DNA of 64,000 nt from a virus. The translations under genes were made by a program, and so were the position numbers. The notes beneath the pieces were generated by a model. It saw only the letters and a program-made list of their open reading frames with translations. It was not told the DNA's origin and ran no database searches. Of the stretch, positions 1 to 64,000 are shown one piece after another (the first letter of the stretch is position 1; the number at the start of each line of letters is the position of its first letter). Where the stretch lies: the IMG/VR virus record IMGVR_UViG_3300010354_000046, positions 32,001-96,000 of that record. One strand, given 5' to 3'.

Positions 1-480
1 ACTCCTCTTGAAAAGAAGTCAGTTGAATACTTTGTTGATGTATTCGAACGTTTACCAGACGGTACTATTCGAGGCTTCGATGTTACAGAAGTTTGGCGTT
101 GGGGCTACGGCTTTAGAGAAGAAGACGATCCAGTTTGGAAGTTTGAAGCAGAAGGTAATAACGGTGTACATTGCCGACCAGAAGTAGGTTGGGGTTGTGA
201 ACTAGACGATCTTATTGCAGTCTATGTAAATTTTAGTGATGGGTTTACTGATGAAGAACGTGCAGATATCGAAGCACTTTGCCGAGGCGAAAAAGAAGAC
301 GAAGATGGACGTTGGGGTACTGCTTGGATCTACGACGGTGACCATAATTGGGAAATCGAGGACGACCATGTGCGTATAATCGGGCCAGTAAAAATTGATC
401 TAGTAGACGCTAATGGTTATGGAGATACGGCTATCCTGGAAGAAAATGTAGCACCCTATGTAGATGAGGACGACAAATGA
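1..480 (+). CDS. hypothetical phage protein, 5' truncated by window edge
   Basis: Open frame 1 from base 1 (TPLEKKSVEYFVDV...) to TGA at 478-480, overlapping the next ATG. Confidence 0.75.
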   Translation, partial: TPLEKKSVEYFVDVFERLPDGTIRGFDVTEVWRWGYGFREEDDPVWKFEAEGNNGVHCRPEVGWGCELDDLIAVYVNFSDGFTDEERADIEALCRGEKEDEDGRWGTAWIYDGDHNWEIEDDHVRIIGPVKIDLVDANGYGDTAILEENVAPYVDEDDK

Positions 481-812
481 AATGGTTTGACAAATGGTTT
501 TATCGGCAGGCCAAAAAGGCTTGGGCAAACAAAGATCGATTTGATGAAGAAGAAGCAGTTCAACTGAAAGAAAGGGTAAACAGAAAAATGTCAGGATTAC
601 AAATTGGCACCGCAATGGTAGAACGGGGCGCAGTCGAAGGGCAAGATCGCATTAGTTTTGAATTGACCAGTGCCGTAGGCGGACGTATTTTAAATGTGCG
701 TCGTTACGATGAACGCAAGGATCAACACACCACTCAAACTTATGTTATTCCCACTGGCGAAGATGTAGGCGCTAGGGTAGCTAAGATTATCAATTTGGAA
801 CTGATTAAATAA
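477..812 (+). CDS. hypothetical phage protein
   Basis: 111 aa ORF, ATGA overlap with upstream gene, GAGG upstream. Confidence 0.75.
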   Translation: MKWFDKWFYRQAKKAWANKDRFDEEEAVQLKERVNRKMSGLQIGTAMVERGAVEGQDRISFELTSAVGGRILNVRRYDERKDQHTTQTYVIPTGEDVGARVAKIINLELIK

Positions 813-831
813 TTATTTAGGAACTAACATC

Positions 832-1197
832 ATGGAAGTCTTGTTTTGGGATACTCTTATTGTAGGCGCATGCATTTGGGTTGGCTGGCATCTGCGTGGT
901 ATTGTGCTGATGAAAAACATACTGAGCGATCCAGATCGTATGATCAAATTGATTGAAGAAGTCAAGCGCATTAACAATGAAGAACCTTCCAAATCTTCTG
1001 AAGGTGCCCGGCGCATACGCATAGAAAAACACGGTGAAGAACTCTATTTGTTTGCTGAAGACAATGATGAATTCCTAGCACAGGCGCCCACTCTTCAAGA
1101 AGCACTGGATCGAATTGAAAAGCGTTTTCCTGGGGATAACTTTAAAGGCATCATTCGTAAGGAAGATGCAGAGAAATGGGGAATCTCTGTCAAATAA
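832..1197 (+). CDS. hypothetical protein with N-terminal membrane anchor
   Basis: 121 aa ORF, AGGA RBS, TAAATA at 806-811. Confidence 0.7.
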   Translation: MEVLFWDTLIVGACIWVGWHLRGIVLMKNILSDPDRMIKLIEEVKRINNEEPSKSSEGARRIRIEKHGEELYLFAEDNDEFLAQAPTLQEALDRIEKRFPGDNFKGIIRKEDAEKWGISVK

Positions 1198-1211
1198 GTT
1201 TGCCAATAGTG

Positions 1212-1240
1212 TTGACCTCAGGGTCAGCGTTTGCTATACT
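1212..1240 (+). promoter_or_regulatory. sigma70-type promoter with inverted repeat over the -35
   Basis: TTGACC-17 nt-TATACT; TGACC-tcag-GGTCA palindrome at 1213-1226. Confidence 0.7.
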
Positions 1241-1288
1241 GTGAATATGTTAGCTAATCACTAACACACACTTATAAGAGGAAAAAAT

Positions 1289-1561
1289 ATGATTAAGCAA
1301 TTTAACCCAGAGACAAAGACTTTCAAGTTGTTCAACGCATTGTACAATGGCGAAGCGGTTACTCCTGCTCAGGCAGAAAAGCGTTTTGGTATCAAGAATA
1401 TCAGCGCAGAAGTTAGCCGCATCCGTCAAAACGGTTATGCAGTTTATGCCAACAACCGTAAGGCAGGTAACGGTGTACAGGTTACTGAATATGTAATTGG
1501 CAAGCCAAGCCGCAAGCTGGTTGCCGCAGGTTACAAGGCAATGTCTTTGGGTCTTGTCTAA
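1289..1561 (+). CDS. winged helix-turn-helix DNA-binding protein
   Basis: LFNALYNGEAVTPAQAEKRFGIKNISAEVSRIRQNGY pattern; GAGG RBS; own promoter and terminator. Confidence 0.7.
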   Translation: MIKQFNPETKTFKLFNALYNGEAVTPAQAEKRFGIKNISAEVSRIRQNGYAVYANNRKAGNGVQVTEYVIGKPSRKLVAAGYKAMSLGLV

Positions 1562-1579
1562 TAAGACTAACACTCAACC

Positions 1580-1609
1580 AAAAAGCTCAGCTGTTGCTGG
1601 GCTTTTTTT
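1580..1609 (+). terminator. intrinsic terminator
   Basis: AAAAAGCTCAGC-tgtt-GCTGGGCTTTTTTT hairpin with T-run. Confidence 0.75.
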
Positions 1610-1620
1610 ATACATATACA

Positions 1621-1926
1621 ATGCATCAAATAACAGATACAATCGTAGACATTTATCGTTGGGCGGAAAGGGATTACCGTGAATGGCCTTTTAGGTTTGG
1701 CATTGAAGTTTTTGCTTGGGCTATCAGCATTGGCAATAGTCTTGTTATGGCTCTTACCGTACCTAATCCCCCTCTTATTGTTCTTTATCCTATTTGGATT
1801 GTTGGCTGTGCTATGTACGGCTGGGCTAGTTGGACTCGCGGTAGCTTTGGTATGTTGGCCAATTATATTCTATTGGTTACTATTGATAGTGTAGGACTGG
1901 CACGTATGATTGCTGAACGACTATGA
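1621..1926 (+). CDS. small multi-pass membrane protein
   Basis: Three hydrophobic segments; start at ATG 1621 downstream of the terminator. Confidence 0.65.
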   Translation: MHQITDTIVDIYRWAERDYREWPFRFGIEVFAWAISIGNSLVMALTVPNPPLIVLYPIWIVGCAMYGWASWTRGSFGMLANYILLVTIDSVGLARMIAERL

Positions 1927-2552
1927 GCAACTGTAGACAGTTTGAACGCACGCCAGGGTATCTCATTGACAAGCTATCACCTGCACAACTGCATCCTATT
2001 TGGCGTGAAGTCCGAGACATACAGGCCAGCAATTTTTCTGCGGCCAAGAACAATGACTATCTAACTGGCAACATTCAACATCAATATCAGTTGACCTGTG
2101 GTGAATACGTGGAACATCTGCTGGCGCCCAGGGTCAATGAATATGTACAGACCTTTGGTTATCAGCACAAACTACAGCACTTGGCCGAACCCCGGCCCTT
2201 GAAGATAGCCGATAGAGATCTTTGGGTAAACTTTCAACAACGCTATGAGTTCAATCCACCGCATCACCATTCGGGTATTTTTAGCTTTGTAATTTGGCTA
2301 CAAATACCCTATACCACAGAGGCGGAATTGGCCGCAGGTCCTGGGCACGAGGGGTTTGAGCCGCAGAACGGACAGTTTGTATTTTTGTATGTGGACAGCC
2401 TAGGTCAGATACGGCCTGAACGTTTGGCCGTTGATCGCGCCTGGGAAGGATCAATCTGTGTATTTCCCGCAGAACTTACACACTATGTTAACCCATTTTA
2501 CTCCAGTGATGATTATCGCATAACTGTAGCAGGAAATTTAAAATATGTATAA
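1923..2552 (+). CDS. putative 2OG-Fe(II) oxygenase (TIGR02466-like)
   Basis: WVNFQ..EFNPPHHHSG.FSFVIW and FPAELTHYVNPF...RITVAGN motifs. Confidence 0.8.
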   Translation: MSNCRQFERTPGYLIDKLSPAQLHPIWREVRDIQASNFSAAKNNDYLTGNIQHQYQLTCGEYVEHLLAPRVNEYVQTFGYQHKLQHLAEPRPLKIADRDLWVNFQQRYEFNPPHHHSGIFSFVIWLQIPYTTEAELAAGPGHEGFEPQNGQFVFLYVDSLGQIRPERLAVDRAWEGSICVFPAELTHYVNPFYSSDDYRITVAGNLKYV

Positions 2553-2718
2553 AAAACCCGAAATTTACACCGCCAGAACAGGACCTGAGTTTCTAGTTCT
2601 AGAACACTATGATCTAGAAGGAGACCCTTGGGTTCGTTACCGCAATCAACAGACCAAACAAGAGTACACATGCAGACTAGAAGCATTCTTACAGCGATTT
2701 TCGCCCTTAGCTGCCTAA
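2545..2718 (+). CDS. 57 aa hypothetical protein (not in ORF track)
   Basis: ATG 2545 to TAA 2718, MYKKPEIYTARTG...FLQRFSPLAA; fills the gap between genes. Confidence 0.55.
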   Translation: MYKKPEIYTARTGPEFLVLEHYDLEGDPWVRYRNQQTKQEYTCRLEAFLQRFSPLAA

Positions 2719-2894
2719 CAGGCTGCGGCACCTACTCTGTGGCCAGTGGTGCAGTTTGGCTTGCAACAGAACGCACAGCCACTGATTGGGTCATGTCGGG
2801 CTTAACTGGTGCAGACTGTCGTACACAGCACCTAGTCCAGGATAAATATGTCTGCGAACAGCCTGTGGTCTATAACCAATCAGGCATTGACTAA
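2670..2894 (+). CDS. putative lipoprotein
   Basis: MQTRSILTAIFALSCLTGC signal peptide with LTGC lipobox. Confidence 0.6.
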   Translation: MQTRSILTAIFALSCLTGCGTYSVASGAVWLATERTATDWVMSGLTGADCRTQHLVQDKYVCEQPVVYNQSGID

Positions 2895-2916
2895 ATACAG
2901 TATAGGAGATATCAAT

Positions 2917-3252
2917 ATGACTATGACTTGGGGAATCGTTGCACGTAGTCGCAGCACTGGCATACAGATTCGTAAACCCTTGGCGGAACCCTACACTGAT
3001 CCAGGGTCTGCTCAGGCAGCTGCTGATGCTTGGACCCTAGAGCTCAACACTGAGCAGAAGTTTGGCCTGAACGATTGGCTAGCACGTTACGATGCTGCGT
3101 CAGGCGGACCCACAGAAAACAACATCAATCCCGCAATGGCCCAGCATCCTGCACATGCCCAACCTGATCAGCCTGCCCAAGTGAATCACGCGGCCTATCG
3201 CAGTGAGCAACCGGGAGCCCAGGGCTATACCGGTATGAACGGCAGACTCTAA
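2917..3252 (+). CDS. hypothetical protein (paralog of 3253-3465)
   Basis: AGGAG RBS and TAAATA upstream of ATG 2917. Confidence 0.65.
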   Translation: MTMTWGIVARSRSTGIQIRKPLAEPYTDPGSAQAAADAWTLELNTEQKFGLNDWLARYDAASGGPTENNINPAMAQHPAHAQPDQPAQVNHAAYRSEQPGAQGYTGMNGRL

Positions 3253-3465
3253 ATGGAATACATAGTTCAAGCTCGCAGTCCCAGCCTGGGCTATACCATC
3301 AGAGAACTACAGTTGGAAAGCCCAGCTATCCAACGCAGAGATTTGGCCCTACAGTTTGCTGAGAGTTTTGCTGCTAGACTGAACCAGCAGCGACACATGA
3401 ATCAATCAGACTGGATCGCTGAAATCGATCAGATAGATCCTCTTTATCACGCACGTACACTCTAA
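3253..3465 (+). CDS. hypothetical protein (paralog of 2917-3252)
   Basis: Abuts both neighbours; shared ARS..G..IR and LN......DW.A pattern. Confidence 0.65.
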   Translation: MEYIVQARSPSLGYTIRELQLESPAIQRRDLALQFAESFAARLNQQRHMNQSDWIAEIDQIDPLYHARTL

Positions 3466-3825
3466 ATGCAGGCGCCAGAGCAACTCCTACGCTATGGCCC
3501 TCAAGAGCCTCAGATACAGGGCACCAGACCACGTTGGCGCATCACAGCAGCACACATCCTAGTACAGGATAGGCGCATGGCCCTACAGATACTAGAGTGG
3601 TTGGCAGAAACAGTTCCCGAAAATCAACACGCCTGCTTTGAAAACCTAGCGGCCATGTACAGTGAATGTGGCAGCTGTCTCACACACGGCGTTATTGGTC
3701 TAGTAGAACCCGGGCAAACAGACCCCGAATTTGAACGAGCACTATGCAGGCTAAGACCCGGAGAATGGTCGAAAGAACCTGTTGAAACCTCCTGGGGATG
3801 GCACGTGGTAGCACGTATCGAATAA
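3466..3825 (+). CDS. parvulin-type peptidyl-prolyl isomerase (PpiC-like)
   Basis: AAHILV, FENLAAMYSEC, PEFE, PVETSWGWHVV parvulin motifs. Confidence 0.8.
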   Translation: MQAPEQLLRYGPQEPQIQGTRPRWRITAAHILVQDRRMALQILEWLAETVPENQHACFENLAAMYSECGSCLTHGVIGLVEPGQTDPEFERALCRLRPGEWSKEPVETSWGWHVVARIE

Positions 3826-3945
3826 GCCGCGAAGCGGTAGCGCCAGCGCAAAAATTTATAAGAGTCGATACAGCCGCTGCCACAAAGGAGCAGCAGCCGT
3901 ATCTCCAGACGTGGGATTAAATACTGTATACTAGGAGCCGCAACT

Positions 3946-4158
3946 ATGACCCACAAAGAACGTGTAGATTGGATATTGGATATCATGGGTCAAGTAAACC
4001 CCTACAAGCGTCAAGAAGCTAATCGTAAAGGTGAGTTCTACATATACAACATGGGCTATCTCGCCAGCTTTTTAGCTAGTAAAATGGAAGAAGATCCATT
4101 TATAGCACGTGAGTTCTTTCGTCATGCACAAGAGCAAACGAAAGGCAAGTTACGATAA
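3946..4158 (+). CDS. hypothetical protein
   Basis: AGGAG RBS; TAAATA at 3918-3923. Confidence 0.7.
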   Translation: MTHKERVDWILDIMGQVNPYKRQEANRKGEFYIYNMGYLASFLASKMEEDPFIAREFFRHAQEQTKGKLR

Positions 4159-4165
4159 CGACACG

Positions 4166-4567
4166 GAGACCCCGCTGTGACTACTAGCACTATACACTAG
4201 TTAGATACTGATCATACTTGAGTAAAAGCCAAGTAACAGCTGAACTGGGTTCACAATCAATACGCCAAATCCAATAGTGATTGTCCACTACTATATAACG
4301 CCCACAGCTCATAGTAATTGAGTGCTGTTGACAATATAGATAGATCTCATCCATGGACGGATCATCTGATTCCAAAGTAACTACTAGTCTCATAGTATAG
4401 TTATTTACTGCCATGTGCTGCTATTGGAGCGACTAGAAACAACTACTGAGATTGCTTGCAAGCAATCAACTATATGTGTGTGACTTTTATATAGTATACA
4501 GAGACCCCGCTGTGCAGGTCTAGCAGTTTGAGCATATTAGTACGTATATAGGGGAGGCCCCGCTGTG
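4166..4567. repeat. three copies of GAG(A/G)CCCCGCTGTG
   Basis: Copies at 4166-4179, 4501-4514, 4554-4567. Confidence 0.85.
4190..4393 (-). CDS. hypothetical protein
   Basis: ORF from MRLVV with TAAATA just upstream on the minus strand. Confidence 0.5.
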   Translation of the reverse strand: MRLVVTLESDDPSMDEIYLYCQQHSITMSCGRYIVVDNHYWIWRIDCEPSSAVTWLLLKYDQYLTSV

Positions 4568-4615
4568 GGCAACCAGGGTTCGGGCACAATGCGTGGAGAT
4601 TGGAGTAGGATAGCG

Positions 4616-4798
4616 GAATTGTAGAGAATTGTAGAGAAATGTGGGAGAAGTGGGAGTAACCATTTTAACTATGCCCATTTTGACCTCGACTCTGCTATTC
4701 TAGGACCACCGTGCCTGGGCACCGTGCGGCCTGATTGTGGCTCACAACCTAGAAACCGTCACACAATTTCACACTTTTTCACACTTTTCAGCACTTTT
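4616..4798. repeat. two oppositely oriented tandem arrays of about 10-bp units; origin or terminus candidate
   Basis: GAATTGTAGA x2 plus 2 degenerate units at 4616-4655; TCACAC(A/T)(A/T)TT x3 plus 1 degenerate unit at 4759-4798. Confidence 0.7.
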
Positions 4799-4952
4799 GT
4801 CAGATCTGGCCTTGCGTGTAGACATCACTATGCATGGTGCCATGATCTAGTTTGCACTTTTCTACACTCAATACAGTATATACTCTACTACAGTAGTCAC
4901 ACGGTATCCAACTATTCTAACCACTAGATAGGCTCGAACCGTTAAATACTAT

Positions 4953-5153
4953 ATGGACATCAGTAATAATAACATGATTACACTGGCTCACGTTCGTGTA
5001 GCCAACAGTGAAGTCAACATCTATATCAGTTATTGTGTAGCCAGTCAGAATGTTCATATATTCAAATATAATGACTGTGCCTGTGACTATGGTGTATTCG
5101 ATAATCAGGCGGATGCTTGTGAATTTATAGCAGAAAAGTTACCTAAATATTAA
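4953..5153 (+). CDS. hypothetical protein
   Basis: 66 aa ORF; TAAATA 4 nt upstream of ATG. Confidence 0.55.
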   Translation: MDISNNNMITLAHVRVANSEVNIYISYCVASQNVHIFKYNDCACDYGVFDNQADACEFIAEKLPKY

Positions 5154-5390
5154 GAGGACCCAATGGGGCGTTTAGAATCAGTTGTGGCGGTATTAATCAT
5201 CATTGTATCGGCCATAATCATTATACCATTTATATAGGCGGGGGCGGGGTATTATAATAAAAATACCCAAACCAATATGATTAGTTAGTGCCCGCTAACT
5301 TAAAATAACTCGTGCAGCCTCGCCGTCCATCCCCAGAATGCCTGTTCGAACGCACGGTACCGTTTGTGGGGTATTTCTTATTATGTGACT

Positions 5391-5419
5391 ATTATACTGT
5401 CTTTTGGGGTCGCTGTCAA
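5391..5419 (-). promoter_or_regulatory. perfect-consensus sigma70 promoter firing leftward
   Basis: Minus strand ttcggTTGACA-17 nt-TATAAT; no convincing ORF downstream. Confidence 0.8.
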
Positions 5420-5505
5420 CCGAAAGCATAAAGACCCTTCGTTGTGTCGGGGTTCTTGACATTTTGGGCCGTTTACAGTATAATAGCATTTTAAGGGAGC
5501 ACAAT

Positions 5506-5634
5506 ATGTCAGAAGCAAAAGCCGCATTGTATGCAAAGCTCGCAAGTTTGCAAGCACTAACAGACTTAGACGACGACCTCATGCAAGACGCTATTAGTGC
5601 GCTCGCACAAGCCATAGAAGACCATGTAGCGTAA
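5506..5634 (+). CDS. 42 aa early hypothetical protein
   Basis: Promoter 5456, GGGAGC RBS, ATG 5506. Confidence 0.65.
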   Translation: MSEAKAALYAKLASLQALTDLDDDLMQDAISALAQAIEDHVA

Positions 5635-5728
5635 ACGCAACGGTCGAGTGCGGCCAAAGACCCTTCGGTTGACTGGGTCTTTGTTTTGTGCTATAATATA
5701 TGCATAAGTTAAGGAATTGGAGCGAACA

Positions 5729-6055
5729 ATGGCCCGTAACCGCAAGATCCGTAGTGATTGCAATTATATCATCTATGAGGCAGTATCTGCTACGGGTGAA
5801 AACTACATTGGCTTGACACGTAAGTCCGAGTCCACTGTCCGCAAGTCGGTGCTAGAGCGTTGGCGTAAGCATCGGAGCCGTGCTCGTAACGAGAACCGCT
5901 TGTGGGCCCTGTATGTCTACTTGAAGACTGGCGGCTTGGACCTCGCTTGGGAACATCGCGTTCTAGAGATCGTACGTGGCCGCCGGGAAGCCTACGCCCG
6001 TGAACGTGAGATTGTCAAGGCTTTGGCACCATCGCTGAACGATCAGTACCTATAA
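5729..6055 (+). CDS. GIY-YIG nuclease family protein
   Basis: YIIY...NYIGLT...ERWRKH...ARERE motifs; GGAGCGAA RBS. Confidence 0.75.
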   Translation: MARNRKIRSDCNYIIYEAVSATGENYIGLTRKSESTVRKSVLERWRKHRSRARNENRLWALYVYLKTGGLDLAWEHRVLEIVRGRREAYAREREIVKALAPSLNDQYL

Positions 6056-6124
6056 CCTTTCGGTTGACATGGGTACTGATTCCTGCTATAATTAAGGCTA
6101 CAGTAAACGAACAAGGAGCGAAAC

Positions 6125-6850
6125 ATGTTCAAATTGCTTTCCACAGCTAATCCCAAAATCCAAAAGGGCACGGCTCACGGCTATCTGTCGTTCATCCTGC
6201 ATCTTGCACCTGCTGACTTGTCGGGCAAGGAAGTCTGCCCTAAGCGGACCAAGGGTTGCACGGACGCCTGCTTGAATACGGCAGGGCGTGGCGGTATGTT
6301 CAAACGTGGTGAAACTACCAACGTGATCCAAAAGGCACGTATTCGCAAGACCCGTTACTTCTTTGAGAACCGTGACGCTTTCATGGCAGATTTGGTTGAG
6401 GACATCATGCGGGCTGTGAACTTTGCACGCCGCAAGGGTTTGACGCCCGTGTTCCGCTTAAATGGTACATCGGACTTGAGCTGGGAGAAGTACCCAGTTC
6501 CCAACCATGGCAAGAACATCTTTGACGCTTTCAGTACACTACAGTTCTACGACTACACCAAGGTCCTGGGCCGTAAGACAAAGGACATCCCCAACTACCA
6601 CTTGACATTCAGTGCCGCAGAGGACAATCAAGAGGATGTGGTTAACGCTATGATCCAGGGCATGAATGTTGCAATGGTATTTGATCGGCTCCCAGAGACT
6701 TACATGGGCAAGCCCGTGTTCAATGCAGATGAAACGGATCTGCGCTTTTTGGATCCCAAAGGTGTTATACTTGGGCTCAAAGCCAAGGGTCGTGCTAAGA
6801 AGGACACTTCGGGCTTCGTGCGCCGTGTGATTGACATCAAGCCCGTTTGA
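6125..6850 (+). CDS. GP88-like phage protein with Cys triad
   Basis: VCPKRTKGCTDACLNTAGRG, FRLNGTSD, FYDYTK, DLRFLDP motifs. Confidence 0.65.
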   Translation: MFKLLSTANPKIQKGTAHGYLSFILHLAPADLSGKEVCPKRTKGCTDACLNTAGRGGMFKRGETTNVIQKARIRKTRYFFENRDAFMADLVEDIMRAVNFARRKGLTPVFRLNGTSDLSWEKYPVPNHGKNIFDAFSTLQFYDYTKVLGRKTKDIPNYHLTFSAAEDNQEDVVNAMIQGMNVAMVFDRLPETYMGKPVFNADETDLRFLDPKGVILGLKAKGRAKKDTSGFVRRVIDIKPV

Positions 6851-6883
6851 TGCTATACTATAGGCTACAGTAAAGGAGCGACA

Positions 6884-7165
6884 ATGAAACAAGACTATAC
6901 CATGTATATCTACAAGACAGATCGTCGTAAAAAGAGCGGCGAGCGTCTTGTCAGCACTACCGTTTGGCGCGATCGTGACCCGGACAGCATGCGTCGCGAG
7001 TGCAACGAACTCTATGATCTGTACCCTGCGACCAAAGGCTACCGGTTTGAGTACGTGCCTACAATGAAGACGGTCAAGAACTTGATGACAGGTCAAGACA
7101 TTCAGATCCCGCATGATACACCTAGATCGTGCGACCCTAGTTCAGAACTCTATTGGAGCATGTGA
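6884..7165 (+). CDS. early hypothetical protein
   Basis: Own promoter and GGAGCG RBS. Confidence 0.8.
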   Translation: MKQDYTMYIYKTDRRKKSGERLVSTTVWRDRDPDSMRRECNELYDLYPATKGYRFEYVPTMKTVKNLMTGQDIQIPHDTPRSCDPSSELYWSM

Positions 7166-7257
7166 TGTGGGAGTTTATTCGATTTTTACAGGTAACCGCC
7201 ATAGTGGCGCTGGGATGGATCATTGCTCTTGTAGCATATCTCCTTAGCCTGTTGTAA
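7165..7257 (+). CDS. 30 aa membrane peptide (not in ORF track)
   Basis: TGATG overlap; MWEFIRFLQVTAIVALGWIIALVAYLLSLL. Confidence 0.45.
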   Translation: MWEFIRFLQVTAIVALGWIIALVAYLLSLL

Positions 7258-7426
7258 TAACCTTTCGGTTGACAGGGTTATTGAAAGATGCTATACTATA
7301 GGCTAAGTTAAAGAAGCAAGGCGATCCTCAAATGCAAGGACCCACGCGAAAGCAAAAAGGGTCGTAGCCAAGGGATACGAAGCGAGTTTGGAGACTCGGC
7401 CTAAGCAAACCAAACTAGGAGCAATC

Positions 7427-7702
7427 ATGGACGTCAAGCAAATCAATCAAGCCATCATGTTCGGTACTTGGACTGATGTAGAGATCTCTAGCATGATCGA
7501 CGCTATCAAGTGGGCTCGCGCCAGTATGGCCAAACGTGTCAAGGCCAGCATGGCACTGGGCGATCCTGTCAAGTTCACTAGCCAAAAGACCGGCATGACC
7601 TATGTGGGCAAGGTAGAGAAGATCGCTGTCAAATACGTGACAGTCAACACGGGTGCAGGTCGCTGGAAGGTGCCCGCTAATATGCTACAGCCTGTGGCAT
7701 AA
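7427..7702 (+). CDS. early hypothetical protein (SH3-like C-terminus possible)
   Basis: AGGAGC RBS before ATG 7427. Confidence 0.75.
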   Translation: MDVKQINQAIMFGTWTDVEISSMIDAIKWARASMAKRVKASMALGDPVKFTSQKTGMTYVGKVEKIAVKYVTVNTGAGRWKVPANMLQPVA

Positions 7703-7786
7703 ACGCAACACAACCAAAGACCCTTTGGTTGACTGGGTCTTTGGTTTGTGCTATAATACGTGTATTGTAAAACAAAGGAGCGAACT

Positions 7787-8020
7787 ATGTTACACAATAC
7801 ACTAGCAAAAGCCCGTTTACAGTTTAATAAAAAACTGGAGATGTATAAACTAATCTGTGCATTTAATGTAACAGAGACAAACAAAAAGGGTCAATTAAAA
7901 TTCCCTGTAGAGAAAAAGTGCAATTATGTCTCGGGACATATAGAACTCTCAGAGCTGCCGCGTGTGCTAGACACAGCAAAAAAGGTCTTGCGTACAAACA
8001 ACATCGTAATCGTAGAATAA
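7787..8020 (+). CDS. early hypothetical protein
   Basis: Own promoter; GGAGCGAA RBS. Confidence 0.75.
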   Translation: MLHNTLAKARLQFNKKLEMYKLICAFNVTETNKKGQLKFPVEKKCNYVSGHIELSELPRVLDTAKKVLRTNNIVIVE

Positions 8021-8030
8021 GGAGCAAACA

Positions 8031-8378
8031 ATGCAAACAGTAAAATTTAACGTTGGGGGCGACGGCCTGTGGTCTAAGGTAAAAGGCTCAGTAGAGATTA
8101 CGGACATGCGTCTGGGCTATGTAGACGAATATAGGGACTTTGGAGAGCTGTGCGTGTACTTTAACACCGAACATTGGGACGTTAACGTTGACGGCTTAAT
8201 TTATACAGACAAGACCTTTAGGCAAGACTTGATACAGTTTTGCAAAGAGCATGGACTTGTGGTAGACCTGTGCTACAGCGAGCAGGGTATGCAGGGAGAC
8301 GACTATGTTAGCTTTGACGTGGGTAGGGACTTTATTGCCAGCTGGGACGCTAAGTTTGGAGTCCCCATTGCTGAATAA
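8031..8378 (+). CDS. early hypothetical protein
   Basis: AAGGAGC RBS; YSEQGMQGDDYVSFDV motif. Confidence 0.8.
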   Translation: MQTVKFNVGGDGLWSKVKGSVEITDMRLGYVDEYRDFGELCVYFNTEHWDVNVDGLIYTDKTFRQDLIQFCKEHGLVVDLCYSEQGMQGDDYVSFDVGRDFIASWDAKFGVPIAE

Positions 8379-8592
8379 TATTTTACAGTGGGCGGGCACA
8401 GCCTGCCTGCTTACCATGTACGTATTAATGTCGTTCTTCCCGAACCTACATCCTTGGAACATTGTCTGCGGAGTACTAGGCGGAGCATGCTATCTAGCAT
8501 GGACTATCCGTGTTGCAAATAAGCCACAGATGCTGGTCAATGCTGTAGCAATAACCATAGGCGCTGTAGGGTTATATCGGGCATGGGCTTGA
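8368..8592 (+). CDS. small membrane protein
   Basis: Three hydrophobic helices; TTG start after GGAG assumed. Confidence 0.6.
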   Translation: MLNNILQWAGTACLLTMYVLMSFFPNLHPWNIVCGVLGGACYLAWTIRVANKPQMLVNAVAITIGAVGLYRAWA

Positions 8593-8646
8593 CACAGCAG
8601 CCAAAAGGCGCTATAATTAAGGCATAGTAAACAAAAGGAGCGAGCG

Positions 8647-8997
8647 ATGAGTATTACTATTTCTGGCATTGATTTTGTCAAGCCTGGCGAACTGCTCTAC
8701 TCTAATCCCCGTGCTATTGACATTCTCGTGCGTGAGATTGTGTCTAGCATGGCTGAGAGTAGCATTGACCTGATCTGCGATGCTGGGCCCACTGAGTACC
8801 CAAACAAGGCTAGCATTGAGGACTGCCTCACTGGGTGCAGTGAAATGGGTGTGGACTTCGTTGAGGACATGATCAACGAACTGCGCGACAAATTGGTAGC
8901 ACGCCTGCAAGCCGTAAAGGTCAAGCCCGTTGTCAAGGAAATCCACTTCGATGAGAAGGGTTATTCCGATGTCGTGGTTGACATTGAGCTCGTTTGA
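8647..8997 (+). CDS. early hypothetical protein
   Basis: Own promoter; GGAGCG RBS. Confidence 0.8.
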   Translation: MSITISGIDFVKPGELLYSNPRAIDILVREIVSSMAESSIDLICDAGPTEYPNKASIEDCLTGCSEMGVDFVEDMINELRDKLVARLQAVKVKPVVKEIHFDEKGYSDVVVDIELV

Positions 8998-9035
8998 GCT
9001 TATAATAGAGTTATTGTTTAACAAAGGAGCGAACT

Positions 9036-9305
9036 ATGTCAAACTACCCTAACATGTCCTACTGCATGTGCAACAACACTCTCATGGCCCTGCGCCAAGT
9101 AATGGACGCCATGCAAGAGGAAGGTCCTATGTTCTTGCGTGAAATCAGCAAGGACGAGTACCGCTCTTACCGGGCCCTGTTTGACGCCTGCGAGAGCTTC
9201 CTCACTCTCAGCGAAGAGCTGGAGACTATTGTAGAGGAAGAAGACTACCACGATGGACAGCCCGACGAAGCTCAGGAGTGGCATGACTTCGACCCCGACT
9301 GCTAA
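9036..9305 (+). CDS. early acidic hypothetical protein
   Basis: Own promoter; GGAGCGAA RBS; C-terminal DGQPDEAQEWHDFDPDC. Confidence 0.8.
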   Translation: MSNYPNMSYCMCNNTLMALRQVMDAMQEEGPMFLREISKDEYRSYRALFDACESFLTLSEELETIVEEEDYHDGQPDEAQEWHDFDPDC

Positions 9306-9314
9306 GGAGTAGAC

Positions 9315-9545
9315 ATGATCACAGCAGACACACTCAAAGTCCTTACAGGGTTTGGGCCGCAAGGCCTTACTACATTGATTCGTCGTGCAGGCTACAAGGA
9401 GGACACCTTTACGGGTGCAAAGTTCCTGGGCTTGACTAACGGCGGACAGTTCTGCTACCTCTGCACCTACAAGGGCGAGTTCGAGGACACCTGTAAGGTT
9501 TTCCTTACAGTCAACAAGGACGGAACTGTAAGGGCAGAGTACTAA
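9315..9545 (+). CDS. early hypothetical protein
   Basis: AAGGAG RBS. Confidence 0.75.
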   Translation: MITADTLKVLTGFGPQGLTTLIRRAGYKEDTFTGAKFLGLTNGGQFCYLCTYKGEFEDTCKVFLTVNKDGTVRAEY

Positions 9546-9615
9546 TACCCGTTCGGTTGACACGGGTATTGATTGATGTTATACTATAGGCACAGTAACA
9601 AAACAGGAGCGTGAA

Positions 9616-10071
9616 ATGGCAACTCGAAGCACTATTGCATTGGAATTCGCAGACGGTACTGTCCAGCAGGTCTACTGCCACTGGGACGGCTACATTGATC
9701 ACAACGGCAAAATTCTGTTTGAGAACTATTCGAATCCCTTTATCCTGCGCGACTTGATTGACATGGGCGACATTAGCTCGCTGGGTCCCAAAGTCGGCAC
9801 CAAGCATCCGTTTAGCCCGCATGGCGATGGCGACAAGGCTGCATACGATGCGGCACAAGAGGCAGGCTACACTACATTCTACGGACGCGACAGAGGCGAA
9901 GACGGAGTGAGTGCTAAGAAGTTCAAAGACTTCGAGGACTACAAAGCCAATCACCAATATGAGGAATATGAGTATATTCTGCGTACCGACGGGCTGTGGT
10001 ATGTGTCGCAATACGGACGCCCCTACGAGCTGCTGTCAGCAGCTCTGCAACGTCAACTGGAGGAAGCATGA
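9616..10071 (+). CDS. early phage protein (YCHWDGY family)
   Basis: MATRSTIA...VYCHWDGY; own promoter and GGAGCG RBS. Confidence 0.8.
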   Translation: MATRSTIALEFADGTVQQVYCHWDGYIDHNGKILFENYSNPFILRDLIDMGDISSLGPKVGTKHPFSPHGDGDKAAYDAAQEAGYTTFYGRDRGEDGVSAKKFKDFEDYKANHQYEEYEYILRTDGLWYVSQYGRPYELLSAALQRQLEEA

Positions 10072-10283
10072 AAACAGTCCGAGTAGAGACACTTCTAGTC
10101 CAGGAACTCGAAGTTCCTGATGACTGGGAACGAGAGCACGTCTACGACTTCCTTGGAGAGTATCAGAGCTTCCGTACTGCGTTCCAAGGTGTCAGCAACG
10201 AAGATCAAACAGCTAGGATCGTAGACCTTATGGTCCTAGAGGAAACGGTAACTGAACTAGGTGAGGAGGCCTACGATGAGTAA
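10068..10283 (+). CDS. early acidic hypothetical protein
   Basis: GGAGG RBS, ATGA overlap. Confidence 0.7.
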   Translation: MKTVRVETLLVQELEVPDDWEREHVYDFLGEYQSFRTAFQGVSNEDQTARIVDLMVLEETVTELGEEAYDE

Positions 10284-10452
10284 AATGAGTGAACTGGCAT
10301 ACGACATTGAGCAACTATACATTGAAGGACTCAATGTAGGGCAGATTGCCCGTGAGCTGAATTGTCCCAAAGAGATTGTTCAAGACTGGCTGGCAGATCA
10401 AAGCCTGCGAGAGTTCGAGGATCTCGACCCGTACAACACCGTCAACAGCTAA
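10276..10452 (+). CDS. small helix-turn-helix protein
   Basis: LYIEGLNVGQIARELNCPKEIVQDWL; GAGGAGG RBS. Confidence 0.65.
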   Translation: MSKMSELAYDIEQLYIEGLNVGQIARELNCPKEIVQDWLADQSLREFEDLDPYNTVNS

Positions 10453-10614
10453 GTTTCGCGGGCCCTATCGCCTGGGTACTCTCTATAGGACCTGTACCCT
10501 GCAACCTGGGCCTGCCACCGCACTCGACCGTTGTATAGATGCAACAACCCTTCGATTGACTTGGGTATTGAAAGATGCTATACTATAGGCTAAGTTAAAC
10601 AAACAGGAGCAGAC

Positions 10615-10824
10615 ATGGAACTTCAACTTCAGAACCCAATGCAAGTTAAGATTGCAGATCTGCTGTGGGTAGCCCAAACCCAGCGCGAAGTCACAGCAAT
10701 CCTTAATACCTTTGGGCACGATGCTCGTGTAGTCTATGAGCTCATGGTTGCCGCTAGTTTTGACAACATCACTGATACCCAGGACGCTGATAGGGTTATT
10801 AAGCGTTTGGTTGACAAGCAGTGA
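10615..10824 (+). CDS. early hypothetical protein
   Basis: Own promoter; AGGAGC RBS; flanked by a 30-bp direct repeat. Confidence 0.75.
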   Translation: MELQLQNPMQVKIADLLWVAQTQREVTAILNTFGHDARVVYELMVAASFDNITDTQDADRVIKRLVDKQ

Positions 10825-10870
10825 TTTTGGTGCTATACTATAGGCTAAGTTAAACAAACAAGGAGCGCAA

Positions 10871-11128
10871 ATGAAAGAGTTGAAAGAGTTCGTGGATCGC
10901 GAGAACAAGTGGAGTGCTATCTTTGGTAGCCCTGCACTGAGCCTGCAGAGTGCGGCAGATCGCAAGAAGATCGCTAACAAGATTGATTCCTGCCTGAGCC
11001 CAGAGAACTTGACCTGCGATGGAGAGATCAGCCATGCAGAAGCCAATCGCAAGTTCCGCTTCCTCACTAAGGCCGCAGAGCAATTGATGAAGTTGGATCC
11101 CTCTGTTGAAATTCACGAATACTACTAA
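10871..11128 (+). CDS. early hypothetical protein
   Basis: Own promoter; GGAGCG RBS; LSPENLTCDGE motif. Confidence 0.8.
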   Translation: MKELKEFVDRENKWSAIFGSPALSLQSAADRKKIANKIDSCLSPENLTCDGEISHAEANRKFRFLTKAAEQLMKLDPSVEIHEYY

Positions 11129-11137
11129 GGAGCGAAC

Positions 11138-11719
11138 ATGCCTAATTGGTGCAACAACACAGTCACCCTGCGTCACAAAGATTCTGCGATGGTCCAGCGA
11201 GCCCAAGAGGCACTGGCCAATGGCAGACTTCTGCAGGAGTTCATTCCTTGCCCACAGGACTTGATTGATACTGTAGCAGGCTTCATGGGAGAAGACAAGC
11301 GTGAAGCACACGAAGCACAGCAGAAGCGCAACATTGAGAATCACGGCTATGCCAATTGGTATGACTGGAATGTGGCCAACTGGGGAACCAAATGGGATGT
11401 AGGCGGCGATGACGGCTTGACACAGCGTCTGGATCCTAACACGCTAGAAGCAAGTTTTGACAGCGCATGGGCTCCTCCAGTTAATGCCTACGAGAAGCTC
11501 TGTGCCCTAGGCTTTGAGATTGAAGCATACTACAATGAGCCCGGCATGGCGTTCTGTGGTAAGTGGAGTGGCGACGAAGACGACTACTCGGATGACTATT
11601 ACGAATACGGTGGTGAAACCTCTGCCACTGTGCGAGAAGCAATCGGCGAAGAGCTAGATGACTTCTGGTGTATTTCAGAGGATATGGCCAACTGGGAAGA
11701 AGAAAATGCAGAAGAATAA
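11138..11719 (+). CDS. DUF1281/YubB-like ferredoxin-fold protein
   Basis: MPNWCNN, WYDWNVANWGTKW, FDSAWAPP, YNEPGMAFCG motifs. Confidence 0.7.
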   Translation: MPNWCNNTVTLRHKDSAMVQRAQEALANGRLLQEFIPCPQDLIDTVAGFMGEDKREAHEAQQKRNIENHGYANWYDWNVANWGTKWDVGGDDGLTQRLDPNTLEASFDSAWAPPVNAYEKLCALGFEIEAYYNEPGMAFCGKWSGDEDDYSDDYYEYGGETSATVREAIGEELDDFWCISEDMANWEEENAEE

Positions 11720-11852
11720 CAGGACTCTTAACCAAGAGCACGAACGCAGGCAAGAAGGGCGGGTGCGCCCCAAACAGCCGGAATACGATTTCAAACCCTT
11801 GGAAGAAGTTATAGCCATTTGGGTGCGGGAAAGGTTAAATACTCCAACATGA
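11706..11852 (+). CDS. small hypothetical protein
   Basis: Fills the gap; overlaps both neighbours. Confidence 0.45.
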   Translation: MQKNNRTLNQEHERRQEGRVRPKQPEYDFKPLEEVIAIWVRERLNTPT

Positions 11853-12148
11853 GTAGACTTCAACTATATGGCAGACCTTGGGTTGTCTTTGACGCCCAGA
11901 ACAAGGACCATCGTCGTTGGTTTGCTGAATTCAACAAGAACCTTTCCTGGAAGAACTGCCCTGTGCGCTTCGTGGTAAACGAGGATCACGGTGACTTGAT
12001 TACACAAATTCAACGCTCTCTAATCCAATTTTATGTGGATAAAGAGTTTGGCACTGATGCAGACCCGCATACCCGTACCAAACCGGGTGTTGTAGGAAAA
12101 CAACAGAAAAAGGTTAACCAAAAGAAGCAAAAACCGGTTGACAATTAA
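11849..12148 (+). CDS. early hypothetical protein
   Basis: ATGA overlap at 11849; reads into the next promoter. Confidence 0.7.
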   Translation: MSRLQLYGRPWVVFDAQNKDHRRWFAEFNKNLSWKNCPVRFVVNEDHGDLITQIQRSLIQFYVDKEFGTDADPHTRTKPGVVGKQQKKVNQKKQKPVDN

Positions 12149-12227
12149 CCAATTCGAACTTATAATTTAAACATGCTGAAGAATGGTTCTGAGGCATACT
12201 TTTTAAACACACAGAAAGAGGCACATT

Positions 12228-12581
12228 ATGGCTACTGATAAAACTTTTACCGTTGCAGGCGTTTCCAAGCACAAGGGCGAATACAAAGTTCGCTTCGCCA
12301 ATGATATCATGCGTATCAAGAATCTTGATAAGGCAGGTCACGAAGACATCCGTCTCTGTGAACTGGACAAGGCAATGACCAAGTTCGATGCCATCAAGGC
12401 TATTAGTACTATGGCTGAGTTCTCAGACGCGGCTGCACAGAGCTGCATCAGTGAGTATCTTGAGGACAAAGCTCCCAAAGCCAAAACAGCACCTGCGAAG
12501 GTCCCTGCGAAGGCTACACCTAAGGCCAAGGCTACTGCGCCCAAGGCCAAAGTTACCGAGGACGAAGACGCTCCTTTCTAA
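12228..12581 (+). CDS. hypothetical protein with Lys/Ala/Pro-rich histone-like tail
   Basis: KAPKAKTAPAKVPAKATPKAKATAPKAK; own promoter, GAGG RBS, terminator. Confidence 0.75.
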   Translation: MATDKTFTVAGVSKHKGEYKVRFANDIMRIKNLDKAGHEDIRLCELDKAMTKFDAIKAISTMAEFSDAAAQSCISEYLEDKAPKAKTAPAKVPAKATPKAKATAPKAKVTEDEDAPF

Positions 12582-12585
12582 ACAC

Positions 12586-12606
12586 AGGGGGTGCAATGCC
12601 CCCTTT
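12586..12606 (+). terminator. probable intrinsic terminator
   Basis: AGGGGGT-gcaat-GCCCCCT followed by a short T-run. Confidence 0.55.
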
Positions 12607-12627
12607 CCAATCTAACATATCTATATC

Positions 12628-12816
12628 ATGACCTGGGAACTCTACGAAGTTTGGGCTGTTGATTCTGACGGCCACGAGGATTTGATCGACACCACAAAAG
12701 ATCTTAAGGCAGCAAGGACCATGGCTAGAGCTAATCTAGACGATGATGTCGTTGAATGCATCATTTATCGTGAAAACGAAGACGGAGATTTGGAGATGGT
12801 AGAACGTGTTAGATAA
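12628..12816 (+). CDS. hypothetical protein
   Basis: 62 aa acidic ORF upstream of the tRNAs. Confidence 0.65.
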   Translation: MTWELYEVWAVDSDGHEDLIDTTKDLKAARTMARANLDDDVVECIIYRENEDGDLEMVERVR

Positions 12817-12826
12817 GTAAAAAACC

Positions 12827-12905
12827 GGGCCGTTAGCTCATGCTTGGTTAGAGCAGTGGACTCATAATCCATTGGTGCTAGGTTCGACTCCTAGACGGCC
12901 CACCA
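12827..12905 (+). tRNA. tRNA with CAT anticodon, most likely tRNA-Ile2 (lysidine type)
   Basis: GGGCCGT/ACGGCCC acceptor stem, GACTCATAATC anticodon arm, GGTTCGA T-loop, encoded CCA. Confidence 0.9.
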
Positions 12906-12908
12906 AAT

Positions 12909-12985
12909 CTGACTGTAGCTCAACTGGATAGAGCAACAGCCTTCTAAGCTGTAGGTCGGGGGTTCGAGTCCCTCCAGTCAGGCCA
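12909..12985 (+). tRNA. tRNA-Arg(TCT)
   Basis: CTGACTG/CAGTCAG acceptor stem, ACAGC-CTTCTAA-GCTGT anticodon arm, GGTTCGAG, encoded CCA. Confidence 0.93.
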
Positions 12986-13097
12986 TTCTGCCCCGCACTC
13001 GCCTGTTGTATAAACGCAACACCAATACCCATTCGGTTGACTTGGGTATTGAATTGTGCTATACTGTGTTCATAGTAAGCAATTAGGAGCGAACCAA

Positions 13098-13382
13098 ATG
13101 GCTAAACTGTTAATCCAAACCCAAGTTTATGAGAACTATGGCTACCGCTGGAAAGCCAAAGGAGGCGGCGACTATGTGGTTAAGAACTTTAAAGACTTCA
13201 ACCGTGTCACAGAGTTCGTCATGGCTCTCCGCAGCCAAGTCGAGCAGGACAACGAATTCTACCGCGAGCACATCATTGGTTGGGAAGTGGTTGCCGACGA
13301 CTACCTTACAGAGTTCGAGCGCGATCAGCTGGAGTACGAGGGCCAGATCCGCTACCCGGCCAACGAGCTGGTTGTAGAATAA
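13098..13382 (+). CDS. early hypothetical protein
   Basis: Own promoter; GGAGCGAA RBS; TQVYENY...WKAKGG. Confidence 0.8.
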   Translation: MAKLLIQTQVYENYGYRWKAKGGGDYVVKNFKDFNRVTEFVMALRSQVEQDNEFYREHIIGWEVVADDYLTEFERDQLEYEGQIRYPANELVVE

Positions 13383-13389
13383 GGAGTAC

Positions 13390-13494
13390 ATGATGCTTGA
13401 AATTCTTATTGCTGTATTGGTTATTGTCATCATTGGCGTGAATATTGCAACGACTGTATCGACTAGGTTTCGCCGGTGGCTCTATAGCAAATAA
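13390..13494 (+). CDS. 34 aa membrane peptide (not in ORF track)
   Basis: AAGGAG RBS; MMLEILIAVLVIVIIGV... Confidence 0.5.
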   Translation: MMLEILIAVLVIVIIGVNIATTVSTRFRRWLYSK

Positions 13495-13563
13495 CCTTTC
13501 GGTTGACAGGGTTACCAAAAGACGCTATAATTAAGGCTACAGTAAACAAACAAGGAGCGCAAA

Positions 13564-13803
13564 ATGGGTATGTGGACTACAGACAACCAAGATACAATGA
13601 GCCTGGTGCTCAAGGCATTCAGCGAAGCCGCTCGTGAAAACTATGGTGGTCATGCTTTTGAAGCAGGCTATCTACAGAGTGTGATAGTTAGCCTTGTGCC
13701 ACTCTTGCCCAAGCGGGCTCAGAAGGTCCTGATAGACGACATGGTTCGTGCCGCTAAGAAGCAAGAGCAAGAAGTCAGCAACAAGCAAAAGGAGACTGTA
13801 TGA
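13564..13803 (+). CDS. early hypothetical protein
   Basis: Own promoter; GGAGCG RBS. Confidence 0.75.
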   Translation: MGMWTTDNQDTMSLVLKAFSEAARENYGGHAFEAGYLQSVIVSLVPLLPKRAQKVLIDDMVRAAKKQEQEVSNKQKETV

Positions 13804-14024
13804 TTAGAGAGCATATTCAGATTGATACCCGCCACGGTGGGCCTTACGATCGTGGATCGGCAGACAGCTACTACCGTCGTGGTCGTAACCCACACTTCTT
13901 CCGTGGTGACAGCTATCAATCCGAGCGTGTCACCTACAAGGACATGACTCCTGACGAGGTTGTGGCCTACAATGCAGGCTACGATGACAACGAAGAATTT
14001 GGTGACTACAAGGAGTGGTTGTGA
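13800..14024 (+). CDS. early hypothetical protein
   Basis: AAGGAG RBS; HGGPYDRGSADSYY motif. Confidence 0.75.
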   Translation: MIREHIQIDTRHGGPYDRGSADSYYRRGRNPHFFRGDSYQSERVTYKDMTPDEVVAYNAGYDDNEEFGDYKEWL

Positions 14025-14194
14025 TTTATCCCGAAGACATGACAGCTGAAGACATCATGGAGTTCGAGTACGAATGGGAACGCTACTGCGATTTGGCAGA
14101 TCCCTACAGCCTAGCCAGCATCAATGCTGAGCTTCAATGTGTTGCAGAAACACAACGCCAAAAGACCCTAGAGGTTGACGGGTCTTTCATTTGA
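14021..14194 (+). CDS. 57 aa acidic hypothetical protein (not in ORF track)
   Basis: AAGGAG RBS, GTGA overlap, reads through the next promoter cassette to TGA 14194. Confidence 0.55.
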   Translation: MIYPEDMTAEDIMEFEYEWERYCDLADPYSLASINAELQCVAETQRQKTLEVDGSFI

Positions 14195-14236
14195 GTATAT
14201 AATACATACATATTAACACAACAGGGAGCGACCCAA

Positions 14237-14620
14237 ATGACTAAAGTAAACTATGACAAGTTCGCCAGCTTTGACCTGAACGAAGCCTGTGACCATTTTG
14301 ACAGCATGGACCAGCGGGCCTGGAAGAAGATTGGCAAGTTCATCGTTGCAGACGGTCAAGAGTACGTGGATGTCATGGAGAACCACTTTGACTTTGAAGA
14401 CACCGCAGAAGGCGAATACGCGGCCTTTGACGCAGGTGTCCGTTATGCACTAACTAAGATGAACACGGCCCTGGAAGCCGCAGGTATAGACGTACAGATC
14501 TGCGAAGTGGACCTTGTGGAGAGCATGGGCTTTATTATGGTCCGTTGCGATGATGAGCCCGAGGATTTTGTAAAACGAGCCCTAAAAAAGCCTGTCATGA
14601 TGGTTGACAGCTGGGTCTAA
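14237..14620 (+). CDS. early acidic hypothetical protein
   Basis: Own promoter; GGGAGCG RBS. Confidence 0.8.
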   Translation: MTKVNYDKFASFDLNEACDHFDSMDQRAWKKIGKFIVADGQEYVDVMENHFDFEDTAEGEYAAFDAGVRYALTKMNTALEAAGIDVQICEVDLVESMGFIMVRCDDEPEDFVKRALKKPVMMVDSWV

Positions 14621-14664
14621 AGACTGTATAATAAACACTTCAACAACGCAAACAGGAGCGAAAC

Positions 14665-15012
14665 ATGTCTGCAAACTACACTCAAGAGCAGGTCAACGAA
14701 ATCGTACGTGAAGCACAAGAGGCAGCTCGTAAGGCTGCTCTGGACTTTTTCCAAACCCGTTTGGGCGGTCGTGACCAGTACGCCTGTGGCTTTGCCTGGG
14801 TCAACATCTACCGGGTCAAAGGCAACACCAAACTGGGCAAGATGCTCAAAGCCGCTGGTGTGCGTCAAGACTACACCAAAGCATTTCAAATTTGGAATCC
14901 CAGTGGCATGCCCGTGCAGAACGTAGACACTCTGGAAGCGGGTGCAGAAGCCGCCGCAAATGTCTTTCAAAAGTATGGCTTCGAAGCTTACGCAGGTAGC
15001 CGATTGGATTGA
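14665..15012 (+). CDS. early hypothetical protein (CGFAWV family)
   Basis: Own promoter; GGAGCGAA RBS. Confidence 0.8.
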   Translation: MSANYTQEQVNEIVREAQEAARKAALDFFQTRLGGRDQYACGFAWVNIYRVKGNTKLGKMLKAAGVRQDYTKAFQIWNPSGMPVQNVDTLEAGAEAAANVFQKYGFEAYAGSRLD

Positions 15013-15068
15013 CAAAAGGGCCGCAAGGCCTTATAATAGATACTTCAACAAACAGTAAGGAGCGACAA

Positions 15069-15965
15069 ATGGGTAGACCCCTAGGCAGTAAGAACAAGGT
15101 TATGACACTGGCAGCACTCAAGCAGATTGAGTCCGACACCAAGAGCCTTGTACAGGATCCAGTTGAGAAAGACCTCAGCAAGGAAACAGACGAGCAGATT
15201 ATGGAGCGTCTGGGACAACGTTTTGAGATCCTGGAAGACATGACTCGTGCAGTCAAGAAGGGCGATGTACGTGCTATGATTGTATCGGGCCCTCCGGGTG
15301 TGGGCAAGAGCTTTGGCGTGGAGAAAGTACTAAGCAAGCACGATGTGTTCGCCGATGTTGCTGACGACAAGAAGCTGAAGAAGTACGAGATTGTCAAGGG
15401 CGCAATGAGTGCCATTGGCTTGTACTCAAAGCTCTATGAGTTCTCGGACAAGAAGTCAATCCTTGTGTTTGACGACTGTGACAGCGTATTGCTGGACGAC
15501 TTGAGCTTGAACATTCTCAAGGCAGCTCTGGACAGCAGTAAGAAGCGTACCATCCATTGGAACACTGACAGCAGGCTCCTGCGCTCAGAAGGTGTGCCCA
15601 ACAGCTTTGAGTTCAAGGGCGGTGCTATCTTTATTACCAATATCAAGTTCGACAACGTGCGCTCAAAGAAGCTGCGCGATCACTTGGAAGCATTGGAAAG
15701 CCGTTGCCACTACTTGGACTTGACTATTGACACAGAGCGTGAGAAGCTTCTACGCATCCGTCAGGTTGTACGTGATGCAGGCATGCTGGATGACTACGAG
15801 CTTAGTGATACAGCTAAGGCTGAAGTGGTAGACTTCATTGCAGACAATAGTAAGCGTATGCGTGAGCTGAGCTTGCGTATGGTGCTTAAGGTAGCAGACA
15901 TACGCCGTAGCATGCCCAACAACTGGCGTGCTGTAGTAGAGGTTACCTGTATGCGTAACCGTTAA
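15069..15965 (+). CDS. AAA+ family ATPase
   Basis: Walker A GPPGVGKS, Walker B LVFDDCD, ALESRC arginine finger; start set at ATG 15069 from promoter and RBS. Confidence 0.85.
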   Translation: MGRPLGSKNKVMTLAALKQIESDTKSLVQDPVEKDLSKETDEQIMERLGQRFEILEDMTRAVKKGDVRAMIVSGPPGVGKSFGVEKVLSKHDVFADVADDKKLKKYEIVKGAMSAIGLYSKLYEFSDKKSILVFDDCDSVLLDDLSLNILKAALDSSKKRTIHWNTDSRLLRSEGVPNSFEFKGGAIFITNIKFDNVRSKKLRDHLEALESRCHYLDLTIDTEREKLLRIRQVVRDAGMLDDYELSDTAKAEVVDFIADNSKRMRELSLRMVLKVADIRRSMPNNWRAVVEVTCMRNR

Positions 15966-16101
15966 GAGTAAGCGGCCCGAGAGCCGCACTGGACCAGCCA
16001 ACGATTCGCTCCCGGTAACTGGTCCCCAAAAGGTCCCATAAGTCCGATTCGCTCCCGGCAAGACCTTTTTCAAATCCCCGACTGGTTCGGGGATTTTTTT
16101 T
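15966..16101 (+). ncRNA. candidate structured anti-RBS small RNA (3' UTR of the AAA+ gene)
   Basis: Four consecutive hairpins; two present the loop ATTCGCTCC, complementary to the GGAGCGAA early RBS. Confidence 0.6.
16072..16101 (+). terminator. intrinsic terminator closing the early island
   Basis: AAATCCCCGA-ctggt-TCGGGGATTT with T8. Confidence 0.9.
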
Positions 16102-16184
16102 GATTGATGTGGAGGGGGGCCGGCATGTATTTTTATAAATTGTTGTTTTTACGCAACAGCGCATGCAAAATTCACCCATAGGTG

Positions 16185-16527
16185 TAAAATCACCACCCCG
16201 AATCTATAAGTACTTTTATTTTAAATTTTTCGCAGCCACGTTTTTTTACCCTGTAGACCCTCGCCGCATATATACAGTATGAATGAACTGTATACGCAAA
16301 CTGAACAGATCCGTGGACGCTGGTATCGCTATGATCCGGACCGTGATATATGGTATCCCATAGACAATCAGGACTCAGCCGTAAGTGCTTGGGCATGGGT
16401 CATTGTTGTGGCATTTTTAGCGGCTCTAGCTTACTATGCTGAATACTTACGCTAAAACTGACCCCACCAGAACTCTAAGTACTTCTCCCAAATTTTTTGC
16501 GTACAGTTTTTTTTGGTGCTAGGACCC
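16185..16527 (+). repeat. degenerate 75-bp direct repeat pair
   Basis: 16185-16260 and 16453-16527 share TAAAA..CCAC..GAA..TAAGTACTT..AAATTTTT..GTTTTTTT..GACCC. Confidence 0.65.
16279..16455 (+). CDS. 58 aa membrane-anchored hypothetical protein (not in ORF track)
   Basis: MNELYTQ...WYRYDPDRDIWY...WVIVVAFLAALAYY. Confidence 0.55.
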   Translation: MNELYTQTEQIRGRWYRYDPDRDIWYPIDNQDSAVSAWAWVIVVAFLAALAYYAEYLR

Positions 16528-16579
16528 ATTTCAACACTATAAATATATGTTTACTACACTCAAAAGGAAACTTATCGCT

Positions 16580-16828
16580 ATGGCTAAACCATTTGAAGTC
16601 CGTTTTAAGAAGTCGGAGCAAGAACCCATATACGAAGGTCCTATGGCACACGAATATACTGATCCTCGTGCTTTAAGCTATATTGAACAGCGTTATCGTG
16701 AAGTACATCCGCATCCAGAGCAAAACCCATTTACGCATCCATGGTTGTTTAATCCCATGTCACCACCACGAGGCTTTGCTTGGGATCCATACTACGAGTG
16801 TTGGATCCGTGACATCAACTCCAAGTAA
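16580..16828 (+). CDS. hypothetical protein
   Basis: TATAAATA at 16538-16545 and AAGGA RBS favour ATG 16580. Confidence 0.65.
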   Translation: MAKPFEVRFKKSEQEPIYEGPMAHEYTDPRALSYIEQRYREVHPHPEQNPFTHPWLFNPMSPPRGFAWDPYYECWIRDINSK

Positions 16829-17072
16829 GCAAGAATAACATACGGTTTCGATCTCTTCGAAACGCAACACAGGCTTCCCAATAACATTGGTTCTGCTGTT
16901 GACTGTAAGCCCATTCTACCCAATGTGGGCCTGTGTACTGATTAAGCCATGATTCCAGTGTATCAATACTGTTGATCCAATCTTCCTGCCAATTGGTCAT
17001 GATCTTGGGCCAGGGCACACGAGCCACATACTCAAATTCATGATACTCAGGCAAATAGTATATGTTGGGCAT
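16815..17072 (-). CDS. hypothetical protein
   Basis: Trp-rich ORF from MPNIYY; TAAATA 4 nt upstream. Confidence 0.6.
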   Translation of the reverse strand: MPNIYYLPEYHEFEYVARVPWPKIMTNWQEDWINSIDTLESWLNQYTGPHWVEWAYSQQQNQCYWEACVAFRRDRNRMLFLLTWS

Positions 17073-17198
17073 ACAGTATTTACTGCCTGGGAAATTTGTC
17101 ATTATACTAGCAGATAATTTGGCTAATTTTTGCTTAACCGGTTTTGCTTCGCGCTTGCGCTGTCGCGCAGCCTGGTTTCTAGCTGCGCTTCGCGATTC

Positions 17199-17807
17199 TT
17201 ATCTAAACTGTGGACCTGTACACCAACCCACTAGACTGTAGCGTTTGCCACGTGTTATGGGTGTAACCCTGTGTGTGATCACTGAAGGAAAGGCTATAAA
17301 TGTGCCCTGCTCTCTAGGCATTGGCTGTGGCTCCAAGCCCGTGAGTATTTCCAATTCGCCGCCTTCATAGGCCTGTGGCTGTGATAACTGTATGCTAAAA
17401 CTCAGTTTGCGATAGCTGTTGTCGCCCTGACTGGCATTGTCTATGTGCCAACCAAAAAAATCTCCCGTGTTATCATAGCAGGTAAACTGTAGAGGATCTA
17501 TATAGTCCAAATCAAAACGCCAGTCCACGCCATTGACCTGTTGTACTGCCGCAGTACAGCGTTCATAGATCCAGCGATAGTCCTCTACCGTGGGATCCAT
17601 CCAACAGACGTCTCCTCGGCGTACTGAATCCAAGTAGGCAACTTCCTGTTCTTGATGTACCTTGGCCGAGTGTCTCTTTTCTCGTGCCAGAACTAGGTCT
17701 ATAATTTGTCTACATTCTCTAGGCTGAAATACTCCGCCCAGTACTGCATAAATGTTAAATCTCTGTCGCAGTTGTTCTTGTGGTGTGCGTAGTGACCAAG
17801 CTAGCAT
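17199..17807 (-). CDS. 2OG-Fe(II) oxygenase (prolyl-4-hydroxylase/PKHD-like)
   Basis: WHID, RKLSFSIQLS, YEGGEL, HRVTPITRGKRYSLVGW. Confidence 0.88.
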   Translation of the reverse strand: MLAWSLRTPQEQLRQRFNIYAVLGGVFQPRECRQIIDLVLAREKRHSAKVHQEQEVAYLDSVRRGDVCWMDPTVEDYRWIYERCTAAVQQVNGVDWRFDLDYIDPLQFTCYDNTGDFFGWHIDNASQGDNSYRKLSFSIQLSQPQAYEGGELEILTGLEPQPMPREQGTFIAFPSVITHRVTPITRGKRYSLVGWCTGPQFR

Positions 17808-18258
17808 TTGTGTCCTTTAGATAATAACCATAATTTACTGTGGTTTCATTGCGGCGATATTCTCTAGCACCGTTTTTCAAATGAAAGCGTCGTGCCAGTT
17901 CTGTCGGTGGGCTCAGTGTGACTATGCCCCGGATTTGATCGCCCCATTCGGCCAAGAGTCGTTGGCTGGCCTGACGTAGCAGTTCAGCACCTGCACCTGG
18001 ACTGTAACTCCAAATGGTGTAGAATACTGCTATGCTACATTGTTTGGGCATGGTTTCGAGGTCTTGTTCTGTGGAAGGAATATCACCCAACCAAGCCATA
18101 CAGGTCACTGCCAGTACACGGTCGTCCGTGTCAGTTAAGGCCATTATTTCGCTAAATTCATTTATACGCTGTTCAAGAGGAATGTGCGGTCGTACTGGAT
18201 CATCTTTGATGACTCTAGTAATAGGATGATTAATATCCTTGACACGCACAAACTCCAT
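17755..18258 (-). CDS. hypothetical protein, possible GNAT fold
   Basis: YSPGAGAELL and ARRFHLKNGA resemble acetyl-CoA-binding motifs; GGAG RBS. Confidence 0.5.
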   Translation of the reverse strand: MEFVRVKDINHPITRVIKDDPVRPHIPLEQRINEFSEIMALTDTDDRVLAVTCMAWLGDIPSTEQDLETMPKQCSIAVFYTIWSYSPGAGAELLRQASQRLLAEWGDQIRGIVTLSPPTELARRFHLKNGAREYRRNETTVNYGYYLKDTNASLVTTHTTRTTATEI

Positions 18259-18315
18259 GATTGTTCTCCAGCATTATATACGTACTTATCCGTTCCACGG
18301 AAAAAGCCCCAAGTT

Positions 18316-18888
18316 CTAGGTTCGATACTGAGTATTGAAACTCAAAGTCATTCTGCCCTGGGCTTGGTTGTCCAGACTGTCATGTGCTAGCCAGCTGGGG
18401 AAAATGATCAAACGGCCCGGCTCAGCTAGAAACTCATGGAAATTTTCATTATAGAAAGTTGTGTGTGTACTAAGCTCAAACATGCGTAACTGTTCAATAG
18501 GACTGTGAACTCTGAGACTGCATGATCCCGGTGGTGTGTGAACGAACAAGGCTGCTGAAACTATGCTGTGTTCGTGTCTGTGCCGTTCAACTCTGTCGCC
18601 CGGATCATACCGATTGAGCCAGCTGTGATTTATATACAAGGGTCTACAGCCCACAGTCTTGGCCCACACATCAACTGCCTGTTCTAAGTCTTCACGTAGA
18701 TCCCTAAGGTCTGGATGCCCCAGTATGCCTCCAGGCCAGCCCTGGCGATTTGGGTAAGTAGTGGCTGCTAACAGTCTAACCCGTTCGTATTCCATGTGCA
18801 GGGCTAGGTCGGCTAATCGTGCAAAATCTTTATGACCTTTTAGATCATGCTGATGTATCACTGTGGGAAATAGCAGTACTTCATCCAT
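18316..18888 (-). CDS. putative 2OG-Fe(II) oxygenase (TIGR02466-like)
   Basis: LFPT, SWLN, HRH, IIFPSWLAH, RMTLSFN. Confidence 0.8.
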   Translation of the reverse strand: MDEVLLFPTVIHQHDLKGHKDFARLADLALHMEYERVRLLAATTYPNRQGWPGGILGHPDLRDLREDLEQAVDVWAKTVGCRPLYINHSWLNRYDPGDRVERHRHEHSIVSAALFVHTPPGSCSLRVHSPIEQLRMFELSTHTTFYNENFHEFLAEPGRLIIFPSWLAHDSLDNQAQGRMTLSFNTQYRT

Positions 18889-20336
18889 TAGACTTCGTCT
18901 TGGTCTAGATTGTTTAACAGTTGGCGCAGTCTCGAACTTTCAACCTGTGCCTGCACCTTAGGTGTTTCCAAACTCCAACCTTCTTTGGGTGTGGCTCGTT
19001 CCCAACCAGAGGCCGGTGCTTCACCCTGTGCAGTTGAACGATTTTTAATCTGTGTCAGTAGTTGACTGCCTGCGCTGGCTGCGCCGCTGCCATAGCTTTC
19101 TTCCTGCTCCATGTCAGTGATGCGTAGTGTATCAATGTTAAACTCTAGATCAATTTTCTGTCCAACACCACTACTACTACGTGTTTTCATTAGTTGGATT
19201 TGATAACGTCCGCGTTCACGCATGGCACGGCTGGTAAAGATACCAAACACGTTATCCGCTGTTTGAATCTTGGATAAGCCGCCTGAAATGTGACTGTGAT
19301 CAAACTCAACTTCTTCCACAGCACCTCGGTTCAACTGCGCCGCAGTGACAAACACACAGTTCTTTTCCATGGCCAAGTTACGCAGTTCTTCACTCACATA
19401 CTTGTCTTTAACAAAGAGGTTTTCTGCTGAAATCTTACGGCCCATGGGCATTAACAAGTCCAAATAGTCTACCAATAGAACGTCAACCTTACGTTCCATT
19501 TTGATTTCATACTCTTTCAAGTAAGCACGAATATCGTTGGCTGTTTTTCCCGAAGGCATATACTTGACTTGGAACTGCCCTGACTTCTTGCCAATCATCT
19601 TAACTTTCATTTCAACGTCATCTAAACTTTTGAAAATGTCACGAGTAGCAATGCCAGTTACCATAGCATCCATACGCATGGATACCAGTTCTTCGCTAAG
19701 TTCTAAGGTCAAGTAAACTACATTCATGCCTGTTAGAGCAAAGTTCAATCCCAAGTTAGCTAGGAATAACGATTTACCCGCACCCGATCCTCCAGCAAAG
19801 ATATTAAGTTCCCCTCGATTAAATCCGCCAAACAGTTTGTCGTCGACACTTTTCCAACCTGTGCTGACCTGTCCGTTTTTGTCTTTGATCTTCATTAGAC
19901 GTGCTCGGGGATCATTAAAGTAGTCAGTGCCCAAGTCACGCTGTAGACCAATCTGTACTGCTGCCTTGATTTTATCTTCCACTGGACCATACTCGCCCTT
20001 TTCCAACAAGTCAGCACTTTCTAAAATAGCACGTTCAAGTCCTTTGTGGCGTGTAAAAGTTTCAAAGTCATTGAGCAGCCAATCGAAGTGTTCTTCGCGC
20101 AGGTCAGGTGTAATCTTAAAGTCGCTGCCAGTGGCTGCATTGATAATATCTGGCGTGGGCAATACGCTGTTTTCCTCAACATACTTGTTCAAAAACTCAG
20201 CAGATACCTGTAGTCTGCGATCAAATAGTTTGTGATCAAAAATGCTTTGGCAACGTACAAACGTGGCAGCATCTGCCAACATCATTTCCAAATATAGTTT
20301 TTGTATATCGTATCCGTAATCTACATTCTGTTTCAT
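18888..20336 (-). CDS. DnaB-like replicative helicase (T4 gp41-like)
   Basis: GGSGAGKS, LELSEE, VDYLDL, AQLNR motifs; start at 20336 inferred from promoter position. Confidence 0.92.
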   Translation of the reverse strand: MKQNVDYGYDIQKLYLEMMLADAATFVRCQSIFDHKLFDRRLQVSAEFLNKYVEENSVLPTPDIINAATGSDFKITPDLREEHFDWLLNDFETFTRHKGLERAILESADLLEKGEYGPVEDKIKAAVQIGLQRDLGTDYFNDPRARLMKIKDKNGQVSTGWKSVDDKLFGGFNRGELNIFAGGSGAGKSLFLANLGLNFALTGMNVVYLTLELSEELVSMRMDAMVTGIATRDIFKSLDDVEMKVKMIGKKSGQFQVKYMPSGKTANDIRAYLKEYEIKMERKVDVLLVDYLDLLMPMGRKISAENLFVKDKYVSEELRNLAMEKNCVFVTAAQLNRGAVEEVEFDHSHISGGLSKIQTADNVFGIFTSRAMRERGRYQIQLMKTRSSSGVGQKIDLEFNIDTLRITDMEQEESYGSGAASAGSQLLTQIKNRSTAQGEAPASGWERATPKEGWSLETPKVQAQVESSRLRQLLNNLDQDEV

Positions 20337-20354
20337 TTGTCTAGTATACACTCT

Positions 20355-21308
20355 TTAAGTTTTAATTTCAATATGTTTGACAGTCTGCCATTTATAGTCC
20401 CATTCTCTATGCTTGGTGTGATACAATACTGCACCAATAGCACTACTAGGATCGCCTGGCATGGGCAAACTCCAAATGTATTTCCACATAGGTTCTACTA
20501 TGTTCCGGTTGGCCTTTGAATTCATAGCACAGCCGCCCATATAAACTAAACAATCTGCACTGGTTAGTCGCTGAGCCAAGTGCATTACATTCTCAATGTT
20601 GCGCTCGAATACTGACTGTACTGCGGCAGCTATGTCGCATTGATCTTGTAGGTTACTAATAGGATAGGGCCAATCCAACACACCTCTATGTAGATTTTTT
20701 TGTAATTTTACAGTTGGCAGTATGTAATCTAGTACATCTGTATAGTATCTATCAGGATCACCATTATCGCTCATTTTCTGGAACAAGTGTTCTTGTTTAA
20801 TTGGTTCAAGACCGACTAGTTTAGTAAATGCACTATAAAGAAGACCTAAACTATGTGGGTATCTCCTGCTCCATACTTTCTTCATTTCGCCGTGACGTCC
20901 TTCCCAGATGCTGGCACAGTCCCATTCGCCTATTGCATCTAGAACTACAATAGCACAATGATTAAATGGACTAGTATAATAACCAGCAGCGGCATGACTA
21001 CCATGATGAGGAGTATAATGTAGTTGTGCATAGTCTAGTCTTGCACGTTTGAGATAATGCTTGGGCATTACAGACATGTCAAATGCTGTTTCGTATTGTT
21101 TTGCATACAGTTGTCTAGTTTTCTTAACCCACGGATTCTCATACCAGTAGATATGATCAGGGCCGCCGCTGGTTAAAAATTGACGTATTAAATTTGAATC
21201 TAATTCATCACTAGGACAGAATTCCCAATGCTTTAGCTTTCCGCCTGGCCCGTCGAACACAGCAAGACTACTGCCGTGATTAAGAGCATTAATTCCCCAG
21301 ATATTCAT
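20355..21308 (-). CDS. carbamoyltransferase, N-terminal (Kae1-like) domain only
   Basis: NHGSSLA, HHGSHAAAGYYTSPF, DAIGE, GGCAMN, PGDPSSAIGA; no GPRALG domain. Confidence 0.8.
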   Translation of the reverse strand: MNIWGINALNHGSSLAVFDGPGGKLKHWEFCPSDELDSNLIRQFLTSGGPDHIYWYENPWVKKTRQLYAKQYETAFDMSVMPKHYLKRARLDYAQLHYTPHHGSHAAAGYYTSPFNHCAIVVLDAIGEWDCASIWEGRHGEMKKVWSRRYPHSLGLLYSAFTKLVGLEPIKQEHLFQKMSDNGDPDRYYTDVLDYILPTVKLQKNLHRGVLDWPYPISNLQDQCDIAAAVQSVFERNIENVMHLAQRLTSADCLVYMGGCAMNSKANRNIVEPMWKYIWSLPMPGDPSSAIGAVLYHTKHREWDYKWQTVKHIEIKT

Positions 21309-21418
21309 TTGTAAATAAACGGGTCTCTTTTACGTAGCTCTTCTAATCTACGTTTGAACTCTTGGCGTTCTTTATACCAACGCCAAGGTTTAAGTAAAAA
21401 ATTAATAATTGTTTTCAT
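21305..21418 (-). CDS. 37 aa basic peptide ending DPFIYK (not in ORF track)
   Basis: ATGA overlaps at both ends; AAGGA RBS. Confidence 0.6.
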   Translation of the reverse strand: MKTIINFLLKPWRWYKERQEFKRRLEELRKRDPFIYK

Positions 21419-22419
21419 GTTATATCCTTAAACCATTGTTTAGCCCTTAACTGTATTTTAAGACTGTTCGATTCTGCAGACTGTTTGATCATATAAAGTA
21501 CAGTTAATTTTCCAAGTTTTTTTACAGCATCGTTAACATCTTTAACGCCCGGAGGCCATTCGGGCATACTTACACTCCAACCAAGTTCTATTGCTTGCTC
21601 GATTGTTTTAGGACCTTCGTGATCCCTGTCGGGTACCAGAATAATCTCTCGCCCTAATTGTTTAAGCAACCAATCTTGGCTTTCTTTTATCTCTGCACCT
21701 AGCAATGCACACCCGTCAATACTTAGCGCATCAAACGGTCCTTCGCAAACAATTACGAACGCCCGCTCGTTTGTCTGTTGCCTATCTAAATTGAACACGT
21801 AACCCGGTTGTTGTTCGCTAAGATAACGAGGCGTACCACCTTCATTTGTTGCTCTAGCAGTCCAGCCTACAATCTTGTTATCTTTGAAAAAAGGAATTAT
21901 AACACGATTCTTAAATCCTACTTTGTTAGTCCAATAGTAAGGATAATCATAAGGATCTAATCCTCTGTTGTTTCTTAGATAACAAAAAACATCTATAAGA
22001 CTTTGGTCAGTGTTTTCCCAACCCTGTAGTTCAATCCAACTACTCCATTGTTCTAAACTTTTTGCGTCCATAGGCAACGCTCGTTCATCAAATGTTGGAA
22101 TAATAGATCTTAACTGGACATCTGAGTTTTCATTTAGACGTAGTGCTTCTAGCCTTAGTTGATTAATAACATCATCGGGCACGTTGAGTAACCGCATGAG
22201 CTTGTTCATCTTTTGGCTAATTTGTCTACCAGGTTGCCAACTGGCTTTGAATTGGCAATTAAAGCAGTGGTAACTTACTGCATCTCCAGCGTTCAAAATC
22301 ATGCCGCCGCGACTTCTTTTATCATCGCAACAGGGTGCGTTGAAACTAATCCATCCGCTGGGGGTTTGCTTACGTTTTCCAGGTAAGTATTGCAGTAATG
22401 TATCTGAGATAAGGCTCAT
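21415..22419 (-). CDS. DNA primase (T4 gp61-like)
   Basis: N-terminal Zn-binding Cys (PCC...HCFNC); TOPRIM VCEGPFDA and PDRD. Confidence 0.88.
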   Translation of the reverse strand: MSLISDTLLQYLPGKRKQTPSGWISFNAPCCDDKRSRGGMILNAGDAVSYHCFNCQFKASWQPGRQISQKMNKLMRLLNVPDDVINQLRLEALRLNENSDVQLRSIIPTFDERALPMDAKSLEQWSSWIELQGWENTDQSLIDVFCYLRNNRGLDPYDYPYYWTNKVGFKNRVIIPFFKDNKIVGWTARATNEGGTPRYLSEQQPGYVFNLDRQQTNERAFVIVCEGPFDALSIDGCALLGAEIKESQDWLLKQLGREIILVPDRDHEGPKTIEQAIELGWSVSMPEWPPGVKDVNDAVKKLGKLTVLYMIKQSAESNSLKIQLRAKQWFKDIT

Positions 22420-22424
22420 GCCTT

Positions 22425-22453
22425 ATTTTAACTGCTTACTGTTACTTTGTCAA
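22425..22453 (-). promoter_or_regulatory. sigma70-type promoter of the primase gene
   Basis: TTGACA-17 nt-TAAAAT, 5 nt from ATG. Confidence 0.7.
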
Positions 22454-23516
22454 CAGACCCGGTAAGATTAGTTCCAGTAACTACATAAGTTTGGTTGCCG
22501 GCAACTGCGGTTCCAGTCCAAGTTATTTGTGTAGTCGAACTTTGGCTGTAACTGCTTGGTATAATATGACTGGAACTATCAACTTGAGCAACAGTAATAA
22601 TCAAATCATTAATTACGTCAACACCACCAAGTAAACTTCCTAGCACTTTAATTTTACTACCTACCGCATAGCCGGTGCCGCCCGATTTTATAGTTACATC
22701 ATAACTGCCATTATTTAAAGTTACCTTATAGCTAGAACCAATACCGTTTGCCAGGGGAGTCGAATAACCGACTCTAAAATATTGATATCCTTCTGTATTA
22801 ACAGTTTTATCCCAAGTACCAGTAAAGTCATCAAAAGTATAAGAATGTAAAAAATCGGCACCTTTGAATGCTTCAAGATTAATAGTGGTTTTCTTTGTTG
22901 CTTCTATCCAAACGCTGCCGGTGAATCCAGTTAGTTTAACACTAAAGCTCATAGTTTCTGTAGGTACTGCTTCATAGAACTTAGCGGGTATAGCACTACT
23001 ATGATATGTTGGGGTTCCTTTCAAATCAATTTCTGCTTGAAAGCTATCGTAGACTTTGTCGTCTCGGAATACAGGCATAGCACTACCAACTAATTCCATA
23101 GTACCTAATGCACCAAAACGACTGTCGCCATATAGTATAACATCTCTTCCATCTTTACTAGCAGTTACACTAAAAGTTAGATACTGGTCGGATAATTCTG
23201 CTAGATCTTCTTGTGGTATAGTTACACTAGCAATTCCTTTGATAGTTGGATGAGGTGTTACAGTATAAGGGCTGTTGGGCAATGCTTGCCCGCTAGCATC
23301 CATGACGTTCATTTCTATACCGGAAATAACTGGGCTAGATAACAACTCTATTCTTTTTTGGTCGGCGTTCTTAATATCAAATTCTATTGTATTGTCGACG
23401 CCATTATAGATTTTAACGATTCTTTGATACACGTTTGTATGCTCCACATTAAATCCAGCCAAATCAATTAATAGGTTAACTCTATTCGGATATAAATAAC
23501 TTGAAATTTTTTGCAT
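22428..23516 (-). CDS. putative virion structural protein
   Basis: Beta-rich, Thr/Gly/Ser-rich, GGTGYAVG motif; TAAATA and GAGG upstream. Confidence 0.55.
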   Translation of the reverse strand: MQKISSYLYPNRVNLLIDLAGFNVEHTNVYQRIVKIYNGVDNTIEFDIKNADQKRIELLSSPVISGIEMNVMDASGQALPNSPYTVTPHPTIKGIASVTIPQEDLAELSDQYLTFSVTASKDGRDVILYGDSRFGALGTMELVGSAMPVFRDDKVYDSFQAEIDLKGTPTYHSSAIPAKFYEAVPTETMSFSVKLTGFTGSVWIEATKKTTINLEAFKGADFLHSYTFDDFTGTWDKTVNTEGYQYFRVGYSTPLANGIGSSYKVTLNNGSYDVTIKSGGTGYAVGSKIKVLGSLLGGVDVINDLIITVAQVDSSSHIIPSSYSQSSTTQITWTGTAVAGNQTYVVTGTNLTGSVDKVTVSS

Positions 23517-23541
23517 TTGGATAGACCCTCATTGTATATTT

Positions 23542-23916
23542 ATGGTTAAATTAAGAGATAACATTACACAAAATCTCCCGTTTATTTCAGTACTAAACTA
23601 CGGTGAAAATGAATACGTTGGTATTATAATCAACCAAGATCAATATGTTACCAGTTTTTACGATTTAAACGCAATCAAAACGCCCGAAGAAACTAAAATA
23701 TTTTTAGAAATAGGCGAAACCTGGTGGTGGGAAAGTAACCGACAATTTCCTATTAGTATATTTTGTAGGGACCAGATCCATCCGTTTTCCTATGCTATAA
23801 AAACATTTAATAGCAAAGATGTTAGGGTTATATTAGGACCTGTTGTTAACCTACTTAACCTTAATATAAAACGTGTAAAAAGAAAAAGTGTTCAACTAAT
23901 ACGTAGAACAAGTTAA
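23542..23916 (+). CDS. hypothetical phage protein
   Basis: 124 aa ORF with WWWESNR motif; TATAAATA at 23491-23498. Confidence 0.7.
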   Translation: MVKLRDNITQNLPFISVLNYGENEYVGIIINQDQYVTSFYDLNAIKTPEETKIFLEIGETWWWESNRQFPISIFCRDQIHPFSYAIKTFNSKDVRVILGPVVNLLNLNIKRVKRKSVQLIRRTS

Positions 23917-24491
23917 CTATAACCGTAACTTATCTGTTCGCAAATTAAATTCATTTGCACAATTACAACGTGTGCATAGGCAATGGCATGTGCCTTTTTA
24001 AAATGATATTCACCAGTCTCTGGTTTGGTCCAAACTTCCTTCATGATCGTCGTCCAATCCTGACCAATCAAGTGTCTCTTGGCTGGCCGGATCATAGCGA
24101 GGACCGCAGCTAATTGTTCCACGGAAGTAGGGCAGGTCTTCCTCAGTACCGTCCCATGCCCGTTTAAATGAAATAACAGATTCACGAACTCGTCTTGTAA
24201 AAGTAAATCCCATATCGGCTCCTGGTTCATTAATTCAAGAAGATGTTTTCTATTTTTAATACCTTTATACACACCTACATTTAGAAAATCTAATTTAAAG
24301 TAACCTCTATCTTCTGCTTCTTTATAATCAAGTGTACTTATTCCTGTAAACGGATTGTACGGAATAGAAGTACAATAAATGCCAGTATTGTGCTTTTTAA
24401 AAGTACTATTTTCCTTTATAGAGGCGGCAACATGTTTAAAATGTTTTAATGCTAAATCTCTATCGGCAAAATCTATATCAATATCTGGCAT
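23913..24491 (-). CDS. miniature DNA polymerase III alpha (DnaE)-like protein
   Basis: MPDIDIDF, GYFKLDFL, LAMIRP, FKKAHAIAY motifs in 192 aa. Confidence 0.8.
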   Translation of the reverse strand: MPDIDIDFADRDLALKHFKHVAASIKENSTFKKHNTGIYCTSIPYNPFTGISTLDYKEAEDRGYFKLDFLNVGVYKGIKNRKHLLELMNQEPIWDLLLQDEFVNLLFHLNGHGTVLRKTCPTSVEQLAAVLAMIRPAKRHLIGQDWTTIMKEVWTKPETGEYHFKKAHAIAYAHVVIVQMNLICEQISYGYS

Positions 24492-24666
24492 CTTTAGTTT
24501 CTATTCGTTTCCATTGTAACGGCCCTGGGGTTGTATGTGGAGTATACACTTCGCCAGTCTCTTTGTCAAGAAGCACCCATTTTTCTGGACATTTTGTTTT
24601 TATTGTCAAGACTACCGGTTCGGAAAGCTCAGGTACCTCGGCGCCGTCTTTTAACTTTCTAAACAT
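24478..24666 (-). CDS. hypothetical protein
   Basis: 62 aa ORF in operon; TKCPEKW motif. Confidence 0.7.
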   Translation of the reverse strand: MFRKLKDGAEVPELSEPVVLTIKTKCPEKWVLLDKETGEVYTPHTTPGPLQWKRIETKDARY

Positions 24667-24667
24667 A

Positions 24668-24871
24668 TTAATGCTTTATTTCGGATTCAAAAAGCATTAA
24701 CGGCAAATTTTCTTGTAGCATATTTGCATAATTATCTGCTTCTTCAATTGTTTCGAATCCTGTAAATTTTACATAAACAGAATTATCTTCTTCACTAACA
24801 AGAATTTCTAAACCTAACTGTAAAGCATCTAAATTAGGAGTAACGTGTATTGATTTTTCATCTGGTGTCAT
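24668..24871 (-). CDS. hypothetical protein
   Basis: 67 aa ORF in operon. Confidence 0.7.
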   Translation of the reverse strand: MTPDEKSIHVTPNLDALQLGLEILVSEEDNSVYVKFTGFETIEEADNYANMLQENLPLMLFESEIKH

Positions 24872-25563
24872 ATTTTTGATTCCTTAACAACTTGCTTTAC
24901 TAGTTCAACATCTGCGGGCAGTTTTTTAAATTTACTAGTCCAGAAAGGAACATCTATAATATTACTTATTGCCGCAAGCTGTTCATCGCTGAGTTTCTGT
25001 AGTAAATCTCTACCACTTTTACTATTAAGTACGATCCATGGACTTATCTTTCCGTCCTTTATGTCGTATACTGCTCTGCTCAAGCTAACGTATAAGAAAT
25101 AATGATTCCATTGTGCATTATTGGCTTCAGCCCATGTTAACATGTGACTTATACTTCTCTGCAATGCAGTCTCAACATTTTCTGTCTTGATTAAATCTAA
25201 AGCATATTTTTCGTATAGTTCTTCTCTGCACCAATGGTCAAGTTTAACTCCGCTTGATACTACATAGTCAATAAATTTGTCTGGGTATAACGGATTTACA
25301 TTGCTAACAAAACTTCCAAATTTTACAAATGCGTTATAATACGGACTTTTACAAAATTCTTCGTAGCTTTTGTTTTCAGTTTTATTTTTGTTTACTAATT
25401 TAAAAAATCGATTAAAAGCATCGTAACCCACTACGACATGTTTTTCTGTTTTGGCTAATGCACGTCGTTTCTGTTCGCATACATGCACAAATAAAGTTTT
25501 TTCTTTACTAAATTTGGTGCCACAATATTCACACGAAAAAGGTTGTTCTGCTAGTGCCATCAT
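24868..25563 (-). CDS. zinc-finger-containing protein
   Basis: CEYC...HVC at the N-terminus. Confidence 0.7.
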   Translation of the reverse strand: MMALAEQPFSCEYCGTKFSKEKTLFVHVCEQKRRALAKTEKHVVVGYDAFNRFFKLVNKNKTENKSYEEFCKSPYYNAFVKFGSFVSNVNPLYPDKFIDYVVSSGVKLDHWCREELYEKYALDLIKTENVETALQRSISHMLTWAEANNAQWNHYFLYVSLSRAVYDIKDGKISPWIVLNSKSGRDLLQKLSDEQLAAISNIIDVPFWTSKFKKLPADVELVKQVVKESKI

Positions 25564-26066
25564 TTAAGTTTCTTAGCCAGTGTTGCTTCATCTAACCCGT
25601 ATCTTCGACCTAATTCTTTTAATTCTTTATCTGTTATGAGTTCGGACAGCACTTCGATATCTTGCATCTTTCTGTTGGGATAAATTTCTGCTAAAAATTT
25701 TATTTTTTTATTTAGACTATTTTCCTTAGGTTTGAAACCAATCCATTCATGCAAGAATTGTTCTTTTTTATTGTAACTACAAGAACACAACAACATCCAT
25801 AATAGTTTAGGATGATCTTTTTGCAAAGTATTCCAGTGTTTGTTAAAACGTTCGTTGACAAACACAACAAAATGTTGTTGTTGTTCGGTAGTTGGCATAG
25901 GTTTGTTTTTTGGGCGGCCAACTACGCTAATGTATCTGTTCATTAAAAAGAGTTTACTTTTTAATTCTTTTCTCTGAGAGTCATCTAATGCATCCCATAG
26001 TTCGCTGACTCCGAGGTCAACCATGCTTATAACTTCTTTGGTAGATAGTTCAGGTGTTTTGCTCAT
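25560..26066 (-). CDS. putative clamp-loader small subunit (gp62-like)
   Basis: FLMNRYIS...N...HPKLLW...WIG...L...YP pattern; replication context; start at MSKTP. Confidence 0.5.
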   Translation of the reverse strand: MSKTPELSTKEVISMVDLGVSELWDALDDSQRKELKSKLFLMNRYISVVGRPKNKPMPTTEQQQHFVVFVNERFNKHWNTLQKDHPKLLWMLLCSCSYNKKEQFLHEWIGFKPKENSLNKKIKFLAEIYPNRKMQDIEVLSELITDKELKELGRRYGLDEATLAKKLK

Positions 26067-26685
26067 CTTTTGGAACCAATTTGCAATCAAATGCCATAAC
26101 TGTCCTGTGACCTTCGCCCTTCCATGGATAAACAACATGGGGTAAGTAACTAGGAAATACAATAACTTTTCCGGCGGCTGGAGTAAATTTCCAGGTATCA
26201 TTCATAATAAACTTTCCAACATCTTTAACATGGGGGAGTCTAAAATTAATTTGACAGTCGCTTGGTCTGCCTGTGTTATCGAGTTCGGGCACACTTATGT
26301 AAATATTACCACTGATATTTCCCAACGGGTGGGTGTGCATTTCTTGGTAATCACCGGCGAACTGTCTAATAGTCCAGATGCTTATAATTTTAGGTTTTAC
26401 AAATTGTAATTCTTGTGCGGCACTCTGGGCAGAAACAAGATCCATGTAACCCTGGCATATTGATTCTAAGTATCTCACAAGCCAACTTGCATCGTAGTTA
26501 ATTTCATTAGGATACACTTGTATCTGTTGCCCTCCACGAATACTAATATTAGGATCACCGGAATCATTTAACTCTGGGTGCCCATGCAATTGTTCTGCCA
26601 AATTAAAAATTTTACTAAATTCTGGTGGAGCAACATCGTCCATGGCCATTATAACTGGCTGAAAATACGCAACTGCTAGTGTCAT
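26050..26685 (-). CDS. putative 2OG-Fe(II) oxygenase
   Basis: HTH triad, VFPSYLPHVVYP, RTVMAFD. Confidence 0.75.
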   Translation of the reverse strand: MTLAVAYFQPVIMAMDDVAPPEFSKIFNLAEQLHGHPELNDSGDPNISIRGGQQIQVYPNEINYDASWLVRYLESICQGYMDLVSAQSAAQELQFVKPKIISIWTIRQFAGDYQEMHTHPLGNISGNIYISVPELDNTGRPSDCQINFRLPHVKDVGKFIMNDTWKFTPAAGKVIVFPSYLPHVVYPWKGEGHRTVMAFDCKLVPKDEQNT

Positions 26686-26921
26686 TTTACTTTATCCTTA
26701 CTTAATTTGTATATCATTATAGCACGATCAAGTGCTTTTTGTAAAGAGGGATTGGAATGTGCTTGGAACCGAATATCCTTCCACATTTCATCCATGGCTG
26801 CTTCACCTACGCTGTAATCCCATCCAATGGCTTTGCGTTCCTTTGAACCAAATTCACGAGCGTATGTTATCCCGCCCGCTCGTTCGTAGATATAAGTAGC
26901 ACCGGGTTTGAGAGTTCCCAT
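26682..26921 (-). CDS. hypothetical protein
   Basis: 79 aa ORF, IYER...YARE motif. Confidence 0.7.
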   Translation of the reverse strand: MGTLKPGATYIYERAGGITYAREFGSKERKAIGWDYSVGEAAMDEMWKDIRFQAHSNPSLQKALDRAIMIYKLSKDKVK

Positions 26922-27427
26922 TACAGTATTTTATCTAATTGAATAATTTCGCTTTGTCTTGAAATCTCTTTGACAAAATATACACAATCCGGTTTCTCTC
27001 CAAATCTAGTAGGAGTAGCAAGAAGTTGTCCGTTTTTCATCTTAGGAAAGTACCACTTGACATCATTATAAAAATTTACAATTTCAATCTTTTTAAATTC
27101 AACTCTAAAACTACTTAACGGATTGAATACTAATGCTTCAAAACCCCGATCATTTAAACTAGTTAACGGAAGTATTTCAATATCATTGGCACTACTGCTA
27201 TCTCCGACTGCAATACACCAGTCAATAGGCATAGTAACTTCGTCTTCACCTATTCGTAAAACCATTGCAGGTGCATTAAAACTTTCTAAGAATATTAATG
27301 GCATGAAAAAGAAATCAGGTTCTTTAGGATCTGAGTTGTCTAATACTGCAAATCTTGTATTTTCATCTACTTCGTCTGGAAGATTATTTAATGAAAAAGT
27401 TTCGTTGTTTAATGTTAGTATCTGCAT
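26921..27427 (-). CDS. hypothetical phage protein
   Basis: 168 aa ORF in operon. Confidence 0.75.
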   Translation of the reverse strand: MQILTLNNETFSLNNLPDEVDENTRFAVLDNSDPKEPDFFFMPLIFLESFNAPAMVLRIGEDEVTMPIDWCIAVGDSSSANDIEILPLTSLNDRGFEALVFNPLSSFRVEFKKIEIVNFYNDVKWYFPKMKNGQLLATPTRFGEKPDCVYFVKEISRQSEIIQLDKIL

Positions 27428-27430
27428 ACT

Positions 27431-28129
27431 TTATGTCTTCCTATTAATTATGTTTCTTATTTTTGGATAACGCAGCTTTGGATTTAAAGAAAATTCCCAG
27501 TGAGCAAATTTTTTATCAAAAATTTCTTTGGTCATAACCATAGTTTTTAATTCCCAGGGTTCTTCTGTCAATGGTATAAGCTGGGCCATTGGCAAACCGG
27601 CCTTTACCCTTAATACTTGTTTTTGTTGCGGCATCTTTACAATGGTAGCTACATTCGAATCGTGTTGTCCTCTGAACTCGGCAACACCAGTTACCAGTGT
27701 TAATTGTTGTGGATCTTCTTGCCACCACACAGGTTGTGTCCATACCCATGGTATAGGCTCGTTACACCAGAATAACCACGGGCTATTAAATTTAATATTA
27801 ATGTAACCTGGCCATGCCCCACTAGCTTGTTCTGCCAAATCATGAGATACTACTGGTTGCATAGTGGACTGCATTCCGGTAAGAACGTCAATACCTTTCA
27901 CAGGATCAATTGTAATCTCGTGATCTGCCCATAGCGGAATAATAACGCCTTTATTATACAGATCTTTTAATCCAAAGCAATTCCTAACATTAACAACATT
28001 ATTTCCTGAAGGTAAATTATGATACCATTTAGGAATACATTTTCGTGATTCGACAACTGGAAATAAATCTATTAAATCGCCTACTGGGGCGTATGCTTCT
28101 AAGATTATTTTTTTCTTTTTAAAAAACAT
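27431..28129 (-). CDS. hypothetical protein (paralog of 55617-56393)
   Basis: MFFKKKKI start, C.G..D...G...PLW.D, KF.SPW, KAG.P...IP. Confidence 0.7.
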   Translation of the reverse strand: MFFKKKKIILEAYAPVGDLIDLFPVVESRKCIPKWYHNLPSGNNVVNVRNCFGLKDLYNKGVIIPLWADHEITIDPVKGIDVLTGMQSTMQPVVSHDLAEQASGAWPGYINIKFNSPWLFWCNEPIPWVWTQPVWWQEDPQQLTLVTGVAEFRGQHDSNVATIVKMPQQKQVLRVKAGLPMAQLIPLTEEPWELKTMVMTKEIFDKKFAHWEFSLNPKLRYPKIRNIINRKT

Positions 28130-28135
28130 GTTTAG

Positions 28136-29602
28136 TTATTGCCAATCTGTCTTTTCAAGCGAGAACGGATATTTCGCATCCTTATAAAATTTCTTCCTCT
28201 GAGTAAGATGCCTCTTGGCATACTTACAGGTCGAAGTGATGTCCCATATCTGGACGAAGTCCTTGTCCTCTGCTTTTCTAATGCCTCGCCCAATTGATTG
28301 TATAACGCGGACAAAGCTCTTTCCGGGTTCCAAAAGGACCAGATTAAAAATCCGAGGAATGTTAATACCAACAGCGGCCACACCATAAGTCGCCACAGTA
28401 ATCTTTTCATTGCTAGTTGCATGTTCTTTATATTCTTCTTTACGTTTTGATCCTTTTACTTCGCCCGAAATAAAAGTTGTATCTTCTAACATTTCTGTTA
28501 GCATATTGCCTGTGTCAATCCTATTAACTAGAACTAACGTATTACCCGACTCTGCTACACCTTTAATTAATTTGCCTATATATTGCATTCGATCTTTATT
28601 AGTTACCAAATACTTTAACTCTTCTGCATAAGATTTAAATTCTGGTAGATCTACTAATTGTACTACATTTACGTGTAAATTGCTAAGAATTCCGAGCTCT
28701 TGTAACTCGTGTGCTTTGATGCCGCCTACCACTGGTCCAATACTGGCAAAGATTGGTTCTGCTTCAAATGCATCCTTAGGAACAGTACCAGTCAATCCCC
28801 AGCGAATAGGACTGTTAGCTAGGTTGTGTGTTAGCAAGTTTTTCAATACATCTGCTTTGGCCATATGTACTTCGTCAACAATAACTGTTTCTACCCCGTA
28901 CAAAAACTCTGCCAAACTCAATGCCTCTTCTAAGTCCCAATTTTTAGATTTTTTGTCTAGTACATTAAGACTTTGCCAAGTGCAAATAGTGTGTGTATGA
29001 CCGATCATTTTACGATCTCCAAAATACACACCAACATCTAAACCAACATTAAGGAAATCTTCTTCGGTTTGTGTAACAAGATCCTTGTTAGGAACAATGG
29101 TTACTGTACGACCATATTTTTCAGCGCAATGGGCTAGTGTTGCAGTCATGATAGTCTTACCGGCACCTGTAGCTACTTCTTGTAATGCCTGCGTATGCTC
29201 AAAGAATCTGTTAACAATCTCTACTTGGTCGTCTCTTAGTACGATAGGTTGACCTTCGAATCTATGACCTTTAGGCCAAACTTTGCCTTGGTCGGCCCAG
29301 TATGTGGTTGTAACTTTTTCAAATGAAATTTTTGAAGATTTTCGCAAATCTTCAATTTCATCAATTTCTACATTACAAGCATCTAGTATGCCTAATACTT
29401 TTTCTAGTTGATTCAAATAGCCAACACCGCCTAAACCAAACAGGCTGACCGTGCCATCCCAGCGTCCTAATTTATACGCAGGTCTGTATCTTGCAGTCGG
29501 GTCCTCGTACTTAAAATTTGCCACAAGTTTCTTACGGACATCAAGAGAAAGTCCTTCTAGTTTAATGTTAACTTCGTCTTTTATGATTAATTTTACTGTC
29601 AT
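28136..29602 (-). CDS. uvsW: SF2 DNA helicase (UvsW-like)
   Basis: ATGAGKT, DEVH, TGT, QSIGRGIR motifs. Confidence 0.88.
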   Translation of the reverse strand: MTVKLIIKDEVNIKLEGLSLDVRKKLVANFKYEDPTARYRPAYKLGRWDGTVSLFGLGGVGYLNQLEKVLGILDACNVEIDEIEDLRKSSKISFEKVTTTYWADQGKVWPKGHRFEGQPIVLRDDQVEIVNRFFEHTQALQEVATGAGKTIMTATLAHCAEKYGRTVTIVPNKDLVTQTEEDFLNVGLDVGVYFGDRKMIGHTHTICTWQSLNVLDKKSKNWDLEEALSLAEFLYGVETVIVDEVHMAKADVLKNLLTHNLANSPIRWGLTGTVPKDAFEAEPIFASIGPVVGGIKAHELQELGILSNLHVNVVQLVDLPEFKSYAEELKYLVTNKDRMQYIGKLIKGVAESGNTLVLVNRIDTGNMLTEMLEDTTFISGEVKGSKRKEEYKEHATSNEKITVATYGVAAVGINIPRIFNLVLLEPGKSFVRVIQSIGRGIRKAEDKDFVQIWDITSTCKYAKRHLTQRKKFYKDAKYPFSLEKTDWQ

Positions 29603-30768
29603 ACTAGGATTGGTTCTTTTTCTGAATAATAAATTATTAGGTCGCAAGATAAAGCATACGAACTAGTTTTGTTATTTCTTAAATTGTGGTTCAATGCAAT
29701 TATACTCATTGGTTTCCAATCAGTTTTTAGCAAAAATTTAGGAATTTTTCCATTTTGTACACCGACTATTTTTGTTTCTTTATCAACAGGGCAGTTAAAT
29801 TTCTTTTCAGAAATATGTTGATTAAATTTTCTTCCGTCTTCATTATTATCAAGTCTAAAGTATATTCCTACACCTTCAAAAATTCCGTTTTTTTCCAAAT
29901 TTTCGGTCAAATTTTGAAGGTCTTCAAAGCATTGATTTTCATTATTTCCTTCAAAAACAACTAGGCAAGGAAACCTTTTTAGCTCTACTAACGACTTGAA
30001 TATTTCTTCCAACGAATGATTATTTTTTCCTATCCAGAAAACAGATTTTTCACGCATTGCGATTTCTTCGGTTAAATTTTTAGGTGTTTCAATAGGGTCA
30101 CAAAAATATTGATAACGTATTCGCCTATCATTAATGATTGCCTGTGTTAATGGAGTTTCTAAACCTAAATCTTCTGTAATAGCATTTTGAAAATTTTTGT
30201 TGTCAATTGAGCTAATATTGTACTGACTAAAAATTTCCTCTTTTTTCCAAGATTTTATGGTATTGTAATATTCTATTAATTTTTCGTCAACTGAAAATTT
30301 ATAAGGTTTAAGAGATTCTACTAACAATACAATATTTTTTTCATCTAGGTCGGCAATGTATAATTTTCCATTAGTAACCGGTTCTAGCCCTGTAATTTTT
30401 TTCGTAATTTCTTGCATGATCTTTCGTATGCTACTGGAAAACGTAAATTCTACAATGATCTTTGCATCTTTTTCAGCATTACTAGACAAGTAAATTTTCC
30501 TGACAACTTCGATAATTCTAAAAGGCTTTGACCACAGGCCTAACTCTAAAACTTCTTCTAAATTTTTATAGTGCGTTAGAATTTTTTCCTTATTTTCTGT
30601 TAAAATTCTAACCAACAGATCTCCTTGATTAGCTGTAAGAAAATTTCCCTGCTTTAAAGAAGAATGTAGACTTGTTAAAACCTTGAAGTCGCGTGTTGTA
30701 ACTAAACTTTCCGGTGACGGCTCGCCAGAAGCTATAAAATTTGTAAAAAAATGATCGATAGTTAACAT
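29599..30768 (-). CDS. hypothetical protein
   Basis: 389 aa ORF; TTGACA-16 nt-TATAAT 6 nt upstream of ATG. Confidence 0.75.
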   Translation of the reverse strand: MLTIDHFFTNFIASGEPSPESLVTTRDFKVLTSLHSSLKQGNFLTANQGDLLVRILTENKEKILTHYKNLEEVLELGLWSKPFRIIEVVRKIYLSSNAEKDAKIIVEFTFSSSIRKIMQEITKKITGLEPVTNGKLYIADLDEKNIVLLVESLKPYKFSVDEKLIEYYNTIKSWKKEEIFSQYNISSIDNKNFQNAITEDLGLETPLTQAIINDRRIRYQYFCDPIETPKNLTEEIAMREKSVFWIGKNNHSLEEIFKSLVELKRFPCLVVFEGNNENQCFEDLQNLTENLEKNGIFEGVGIYFRLDNNEDGRKFNQHISEKKFNCPVDKETKIVGVQNGKIPKFLLKTDWKPMSIIALNHNLRNNKTSSYALSCDLIIYYSEKEPILV

Positions 30769-30808
30769 AGCTTTATTATAAATGATTTTTTATAATTGTC
30801 AACCGGTA

Positions 30809-31762
30809 TTACTCAAGACGGTATCCGAGATCAAAATGATCAAATAAGGTACTGCCTCTTTCGTGCCGTGTATGGTGTGTCCAAAAAACAGGGTTAAAAG
30901 CAGTTTTTACTAATTCTGGATTCAAACAGATATGGTCTACTAATACCTGTTCAATTTTTTCAATTCTTTTTGCATTGTTAGCAATGTACCATCGATGAAA
31001 GGATACACTTTTATAAAAATCACTTTTAATGATTGAACAATCGATATCAATATCAGCATTGGGCCACATAAATTTAGTGTTATTGCCATTGCTCCAACAA
31101 TTTTCATTAATATTTGATAAATCTTCGGCAAAATCACTAAAGTATCGATATAAGATAAATTCGCTTACTTCTTTTATGTTTGTCACATAAGGATCAAATA
31201 CACGATTAATGTCTAATGATTGTAAAAGTTTTTTGACGTTTGAAGTTTTACAGCGAAATGGAGTTGCCGGAGCCCAAAACCAGCTAGGAGTAGTGGAACC
31301 GGTAACTTTTTGACATAAATTTGCAAAATTAAAATAAATTTGCAACTCTGGAGCCATTACGTCTTGTAATTTTACAGAGCCTTGTAACGGCTTGTAAATT
31401 AAATTATTTCCTTCAGGCGATCCCCATTCGTTAAGATTGACATTTCGTAATAGAATGTCTTTGCTGTCGAGTAAAAGGTAAGATTCTTCCGAAATTTTCT
31501 CAGAGATTACAAACTTTAATACCTGTTGCCTGATATACCCTGGAAGATGGTTAATTAAAATTAAATTTTTTGCTTCTAATAATTCTAAAGTGTGATTAGT
31601 GTATAATGGTCGGAATAGGTCCTCCCATTCTTTTATTGATTTTTTAGAATTTTCGACAATAACGTAGTGTGTGTGACGACCTTGAAGGAATTTGTTGATA
31701 CTATAGGACTGTAGTCTAGCAATTTCGATATCTCGGTCGCACGTTACTGTTACAAGAGCCAT
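30809..31762 (-). CDS. putative glycosyltransferase-like (DUF6492-like) protein
   Basis: GYIRQQVLKF, YLLLDSKD, SEFILY. Confidence 0.5.
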   Translation of the reverse strand: MALVTVTCDRDIEIARLQSYSINKFLQGRHTHYVIVENSKKSIKEWEDLFRPLYTNHTLELLEAKNLILINHLPGYIRQQVLKFVISEKISEESYLLLDSKDILLRNVNLNEWGSPEGNNLIYKPLQGSVKLQDVMAPELQIYFNFANLCQKVTGSTTPSWFWAPATPFRCKTSNVKKLLQSLDINRVFDPYVTNIKEVSEFILYRYFSDFAEDLSNINENCWSNGNNTKFMWPNADIDIDCSIIKSDFYKSVSFHRWYIANNAKRIEKIEQVLVDHICLNPELVKTAFNPVFWTHHTRHERGSTLFDHFDLGYRLE

Positions 31763-32217
31763 TATAAAGAAGCATCTTCCATTCCTGCAACACGCAACTT
31801 AACAATATTAGTAATCTGCCACTGTTTCTGGTCTAAGGCTTTAGTAATACCCAACCATTTGTTGCGTAACAGAGCAAATTCGTTAATAATCTTCTCAAAA
31901 TCTACAACGTCGGCTTCGCCCTCCACAAACTTTTCACAGTCTCTGGAGGACAAAGCTCGTTGATAGTTTTCTAAGTATTTTCTAAAGTGTTGACTCTTAA
32001 GTCGACGGAGCTCGATATTTAAATATTCCAAAATTGCTTCAATTTCCTGAAGCTGACTAAATCTTTGTTCAACAATTCCAGGCATCGAAGCTGCCGCTCG
32101 TTCAACATTACCTGTAATGCGACATTCTAACCTTGCATCTTGCAATTCAGTGTTAAAAAAGTCAACAGCATCAGGAATATGCGATATATCTTTTGAAATT
32201 TTTGTATACCAGCTCAT
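31762..32217 (-). CDS. uvsY: recombination mediator (UvsY-like)
   Basis: Helical 151 aa protein, KALDQKQWQITNIVKLRVAG; next to uvsX. Confidence 0.7.
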   Translation of the reverse strand: MSWYTKISKDISHIPDAVDFFNTELQDARLECRITGNVERAAASMPGIVEQRFSQLQEIEAILEYLNIELRRLKSQHFRKYLENYQRALSSRDCEKFVEGEADVVDFEKIINEFALLRNKWLGITKALDQKQWQITNIVKLRVAGMEDASL

Positions 32218-32453
32218 TAGAACTCTAATTCTTTATAATCGTCGTCGTCTTCTTCGTCTTCTTCATCTAGGTAATACTCTATAGCCTGGTCAAGTACGCT
32301 GTCAACGCCCATAGCACTTTGCATGACACGGTCGCTAACACCATAATCTGCTAAAAGATCTACATAGCGTTCGGCTGCTGCCTCAATTTGTTTCTTTTCG
32401 ATGAAATCGCTAAACAGCATCCAAACATCACCAATTTGAGATTCATTCAACAT
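32217..32453 (-). CDS. acidic hypothetical protein
   Basis: ORF in operon with poly-D/E tail. Confidence 0.7.
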   Translation of the reverse strand: MLNESQIGDVWMLFSDFIEKKQIEAAAERYVDLLADYGVSDRVMQSAMGVDSVLDQAIEYYLDEEDEEDDDDYKELEF

Positions 32454-33501
32454 GTTCTTCATTCTCCTCAGGAACGGTAGTTGTAGGTTTGATATGAAAT
32501 TTTTCCATTATCATATCTAATTTATCATCTTTCCATTCTTTTCGGTAGAATTTGAACTCTTCTCCAGTCTCTGGGTCAACCCACTTGAGTCTATTACCTT
32601 CTTGCTTGAGCAAACCTTCCTTCTCAAACAAATCGACAACACCACTATAAGGATTCATGCCTGTTTCATAAGGAATCTTAACTTGAACACCTTCAAAAGG
32701 TTTAGCATAGCGTGTTTTCATAATTTTACATGCCGCACGAATACCGTTTACTTCTGAAACCTTGTTGCCATCTTCGTCTTCTTTGAGTTTTAGCTTCTTC
32801 ATCGCAACTACAATGCTAGATGCATAGATAAAACCTTGTCCGCCTGAAATTTTATCATCGGGATCGAACATATCTTGACTAGCGTATGTGTGATTAGTGG
32901 CAACTAGTCCAATGTTTAGTGAACCAAACATGTTTACACAGTTACGAACAAGTGCTGTCAGTGCTTTAGGCTTACGACCCATGTCACCTTTCAAATCGCC
33001 TGCTTCAAACTGATTAACGTCAGTAGGTGTTAGCAACATACCGAGCGAGTCAACTACAAACAAGACCTTTGGTCGTGTTTCTTCAGGCATTTCTTTGTAT
33101 TCTTTGATAAACTCGTTAATAGTTTTAGCAACATCGTCAATCATTGCCATATTAAGTTTGAGTAGCTTGTCTTCGCTAGTATCGACGCCAAGTGCCTTAA
33201 GCCATTCTTCGTCGAGCGCATTTTCGCTATCAATCAAGACAACATAAATGCCCTGTGCTTGTGCATTTTTAACAATATTGCCAGAGCAAATGTAAGACTT
33301 ACCTGCACCAGACTCACCCGCAAATACCGTGACTTTACCTAGAGGAATACCTCTGTGGAAATCACCACTAATAAGATAATTTAAGGCGTAATTGCCTGTG
33401 CTAACCCAGTCTGTAGGATCTGTAAATCCTACGCTAAGTCCGTCAATAGACTTAGTCAAAGTTTTTCTAAATTTCGATAAATCGAAGGCTTTTGTAGCCA
33501 T
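32443..33501 (-). CDS. uvsX: RecA-like recombinase (UvsX)
   Basis: GESGAGKS, IDSENA, VVDSLG, SGGQG motifs. Confidence 0.92.
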   Translation of the reverse strand: MATKAFDLSKFRKTLTKSIDGLSVGFTDPTDWVSTGNYALNYLISGDFHRGIPLGKVTVFAGESGAGKSYICSGNIVKNAQAQGIYVVLIDSENALDEEWLKALGVDTSEDKLLKLNMAMIDDVAKTINEFIKEYKEMPEETRPKVLFVVDSLGMLLTPTDVNQFEAGDLKGDMGRKPKALTALVRNCVNMFGSLNIGLVATNHTYASQDMFDPDDKISGGQGFIYASSIVVAMKKLKLKEDEDGNKVSEVNGIRAACKIMKTRYAKPFEGVQVKIPYETGMNPYSGVVDLFEKEGLLKQEGNRLKWVDPETGEEFKFYRKEWKDDKLDMIMEKFHIKPTTTVPEENEEHVE

Positions 33502-33567
33502 AGTTATTCTCCTAAAATAGATAACTTGGGCGTACGGTGATCAACCCGCAGAGGCCCAAGCCGTGTT

Positions 33568-34542
33568 TTACTTTTGACGATTGCGGATCATTGCCAAGAT
33601 GTCTTGTGCTCGGCTATCGCCACCGCCTGTGCTTGCAGGTGCTTCTGCTTTAGATGCAGGTGCTTCTGCTTTAGGAGTTGCTTTTGGTGCAGGTTCATCT
33701 TCGAAATCATCGGCTGCTGCCTTTGATGTTTTAGCCTGCGGATCACCAGTTGCGGCGCTCATTCCTGCTGGTTTGAAATACTGACCCCAACGATCCATGT
33801 CATATGCTTCACCATCAACAGATGCTTCGAACATTTCTTTCATTACCTTAAGCTCAACATCTGTTGGCTTCTTAGGTAAGAAATCGTTCAAATTAAACAA
33901 ACCATGTTGTTTAATTGCTGTTTGTTCATCATCGCTTAGTGGACGCTCACGACGCGACCATGTTGATGTAGAGTAATCGGCATAACCGCCTTTACTACCC
34001 TTTTTCATACGGAAGTCTAATCCATGTACAAAGTCAGTTGGCAAATCTTCCAATTCTGGATCAACCAGCGCAGAACGAATCAATTGGAAAATCTGTGGTC
34101 CGATAATGAATCGGCGAATTGGGTTTTCAGGGTGTTCTGTTTCCTTTAAACCATCCTCAACAACAAAACCTTGGAAGATGTAACTACGCTTTTTCCAGTA
34201 TTTACGACCCATGTCTTCTAGACTAGGATCCTTAAACCAAGGACGAACCTCGCTCAGAATGGGACAAGTTTCTCCGTACATTTCCATGCAAGGAACATTA
34301 ACTACTACTGGTTTGCTTTCTGATTCACCTTTTACGCCTGCGAACGGCAATTTGATCATTGCTCGTTCAACCCAGAAAAAAGTGTTGTCGGTGTTACCAT
34401 CTGGTAAGAATCGCAGAACGGATTCGCTACCTTCTTTTAGATTCCAGAACGGATAAATTGAATTATCTCCGCCTGTTCTTTCTCCTGAACCTTTTTGTTC
34501 AGATGCCTTAAGTTTTGCTCTAATTTCAGCCAAAGTTGCCAT
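33568..34542 (-). CDS. single-stranded DNA-binding protein (gp32-like)
   Basis: MATLAEIRAKL, LRFLPD, CPI...GRKYWKKRSY, GYADYS; AAGGAG RBS. Confidence 0.88.
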   Translation of the reverse strand: MATLAEIRAKLKASEQKGSGERTGGDNSIYPFWNLKEGSESVLRFLPDGNTDNTFFWVERAMIKLPFAGVKGESESKPVVVNVPCMEMYGETCPILSEVRPWFKDPSLEDMGRKYWKKRSYIFQGFVVEDGLKETEHPENPIRRFIIGPQIFQLIRSALVDPELEDLPTDFVHGLDFRMKKGSKGGYADYSTSTWSRRERPLSDDEQTAIKQHGLFNLNDFLPKKPTDVELKVMKEMFEASVDGEAYDMDRWGQYFKPAGMSAATGDPQAKTSKAAADDFEDEPAPKATPKAEAPASKAEAPASTGGGDSRAQDILAMIRNRQK

Positions 34543-34602
34543 AATTTTCTCCTTTATTAGCCTTTGTTTTTTATGTGCCTTTATTTGTTGAAACCTATCA
34601 AC

Positions 34603-34649
34603 AAAAAACGCATACATGTTATTGTATGCGTTTTTATTTAGTCTTGCAA
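34603..34649 (-). terminator. intrinsic terminator overlapping a sigma70-like promoter of the SSB gene
   Basis: 13-bp stem 34604-34616/34623-34635 with T-run; TTGCAA-17 nt-TACAAT. Confidence 0.65.
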
Positions 34650-34672
34650 GAACTTTTTTGTTCTAAATGTGA

Positions 34673-36004
34673 TTATCTATGATTTACTATGCTCAAAATT
34701 CTTTGTAATTCTGAGTAACCGGTTGATTCGGGCATTACTCCATATTGACCGGTAATATTACCCATAGCATCAACGCTGGAGTCCATAGTGTTGGCAGCGC
34801 CACCGGCTGGTGCAGCTCTACCCGGCAATGTCTTTTGTTGGGCAGCTTGGCCAGCTGGTTTTTTGGTGTCAGCCATCTTTACTGCATATTTTTTGCCCTT
34901 CCACATGAACTCCTTTTCACCTTTAGCTCTAGCATCTGCAAATGCTTTACCAAATGGCATAGCATCTCGGTTAGCTGGTGCAGCTGGTGCAGCTGGTGCA
35001 GCCGGTGCAGCTGGTTGGGCAGCTTGGCCACTTGGTGCGGCTGCGCCAGGGTTATATAAATCTCCTGTTTCGGAATTTTTCTTAACATTTGGATTTATTT
35101 TGCCTGTGTCATCGCTAACATCTAGTCCTGTTGCTTGACCTTGTGCATTTACTGCATTGCCGCTTAGTCCCTGAGCAGCTAGTCCTTTGTCAGCTTCTTT
35201 CTTTTTAGCAGCAGTCCAATCAGCAGTTGCTTGTGCTTGAGTAGCAGGTTCAACAAAATTAGGATCTCCTGCGCTTACTACATTGCCATTTTCATCTTTA
35301 GTAAATCCTGGCATTAAGTTGCCTTCATCGTCAACAGATCCCGGTGGTGTTCCAGCCGGTGTTGCAGGCGCTGCTGCTGGCGCTGGTTCTGTCGCTGGCT
35401 GCGCGGCCTGTCCAGCTGGTAGTCGAGTTTTATTTGCAAAAGCATTTGGAGTACCGGCAGTATTTGCACCTGCTTCAGCATCCATTCTATCGGCAATTCG
35501 ACTAGCTTGTGCTGCGGCATCTGGTGTAGCTGCCGGTGCTGCTGCCGTTGGTGCTTGTGCTGGTGCCGCCGCTGGTGCTTGGGCTTGTGCTGGTGCTTGT
35601 GCAGGTGCCGCTGGCGCTGCCGCTACGGTTGCCTTAAACCCTAAACGTTTAGCAATTTGTTGGCTTTCGGGATCAGTAAAGTAACTTATAGGTACAGAAT
35701 CTTTTCCTAACATTTTCTTTACAAGATACGGGTCTTGCGGATCAACTCCGCCTAACTTTTGCTTTTGATCTGGTGTAAGCCCGGCCGATGAACCTGCAGG
35801 AGTTCCGCTAGTTACTGCGGCTCCGCTGCCACTTTTTACTGTGCCACCTGAACCTGTTTTTACTGCATTTGTAGGAGCGTTCATGGTAACACCATTAACA
35901 GTTTGTGTTTGTACTGGTTGACTTGGATCAGCAGGTAGCGTAACTTTTTCTGCTATTAAATCTTTTTCAGTAACTAAGTTAATATAATCTCTTATAGATT
36001 TCAT
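34673..36004 (-). CDS. Ala/Pro/Gln-rich low-complexity protein, probable internal head protein
   Basis: 443 aa; MKSIRDYINLVTE start; PAA repeats. Confidence 0.6.
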   Translation of the reverse strand: MKSIRDYINLVTEKDLIAEKVTLPADPSQPVQTQTVNGVTMNAPTNAVKTGSGGTVKSGSGAAVTSGTPAGSSAGLTPDQKQKLGGVDPQDPYLVKKMLGKDSVPISYFTDPESQQIAKRLGFKATVAAAPAAPAQAPAQAQAPAAAPAQAPTAAAPAATPDAAAQASRIADRMDAEAGANTAGTPNAFANKTRLPAGQAAQPATEPAPAAAPATPAGTPPGSVDDEGNLMPGFTKDENGNVVSAGDPNFVEPATQAQATADWTAAKKKEADKGLAAQGLSGNAVNAQGQATGLDVSDDTGKINPNVKKNSETGDLYNPGAAAPSGQAAQPAAPAAPAAPAAPANRDAMPFGKAFADARAKGEKEFMWKGKKYAVKMADTKKPAGQAAQQKTLPGRAAPAGGAANTMDSSVDAMGNITGQYGVMPESTGYSELQRILSIVNHR

Positions 36005-36006
36005 GT

Positions 36007-38523
36007 TTATTTCCCGAAGTTAATTTTTTGCATAATCGCCTTCATCATATCTGCTGGATTCATTTGTCCTCCAGGAAATTGGATGTTTTGATTAGGTACT
36101 TGTCCTTGAGCTTTATTCAAAGCGCCGCCGACTTTTCTTTGTAGAACTTGTTGAATTTGATCAGGATTGCCAAAGTCTAACACATCGTCGTCTGTATCAT
36201 CATCACCAAATTTAGGTAATTTAAATTTCATGTTATTGGCTTGTCCAACTGCATCGTCGTAGCTAGCTGGTTTGCCGTTAACCATTCCAGAACTTGTGTT
36301 TGTTTGTGCAATCTTTGCACCTGGGTCCTTTTGTATGTTACCCATCATCTGTTGCATTTGACCCATCATACTATCAAAGTCAGGCATGCTACCAGTTTCG
36401 TCAACTGCCATCTCTGGTTTTTGGACTCCTGCTAGTCTCAGTACATTTTGCTGTTCGTCTCCGCTAGGATCTTTCATATCAATAAATTTCAATACCTTGA
36501 TTAAATCTTCTTCTGTAGCACCTTCGAACATGCCGTCTTCGAATGCTTTTTTCAATTTAATTTTGATACGCATACCGCCTAATGGAAAATTTCCCTTTTC
36601 TTTGTTGTAGAATCCGCTAACATACTTTAGCATTGCTAGTAAACCTGATTCTTCTGCTTGTTCTTCAAAACCACACTCCATTGGAGTCATGCCACATTCT
36701 TTGATAGCATCGTGTAACGTCATTTCTTTATGACCAAAATCCAGTTTTGTATCTAGCTTTGCTCCAGCTGATTTTGCTTTTTGAATAGCTTTCATTAGAC
36801 CTTGCTTGGCTAAATGTTTAGCACTAGAATGTCCTTGCCCATGTTTACCTGCAAGAGCATTAGGATTTTTCCTTGGAGGATCAGCATCAAATGGAGGATC
36901 TTCATTCTCTGCCACAGGTGCCGGTGTTGCAGGTGCTGCTGGTGCTGCCGCGGCTGCTGGTTCTGCTGGTGCCGCTGGTGCCGCTGGCGCTGCAGGTTCT
37001 GCTGGAGGAGCTTCTGGAGCTGCCGCCATAGGTTCAGCAGGGGCTTCTGGTGCAGGCATAGCACTACCTTCAAAGTCTAACTGTGTCGCAACTTCTGGAT
37101 CTTGTTCTTGCACAAAATCTTGTATCATAGATCTTACATCTAGGTCTGGATCTAAGTCAGCTAGTTGCTCTAAAAATTTAGGATCGTCGATGAAACCTCT
37201 AATTGTATCTACTGCTGTACCAGCAGGAAGCTCTTGACTTAAAACTTGATCATTAAAATCTTGGATTGCATTTTGTTGGACTTTTTCATCTTTACTGAAT
37301 AGTAAATTTTGGCCTTGAGCATTGGCCATATCTTCCCCAACAAGGCTATCCATGAAGTTTTCAAATGTATCTTCAATGTCTTCTTTCTTGTGGCTCTTAT
37401 AGCCTTTATTTTTCATCCAATTAGTTAAAGCATATGGATTATCAATATCTTTATGCTTCTTCATAGCCTTAACTGTGCCTTCCCAGCCTTTTGGAGCTTC
37501 TTCGGCAACGTCTACGTCAGTTTCAAACCACTCATGTGTAATTTCTTTAACCGGTAGTTCGGACTCATCAATAAACTTATAAATGTAAGGAAATACTGAT
37601 TTTAATTCTTCGTTGAATGTTCTTAGAGTCAATCTGTCAACTAAATGATTAACTACTGCTTCGGGGATTTCTTGTTCTTCTTGTTCTTGAAAACTTTCAA
37701 CATATTGTTCATAGAAAGCAGGGCGCTGTAGCTTGTGAATTGTTTCTTTAATTTGATCAATTCTTTCTAAGACGCGGTCAGTGACTACTCCCATTGCTTC
37801 ACTAATTTGTTCCTGGCGTGTTACATACCCTTTAAATTTTCTTAAATGCGCCAATTCCTCACTTAAACTACAGATATGCTTTCCTAGTCCATCGTACGGG
37901 TTGCCACCATGTTTGATATGTTCAGCTAATGCACGAGCGCCGTTGATATGTTTAGATGGATATTTGAATCTTTCACCAACTGCATTTTCAATATAAATGC
38001 ATTCAATATGCATTGTACGTCCAGCTGGAAGATCTAAATTAATTGGTTGACTATGTTTAATAATCAAACGTGCTTCGCCTAGGTCCTGATAGCTCATTCT
38101 ATTGGTACCGTACATCTTGTTTTCCATAATTAAATCTTCCTTGGGTTTAGCTTGAAATTGATAATCTCTCTTGTCTAATTCGCTTTTTCCAATATTCTGT
38201 ACGTCAAAATTTAACAAGCGAACTTTTGCAAATTTTCTAAATGATTTGATAAAATCGTAGGCATGGCCTTTTAAATTATTATCATCGTCGACTAAATCTC
38301 CGCTGATCTGCATAACAATGCCATCTTCTTCGTCTAGTGTGATAGCAACAGTTCCTAACGGTTCTCCGTCTTCTACATATTCGAATTCAAAAAATCTTGC
38401 ATTAGGAATGTCAGCTTTTTTGCTCAAAATGTTGCCTTCTTCGTCGCCGAAGGTAATGTCAGGAAAACGAACTTGTATTTTCCCGTATAAGTCTTTTGCA
38501 ATTTTATCTAAATTAGAGTCCAT
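36007..38523 (-). CDS. large acidic virion or prohead-associated protein
   Basis: Glu-rich ORF from MDSNLD; TAAATA 4 nt upstream; adjacent to terminase. Confidence 0.55.
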   Translation of the reverse strand: MDSNLDKIAKDLYGKIQVRFPDITFGDEEGNILSKKADIPNARFFEFEYVEDGEPLGTVAITLDEEDGIVMQISGDLVDDDNNLKGHAYDFIKSFRKFAKVRLLNFDVQNIGKSELDKRDYQFQAKPKEDLIMENKMYGTNRMSYQDLGEARLIIKHSQPINLDLPAGRTMHIECIYIENAVGERFKYPSKHINGARALAEHIKHGGNPYDGLGKHICSLSEELAHLRKFKGYVTRQEQISEAMGVVTDRVLERIDQIKETIHKLQRPAFYEQYVESFQEQEEQEIPEAVVNHLVDRLTLRTFNEELKSVFPYIYKFIDESELPVKEITHEWFETDVDVAEEAPKGWEGTVKAMKKHKDIDNPYALTNWMKNKGYKSHKKEDIEDTFENFMDSLVGEDMANAQGQNLLFSKDEKVQQNAIQDFNDQVLSQELPAGTAVDTIRGFIDDPKFLEQLADLDPDLDVRSMIQDFVQEQDPEVATQLDFEGSAMPAPEAPAEPMAAAPEAPPAEPAAPAAPAAPAEPAAAAAPAAPATPAPVAENEDPPFDADPPRKNPNALAGKHGQGHSSAKHLAKQGLMKAIQKAKSAGAKLDTKLDFGHKEMTLHDAIKECGMTPMECGFEEQAEESGLLAMLKYVSGFYNKEKGNFPLGGMRIKIKLKKAFEDGMFEGATEEDLIKVLKFIDMKDPSGDEQQNVLRLAGVQKPEMAVDETGSMPDFDSMMGQMQQMMGNIQKDPGAKIAQTNTSSGMVNGKPASYDDAVGQANNMKFKLPKFGDDDTDDDVLDFGNPDQIQQVLQRKVGGALNKAQGQVPNQNIQFPGGQMNPADMMKAIMQKINFGK

Positions 38524-38533
38524 GTTATATTTA

Positions 38534-40126
38534 TCAGAAGCCAGATGAAATGAATATAGGCAACGGAGCTTCGAAATCTTCGTCCGAATGCTCAAGATTT
38601 AGCCTTTCAAAGATAGCAGGTTCCCATTCTGCTAAAACTACAGTCATACGAACTATCAGCAACAATGCCGCTACTAAGTCATCATTTTGGCCTTCTTTTG
38701 CCTTAAATGTGACTCCGTGAGCAATATAAGTTTTAAGTTCGCTTATCAAAATTTTGCTGTTAATAGTCATTTTTTCTTCTTCAATGAAGTACTTTAATCG
38801 ACTACAAGCACTAATTTTATTTCCATGAGTAGTATTAAAACCTTTACGAAATTTACGAACATGCCCTTTTCTTTGTGGTTCGCTTAGGAATAGCCCTGGA
38901 AAAGTTTCTTCTCCTAAATTAGCAATAACTACTAGGGCGCTTTCTCCCAACGTGTTATTTTCCACACTCCAGTATATAGAGTTAGAATATGAAGTACCTA
39001 TTTCGTCTTGTATATATCTAAGCACATCTCGTAATAATTTTACTTGATCTTGGACGATAGTTAAGTTATGTTGCCATTCAGCACATTGCATCATACTAGG
39101 TAATTCAAATACTTGTATGCCGGCATAGTCGCCGCCGGTACCTAAACTAGGATCTAAAGCTATGATATATGTATTACCAGGTGTAGGTTTCTTGTACCAG
39201 CGAACCTGTCCCATCTTAAACTGAGGTTCGCGACCTGTTAATGCTGCTAGTTTGAGACTATTAATTAATGTTTCATCGTAGATTAAGAATTCGCAACCAT
39301 ATTCTCGACGGAAGCGTTCTTCACCAATGCGGCCCATTTCTTCTTCCCGCCACTGATTATCTCTATCTGGATGTTCGTGCCATTCGGCTCTGAATCCGTG
39401 AAATCCGTTACGACCCGTTCCGTCGTCTTTTTCGTTACCGTAACTGTCGTATAAGTCTTGTGATTCTTTCCAAATATTAGCAAATGTATCTTCATCACTA
39501 TTTGGAGTAGATGTAATAATCGCCTTACCACCTGTCGCTAGTGTAGGAGAAATGGAGGTCCAAAATTCTTCGGCAATGTTAGGCTGCACAAACGCAAACT
39601 CATCGCAGTATAGTAACGAAATAGACATACCACGACCTGTTGTGCCTGTTGTTGTTTGACTTACTATACGTGATCCGTTGTCAAATTCAATGCTACCTTT
39701 ATTATAACTTATAACACCAGATCTAATAAAATCGGGGCATAATTCGTATCCATAACGTATACGTTGCATAATTTCCTGAGCACCTGTATATTTGTGCGCG
39801 GCCACTAACACCGTTTGATCTGGATGAAACATTGCATACCATAACAAATAACCCGCAGCACATGTAGTCTTCCCCGATTGGCGCGGCATCATGTTTATAT
39901 TAAAACGATAATCATGATAACTATGCAATAACCTTACTTGATAGTCGTAAGGTTCAAATTTAACTTTACCTTTAGTAGGATGTTGTATATGAAAAAAGTT
40001 TTTAACAAAGTGCATGTACCCTTCTATGGGGTCAGCACACTTTAACAAGTGCTCGACTTGTTGTTCACTGAATGTTTCTTTAGTATGCGCCTTTTTAGTT
40101 AGGACGCCGTCTAGACTTTTTGCCAT
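38534..40126 (-). CDS. terL: terminase large subunit (gp17-like)
   Basis: PRQSGKTT, YCDEFAF, ITSTPN, ALDPSLG, DDLV motifs. Confidence 0.95.
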   Translation of the reverse strand: MAKSLDGVLTKKAHTKETFSEQQVEHLLKCADPIEGYMHFVKNFFHIQHPTKGKVKFEPYDYQVRLLHSYHDYRFNINMMPRQSGKTTCAAGYLLWYAMFHPDQTVLVAAHKYTGAQEIMQRIRYGYELCPDFIRSGVISYNKGSIEFDNGSRIVSQTTTGTTGRGMSISLLYCDEFAFVQPNIAEEFWTSISPTLATGGKAIITSTPNSDEDTFANIWKESQDLYDSYGNEKDDGTGRNGFHGFRAEWHEHPDRDNQWREEEMGRIGEERFRREYGCEFLIYDETLINSLKLAALTGREPQFKMGQVRWYKKPTPGNTYIIALDPSLGTGGDYAGIQVFELPSMMQCAEWQHNLTIVQDQVKLLRDVLRYIQDEIGTSYSNSIYWSVENNTLGESALVVIANLGEETFPGLFLSEPQRKGHVRKFRKGFNTTHGNKISACSRLKYFIEEEKMTINSKILISELKTYIAHGVTFKAKEGQNDDLVAALLLIVRMTVVLAEWEPAIFERLNLEHSDEDFEAPLPIFISSGF

Positions 40127-40140
40127 AACATTATTTACAT

Positions 40141-40168
40141 AAAAAAAGCCACCATTTAGGTGGCTTTT
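40141..40168 (-). terminator. intrinsic terminator
   Basis: GC-rich hairpin ending GGTGGCTTTT, flanked by A and T runs. Confidence 0.75.
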
Positions 40169-40201
40169 GGTGGGCACTTAATCTACCCGAGCTGCACTGA
40201 T

Positions 40202-40888
40202 TCAGTCGTCCAAGTCGCCGCGATCTTTTGCAGACTTTAACATGTCAATGCGATCTTTGTAACCTTTGATACCTGGTTTAATATCCTTGGCGGCTTTCTT
40301 TTCGCCTGCTGTAGGGTTCTTAATGTGCTTCATCGTTGTCTTTTCTTGATGACTAGCTTCTTTGATTGCTTCATATTGCCCTGCTAGCTTGTCAACTAGT
40401 GATTCCATATGTGCTTTTGGTAAACCTGTCTGACGTGTTCTGTGATCGCCGAGGTTAGCTGATAGATCATTGCTCGGTGGATTTAAGACATCGTCCATTT
40501 CATATGTGTCTGGCTCGACAGGATTAGCAAAAGATTCTGCTGCATCAATGTCTAACATGTCTGCATCGTCGGCCATGCCAATAATAACATCTTTAGCATC
40601 ATCACCTGTGCTGCCAGCAGCGTCTTCAATATTTCTTAAAATATCCATCAAGTCACGAATACCGCCTTTGCCTGACCCATTCATGCTGACATTCATTGTC
40701 ACGCTATCACTTTGCTTTGGTGCATGAGGCATCATATCCATGCCACATTCTTCCATTTCTGCATCTCCGATAAGAAGCTTGTCACCCATAGGCATATCAC
40801 CGCATTCCGATGCAGGCATAGATGGTGGTGCCATCTGGGCACCTTCGTCTAAGTCCCTTAGTTTAGTAATTAATTGTTCTAAATTCAT
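40202..40888 (-). CDS. acidic hypothetical protein, probable head internal/core protein
   Basis: 228 aa; late cluster. Confidence 0.55.
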   Translation of the reverse strand: MNLEQLITKLRDLDEGAQMAPPSMPASECGDMPMGDKLLIGDAEMEECGMDMMPHAPKQSDSVTMNVSMNGSGKGGIRDLMDILRNIEDAAGSTGDDAKDVIIGMADDADMLDIDAAESFANPVEPDTYEMDDVLNPPSNDLSANLGDHRTRQTGLPKAHMESLVDKLAGQYEAIKEASHQEKTTMKHIKNPTAGEKKAAKDIKPGIKGYKDRIDMLKSAKDRGDLDD

Positions 40889-41454
40889 TTTTTAGTTCCT
40901 TTTCTAGGGTCAGGATTTTTAACTTTACCTAAAGGACTTGCTGAAGATTCTTTCTTAGGTTCTTTAACTTTATACTCTTCTAGTTCTGCTTTATTTTTAG
41001 TAAGGTCTTTTAGTAGTTTCATTTTTTGTGTTTCACCGACTAACTTTTGACCTTCAGAGCTAGCATCATAATCCTGTGTTAATACAGCTTCTCCAGATTT
41101 TTCCTTATTAGCTGTATTAATTTCAATTTCTCTTTCTTCAAGAGGGTTTCTAACTTTGATCCTACTTTCTGCAACGTTTAAGTTTCCACTTAAACTTGCA
41201 CGTACTTGTTGGCTTGTAGCAGGATACGCTAATTTAACATCAAAGATTGTAACTGGAATATTTTTTTGTTCTGGAAAGTCGGTGTATTGTTCTGCAATTG
41301 GCAAGCTCTTTCCGCCAGAACAACTTTCTACTTTATAAGTTGCAAGAGCTTGTTTAATTTTTGCAGAGCAATCTTTTGGGCAGTCGCCCGCGATTTTAAT
41401 TTTAAACTCGTAAACTTTTTTACCTTCGGTCAAATATTCTTTGAATGATTTCAT
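40885..41454 (-). CDS. hypothetical protein with capsid-targeting-like N-terminus
   Basis: MKSFKEYLTE start; TAAATA upstream. Confidence 0.6.
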   Translation of the reverse strand: MKSFKEYLTEGKKVYEFKIKIAGDCPKDCSAKIKQALATYKVESCSGGKSLPIAEQYTDFPEQKNIPVTIFDVKLAYPATSQQVRASLSGNLNVAESRIKVRNPLEEREIEINTANKEKSGEAVLTQDYDASSEGQKLVGETQKMKLLKDLTKNKAELEEYKVKEPKKESSASPLGKVKNPDPRKGTKK

Positions 41455-41475
41455 AGCGTAATCCTAATACTATAT

Positions 41476-41952
41476 TTATTTCATACTCTTTAATTTTTCA
41501 AGTAAGCTATTGCGATCTGTTACAATATATCCGTCACCACTTAGAGTAACACCATTATCTTCGTTAGCTTCTTGATCGAGTTTTTGCTTTTTAAGCTGAA
41601 GTTCTACCATTTTTAATTTTTTATCTAGTTTTGCTGATTTAGCATCAATGGCATTTTTAAGCATACTGGCTGCAACTTCAAACAAACGCCCGCTATAACG
41701 TGCTTCAACATTCATGCCCAAATCCATGATATCGTCGTAGGCATCAGTTGCTTTTCTAGCTAATTCGTCTAGTTCATTATCCGCCATTGAGCCCAGGCCT
41801 TCTACTTGTGGTAATGCGGCTGCAATTTTATCAAATTCAGCAGCATCTCTTAGAAATGATTCCGGCTTTGCTACTGCGGTTTTCTTTTCTTCTTCCTTAA
41901 TAATTTTTTTACTTTCAGGAAGGTTTAAGATTTCTTCAAGTTTCTTAGTCAT
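41476..41952 (-). CDS. putative terminase small subunit (gp16-like)
   Basis: Helical, RLFEVAASMLKNAIDAK, DRNSLL; near terL. Confidence 0.55.
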   Translation of the reverse strand: MTKKLEEILNLPESKKIIKEEEKKTAVAKPESFLRDAAEFDKIAAALPQVEGLGSMADNELDELARKATDAYDDIMDLGMNVEARYSGRLFEVAASMLKNAIDAKSAKLDKKLKMVELQLKKQKLDQEANEDNGVTLSGDGYIVTDRNSLLEKLKSMK

Positions 41953-41966
41953 ACAATTACTTATGC

Positions 41967-42398
41967 TTACACTTTATCGAATATATCATTTTCATTTAAG
42001 ATTCTGAATCGGATACCCTGTTGCTTGCACCAATTATTTGCCGCTTGCCATTTAGCTTGATTTTTTACAAATTGTGCCTGATTATATTTGTTTTTTCCAA
42101 CACGTTCGAGTATTGTTTGACTGGCGGGTTTAATTTCAATAAGCTCAACGATTAGTCTACCGCGTTTATCTAAATACTGTATAAAAAAATCTGGAACATA
42201 TATGGTTTGTCTTCCTGTTAACGGATCTCTGTAAGGAATTTGTATGGCTTCGCTAGCCCACTTTTGTACATTTTCATTGGTATCGCAAAACCGCATGAAT
42301 GTCCATTCCCAACTACTTCTGTATACAGGAATTTTGTTTCCAACGTATTTTTCTGGGCGAGTCATGGTAAACTTACCCTTAGCAAATTTACCGGCCAT
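41967..42398 (-). CDS. head completion nuclease (gp4-like, TnsA fold)
   Basis: YRSSWE, WASE, YVPDF, EIKP, NQAKWQAA. Confidence 0.88.
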   Translation of the reverse strand: MAGKFAKGKFTMTRPEKYVGNKIPVYRSSWEWTFMRFCDTNENVQKWASEAIQIPYRDPLTGRQTIYVPDFFIQYLDKRGRLIVELIEIKPASQTILERVGKNKYNQAQFVKNQAKWQAANNWCKQQGIRFRILNENDIFDKV

Positions 42399-42400
42399 AA

Positions 42401-42763
42401 TTAGACTAGGATATTTCTAGAATCGTAGTTATCAGTAACGGGCGCTACTCGATAACCCAACAAGCTAGTTTTTTCCCTATACGAATTTAAAATTTGTGCT
42501 ACTACTTGGCTTAATTGTATTGCATTTAATTTTTTTAAACTATCAACTAACTCAAATACATTAATATTATCTAGTCTTGCTTGATTTAATAAAACTATGC
42601 TTGTGCTTCTTGCACTATCCAAATCAAATCCATTTTTTAAAAAGAACCCTACTACTGCATCAATTTGATTGCTAGGAAAGGTAATCTCATGATCAAAAAA
42701 TTTGTCAAAGAACTGTTTAACGTCGTCTGGTTGTTCTGATGGTAAGTTGTTTACTGTAGACAT
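42401..42763 (-). CDS. hypothetical virion protein
   Basis: 120 aa ORF in late operon. Confidence 0.65.
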   Translation of the reverse strand: MSTVNNLPSEQPDDVKQFFDKFFDHEITFPSNQIDAVVGFFLKNGFDLDSARSTSIVLLNQARLDNINVFELVDSLKKLNAIQLSQVVAQILNSYREKTSLLGYRVAPVTDNYDSRNILV

Positions 42764-42767
42764 GATT

Positions 42768-43754
42768 TTAAGCTAAATTAACTGGTTTGGCAACTGTAAC
42801 ATTTGTAGTTGAAGATTGCGGAAAAGATACTCCTGCTATACCGCTAACACCTTGTTGAGATGTGTTTACCGTAGAAATGCCAGGTGAGCCAGCGACATTT
42901 TTTCCCTGGGTGTTTTGATAAGTGTTAATGCTCTGATAAGCATTTGCATAAAATGCTTCGGCATTATTTTTTAAATTGTTGCTGTCGTTAAAGCTGGGCG
43001 AGACTGTTGTTGGGGCCACACCTGTTAGTGGGCTAGGAGTTTGGTCATAATGTTCCACTCCAAACCCTACTACACTTTGGGTATCAACGGTGCCAACATT
43101 ATACTCAACAGCTTCGTATGCCAATGTCATTGTTTGGTCATGCGGTGTTGCGCTTTGAGCGTAATCAACTTTATTATGTGACCAACTAGTTATGATAGGA
43201 TTAATAAGTTTGTAACTGACAAACTCGTGTCTTGCCATTTGATAAATTATGATATAGTTAAAAAATGGTCTATCACTTCCGTTATCAAGTCCGTAAGGTG
43301 CTACAATACTATTAAAATTCTTTGTAGCTGTTTTGGCAAATGCACCACCTTTTCCTGCACTCTTACTATCAGCATAATAGTAACTGTAATAGTTTTGCCA
43401 TAACTGATTTATAACACCCATGTTATCGTCGTGGAATACAACATTAATATCTTTATATTTGTGAGTTATTTGTATTCTCTTTTTTCTATTATACTGGTTA
43501 ACTGTTTCAGCAGTAATATCGTACCCTGGAAGATCTATGTTTTTAACCAACATGCCAATTTCGTTTTTATGGCGTTGCACTAAGTTTATATCTTTGCATG
43601 CTGATTCATTGATGTTGAATGCTACGTGAAATAGAAATTTTTGTTTAGGAGCAAGTCTAAACTGATCGTCCGTAAATAGTCGGGCAGCATGTTGAGGATC
43701 CCGTAATAAAATTACCGGATCTGGTTTAAGTGCATTAGTAGGTGTAAAGGCCAT
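42768..43754 (-). CDS. tail-tube-like baseplate protein (gp54/gp48-like)
   Basis: VKNIDLPG, NQYNRK, FHDDN, MTLAYE; next to the tube gene. Confidence 0.6.
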   Translation of the reverse strand: MAFTPTNALKPDPVILLRDPQHAARLFTDDQFRLAPKQKFLFHVAFNINESACKDINLVQRHKNEIGMLVKNIDLPGYDITAETVNQYNRKKRIQITHKYKDINVVFHDDNMGVINQLWQNYYSYYYADSKSAGKGGAFAKTATKNFNSIVAPYGLDNGSDRPFFNYIIIYQMARHEFVSYKLINPIITSWSHNKVDYAQSATPHDQTMTLAYEAVEYNVGTVDTQSVVGFGVEHYDQTPSPLTGVAPTTVSPSFNDSNNLKNNAEAFYANAYQSINTYQNTQGKNVAGSPGISTVNTSQQGVSGIAGVSFPQSSTTNVTVAKPVNLA

Positions 43755-43801
43755 AATAATATTTATTCAAAGAATAAACTGGGTATATTATAGATATCTA
43801 T

Positions 43802-43830
43802 AAAAAAGCCCGCTTAGAGCGGGCAATTTT
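43802..43830 (-). terminator. intrinsic terminator after the tail tube gene
   Basis: GCCCGCT/AGCGGGC stem with A6 (U6 on the minus strand). Confidence 0.8.
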
Positions 43831-43837
43831 AAAAATA

Positions 43838-44464
43838 TTAAGCTCTTGCACCTGCCGATGTAGCAGCAGTACCTTGTAATCTTCCAGTTGGTGCTGCGGC
43901 ACCGCCTAAAGTTTGAATACAGTTATCAGGTTGAATTGTTAAGTCAATTGTCATGATATCTTGTGCGCCATAGCTCAATGCATTATAGTTAGCTTGTTGT
44001 ACATAACATCCGTAGCATTCCCATGTTTCTAGGACTGCTGGAGTATGTGTACCGTTACCGCCGTCAAGCATTTCAATACGCATTAAGAACTTGTAGTCGC
44101 CGCCTGCGGCTGCTGAACTTTGTTCAAAATAGTCGAATTGTTTTTGCATTTGTTCGCCGACTAGCTTGCTTACTGCACCAGTTACATCGTCACGCAATTT
44201 AACTGTGAAAGTATTCCACTTTGGACGACCTGCATAGTTAATTGTTGAATTGTACACCATGATGGTTTGGTTATCTTGTTGTACATTTGGACGGGCAGCT
44301 TCGCTGACCTGTTTTGTTAGTTCTGTTGTAGGGCTACTTACACCAAAGTTCTCAAACATAATTCTAAAACGATATTTGAGCTTAGGCATTAACAAGCCTT
44401 GCGTACTAGAGCTTTGGTCCGATGCTAGTGGAACTGTGAATTTTGATAAACTTGCGATTGCCAT
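43838..44464 (-). CDS. tail tube protein (gp19-like)
   Basis: KYRFRI, YAGRPKW, ETWECYGC; directly after sheath. Confidence 0.85.
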   Translation of the reverse strand: MAIASLSKFTVPLASDQSSSTQGLLMPKLKYRFRIMFENFGVSSPTTELTKQVSEAARPNVQQDNQTIMVYNSTINYAGRPKWNTFTVKLRDDVTGAVSKLVGEQMQKQFDYFEQSSAAAGGDYKFLMRIEMLDGGNGTHTPAVLETWECYGCYVQQANYNALSYGAQDIMTIDLTIQPDNCIQTLGGAAAPTGRLQGTAATSAGARA

Positions 44465-44481
44465 TTGTTATGCTCCGTTAA

Positions 44482-47451
44482 TTATTTTAGACCTTTAATT
44501 TCACCAGTGTTCTTTAAGCGTAGTGGAATGTAGATAAATTCAACTGCCTTAACTGGTTCAATCGCAATATCTAAGTAGAGTTCGTTGCGATCGATTCTTG
44601 AAGGTGTATTATTGCTTGAATCACAGACTACAATGTAATCATACAATGCTCGTTGACCTACTAGCTCAAGTAATAAACTTTCTGCTGCACCTTTTAGCTC
44701 ATCTCGTGTAATTTTATCGTTAGGTTCAAAAATGTATGGCTTAGCCAATATTGACAACTGACGACGTAGGTACACAACTAAACGTGCTACGTTTATACGA
44801 TCTAAGGCACTTGCATTCTTTGCTCGAGTCTTTTGACCGTAGTTTACTAGACCAACACCCGTTAAGAATGTAATTGGATTAATCTTAGCGTCATACAATG
44901 TATCACGTTGTCCAGTATTAAATGCAACTGATTGGAATTCGCCTTCGCTTGTGATATAGCCAACTGCTGTTGCGTTAGTAATACCACCACGACGTGTTCC
45001 TGCTGGCGCAAACCAAGGATAAGCAACTTGATCGTTTAGCGCAATAGTACGTAACATCATGTGACTTGGAGGAACTGCAATGTTATTTCCAATGTTGTCA
45101 CTTGAGTAACCCCATGGATAGAACATAGCCATGTACTCGTCAAAACTAGTGGCTCCTTTGTCATTATCTTCTAATGCACCTGCGGTGTTATTGCCCCAGT
45201 TACTGATACTTGTTGCATCTGGTGTTAAACGTGCTGGTGTATCCCCAACAATGAATGCTGTTAAACCTCTATCGTAATTTAAGCTAATCATTTCGCCAAT
45301 TAACTCAGGATATCCTGGAGTAGCAATTAAGTTAAAGATACGTGATTCTTCGTCGCGGATTTGTTGGTTACTATTAACAACTGCTTGGAGTTTTTGTACT
45401 ACACACTTGCGTTGTGCAAATCTACCAAATGTTCCTGAACCGTCTTCATTGTTAGCAGCTTCGCTAACCCAACGGTGTGGATAGTATGTAGACATCGATT
45501 CATCGCCTGCTCTTGCATTGTCTGCATCAACATCGATATAGTTCTTAACAAAACGCTTGACGTTAAACCCTGAACGACGTAAGTTCCATAACAACATACC
45601 ACGTGGGTATAGTGCTGGATCTGGTGCATCTGGATCTAAGAAATCGCTGCTTAATAAATCTTTAATGCTACTTGCAGCTTCTTCTGCATTTGCACCTTGT
45701 GCTGTCCAACGTGCATCGCGGAATAAAATTCCTTCGTCGGTTGTTTGGTCGGTTTTGTCAACTAAGACCCACTTACCGCCCATTCTGCGATAAACTAGTG
45801 GGAAGTTTTCTAAATCAGCTGTGCTAATCCATAAATCATTATCAACTAGTGCTGTGCCATCACTTTGTAATGTTGGAGCACTGGCGCTTACTTGTGGACC
45901 GTTAGGATCTGTAGTTGGGAATTTATTTAGATAACCCTCCCAATCGCTTCCATTGTGTACCATGATATCAACCTCATCAATAGTGCTGTTGTACCATAGT
46001 CTGCCGTCTGCTGGAATATCAACTGGTTCATCTGGACCAATTTTAGCCATTGCATCTCCAACAACTAACGGTGTCCATAATGTGGCTAAGAAACGAAGGT
46101 TTGTTGGTGTTACTCCTGGACTGTCAAAACGATTAGTAGCTGCAAAAATATTTTTTGTAAATCCAGTACCTGTCATTCCTGTGAATTCAAAATCACCGCC
46201 TAGTTTATGAGTAATTGTTACATAACCTAACGCATCAACTGTGGCTGTTAGATTCGTAAACCCTGCATTGTTAAATGCAGTAGCAAAAGCATTACCTGTT
46301 GTAACTATGTCTGCTGGAGTAGCATTTCCTGCTGATGTAAAGCTAATAGTTTCTGTATTCCATGAACCATCAACTAAACTTTCTAACACAGTTGCGCCAG
46401 TTGCGCCAGTACCACTAATTGCAGTAACCTGTGTTACTGAAGTGCTGCCTGTGCCATTACGTGCCCAAATTTTGAAACTGCAATGAGCTGTTGAATTAAA
46501 TCGAACGTATGTTGCACCTAGTGCAAGGTTAGAGCCGCCTCCAATAGGATCAAGGCCCGCAAGTGCTTTAGCACCGTCTGCATAGATTGGAGCTGCTTGC
46601 TTAAGCCATGCGCCTGTTGCTAAATTATATCGTTTAACATTATAGTTAGCACCTTTATTTGGCGTTGTTGTCTTGACCCAAACAGAACCGTCTCCGGCTG
46701 TTGCAGTTCCTTTCCAATCAGGAATGTTTGTATGGGAAGCAACAGATAAAATCTTATCAAGACCTGCTTGTGTTGCCCATGTTGTTGTACCTACTTCAAT
46801 CCAAACACCGCCCGTTTTAAACCATAGTGTAACGTCGTTGATTGAAGCATCGGCAGCATTTTCTAAACATACTACTGCGTATTCTCCATTTGCACCAATT
46901 GATGATTTTGGAGTATAATCTTCGCCGCCAAAGTCGGAAACTTTAGTAGGATCGGTAATTACAATGGGTGCTTTATTTGTAAAAGTTTGATTTGTTTCGC
47001 TCCACTCAAAAATACCAAACAGCGTATTTTGTGTATCGAACCAAAATGTTCCATCTGCTGGTGCGCCGCTTGGTGCGTCAACAGTTGCATCTAGTTGACC
47101 AAGGTCAACGTCAGCACGTACTACATAAGCGCGATTGCTAACGCCTAAGAAGCTGTATGCTGCTTGCAATCCGTATTCGTTCTGCTCACCTGCATGAATA
47201 GGATTGTTATTAGCGTCTGTCTTAAAGATAGGTGTTCCAAACGTATCTCCAAGATCTTTTTGACTTGTTAATAGATAAACGGTACCGGCATTAGCTTTTA
47301 ATGTTCCGGGAGCAATACCTGTTCCTGCACTATTTTGTTTACTTTCTTCAGAAGTAACAATAATTAGAGGAACTGTGCCTGGTGCGGCCGGGGTATAAAA
47401 ACTCTCGTCGATTACTGAAACCGATACGCCTGGTGAACTGAGTTGAGCCAT
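44482..47451 (-). CDS. tail sheath protein (gp18-like)
   Basis: SPGVSVSVIDES, PWFAPAGTRRG, DRINVARL, FEPND, KAVEFIYI. Confidence 0.95.
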   Translation of the reverse strand: MAQLSSPGVSVSVIDESFYTPAAPGTVPLIIVTSEESKQNSAGTGIAPGTLKANAGTVYLLTSQKDLGDTFGTPIFKTDANNNPIHAGEQNEYGLQAAYSFLGVSNRAYVVRADVDLGQLDATVDAPSGAPADGTFWFDTQNTLFGIFEWSETNQTFTNKAPIVITDPTKVSDFGGEDYTPKSSIGANGEYAVVCLENAADASINDVTLWFKTGGVWIEVGTTTWATQAGLDKILSVASHTNIPDWKGTATAGDGSVWVKTTTPNKGANYNVKRYNLATGAWLKQAAPIYADGAKALAGLDPIGGGSNLALGATYVRFNSTAHCSFKIWARNGTGSTSVTQVTAISGTGATGATVLESLVDGSWNTETISFTSAGNATPADIVTTGNAFATAFNNAGFTNLTATVDALGYVTITHKLGGDFEFTGMTGTGFTKNIFAATNRFDSPGVTPTNLRFLATLWTPLVVGDAMAKIGPDEPVDIPADGRLWYNSTIDEVDIMVHNGSDWEGYLNKFPTTDPNGPQVSASAPTLQSDGTALVDNDLWISTADLENFPLVYRRMGGKWVLVDKTDQTTDEGILFRDARWTAQGANAEEAASSIKDLLSSDFLDPDAPDPALYPRGMLLWNLRRSGFNVKRFVKNYIDVDADNARAGDESMSTYYPHRWVSEAANNEDGSGTFGRFAQRKCVVQKLQAVVNSNQQIRDEESRIFNLIATPGYPELIGEMISLNYDRGLTAFIVGDTPARLTPDATSISNWGNNTAGALEDNDKGATSFDEYMAMFYPWGYSSDNIGNNIAVPPSHMMLRTIALNDQVAYPWFAPAGTRRGGITNATAVGYITSEGEFQSVAFNTGQRDTLYDAKINPITFLTGVGLVNYGQKTRAKNASALDRINVARLVVYLRRQLSILAKPYIFEPNDKITRDELKGAAESLLLELVGQRALYDYIVVCDSSNNTPSRIDRNELYLDIAIEPVKAVEFIYIPLRLKNTGEIKGLK

Positions 47452-47555
47452 ATTAGAATCTCCATGAATACAATTCTTAATGTATTTAGTGGATTTTGGT
47501 ATTTTGGCTAGGTTATAAGCCCTGAAAAAGGGATAGAAAAGGTGTAAATATTTGT

Positions 47556-47891
47556 ATGAGACCTTTATGCAAGTGCGGGCAAAGGCCTGCGGCAGTGAAT
47601 TATTATAAAAATGGACGGGCTTATTACCGTAGCCAATGTGAATCCTGTCTTAAAGGCGGGTTATTCTCTGGTATCCCTCGTTGGCAGCGAGCAGGATATA
47701 AAATGAAAAACACTTGCGACAAATGCGGGTTTAAAAGTCCACACAAAGAAGTGTTCAATGTATTTCATGTAGACGGCGATTTAAATAATTGCCGTCCAGC
47801 TAATCTTAAGACTGTGTGTGCAAACTGTCAACGAGTCCTGCATAAAGAGGGCGTTCGTTGGCGTCAAGGGGATCTTGTACCAGACCTTTAA
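47556..47891 (+). CDS. HNH-like zinc-binding protein
   Basis: CKCG, CESC, CDKCG, HVDGDLNN...NL..VCANC. Confidence 0.75.
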   Translation: MRPLCKCGQRPAAVNYYKNGRAYYRSQCESCLKGGLFSGIPRWQRAGYKMKNTCDKCGFKSPHKEVFNVFHVDGDLNNCRPANLKTVCANCQRVLHKEGVRWRQGDLVPDL

Positions 47892-48498
47892 CTTGGTCAA
47901 ACAGATTTTCAATACTACCGTTATTGTCCAGTACGGCATCAAAATCCGTGCCAACCCATGCAGTTTCGCTAGCATGAATTTTATACTTGGCCATCCTGTC
48001 TTTAGCTATGGCCCAACCAATATGACGATTTCCTTTATTAACGGCTACTGCGTCTTCGTACCACTCGGGTTCGTCACCGCGAACTACACGTATAACTCTG
48101 CCGCCAGCATTTCTGATACTTTTAATTTCGTTAGGAAAACGGCAGTCGGAGATTACAATATCGTCTTTGCTAGTACGTAGTTTATTTTCAAGGGCAGCAA
48201 TCCAAATATCATCGTGGAAGGCTTTACGGCATACTTCTGTGCCCCAATACTGTAAAATCCAACGAGGAGTAATATCCATACCCAACCGATTACTCCACCA
48301 CTCGTCACGTTGTTCTCGCCATTCACGGGCTTGTTTTGTGCGCCCTTCTAGCATAGTTCTATCCCAGCCAAAAACATGGGCTACAGCGTCTTTTAGGCTG
48401 TTAGCAAAACTTTCTCGTCTAAATCCATGGTAATTAACCAGGTAATCAGCAATGGTATCTTTGCCCGAACCAATGAACCCGCAAACGCCAATAATCAT
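47806..48498 (-). CDS. deoxynucleoside monophosphate kinase (gp1-like)
   Basis: GFIGSGKDT, FANSLKD, PRWILQYWGTE, SDCRFPNE, HASE. Confidence 0.92.
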   Translation of the reverse strand: MIIGVCGFIGSGKDTIADYLVNYHGFRRESFANSLKDAVAHVFGWDRTMLEGRTKQAREWREQRDEWWSNRLGMDITPRWILQYWGTEVCRKAFHDDIWIAALENKLRTSKDDIVISDCRFPNEIKSIRNAGGRVIRVVRGDEPEWYEDAVAVNKGNRHIGWAIAKDRMAKYKIHASETAWVGTDFDAVLDNNGSIENLFDQVKGLVQDPLDANERPLYAGLVDSLHTQS

Positions 48499-48557
48499 AA
48501 GAACCCCCGTAATTTCTGCTAGTATATAACAAAAAGATTACGGGGGTCAAGAATTTT

Positions 48558-49349
48558 TTAGCCAATAATAAATGTGTAAGGAACCCCGCCTGGGACTAAG
48601 TCAAGTATTTCTTTTTCGAGCTTTTCAATTTCTTGATTGCCTGCGGTTTGCAATGCTGTACCATTAAGAGTAATAGGGCTTCCTGGGCCTGCAATACTGC
48701 CAAACTTACTACGGGCTTCGCCTAGCATTAATTTACAAACTGCTAAAGTGTAATCGTACAACCATTGTTTTGCATAAAGATCTTGCAGTAATACAAAATC
48801 AGGCCTATAATTTTGTGTTCGCATTAAAATCTGTTCGCCTTGTGCAAATGGCCTTTGTAAAATAGTTAACATGTGATTAGTAGGATTAAATTTGAATTCA
48901 ATATAGCTACCAAACATTTTACCTACTAGTTTTTGGTAACCTGCAAATAATTCGTATGTTGCAAGCCCGCCCATCATAGTACCGCTTAGTAGATAAGTGT
49001 TAGTGTACGCCAAGTTGAACGGCTCGAACAATGTTCCGCCTGCACCCAAACCACTTCTACTGCCTACTGCCCTTCTAAAAATAGATTGCACATTGATAAT
49101 TTCATTAGGAAGCCTGTATTCATTAACATCTTGTTGCAGTTCTAAAAAGCTATAACTTTCTTCAACTGCATTACTGCTACGTTGTCTAAATTTTGTTAAG
49201 GCGCGATCTAGTGCAATTTCCATGTGTTTAGGATCTAACTCGACGTCAACCATACCATCGCCTAGCATGGTTTTAACGTAATCAAACACTTTGTTACGTT
49301 CAATTAAACTTGTAGATTCGCTAGGATCTTGTGGATAAGTATCTGCCAT
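48558..49349 (-). CDS. neck protein (gp13-like)
   Basis: LGDGMVDVEL, LGEARSKF, TLNG; late promoter and AGGAG RBS. Confidence 0.8.
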   Translation of the reverse strand: MADTYPQDPSESTSLIERNKVFDYVKTMLGDGMVDVELDPKHMEIALDRALTKFRQRSSNAVEESYSFLELQQDVNEYRLPNEIINVQSIFRRAVGSRSGLGAGGTLFEPFNLAYTNTYLLSGTMMGGLATYELFAGYQKLVGKMFGSYIEFKFNPTNHMLTILQRPFAQGEQILMRTQNYRPDFVLLQDLYAKQWLYDYTLAVCKLMLGEARSKFGSIAGPGSPITLNGTALQTAGNQEIEKLEKEILDLVPGGVPYTFIIG

Positions 49350-49391
49350 TTTTAGTTCTCCTAGTATATTTAGCTGGCGATAAATATCATT

Positions 49392-50825
49392 ATGCCACGA
49401 TTATCCTTATATAGACCCGAACGAGGGCAAGACTACAAATTCATAGATCGTCAGATTTCTGAGATGTTTCAGGCTGGCGGCACGGACATTTATTTGCACA
49501 AATATCTGGGTCCTAAAAATCCTACGGAAGGGACTGCTGATCAACCCGTGTATGATGCTGTTAAAGAAACAAACATACAAGATTTGCTATTTTTAGAAAA
49601 TCGTGATAGAAAATACGAGTCTGAGATTTATAAACTTAGGACCATTTATGCAGTTCAACAAACCGACTGGAATCTGAGTCAATTTGGACTATTCATAGAT
49701 AACGACACTATTAATATCAGTGTACATATTAACGATATAGTAACAACAATAGGTCGTAAACCTATGTCAGGAGATGTGTTCGAGTTGCCGCATATGAAAG
49801 ACTTATTTGCATTAAACGATTTAAGTTTTGGTATGCCGCGATACTATGTTATTGAAGATGTTACTTTAGAAAGTGCTGGGTATAGCGTTACGTGGTATCC
49901 TCATTTGTATAGATTAAAATGTAAACGTATTGTTGATGCTCAACAATTTGCTGATATACTTGATAAGCCTGCTACCGATGCAGACGGCAATCCAACAGAA
50001 CAATCTTTACGAGAAATTTTAAGCATACACAACAAAGAGCTTGAAATTAATGATGCTATTGTACAACAGGCCGAAGCTGATGCATCTAAGAGCGGATACG
50101 AGACTAGACAATTTTATACACTAGCTGTTGATCCTACAACAGGTAAACCTGTATTGAACACAGCAGACTCTACTGAAATAAACGCCAGTACAATTAGTAC
50201 CTCTAGCAATGCGTTAAATGTTTCATCAAATAATGCAGTTCCGGTAAGAACGGGCTATACTGGATATCTTGTAGGTGACGGTTTTCCAAGTAATGGTTAT
50301 GATTTTGGGTTTGGTATTCAATTTCCAGAAGCGCCAGTCAAAGACGATTTCTATTTACGAACAGATTTTCTTCCTAATAGATTATTCCGTTTCGATGGAT
50401 CACGTTGGGTCAAAGTTGAAGATGCTGTTCGCATGAACATGACTAATACTGATACCCGAAACACGCTTAAAACTAGTTTCATTAATAATAGTAACTACAT
50501 TTATAACGATGCAGTCCAAGATGGCAGCGATTTTGTTGCATTGGAAAAAGGCGACTATATTATAGATACAAATATTAATTTCACTGTTACTAGTTTGTTT
50601 GTAGAATTTAAATTAAGTGTTGTATCATTTGGATTTAAATTGTCCGAGTACTCTCCTCCTTTAATCACAAATAACTTAGGAAAAATTAGGATTACCTTGC
50701 CAGTTGTTAACGATGAGCAATTAGTTATCCCAGAAACTGGTAGCTGGAGAATTACACTATGTAACAATCGAGAAGCGCAGAGACAATCTTTAAGTAAAGT
50801 TTTAAGACCTAAGGCAGATTTATAA
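49392..50825 (+). CDS. neck protein (gp14-like)
   Basis: LFLENRDRKY, LSQFGL, PMSGDVFELP; between gp13 and gp15. Confidence 0.7.
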   Translation: MPRLSLYRPERGQDYKFIDRQISEMFQAGGTDIYLHKYLGPKNPTEGTADQPVYDAVKETNIQDLLFLENRDRKYESEIYKLRTIYAVQQTDWNLSQFGLFIDNDTINISVHINDIVTTIGRKPMSGDVFELPHMKDLFALNDLSFGMPRYYVIEDVTLESAGYSVTWYPHLYRLKCKRIVDAQQFADILDKPATDADGNPTEQSLREILSIHNKELEINDAIVQQAEADASKSGYETRQFYTLAVDPTTGKPVLNTADSTEINASTISTSSNALNVSSNNAVPVRTGYTGYLVGDGFPSNGYDFGFGIQFPEAPVKDDFYLRTDFLPNRLFRFDGSRWVKVEDAVRMNMTNTDTRNTLKTSFINNSNYIYNDAVQDGSDFVALEKGDYIIDTNINFTVTSLFVEFKLSVVSFGFKLSEYSPPLITNNLGKIRITLPVVNDEQLVIPETGSWRITLCNNREAQRQSLSKVLRPKADL

Positions 50826-52267
50826 TGCAACATTTTTATGACGGACAGATAAGAAGATACCTAACCCAAACAATACGAGTTTTAAGTAACTTTGTAGTAA
50901 AATATGGAGATGGTACTTTAGTTAGAATTCCTGTAGGCTACGGAGATGCTGATCGCCAAGCTGCCAATGTAGTTCGACAAAACACCGGATCATCTCTTAG
51001 TAGTGTTCCAAAAATAAGTGTTTATATATCTGGGTTAGATTTAGACAGTTCACGTTTGGGTGATTCGAGTTATGTTGGGAAAGTTCACATACGAGAACGA
51101 GATATCGATATTGCAACCGACAGATATACTCAAGGCCAGGGACGCAACTACACAGTTGAAAGAATGATGCCTACACCGTTTAAGTTAACCATGAAGGCCG
51201 ATATATGGACTGCCAACACTGATCAAAAATTACAGGTACTTGAACAAATTTTAGTATTATTCAATCCTAGCTTAGAGTTACAAACAACAGACAACTATAT
51301 CGATTGGACTAGTCTTAGCGTCTTAAATCTTTCACAGGTAAATTGGAGTTCAAGGCAAATTCCTGTTGGGACAGATAGTCCTATCGACATTGCTACTCTA
51401 ACTTTTGAAACTCCTATATGGATCAGTCCTCCTGTTAAAGTTAAACATCTTGGGGTTATACACAGTATTATTACTAGCATTTATCAAGACGCAGGTCGTA
51501 GTGATGATGCATACATAGAAGGCTTAGGTCATCCATTAACTTCAGGACAGAGTAATTTTGCAAATCTATTAACCAAAGAAATTGTTACAGTTACAGACTA
51601 TGTTATACAAGTATACAACGGTCAAGCAGTTTTGTTAAAAACAAATGAAGGATATGTTCCGAGAGAACCTGTTCTCGATATCCCTCAACGAAACGGAGTT
51701 CCAATTAATTGGAATGAATTGTTTGACAAATACCCTAAAAAGTATGCACCGGGGTCGACAATGATATTTTTAGTTCAGCCAAACGGGTCTGAAGTTGTTG
51801 GAACTGTACTGATTGATCCAACAAATGAAACAATATTAAAAATTAATTGGGATGCCGATACAAGGCCGCCTGATACCGATTTAGATAGCCCTGGTGACAG
51901 AAGCTCTAATGGCGGCAGAAGTTTAGGAACTTTTGACGCAATTATCGATCCTACAAAAACTTATCCTGGAAGCGGAATGACAAATTTAGAATCAGGAGAC
52001 AGATTTTTAATTATCGAGGATATAGTAGATACAAGTCTTAATGATCCAGTTGCACAAGGTTGGGGCGGGTTCGTTGCAGCAGCAAATGATATTATCGAAT
52101 GGGATGGATCGGCGTGGCAAATAATTTTTGAATCTGCTCAAGAATCTAACACCATGATCTGGCAAACTAATATATACACTGGTATACAATACGTGTGGAA
52201 TGGCGTAATGTGGGCTAAATCATTTGAAGGCGAATACGCACCAGGATCATGGAGAATAGAAATATAA
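50825..52267 (+). CDS. tail sheath stabilizer/terminator (gp15-like)
   Basis: HFYDGQIRRY, IPVGYG, QVLEQILVLFNP. Confidence 0.8.
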   Translation: MQHFYDGQIRRYLTQTIRVLSNFVVKYGDGTLVRIPVGYGDADRQAANVVRQNTGSSLSSVPKISVYISGLDLDSSRLGDSSYVGKVHIRERDIDIATDRYTQGQGRNYTVERMMPTPFKLTMKADIWTANTDQKLQVLEQILVLFNPSLELQTTDNYIDWTSLSVLNLSQVNWSSRQIPVGTDSPIDIATLTFETPIWISPPVKVKHLGVIHSIITSIYQDAGRSDDAYIEGLGHPLTSGQSNFANLLTKEIVTVTDYVIQVYNGQAVLLKTNEGYVPREPVLDIPQRNGVPINWNELFDKYPKKYAPGSTMIFLVQPNGSEVVGTVLIDPTNETILKINWDADTRPPDTDLDSPGDRSSNGGRSLGTFDAIIDPTKTYPGSGMTNLESGDRFLIIEDIVDTSLNDPVAQGWGGFVAAANDIIEWDGSAWQIIFESAQESNTMIWQTNIYTGIQYVWNGVMWAKSFEGEYAPGSWRIEI

Positions 52268-52698
52268 ATGATAAAATTATCTGTAGTGGTGCTTTGATTT
52301 ATTCAAGATCCACTCAAAGATTTCTTTTATTACAAAAAGCTCAAGGTAAACATTCAGGCACTTGGGGGCTTGTTGGCGGTACAATGCACGAAGATGAAAA
52401 TCCATGGCAAGGTTTACAACGAGAAATTACCGAAGAAATAGGTAGTATGCCTGAAATAACAAAAACAATACCTTTAGAAACATTTGTCAGCAACGATACT
52501 GTGTTTAATTTTCACACTTATTTGTGTGTAGTTGAAAATGAATTTGTTCCCTTGCTAAGTGACGAGCACTCAGGGTGGGCGTGGTCAACTATGGATTCAA
52601 CACCAAAACCATTACATCAAGGTCTACGTAATAGTTTTAGTAATAAAACAGTAAAGACTAAACTACAAACTGTTTTCAATGTTATGGATTTGATTTAA
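52249..52698 (+). CDS. NUDIX hydrolase
   Basis: WGLVGG...E......REITEEIG Nudix box; LSDEH. Confidence 0.88.
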   Translation: MENRNINDKIICSGALIYSRSTQRFLLLQKAQGKHSGTWGLVGGTMHEDENPWQGLQREITEEIGSMPEITKTIPLETFVSNDTVFNFHTYLCVVENEFVPLLSDEHSGWAWSTMDSTPKPLHQGLRNSFSNKTVKTKLQTVFNVMDLI

Positions 52699-54163
52699 TA
52701 TAATCGATCCATTGTTTGTGATTCACAGCATTTCTTTTCGTTTGATCTTTAATTAGGTTAATTTTTTCCGAGTAATTTTTTGTTGCGTTATAAAGATGAT
52801 GGTGATCTAAAAATTTCTTTAGCCCTTCTTTATTCTTAATCAGACCGTGACCGTATGCTACACAAGTAAAACTAGTAGATTCAAACATAAATCTATCATT
52901 TGGAATATCTTTACTTGTCAGGACTCCGTAGTTAAATTTTTCTTCCATTTCCAGTATCCATTTGGGTTTATTACCGGTCATGTATCGCCAAAAGTCGCTA
53001 TCTGTGCGGTTGGTGTTATAGAAAAATCTAATATACTTGAAGCTATTTTCATAGATTTCTGACATCGTATTATTATAGTTTCTTTGATCATACGCAAGAT
53101 GTGTTCCTTGAAATAGTCTTGTAAAATTATCAATTTGTATAATTAGATGATGAATACTGGTAGCTTCTAAAGGTTCAACAAATCCGCTAGCAAGACCGAT
53201 AGCAAGACAGTTACCTATCCATTGATTGTTATAGTAGCCGCTTGTAAAATTGATGACTCTATCGCTTTGCAATTCAACATCGTGTGTTTCAACTAACCAT
53301 CGATTAAAATCATTTTTTGCTTCTTCGTCTGTAGTAAATTTACTACTATAAACGTAACCTGTTCCTCGTCTGTTACTTAACGGAACATCAAGAATCCATC
53401 CGTTTTTGCTGGCAGTGGCTGTTGTATACGGAGGTATTTCATTAAAATTTTTAAACAACGGATTGGGTATAGTTTTATTTGTAGGTAACAATTCTGACAT
53501 ATCAATCCAGTCGGCATTGAATTGTTTAATTAAAATACGTTCGTATCCAGAGGCATCAATATAAACATCTCCTCGTATTACTTCTCCTGATTGAAGTTTT
53601 ATATAATCAATAACATTGTCTTTAAGAATTACTTCCGAAACTATTCCGTCAATGGTTTTAATTTTATCTTTAAATTTATTTTCGACATATTTGCTGAAGA
53701 GAGTTGCATCAACATGTAGTGCATGTCGATAGGATAAATCATTTGTACTAGGAATTAAATTATTTTGAAAAAAGAATTGTCCGTAATTATAGCCACCATT
53801 AGCTTGATCTTGCAAGATTTCATAAGCTTCAATGGCGTTGTAATTAAACATCACAGAGTCGATTGCTGCTAAAGATTCGTTGTGAGGAAAGCTGTGATAC
53901 CATTCGGCTCCGGGTTGTGCCCAATCTTTAAATTTAAGCCCTAATTTTATTGTTGCATTACAGTCTCTAATTAAATCTAAAGTAGATATGCCTACAGCTT
54001 TTAAGTATGCATCGAACACCGGAGTTAAACTTTCTCCTACGCCGATTCCTGGTTTTTTATGATCGTAGATTACAGTTATTTCAGCCCGATCGCCCCAGTA
54101 TGATTTAAAATAACTAGAAGCAACTGCTCCGCTTGTTCCTCCACCAATAATGACAATTTTCAT
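52682..54163 (-). CDS. flavin-dependent tryptophan-halogenase-like protein
   Basis: GGGTSG, IGVGES, ATIKLG, GFVEPLEAT; WILDVP in place of WxWxIP. Confidence 0.85.
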   Translation of the reverse strand: MKIVIIGGGTSGAVASSYFKSYWGDRAEITVIYDHKKPGIGVGESLTPVFDAYLKAVGISTLDLIRDCNATIKLGLKFKDWAQPGAEWYHSFPHNESLAAIDSVMFNYNAIEAYEILQDQANGGYNYGQFFFQNNLIPSTNDLSYRHALHVDATLFSKYVENKFKDKIKTIDGIVSEVILKDNVIDYIKLQSGEVIRGDVYIDASGYERILIKQFNADWIDMSELLPTNKTIPNPLFKNFNEIPPYTTATASKNGWILDVPLSNRRGTGYVYSSKFTTDEEAKNDFNRWLVETHDVELQSDRVINFTSGYYNNQWIGNCLAIGLASGFVEPLEATSIHHLIIQIDNFTRLFQGTHLAYDQRNYNNTMSEIYENSFKYIRFFYNTNRTDSDFWRYMTGNKPKWILEMEEKFNYGVLTSKDIPNDRFMFESTSFTCVAYGHGLIKNKEGLKKFLDHHHLYNATKNYSEKINLIKDQTKRNAVNHKQWIDYIKSNP

Positions 54164-55617
54164 GTATGACTCCTAATTGCCAATAACATTTCTTTATGTG
54201 TTAGCACATCGTCTTGTTCAATTCTATTTGCATTTTCTAAATCTTCTAAAACTTTTAGTACATATTCTTTAGCTTCAACTGGTAGTGTGTCATACTCTTT
54301 TTTAATGCTATTTTGATCAAACAACTGTAGACCGTGAAGAATAAAAATATAGTGTAGTTCTTTAAACAAGACTGATTTCGATATTTTTTCAAAATCATCT
54401 TCAACAGGCATCTTGTATCGCCACACATTCAAATTTTGTTCTAAACTAGGAGGAAGTTTAGTATCGGCAACCTTACGCCAAAATTCTGTGTCTCGACGCG
54501 GACACACAAAATGTAATGTAATAAAATCTCGAATGTTTTCGACTATGTCTCTAAATGACTCGTTGTATTTGTCAATAGCATCTTGATTGTAATTAACTAG
54601 TCTTGTGATTAGCATAAAACATTGCTGTATAGTAGCTCCAATACTGCTTGCTTCGAGCGGTTCAACAAAACTACTACTCAACCCTAACGCACAACAATTT
54701 TTAATCCAAGCATGATCTAATGCGCCTGGTTCAAATTTAATATGTTGTCCTACTGTTATTTCATGACCTAATACTTTTTCAACTTCAATTTTTGCCTGCT
54801 CAGGAGTTAAAAAACTGTCATCAAAAATGTAACCATTGCCCCAACGGCCGTAAGTTGGTGTCCTAAAAAGCCATCCGTAATCCATTGCTTGAGCAAGACT
54901 CCACATATTATAATTTTCTGTATCTGGAGTCTGAAATACGATTGCGCTATTTGTATGAAGATATTCTTTGTGACTTATCCATTTGGCTCCAAGTTTACTA
55001 ATAAGAAACTTTTTAAAACCTGTACAGTCAGCGTAAAAATCGTATTTGTATGTTGCATCTTCACTTTTTAATAAATCTATTCCGTCGTCATTTACTACTA
55101 CTTCTGTTATTTCGTCGTGGTAGATTGTAATTTCTCGATCTAAAGCAATCTTTGTTAGATAGTCATTTAGTTTGAATGTATTGAAATGGTACTGCGCTAC
55201 TGGTGTTCTATTATTATCTAAAAACCACTTTTGCACTTTATTTTCCCAAAAAATTTCTCCAGATAATCTCCGAGAATCCATGCCGTCACTTACAAGTTTA
55301 GCATATATCATAGGATACTTTTTTAACCATACTAGATTGTATCCGTCTTGTATACTATGCATGTAATCGGGTACTCCCCAATTTTTAAAAACAATTCCCA
55401 TCTTCATTGTAGCATCAGTTTCGACTATCATTTCCCCTGTGTTAATGCCTACAAAATCTGCAAATGCACTCCAGTGTTCGGTTGATCCTTCGCCTACTCC
55501 TATAATTCCAATTCGCTTGCTACAAATAATATCGACTTGGTAATTTGGAAACCTTGTTTTAAGTATTAACGCAGAAACAAGTCCGGCTGTTCCGCTTCCA
55601 ACAACTGCAATACGCAT
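54160..55617 (-). CDS. flavin-dependent tryptophan-halogenase-like protein
   Basis: GSGTAG, IGVGEG, ATMKMG, FVEPLEAS; WLFRTP in place of WxWxIP. Confidence 0.85.
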   Translation of the reverse strand: MRIAVVGSGTAGLVSALILKTRFPNYQVDIICSKRIGIIGVGEGSTEHWSAFADFVGINTGEMIVETDATMKMGIVFKNWGVPDYMHSIQDGYNLVWLKKYPMIYAKLVSDGMDSRRLSGEIFWENKVQKWFLDNNRTPVAQYHFNTFKLNDYLTKIALDREITIYHDEITEVVVNDDGIDLLKSEDATYKYDFYADCTGFKKFLISKLGAKWISHKEYLHTNSAIVFQTPDTENYNMWSLAQAMDYGWLFRTPTYGRWGNGYIFDDSFLTPEQAKIEVEKVLGHEITVGQHIKFEPGALDHAWIKNCCALGLSSSFVEPLEASSIGATIQQCFMLITRLVNYNQDAIDKYNESFRDIVENIRDFITLHFVCPRRDTEFWRKVADTKLPPSLEQNLNVWRYKMPVEDDFEKISKSVLFKELHYIFILHGLQLFDQNSIKKEYDTLPVEAKEYVLKVLEDLENANRIEQDDVLTHKEMLLAIRSHT

Positions 55618-56393
55618 TACTTTATACTCCTAAAAGGACATGCATCAGTTTCAAGAGTTTTTATGAATAAATCTCGAGTTTTAGATTGTTTTAAAAATGT
55701 TTTAGCACCAGTCGACACTTGTGTTTTTTTAATCCACTCTTGTTCGCTAATAACTTGTATTTTTAATTCGACTTTTTTATCGGTAAGAGGAATGATGTGG
55801 ACAAGAGGAGTTCCAGCTTTCATAATAAATTCTTGCCTTATATTTGGAATCTCCATAAATGTATGCAAATGTAAACAATGCTGGCTGTTAAAATCAATAA
55901 CACCTCCAGCTGGCGCTAATTTATTAATCCAGAAAGGATCGTTGTTAGTAGTCCAATAGGGTTTTTGTATTAAAAATTTTGTACCAGTGGGTTCTTCTAT
56001 ATGCCATGGAAGCACTATCTTTACATGCTGATATCCATTAAACCCGCTCCATTGTCCGGGCCAGTGACTTTCTAAAGCAAACGGATTATCTGCACTAATA
56101 AAACTATATTTGCCATCAGTATCTATAATAACACTTACGTCAGTCCACAACGGAGCCATGAATCCAGTTTTAAAATAATCAATAACACCCGGGCAACCTT
56201 TAAGCGTTCCTGATGGGATTTTGTGCCTTGCGCCAGTTCCTGGATTTGTTTTTTCTTCGATTGTTTCCAAGGGCAAATCTTTAATCCAACCTGGGTAAAA
56301 TTTCATTGCTGGCATTATGGGTGTTGTTTTAGCAATCATCGAATCGTATGTAAAACAATTCAGTGTTATTTTTGATTTCTTAAAAAAGAACAT
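55617..56393 (-). CDS. hypothetical protein (paralog of 27431-28129)
   Basis: MFFFKKSKI start, CPGVIDY, PLWTD, KAGTPLVHIIP. Confidence 0.7.
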   Translation of the reverse strand: MFFFKKSKITLNCFTYDSMIAKTTPIMPAMKFYPGWIKDLPLETIEEKTNPGTGARHKIPSGTLKGCPGVIDYFKTGFMAPLWTDVSVIIDTDGKYSFISADNPFALESHWPGQWSGFNGYQHVKIVLPWHIEEPTGTKFLIQKPYWTTNNDPFWINKLAPAGGVIDFNSQHCLHLHTFMEIPNIRQEFIMKAGTPLVHIIPLTDKKVELKIQVISEQEWIKKTQVSTGAKTFLKQSKTRDLFIKTLETDACPFRSIK

Positions 56394-57043
56394 TATGCAT
56401 CAACTCCTACATTACCGGCAATGCTTATTCTGTAATCGTCGCTAGTATAAAACGGATTAACACTATGCGTCAGAGTTGCTGGAAAAAATAACATTTTTCC
56501 CTCAAACTCCTTGTCTACAGGTATAACCATTCCGCTATGTTGTCCTACTATGTTCGAATAATGAAATGTAAATTTAGAAACACGACGACTCTGGTCATTC
56601 ATATCGGGAAACATTCTGTCTTCGTCTTCTAAATTATAAGGAATTTTAATCCAGATAACAAAGCTAAAAATACCTGTGTGCAAGTGCGGCGGATTAAATT
56701 CATGTTTCTTTTGAAAGTTAACCCATAAATTTTTTAGTTTAAATTTCCTATTATCATTGTAAATGCCAATATCAACTTGAGGAGTGTAGTTCCATTTTTC
56801 ATCGTATAATTTAGTTAACGCAAGAGCTAAAGGCTCAACAGCATTCCAACAATCACTATTGGCAACATATTCGTGGTTTAAGTGACCTAGTAGATTTCTT
56901 TGAAATCCTTGATAAGAATCAAACTTTGATTCAAGCATTTGTTGAACGCTCGAAGTTAATACTTGCATAACATCGTTGGGTACAATTGCATCTATAACCC
57001 CAATGTTTGGTAAATCTCGAAATCTTGTGAGTAAGTTGTTCAT
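56393..57043 (-). CDS. putative 2OG-Fe(II) oxygenase
   Basis: WVNFQKKHEFNPPHLH, HSVNPFYTSDDYRIS. Confidence 0.8.
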   Translation of the reverse strand: MNNLLTRFRDLPNIGVIDAIVPNDVMQVLTSSVQQMLESKFDSYQGFQRNLLGHLNHEYVANSDCWNAVEPLALALTKLYDEKWNYTPQVDIGIYNDNRKFKLKNLWVNFQKKHEFNPPHLHTGIFSFVIWIKIPYNLEDEDRMFPDMNDQSRRVSKFTFHYSNIVGQHSGMVIPVDKEFEGKMLFFPATLTHSVNPFYTSDDYRISIAGNVGVDA

Positions 57044-57690
57044 ACTAATCTTAAGTTTCCTGCAACAGATATTCTGTAGTCGTCACTGGTATAAAATGGA
57101 TTTACACTATGATTTAAGTGAGATGGGAATATTGCAATATTTCCTTCAAAATTTTTGTCTATGTTTAATGAATAATTTCTAAGTTGGCCAAGTACGTTGT
57201 TATAATGAAAAGTAAACTTCGATGTTCGTGGGTCGCTGTTACTTACAACAGGAAATACTTTACGCTCGTCGTCTAAATTATAAGGAATGCGAACCCATAT
57301 AACAAAACTTAAAATTCCAGTGTGTGTATGTACAGGATTAAATTCGTATTTTTTTTGAAAATTTACCCATAGATCAGTAAGTCTTAACTGCTTCGGAACT
57401 GTTACATTAAACTGCTCGTCTAGTTCTTGGAAATAATGCCATTTTTCGTCGTACAAATTTGCTAAATGCAAAATAAAAGGCTCGATTTGCGGTATTAAGC
57501 CGTGCATGCCGTATTCGTTGTTCATATGTCCCAGCAGTAAATTTCGATAGTCGAATTCTTTATCAAACCCGCCGTTTAACATTCTATCAATATCTTGATT
57601 TAAGATACTCATTATTTCGTCAGGTACTTGGGCTATTAAAACTCCATATGTTGGAAGCTCCCGAAAATCTATAGAAAGTTGCTTGGTCAT
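57040..57690 (-). CDS. putative 2OG-Fe(II) oxygenase
   Basis: WVNFQKKYEFNPVHTH, HSVNPFYTSDDYRIS; tandem paralog. Confidence 0.8.
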   Translation of the reverse strand: MTKQLSIDFRELPTYGVLIAQVPDEIMSILNQDIDRMLNGGFDKEFDYRNLLLGHMNNEYGMHGLIPQIEPFILHLANLYDEKWHYFQELDEQFNVTVPKQLRLTDLWVNFQKKYEFNPVHTHTGILSFVIWVRIPYNLDDERKVFPVVSNSDPRTSKFTFHYNNVLGQLRNYSLNIDKNFEGNIAIFPSHLNHSVNPFYTSDDYRISVAGNLRLV

Positions 57691-57775
57691 GTATTATCTC
57701 GTAAGTTTACTATATATCACAATCTCCCGAGTAGGTTTTAGAGTTTAGATAAATTACATAAACAAGGAAACTCAT

Positions 57776-59371
57776 ATGGACAGAAATAAGACGATTAAAA
57801 AAATAGTTATAGTTGGCGGCGGATCGGCTGGGTGGATGACTGCTGCAACATTAAAACATTTTTTTCCGTTAAATGAAGTAGTTGTTATTGAAAGTCCGGA
57901 TATTCCAATTGTGGGTGTCGGGGAAAGTACATTGGGAGGTATACGTTACTGGACCCAAGCCCTCGGTATTGATGAGAAAGATTTCCTGTCTTACACAAAT
58001 GGGTCGTACAAATTAAGTATTAAATTTACTGATTTTTATGATAAAGATGCAGGGTCTTTCCACTACCCGTTTGGAACGCCTGTGCTTACCGATGCGCCCG
58101 AAGGTCTTAACGAGTGGCAAGCAAAAAAAGTAATTTACCCCGACACGCCTGTGGAAGATTATTGCAGAACATTTTATTCGCAGATGCCTTTGATTGAAGG
58201 TAATAAGTATAGTTTGAATGAAGATGGCGATATTGACGGCTACCGAACTGATTCAGACGTAGCTTACCATTTTGATGCTCAGCTATTTGGAAGATGGCTT
58301 CGTGAACGGTACTGCATTCCGAGAGGAGTACAGCGTACAGAGGATACAGTCGTTGACATCAAAACCAACGACGACGGAATTGAAAAATTAATTTTAAAAT
58401 CAGGCCAAGAAGTTACTGCTGATTTATTTGTTGATTGCACAGGTTGGAAAAGTATGCTGCTAGGCGGTGCTCTTAAAGAACCGTTTACTTCTTATGAAGA
58501 CATGTTGCCAAATAATAGAGCATGGGCGGTACAATTGCCCTATGTAGATCCTGAAAAAGAAATTGAACCGTATACTAATTGTACTGCTATTGGACACGGT
58601 TGGTGTTGGAATATTCCGTTGTGGAGTCGTTTAGGCACTGGGTACGTGTACAGCGACAAGTATATTGACCCCGAAGGCGCTAAAGAAGAATTTAAACAGT
58701 ATCTTATGAGTAATAAGATGACTGTTCCTAGAACCAAAGAACAAGTAGATGCGTTACAGTTCCGTGATATCCAAATGAGAATTGGAATCCATGAACGCAC
58801 ATGGGTTAAGAATGTAGTAGCTATTGGGCTTTCTGCGGGGTTTATCGAACCCTTAGAAAGTAACGGATTGTTCAGCGTTCACGAGTTCCTTATGATGCTG
58901 GTAGCAGCTCTTGAAAGATCTCATACTAGCCAGTGGGACAAAGACGGTTATAACACCGCAACTTTATCTTTATTTAGAAATTTAGCAGAATTTGTAGCAT
59001 TACACTATGCCCTAAGCGGCCGCAATGATACAAACTACTGGGAAGCTATTAGCAAAAAAACATTTGATCCTGGAATGGTCAAGCGTATTCCTACTATTAA
59101 CAGAGGATTTGCAGACCTTGTAGATAAAAAGTTTTTTATGTTTGGACACAATTTACCCGGCGGCATTCATTGTATTGCAACAGGGATGAATTATTTTGTT
59201 ATGAATCGTGCAAACATTATACACGCCGAGTGGAAATTTGGGCATAACGCAAAACGTGTGTTGGATGAATTTATATTCAAAAGAAAATTCCTACAAGATA
59301 AATGGCAACGTGCAGCAGATCGATCTCCGACACTCTATCAATTTTTGAAAAATAAAATTTATAATGACTGA
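57776..59371 (+). CDS. flavin-dependent tryptophan halogenase family protein
   Basis: GGGSAG, VGVGEST, GSYKLSIKF, WCWNIP, FIEPLESNG; all canonical motifs present. Confidence 0.9.
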   Translation: MDRNKTIKKIVIVGGGSAGWMTAATLKHFFPLNEVVVIESPDIPIVGVGESTLGGIRYWTQALGIDEKDFLSYTNGSYKLSIKFTDFYDKDAGSFHYPFGTPVLTDAPEGLNEWQAKKVIYPDTPVEDYCRTFYSQMPLIEGNKYSLNEDGDIDGYRTDSDVAYHFDAQLFGRWLRERYCIPRGVQRTEDTVVDIKTNDDGIEKLILKSGQEVTADLFVDCTGWKSMLLGGALKEPFTSYEDMLPNNRAWAVQLPYVDPEKEIEPYTNCTAIGHGWCWNIPLWSRLGTGYVYSDKYIDPEGAKEEFKQYLMSNKMTVPRTKEQVDALQFRDIQMRIGIHERTWVKNVVAIGLSAGFIEPLESNGLFSVHEFLMMLVAALERSHTSQWDKDGYNTATLSLFRNLAEFVALHYALSGRNDTNYWEAISKKTFDPGMVKRIPTINRGFADLVDKKFFMFGHNLPGGIHCIATGMNYFVMNRANIIHAEWKFGHNAKRVLDEFIFKRKFLQDKWQRAADRSPTLYQFLKNKIYND

Positions 59372-59972
59372 TTTATATCCTTTATTTTCTCAGCCGGTAT
59401 TAACTGTTGATACGGACAAATCAAAGCTGGTAGATCTTGTATCTTATTGTGAAAATGTGCTACAATACAGATCTAACGCTGGAGGTAATTTTACTAGTTT
59501 GAATACAAGTGTATTAGATCTTGCCGAGTTCAGTGATGCAAAAGAACTGATTAACAACGCCATTAAAGTATACACCCAAGAAGTAATGTCCTGGACTGAC
59601 GAAGGTTTAAATTTCTTTGTAACTCAATCTTGGGTTAACAAAAATCCAAGAGGAACATGGCATCACGAACATTATCATTTGAATACAGTTTTAAGCGGTG
59701 TATTATATTTGCAAACTGTTGAGAATGATAGTATATCTTTTGTTAACAACTCGAAACCATTTTTTAAGTTTTACCCAACAGTTTCGAATATTTGGAATAG
59801 CGAAAGATTTAATATTGAAGCTAAAGATAATAGAGTAGTGTTATTTCCAAGTGGAATGTTGCACGGCGTGCCTTCGCATAATTCAAACTATAATAGATTT
59901 AGTTTGGCTTTTAACGTGTTTGTTAAAGGAAAAATTGGTAGCAAGGAAAATTTAACATATGTTGAATATTAA
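59364..59972 (+). CDS. putative 2OG-Fe(II) oxygenase (TIGR02466-like)
   Basis: TQSWVN, HYH, SGVLY, LFPSGMLH, RFSLAFN. Confidence 0.82.
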   Translation: MTDLYPLFSQPVLTVDTDKSKLVDLVSYCENVLQYRSNAGGNFTSLNTSVLDLAEFSDAKELINNAIKVYTQEVMSWTDEGLNFFVTQSWVNKNPRGTWHHEHYHLNTVLSGVLYLQTVENDSISFVNNSKPFFKFYPTVSNIWNSERFNIEAKDNRVVLFPSGMLHGVPSHNSNYNRFSLAFNVFVKGKIGSKENLTYVEY

Positions 59973-59980
59973 GGACTAAG

Positions 59981-60922
59981 ATGAAAAGAAACACAGCATT
60001 TTTAATCAATGGCGGAGCGGGGCGTGTACTGAGTTCCATTCCTGCTTTCGAACTTTACGAAAAAGAAAATCCCGAGGATAATTTTATCATTGTTGTTGAA
60101 GGATTTATGGAGTTATTTAAAGGGCATCCAACTTTATATAAAAGATGTTACGAGTTTAGTCATCGTAATTTATTTGAAGATAAACTACGAGATATGAATT
60201 ATTTTCAGCCTGAGCCTTACCAAGTATGGGAATACTATAATCAAAAAGCTACAATTTCTCAAGCATTTGATATTGCTATTAATAAAAAGGGGCTTCGAGA
60301 AGTACCTAAGCCCACTATTGCTCTTACCACAGAAGAAAATTTAGGGGGCGCTGAAACTCTAAAAAATATTCGCAAAGACTTCAATAATAAAAAAGCCATA
60401 GTTATTCAACCCTTTGGAAGAGGGTCAAATATGAATCATCATGCTCATAATATCGATATGGGCGGTCGATCATTTATGCCCGAACATGCTGCCAAACTGA
60501 TCAAACGCCTACAGAAAAAATATTGTGTTATTGTTATGGACGAAAAACAACACGATTTTAAAGCATTAGGATGTGAAGACGTTGTTGTACAGATGACAGG
60601 AATGACTTTACGTCGATGGATGGGCGTTATTAACTCTGCTAGCTACTTTGTCGGCTGCGATAGTATTGGTCAGCACATTGCGTATGCCTTAGGAAAACCG
60701 GCTACAATTATCATTGGGTCAACATTTAAAGAAAATGTGTCGTACCCTAACGCTAAGAATTTTAATATTATTGACCTAGGTGAAGGCCGTAAAATGTACA
60801 GCCCTATTAGAATGTGTTTTAATGAAATTGCAGATGTTAACAACGATAAACTAATGCACTTAAAAGATTCAGATTATGATAAAATTGTTGCTTCTATCGA
60901 AAACGGAATGAATAAGGTATGA
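59981..60922 (+). CDS. glycosyltransferase family 9-like protein
   Basis: GGAGRV, IQPFG, FVGCDSIGQHIAYALGKP. Confidence 0.7.
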   Translation: MKRNTAFLINGGAGRVLSSIPAFELYEKENPEDNFIIVVEGFMELFKGHPTLYKRCYEFSHRNLFEDKLRDMNYFQPEPYQVWEYYNQKATISQAFDIAINKKGLREVPKPTIALTTEENLGGAETLKNIRKDFNNKKAIVIQPFGRGSNMNHHAHNIDMGGRSFMPEHAAKLIKRLQKKYCVIVMDEKQHDFKALGCEDVVVQMTGMTLRRWMGVINSASYFVGCDSIGQHIAYALGKPATIIIGSTFKENVSYPNAKNFNIIDLGEGRKMYSPIRMCFNEIADVNNDKLMHLKDSDYDKIVASIENGMNKV

Positions 60923-61527
60923 CGTCATTTGAAATTATTCCTTTATTTCCTCAAGCGTTATATAGGGCTGTTTTTCGGCCCTTAACTTCCACTGAGATTG
61001 AAATAATTGATAATTTCCCTGTTGAAAAGCAACAGTTGGGTAATCATACTAGTCATGTACCTTACTTTTTAAACGAACCTGGATTAGAAAATTTAAAAAA
61101 AGATTTAGAAGAGCATATCGATACATATGTAAGAGAAATAATGAAAGTTGACTACAATGTGTATATTACCAATTCTTGGAAAAATTTAACCAAGCCCGGT
61201 GAGCAGCATATGATACACAACCATTCAAACAGCATTATTTCTGGATGTTTGTACCTAAGATCGAGTCACATCCAACCTACTATATCTTTTACTAGAGGAA
61301 ATTTTCCTTATCTGCTTGCATTTGAGCCAACAGAATTTACGCCATTTAACGCATTAGAGTGGACCATTCCGGTTGAGGATAACAATATTATTTTATTCCC
61401 GTCAACTATGCATCATTGTGTAAAGACCAATCAAAGTAACAAAGAAAGAATGAGTCTTGCATTTAATACATTTGTTAGAGGTAACATCAGGACTCAATAT
61501 ACAGGAGCAGATTTAATCTTAAAATAA
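60919..61527 (+). CDS. putative 2OG-Fe(II) oxygenase (TIGR02466-like)
   Basis: TNSWKN, HNHSNSIISG, LFPSTMHH, RMSLAFN. Confidence 0.82.
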   Translation: MTSFEIIPLFPQALYRAVFRPLTSTEIEIIDNFPVEKQQLGNHTSHVPYFLNEPGLENLKKDLEEHIDTYVREIMKVDYNVYITNSWKNLTKPGEQHMIHNHSNSIISGCLYLRSSHIQPTISFTRGNFPYLLAFEPTEFTPFNALEWTIPVEDNNIILFPSTMHHCVKTNQSNKERMSLAFNTFVRGNIRTQYTGADLILK

Positions 61528-61530
61528 ATT

Positions 61531-63321
61531 ATGAAAAAACCTATTTGGATTGCAGCAATTACTAGAGGGCATAATGCCAGTGTATGTTTACTAAAAGACG
61601 GAGAAATTGTTTTTAGTATTGAAGAAGAGAGATTAAGTCGACACAAATATGACGGCGGTCCTTTTGCTTCGATGATAAAAATTTTAGAATATACGGATAA
61701 ACTTGATTATCTTGTTGTTGCACACACTCAAACATTAGACGACACCGCAGGAAAAATTGACTTCACTGGAGATAACGTTTATACAGGTCTTGCAAGAAAA
61801 CTAGGATTAATCAATCGCAAAGAAAACATTTATAAACATCCACAAGTTATTGATTTAAGTCATATACACCATAAACTTCATGCTGCTTGTGCATTTTATC
61901 GAAGTGGTTTTGAAAATGCAGTTGCAGTTATTGTAGATGGCGCAGGAACATTTTTACCGTTAAGTGTAAACAACGAAGCAGTAATTGGCTGGGAAACAGA
62001 AAGTCTTTACGACTGTTCCTACCCTAGTAATTTTACAACATTATATAAACACATTGGGCTACGAGGACCTAATTCTGGTATGTTAGTTAAGAATTTTGAT
62101 AGTTCAATGTATGACGAGCCTGGTAAAACACACGAAGCGTTTATCACAGACCGTGCAGGTATTACTAAAGTATACGAAGCAGTTACCCAGTACTGTGGAT
62201 GGAGCCCTATTGAAGCCGGTAAAACTATGGGGTTATTTCCATATGGTAACAAAACAGACAAGATACCTAAGTTATTTGACGAATCAAGTGTAAGGCCGGT
62301 ATCGAACAGAAACCTTATTGTTCCTACTTATCCTAACGGTGCTGTGGTTAATCATGGCTTGTTTGAGTATTTAAATGAGCACGAAGCACAAGACATTACA
62401 TATCTTGATAACCGTCGAGACTTAGCTTATGCCTGTCAAACACAAACTCAAGAACAGTCGCTTAAATTAATAAAATATGCTGTTGAAAAAAGCGGGAATA
62501 AAAATGTAGTGTTTAGTGGAGGTTACGGTTTAAATTGTGTTGCCAATTACTATTATCTAAATGAGCTTAGAAAAGACGGTATTAACTTCTACGTTGAACC
62601 TATTAGTAATGATGCTGGAACAGCGATTGGTGCAGCATTAATGTGGTGGCACAAACTTACTAATGATTGTACTATTAGAAAAGGAAAAACACTTTATCTT
62701 GGTCCTAAAAAAACTTATAGTAATGAAGAAATTTATAAGGAAGTTAACAAAGCAAATGTACAGATAAAAGATGCATCTTATGCAGACATTGTCAAGCTGT
62801 TAACAGAAAAAAACATTGTTACACTATTCCAAGGATCTAGTGAAAACGGTCCAAGAGCATTAGGAAATCGTAGTGTACTATTTGACCCTAGGTTTGCAGA
62901 TGGTAAAGACTATGTTAATAATGTAAAACACAGAGAATATTTTAGGCCGTTTGCAGGCAGTATTTTACAAGAATTTGTACACGAATGGTTTGATTTACGT
63001 GGCATGGAGGACACTCCTTTTATGATGTATGCTGTAAATTGCCAACCAGGAGTAGAAGAAAAAATACCAAGTATCATTCATGTCGACGGAACTTGTCGTA
63101 TACAAACAGTAACACAAGAACAAAATTATCATTACTATAATTTGATTAAAGAATTTTATAATCAAACAGGATGTCCAATTATCTTTAATACTAGTTTTAA
63201 CTTAGGTGGTGAACCATTAGTTGAAACATTAGAAGATGCTATATGGACCTTAACAAATTCGGACATTGAATATTTGTTCTTACCTGAGTATAATAAATTA
63301 ATCATTGTTAAAAATAAATGA
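61531..63321 (+). CDS. carbamoyltransferase (NodU/CmcH family), full length
   Basis: EEERLSR, HHKLHA, VDGAG, GKTMGL, SGGYGLN, GPRALGNRS, RPFAG, NTSFN. Confidence 0.92.
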   Translation: MKKPIWIAAITRGHNASVCLLKDGEIVFSIEEERLSRHKYDGGPFASMIKILEYTDKLDYLVVAHTQTLDDTAGKIDFTGDNVYTGLARKLGLINRKENIYKHPQVIDLSHIHHKLHAACAFYRSGFENAVAVIVDGAGTFLPLSVNNEAVIGWETESLYDCSYPSNFTTLYKHIGLRGPNSGMLVKNFDSSMYDEPGKTHEAFITDRAGITKVYEAVTQYCGWSPIEAGKTMGLFPYGNKTDKIPKLFDESSVRPVSNRNLIVPTYPNGAVVNHGLFEYLNEHEAQDITYLDNRRDLAYACQTQTQEQSLKLIKYAVEKSGNKNVVFSGGYGLNCVANYYYLNELRKDGINFYVEPISNDAGTAIGAALMWWHKLTNDCTIRKGKTLYLGPKKTYSNEEIYKEVNKANVQIKDASYADIVKLLTEKNIVTLFQGSSENGPRALGNRSVLFDPRFADGKDYVNNVKHREYFRPFAGSILQEFVHEWFDLRGMEDTPFMMYAVNCQPGVEEKIPSIIHVDGTCRIQTVTQEQNYHYYNLIKEFYNQTGCPIIFNTSFNLGGEPLVETLEDAIWTLTNSDIEYLFLPEYNKLIIVKNK

Positions 63322-63833
63322 TACAACATTTTTCAGAATTTGTTGAGCCGTGGCTGCATAACAAAGCTAAAGAACAATTGCTGAGTCCTATGCTGGACTG
63401 GAATTTTCCTACATTTGGTGGTCAAGATACTGATATAAAGTATGCTTGTTTTGGTAGATGTGCTCTAAATTTAAGTAAAAATTATGTAAACTGGAATAGA
63501 GTTGAATCGTTAACTTATGTGTTAGATAACTGGTTAGAGCGTAACAAGAATTGGTTTCAAGTTGATCTTGTCGGTAGATGTATAATGAATTTTTATACTC
63601 CGGGCCAGCAAACAGAGTGGCACACAGATAATACTTATAACATGCCAGGACTTTATAGCCTACTGTATTATGTAAATGATGCTGACGGTGGAACAGAATT
63701 TAAGGATCACAAATATTACCACCAGGAAAACACAGGAATATTGTTCGATTCTTATACATTGCATAGACCAATAGTATCTACGGTGCCCCGAAGAATAAGT
63801 GTAAGTTGGATAATTCAAGGACGAGTATTATGA
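63318..63833 (+). CDS. 2OG-Fe(II) oxygenase
   Basis: WHTD, LYYVND.DGGT, H..., RRIS. Confidence 0.8.
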   Translation: MIQHFSEFVEPWLHNKAKEQLLSPMLDWNFPTFGGQDTDIKYACFGRCALNLSKNYVNWNRVESLTYVLDNWLERNKNWFQVDLVGRCIMNFYTPGQQTEWHTDNTYNMPGLYSLLYYVNDADGGTEFKDHKYYHQENTGILFDSYTLHRPIVSTVPRRISVSWIIQGRVL

Positions 63834-64000
63834 AAGTTGCAGTATTGGGCGTGGGCACAGCTGGAATTATGTCGCTGTGTCATGCATTACGATGGTTATG
63901 TCCAAAAGACAGTACTGTAACTTCAATATATGATCCCAAGTTTCCAATTTTAGGAATTGGAGAAACATCTCAACCTGGATTCCAAACTTTATTATTTGAG
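63830..64000 (+). CDS. halogenase-like flavoprotein, 3' truncated by window edge
   Basis: MKVAVLGVGTAG...PILGIGET. Confidence 0.75.
   Translation, partial: MKVAVLGVGTAGIMSLCHALRWLCPKDSTVTSIYDPKFPILGIGETSQPGFQTLLFE

What the first reader, a model, noticed from the sequence alone, without database searches (positions are those of the whole stretch)
15966..16101. Candidate phage sRNA with twin anti-RBS loops that could silence the whole early regulon
Seen in sequence: between the AAA+ stop codon and the terminator lie four consecutive hairpins. They are GCGGC/GCCGC (15972-15987), GGACCAG/CTGGTCC (15991-16025), AAAAGGTC/GACCTTTT (16028-16069) and the terminator (16072-16101). Hairpins 2 and 3 have unrelated outer stems but carry an identical 14-mer, CGATTCGCTCCCGG (16002-16015, 16045-16058), placing AUUCGCUCC in the apical loop. 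That loop is the reverse complement of GGAGCGAA(U). Fourteen early-island genes use GGAGCG as their RBS (5719, 6115, 6875, 7777, 8637, 9026, 9606, 10862, 11129, 13086, 13554, 14225, 14655, 15059). Eleven of these read GGAGCGA and seven read GGAGCGAA. Replication and late genes I inspected mostly use GGAGA or GAGG. The CG extension adds nothing to pairing with the standard 16S tail (GGAGGU). Inference: early mRNAs carry a shared RBS address, and an RNA made at the end of the last early transcript pairs with all of them. That includes its own AAA+ cistron, which would make it a self-timing shut-off of early translation. C-rich loop anti-SD pairing is established for bacterial sRNAs such as Staphylococcus RNAIII and RsaE. 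I do not know of a phage regulon-wide version.
Basis: partly seen in the sequence, partly recalled or inferred. Interest (0 to 1): 0.92.

Follow-up and report, generated by a model that had tools for sequence, protein, structure and literature searches.

The report
Phage RNA loops address early genes
An uncultured jumbo phage ends its early gene block with RNA hairpins whose open loops are the exact complement of a private tag on the ribosome-binding sites of 14 early genes; related phages use six other tag/loop pairs, each matched, so the two almost certainly base-pair and probably switch early protein synthesis down, though no transcript or effect has been measured.

Summary
Observation confirmed: both loops (AUUCGCUCC), all 14 GGAGCG sites, counts 11 and 7. 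None of 159 other gene starts in the genome carries GGAGCG. The element is a conserved RNA structure: 64 of 80 relatives carry it behind the same NrdC.10-like AAA+ gene, with invariant loop and covarying stems. Loop and leader change together: six further pairs were found (e.g. UGCCCUC/GAGGGCA, UAGUGUC/ACACUA, CCUCGCU/AGCGAGG, ACCUCUCU/AGAGAGGU), one confirmed by a blind test. This excludes chance and an unusual host 16S tail. Corrections: it has no promoter of its own (it is an mRNA 3' end; a free sRNA is unproven); it is not tied to AAA+ or to the last gene, since relatives put it behind a winged-helix gene and a third gene whose own leaders lack the tag; 26 tagged leaders lie downstream of any loop, so pairing must also occur in trans. 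Repression and timing are inferred, not shown; no expression data could be obtained. No Rfam family or paper matches. It works like cuckoo/RsaE loops and P1 C4, but is a member of none. The scan noted this system before on other genomes.

The parts
15009..15037 (+). Perfect sigma70-type promoter of the AAA+ gene; the only + strand promoter feeding the loops directly
   Evidence: 12/12 match
15059..15065 (+). Address GGAGCGA in the AAA+ gene's own leader (overlaps the Shine-Dalgarno)
   Evidence: tagged in 33 of 36 type-A clusters whose AAA+ mRNA carries loops
15069..15965 (+). AAA+ ATPase, T4 NrdC.10-like (phrog_1250), function unknown; carrier of the loops in this lineage
15972..15987 (+). 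Hairpin 1, spacer hairpin, not conserved in sequence
15991..16025 (+). Hairpin 2: 7-bp covarying lower stem, internal loop, 2-bp cap, 9-nt seed loop at 16004-16012
16028..16069 (+). Hairpin 3: second copy of the seed loop at 16047-16055; in most relatives this hairpin is the terminator itself
16072..16104 (+). Intrinsic terminator, the only strong one in the 5.4-16.1 kb island
5719..11136 (+). Nine tagged leaders upstream of the tRNA pair: 5719, 6115, 6875, 7777, 8637, 9026, 9606, 10862, 11129
13086..14662 (+). Four tagged leaders downstream of the tRNA pair: 13086, 13554, 14225, 14655
12827..12985 (+). tRNA-Met and tRNA-Arg; their processing would cut read-through transcripts and part the nine upstream targets from the loops (inference)
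1289..1561 (+). Winged-helix gene (HTH_39-like): untagged leader, no loop here; main loop carrier in other lineages
12228..12581 (+). 'MAT' gene (unknown fold, acidic C-terminal tail): untagged leader, no loop here; third loop carrier in other lineages

Best explanation
The phage tags the ribosome-binding sites of its dispensable-looking early cassette genes with a private 7-8 nt address that extends a normal 4-nt Shine-Dalgarno core. The 3' ends of one to three conserved early mRNAs (here AAA+) display the complement in open hairpin loops. As early RNA accumulates, the loops (on full-length mRNA or on a stable 3' fragment) pair with the tagged leaders, cover the Shine-Dalgarno and out-compete the 16S tail, so initiation on these genes falls and the messages probably decay. 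Untagged early genes and all replication and late genes escape. This gives a concentration-dependent negative feedback that turns a whole gene class down, the job RegB does by cleavage in T4. SHOWN: sequence, structure conservation, matched changes of loop and leader, strand and spacing rules, targets that can only be reached in trans. INFERRED: actual pairing in the cell (about 0.9), repression rather than activation, role in the early-to-later switch, and the form of the RNA.
For: Loop behind AAA+ in 64/80 relatives. Lower stem: 7/7 pairs with two-sided changes, 96% cells paired, 0/500 shuffles, slid controls 20-39%; cap pairs held in 180, 175 and 161 of 186 contexts with five pair types. 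Seeds predicted unpaired in 74% (A) and 67% (B) of cases against 6% of background windows; 173 antisense and 0 sense copies in 104 carrier 3' ends; 461 sense and 2 antisense copies behind promoters. Loop-class by leader-class matrix is diagonal: GGAGCG 402/702 in A and 0/147 in B; GAGGGC 96/147 in B and 0/702 in A. Blind test of class C: three loci with ACACU-rich leaders were predicted to hold the UAGUGUC loop and did; 64 contigs fetched by that loop alone have ACACU in 280/487 leaders against 180/1882. Address is spaced to the start codon (sd 1.3 nt) more tightly than to the promoter (sd 2.6; B 1.8 vs 5.2). Loop-leader duplex -10 to -13 kcal/mol against about -7.5 for the 16S tail; non-cognate pairs -5 to -6. 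99/105 winged-helix and 55 MAT 3' ends carry the loop and none has the tag in its own leader; 26 tagged leaders in 15 clusters lie downstream of the last seed. Precedent: 7-nt UCCCCUG and UCCC motifs block initiation (PMC3868564, PMC2790875).
Against: Pairing is only 6-8 bp and a small loop on a stem may pair less well than the free-strand energies suggest. Pooled leader counts are not independent: the tree shows about six independent changes, and B2 and F rest on one locus each. Some loci have tagged leaders with no loop in the fetched DNA (mostly truncated). The island has no internal terminators, so in this genome pairing could be largely in cis. The record is about 38% complete.
Confidence: 0.7

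Rival explanations
1. Same pairing and repression, but its main job is exclusion of a second, related phage or holding a quiet carrier state: loops accumulated by the resident phage silence the first mRNAs of a newcomer with the same address, and address switches create immunity groups as with P1/P7 C4.
For: Address switches between lineages; class C has a two-part seed collinear with a two-part target, like C4 loops a' and b' (PMC5320573). Not exclusive with the best explanation.
Against: Address A is nearly invariant over 67 clusters spanning 65-100% AAA+ identity, little diversity for an arms race between phages; carriers have ordinary early promoters; no integrase or repressor link was looked for or seen.
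Confidence: 0.1
2. The pairing is positive or protective: the common 3' end folds back on the 5' leader (closed loop) to shield the 5' end or recycle ribosomes, or a seed next to the stop codon hands terminating ribosomes to a tagged leader.
For: No terminators inside the island, so many transcripts may share the loop-bearing 3' end; 425 tagged leaders lie upstream of a loop against 79 downstream; a seed copy lies within 12 nt of the stop codon in 12/15 B carriers and several others; 5'-3' kissing stimulates translation in some RNA viruses (discussed in PMC3868564).
Against: The duplex covers the Shine-Dalgarno itself and is stronger than the 16S pairing; targets downstream of all seeds cannot form a closed loop; the most conserved early genes avoid the tag; the minimum-energy fold of the AAA+ mRNA does not join leader and loops.
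Confidence: 0.1
3. A protein reads the motif: either a dsDNA operator 10-26 nt behind each early promoter with inverted spare sites at gene ends, or an RNA-binding factor, so that loop and leader covary without pairing.
For: Carriers include a winged-helix protein and an AAA+ ATPase; the site lies at a typical operator distance from the promoter; G-U tolerant variants are rare in class A (GGAGUGA 2 vs GGAGCGA 396).
Against: Strict strand rule (173:0 and 461:2), placement in apical loops of covarying stems, spacing tied to the start codon, and wholly different sequences (ACACUA, AGAGAGGU) gained with the same winged-helix and AAA+ families. One RNA-binding protein would not bind a sequence and its complement.
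Confidence: 0.06
4. The host 16S tail is unusual and itself pairs with GGAGCG, or the shared leader is only a by-product of cassette duplication and the match to the loop is chance.
For: Host unknown (MAG hits are scattered mis-binned contigs); early cassettes share promoter and leader blocks.
Against: 0/159 non-island starts use GGAGCG while they use GGAG, AGGA and GAGG; seven different addresses each match their own loop; class C address lies upstream of the Shine-Dalgarno.
Confidence: 0.02

Closest known systems
Cuckoo / alpha-r14 / CcsR (RSs0680) sRNAs of Alphaproteobacteria (PMC4615179; PMC8034643)
   Same: [quoted passage not shown]
   Different: Cuckoo loop is CCUCCUCCC, a generic anti-SD, in bacterial chromosomes; here the loop is lineage-specific, matches a private tag on the element's own genome, and changes with it. 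No Rfam match.
S. aureus RsaE and other UCCC-loop RNAs (PMC2790875); icaR 3'UTR-5'UTR pairing (PMC3868564)
   Same: Unpaired C-rich seeds that pair with Shine-Dalgarno regions and block initiation; icaR shows that a 7-nt 3'UTR motif is enough.
   Different: Host metabolism regulators or single-gene autoregulation; targets carry no dedicated barcode; no sequence relationship.
C4 antisense RNA of phages P1/P7 (and P4 CI, P22 sar) (PMC5320573; PMC12197685)
   Same: Phage RNA cut from a longer transcript, loops pair with short sites, one covering the RBS and one upstream; specificity changes by a few matched bases. Class C here has the same two-part geometry.
   Different: C4 is a three-stem cloverleaf processed by RNase P that controls one antirepressor operon in temperate phages; here simple hairpins at mRNA 3' ends address 10-20 separately promoted genes of large myoviruses. 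No C4 match in Rfam.
T4 RegB endoribonuclease and RegA repressor (PMC3014915, PMC1702504)
   Same: Same apparent job: inactivate many early mRNAs at their Shine-Dalgarno, including their own message; RegB reads GGAG within an 11-nt consensus.
   Different: Protein-based recognition; here recognition is by base pairing. No RegB or RegA match in the (incomplete) record, with an uninformative control.

Membership tests
Cuckoo / alpha-r14 / CcsR | Loop motif CCUCCUCCC | tested here: not met
   Loops read AUUCGCUCC (A) or other lineage-specific seeds; only the single class F locus has a CU-repeat loop
Cuckoo / alpha-r14 / CcsR | 2-4 adjacent hairpins, variable stems, repeated identical loop | tested here: met
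   1-3 loops per carrier, mostly 2; covarying stems
Cuckoo / alpha-r14 / CcsR | Match to the Rfam models | tested here: not met
   No hit at gathering score; no such family among weak hits
C4 antisense RNA (P1/P7) | Three-stem structure, RNase P processing, Rfam C4 model | tested here: not met
   No Rfam hit; architecture is tandem hairpins plus terminator
C4 antisense RNA (P1/P7) | Two loops pairing with two nearby sites, one at the RBS | tested here: inconclusive
   Geometry present in class C relatives only; in this window both loops are identical
3'UTR-derived base-pairing sRNAs (general kind) | Encoded between a stop codon and an intrinsic terminator without need of its own gene | tested here: met
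3'UTR-derived base-pairing sRNAs (general kind) | Conserved unpaired seed complementary to targets in trans | tested here: met
   (by sequence only)
3'UTR-derived base-pairing sRNAs (general kind) | Discrete short RNA released by processing or an internal promoter | not testable with these tools
3'UTR-derived base-pairing sRNAs (general kind) | Measured regulation of targets; chaperone (Hfq/ProQ) use | not testable with these tools
   No Hfq in the partial phage record; host unknown
T4 NrdC.10-like AAA+ (carrier protein) | Full-length similarity to NrdC.10 / phrog_1250 with Walker A and B | tested here: met
   phrog_1250 E 1e-84; 37-38% to annotated nrdC.10; invariant GPPGVGKS and VFDDCD

The most novel reading that the evidence does not exclude
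A widespread group of aquatic jumbo phages runs a programmable RNA address system: any gene is put under control by writing a 6-8 nt barcode into its leader, any mRNA becomes a regulator by carrying the complementary loop at its 3' end, and barcodes are re-coded or doubled between lineages. Early mRNAs would regulate one another directly, as an RNA-only counterpart of RegB and possibly as immunity groups among lytic phages.
Probability: 0.55. Interest if true: 0.9.

Novelty: new variant of a known kind. Interest (0 to 1): 0.8.

Why it matters
How lytic phages switch off early genes is only partly understood even in T4, and known phage sRNAs act on single phage operons or on host genes. This is a class-wide, self-encoded RNA control with natural compensatory mutants already supplied by evolution, so pairing and sign of effect can be tested directly in E. 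coli reporters without the host. It is common: hundreds of freshwater and marine contigs carry it. The near-orthogonal loop/leader pairs (cognate about -13, non-cognate about -5.5 kcal/mol) are also ready-made parts for multi-gene translational control.

Tried and rejected
Rfam: only two tRNAs at gathering score; weak hits far below thresholds. Cultured relatives: AAA+ loci of Pseudomonas phage Cassandra (PA5oct group), CC31, DLP_6 and RcRudolph show no seed-leader pair in the fetched stretches; a weak hit in Burkholderia phage FLC6 is chance. Host: genome hits are mis-binned contigs in unrelated MAGs. A naive test (top leader 6-mer looked up in own 3' ends) gave only 19/67 against 6% chance, because the top word AGGAGC includes the A that serves 16S pairing; the matrix test replaces it. 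A supposed address for the AAGUUACC motif after the stop codon in one clade found no matching leaders. GGACAC as target of the class C loop was wrong (2/121); ACACUA is the target. G-U wobble test was uninformative. AAA+ model gives only generic AAA+ matches; MAT protein has no clear fold match (best Z 3.4). RegB/RegA searches negative but uninformative. Class C includes one chance coding match (L517). Literature searches found no description of the motif.

Full report
Setting. The window lies in a 141.6-kb viral record estimated 38% complete, a large myovirus whose closest isolates are the PA5oct group and Atu_ph07 (tail sheath 36-46%). From 5.4 to 16.1 kb the + strand holds 17 near-perfect sigma70-type promoters, each heading small unknown genes, and only one strong terminator, at 16072. 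The last gene is an AAA+ ATPase of the T4 NrdC.10 family. The host is unknown.

Observation. GGAGCG marks 14 of 25 island starts and none of 159 other starts in the record; the 9-nt loop ranks these 14 within the top 15 of 184 starts, at -10 to -13 kcal/mol against about -7.5 for a standard 16S tail. The loop sequence occurs in this orientation only at the two hairpins and once in a coding region. There is no promoter between the AAA+ promoter and the terminator, so the element is an mRNA 3' end.

It is a conserved RNA structure. 64 of 80 AAA+ relatives carry one to three copies of the loop before or inside the terminator hairpin, and their promoter leaders read GGAGCG(A). The lower stem changes freely but stays paired: 7 of 7 pairs show two-sided changes, 96% of cells pair, no shuffle reaches this, and slid controls give 20-39%. 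The cap under the loop also covaries. Seeds are predicted open in about 70% of cases against 6% of background windows. In carrier 3' ends there are 173 antisense and no sense copies; behind promoters 461 sense and 2 antisense. The tag is spaced to the start codon more tightly than to the promoter.

Loop and leader change together. A mostly marine clade has the loop UGCCCUC and leaders GAGGGCA (B). One locus within it shifts to GCCCUU and AAGGGC (B2). Another clade extends the loop to CCUCGCUCC and gains leaders AGCGAGG (D). More distant phages pair ACCUCUCU with AGAGAGGU (E) and a CU-repeat loop with GAGGAGAGA (F, two leaders). Class C adds a second loop, UAGUGUC, matched by ACACUA just upstream of a relaxed GGAGC; the two seeds are collinear and antiparallel to the two sites, as in C4. 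C was tested blind: three loci with ACACU-rich leaders proved to hold the loop behind other genes, and 64 contigs fetched by the loop alone have ACACU in 280/487 leaders against 180/1882. The class-by-class matrix is diagonal. These pooled counts share ancestry; the tree shows about six independent changes, all concordant. Distant clades without a loop lack the tags. E is weaker evidence because its tag resembles an ordinary Shine-Dalgarno.

It is a movable module that must act in trans at least in part. A search for the loop alone found it behind two more conserved early genes, a winged-helix protein and an unknown 'MAT' protein. 99 of 105 winged-helix 3' ends and 55 MAT 3' ends carry it, and none of these genes has the tag in its own leader. 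In this genome both genes are present, untagged and loop-free. In 15 relatives, 26 tagged leaders lie downstream of the last seed with at least 2.5 kb of seed-free sequence after them. In the window itself, read-through could also place leader and loops on one molecule, although the tRNA pair at 12827-12985 would be cut out and separate nine of the targets (inference).

Mechanism. Most likely the loops pair with tagged leaders, cover the Shine-Dalgarno and block initiation once early RNA has accumulated, turning a gene class down while sparing core early, replication and late genes (0.7). Pairing itself I put at about 0.9. Repression follows from geometry, energies and precedent: a 7-nt 3'UTR motif blocks icaR initiation (PMC3868564) and unpaired UCCC motifs do so for RsaE (PMC2790875). 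The purpose may be the early-to-later switch that RegB serves in T4 (PMC3014915), or exclusion of related phages as with C4 (PMC5320573). A protective or activating closed loop and a protein-read operator remain possible but fit the strand, loop and spacing rules worse. An unusual host 16S tail and chance are excluded.

Comparison and novelty. No Rfam family matches and no paper in the searchable library describes it. In build it resembles cuckoo/CcsR RNAs (PMC4615179, PMC8034643) but fails their loop motif; in logic it resembles C4 but fails its structure. What is new is a private, re-codable address on a dozen or more separately promoted genes of a large phage, read by loops on interchangeable mRNA 3' ends. 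I file it as a new variant of base-pairing anti-RBS regulation. Earlier notes of this scan describe the same system on other genomes; my reading was recorded before seeing them, and they supplied the cuckoo, icaR and RsaE papers, which I read. Limits: no transcript, no functional test, no cultured member.

Noticed in passing
window 12228-12581 +: Conserved early 'MAT' protein ends in an acidic tail (EDAPF) like the C-terminal tail of single-strand binding proteins; its last codons also spell a partial seed (CGCUCC, 12569-12574). Model has no clear fold match.
   Followed up: partly
window 1289-1561 +; L167, L169, L175 and others: Winged-helix gene (HTH_39-like; nearest isolate match Pelagibacter phage HTVC008M, 40%). 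In relatives its leader has a conserved short palindrome (GCTG..CAGC) just after the start of transcription, a possible auto-operator.
   Followed up: no
L117:7690-7710, L473, L044, L234, L541, L569: The class C loop also sits behind further unrelated early genes, some with tagged leaders, so the module moves between carriers more widely than the three main ones.
   Followed up: partly
L128, L131, L135-L142, L148, L149, L156, directly after the AAA+ stop: A clade without early island keeps an invariant AAGUUACC right after the AAA+ stop codon; no matching leader was found.
   Followed up: partly
L059, L060, L078, L050 AAA+ leaders: The AAA+ leader keeps AGAGCGAA after losing the first G of the Shine-Dalgarno, i.e. 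the address is kept where the SD is weakened.
   Followed up: no
window 16110-16260 and 16470-16520; same position in many relatives: Downstream of the terminator a conserved non-coding block (G-run, GTTG-N8-CAAC palindrome, A/T tracts) marks the convergence of early and replication genes; possibly an origin or island boundary.
   Followed up: no
window 12827-12985 +: tRNA-Met(CAT) and tRNA-Arg(TCT) lie inside the early island.
   Followed up: partly
G000 minus-strand starts at window-relative 91710, 95556 and window 44464: A few late-region genes have partial matches to the loop (GGAGAGCGAA, GGAGCA); too weak to call targets.
   Followed up: no
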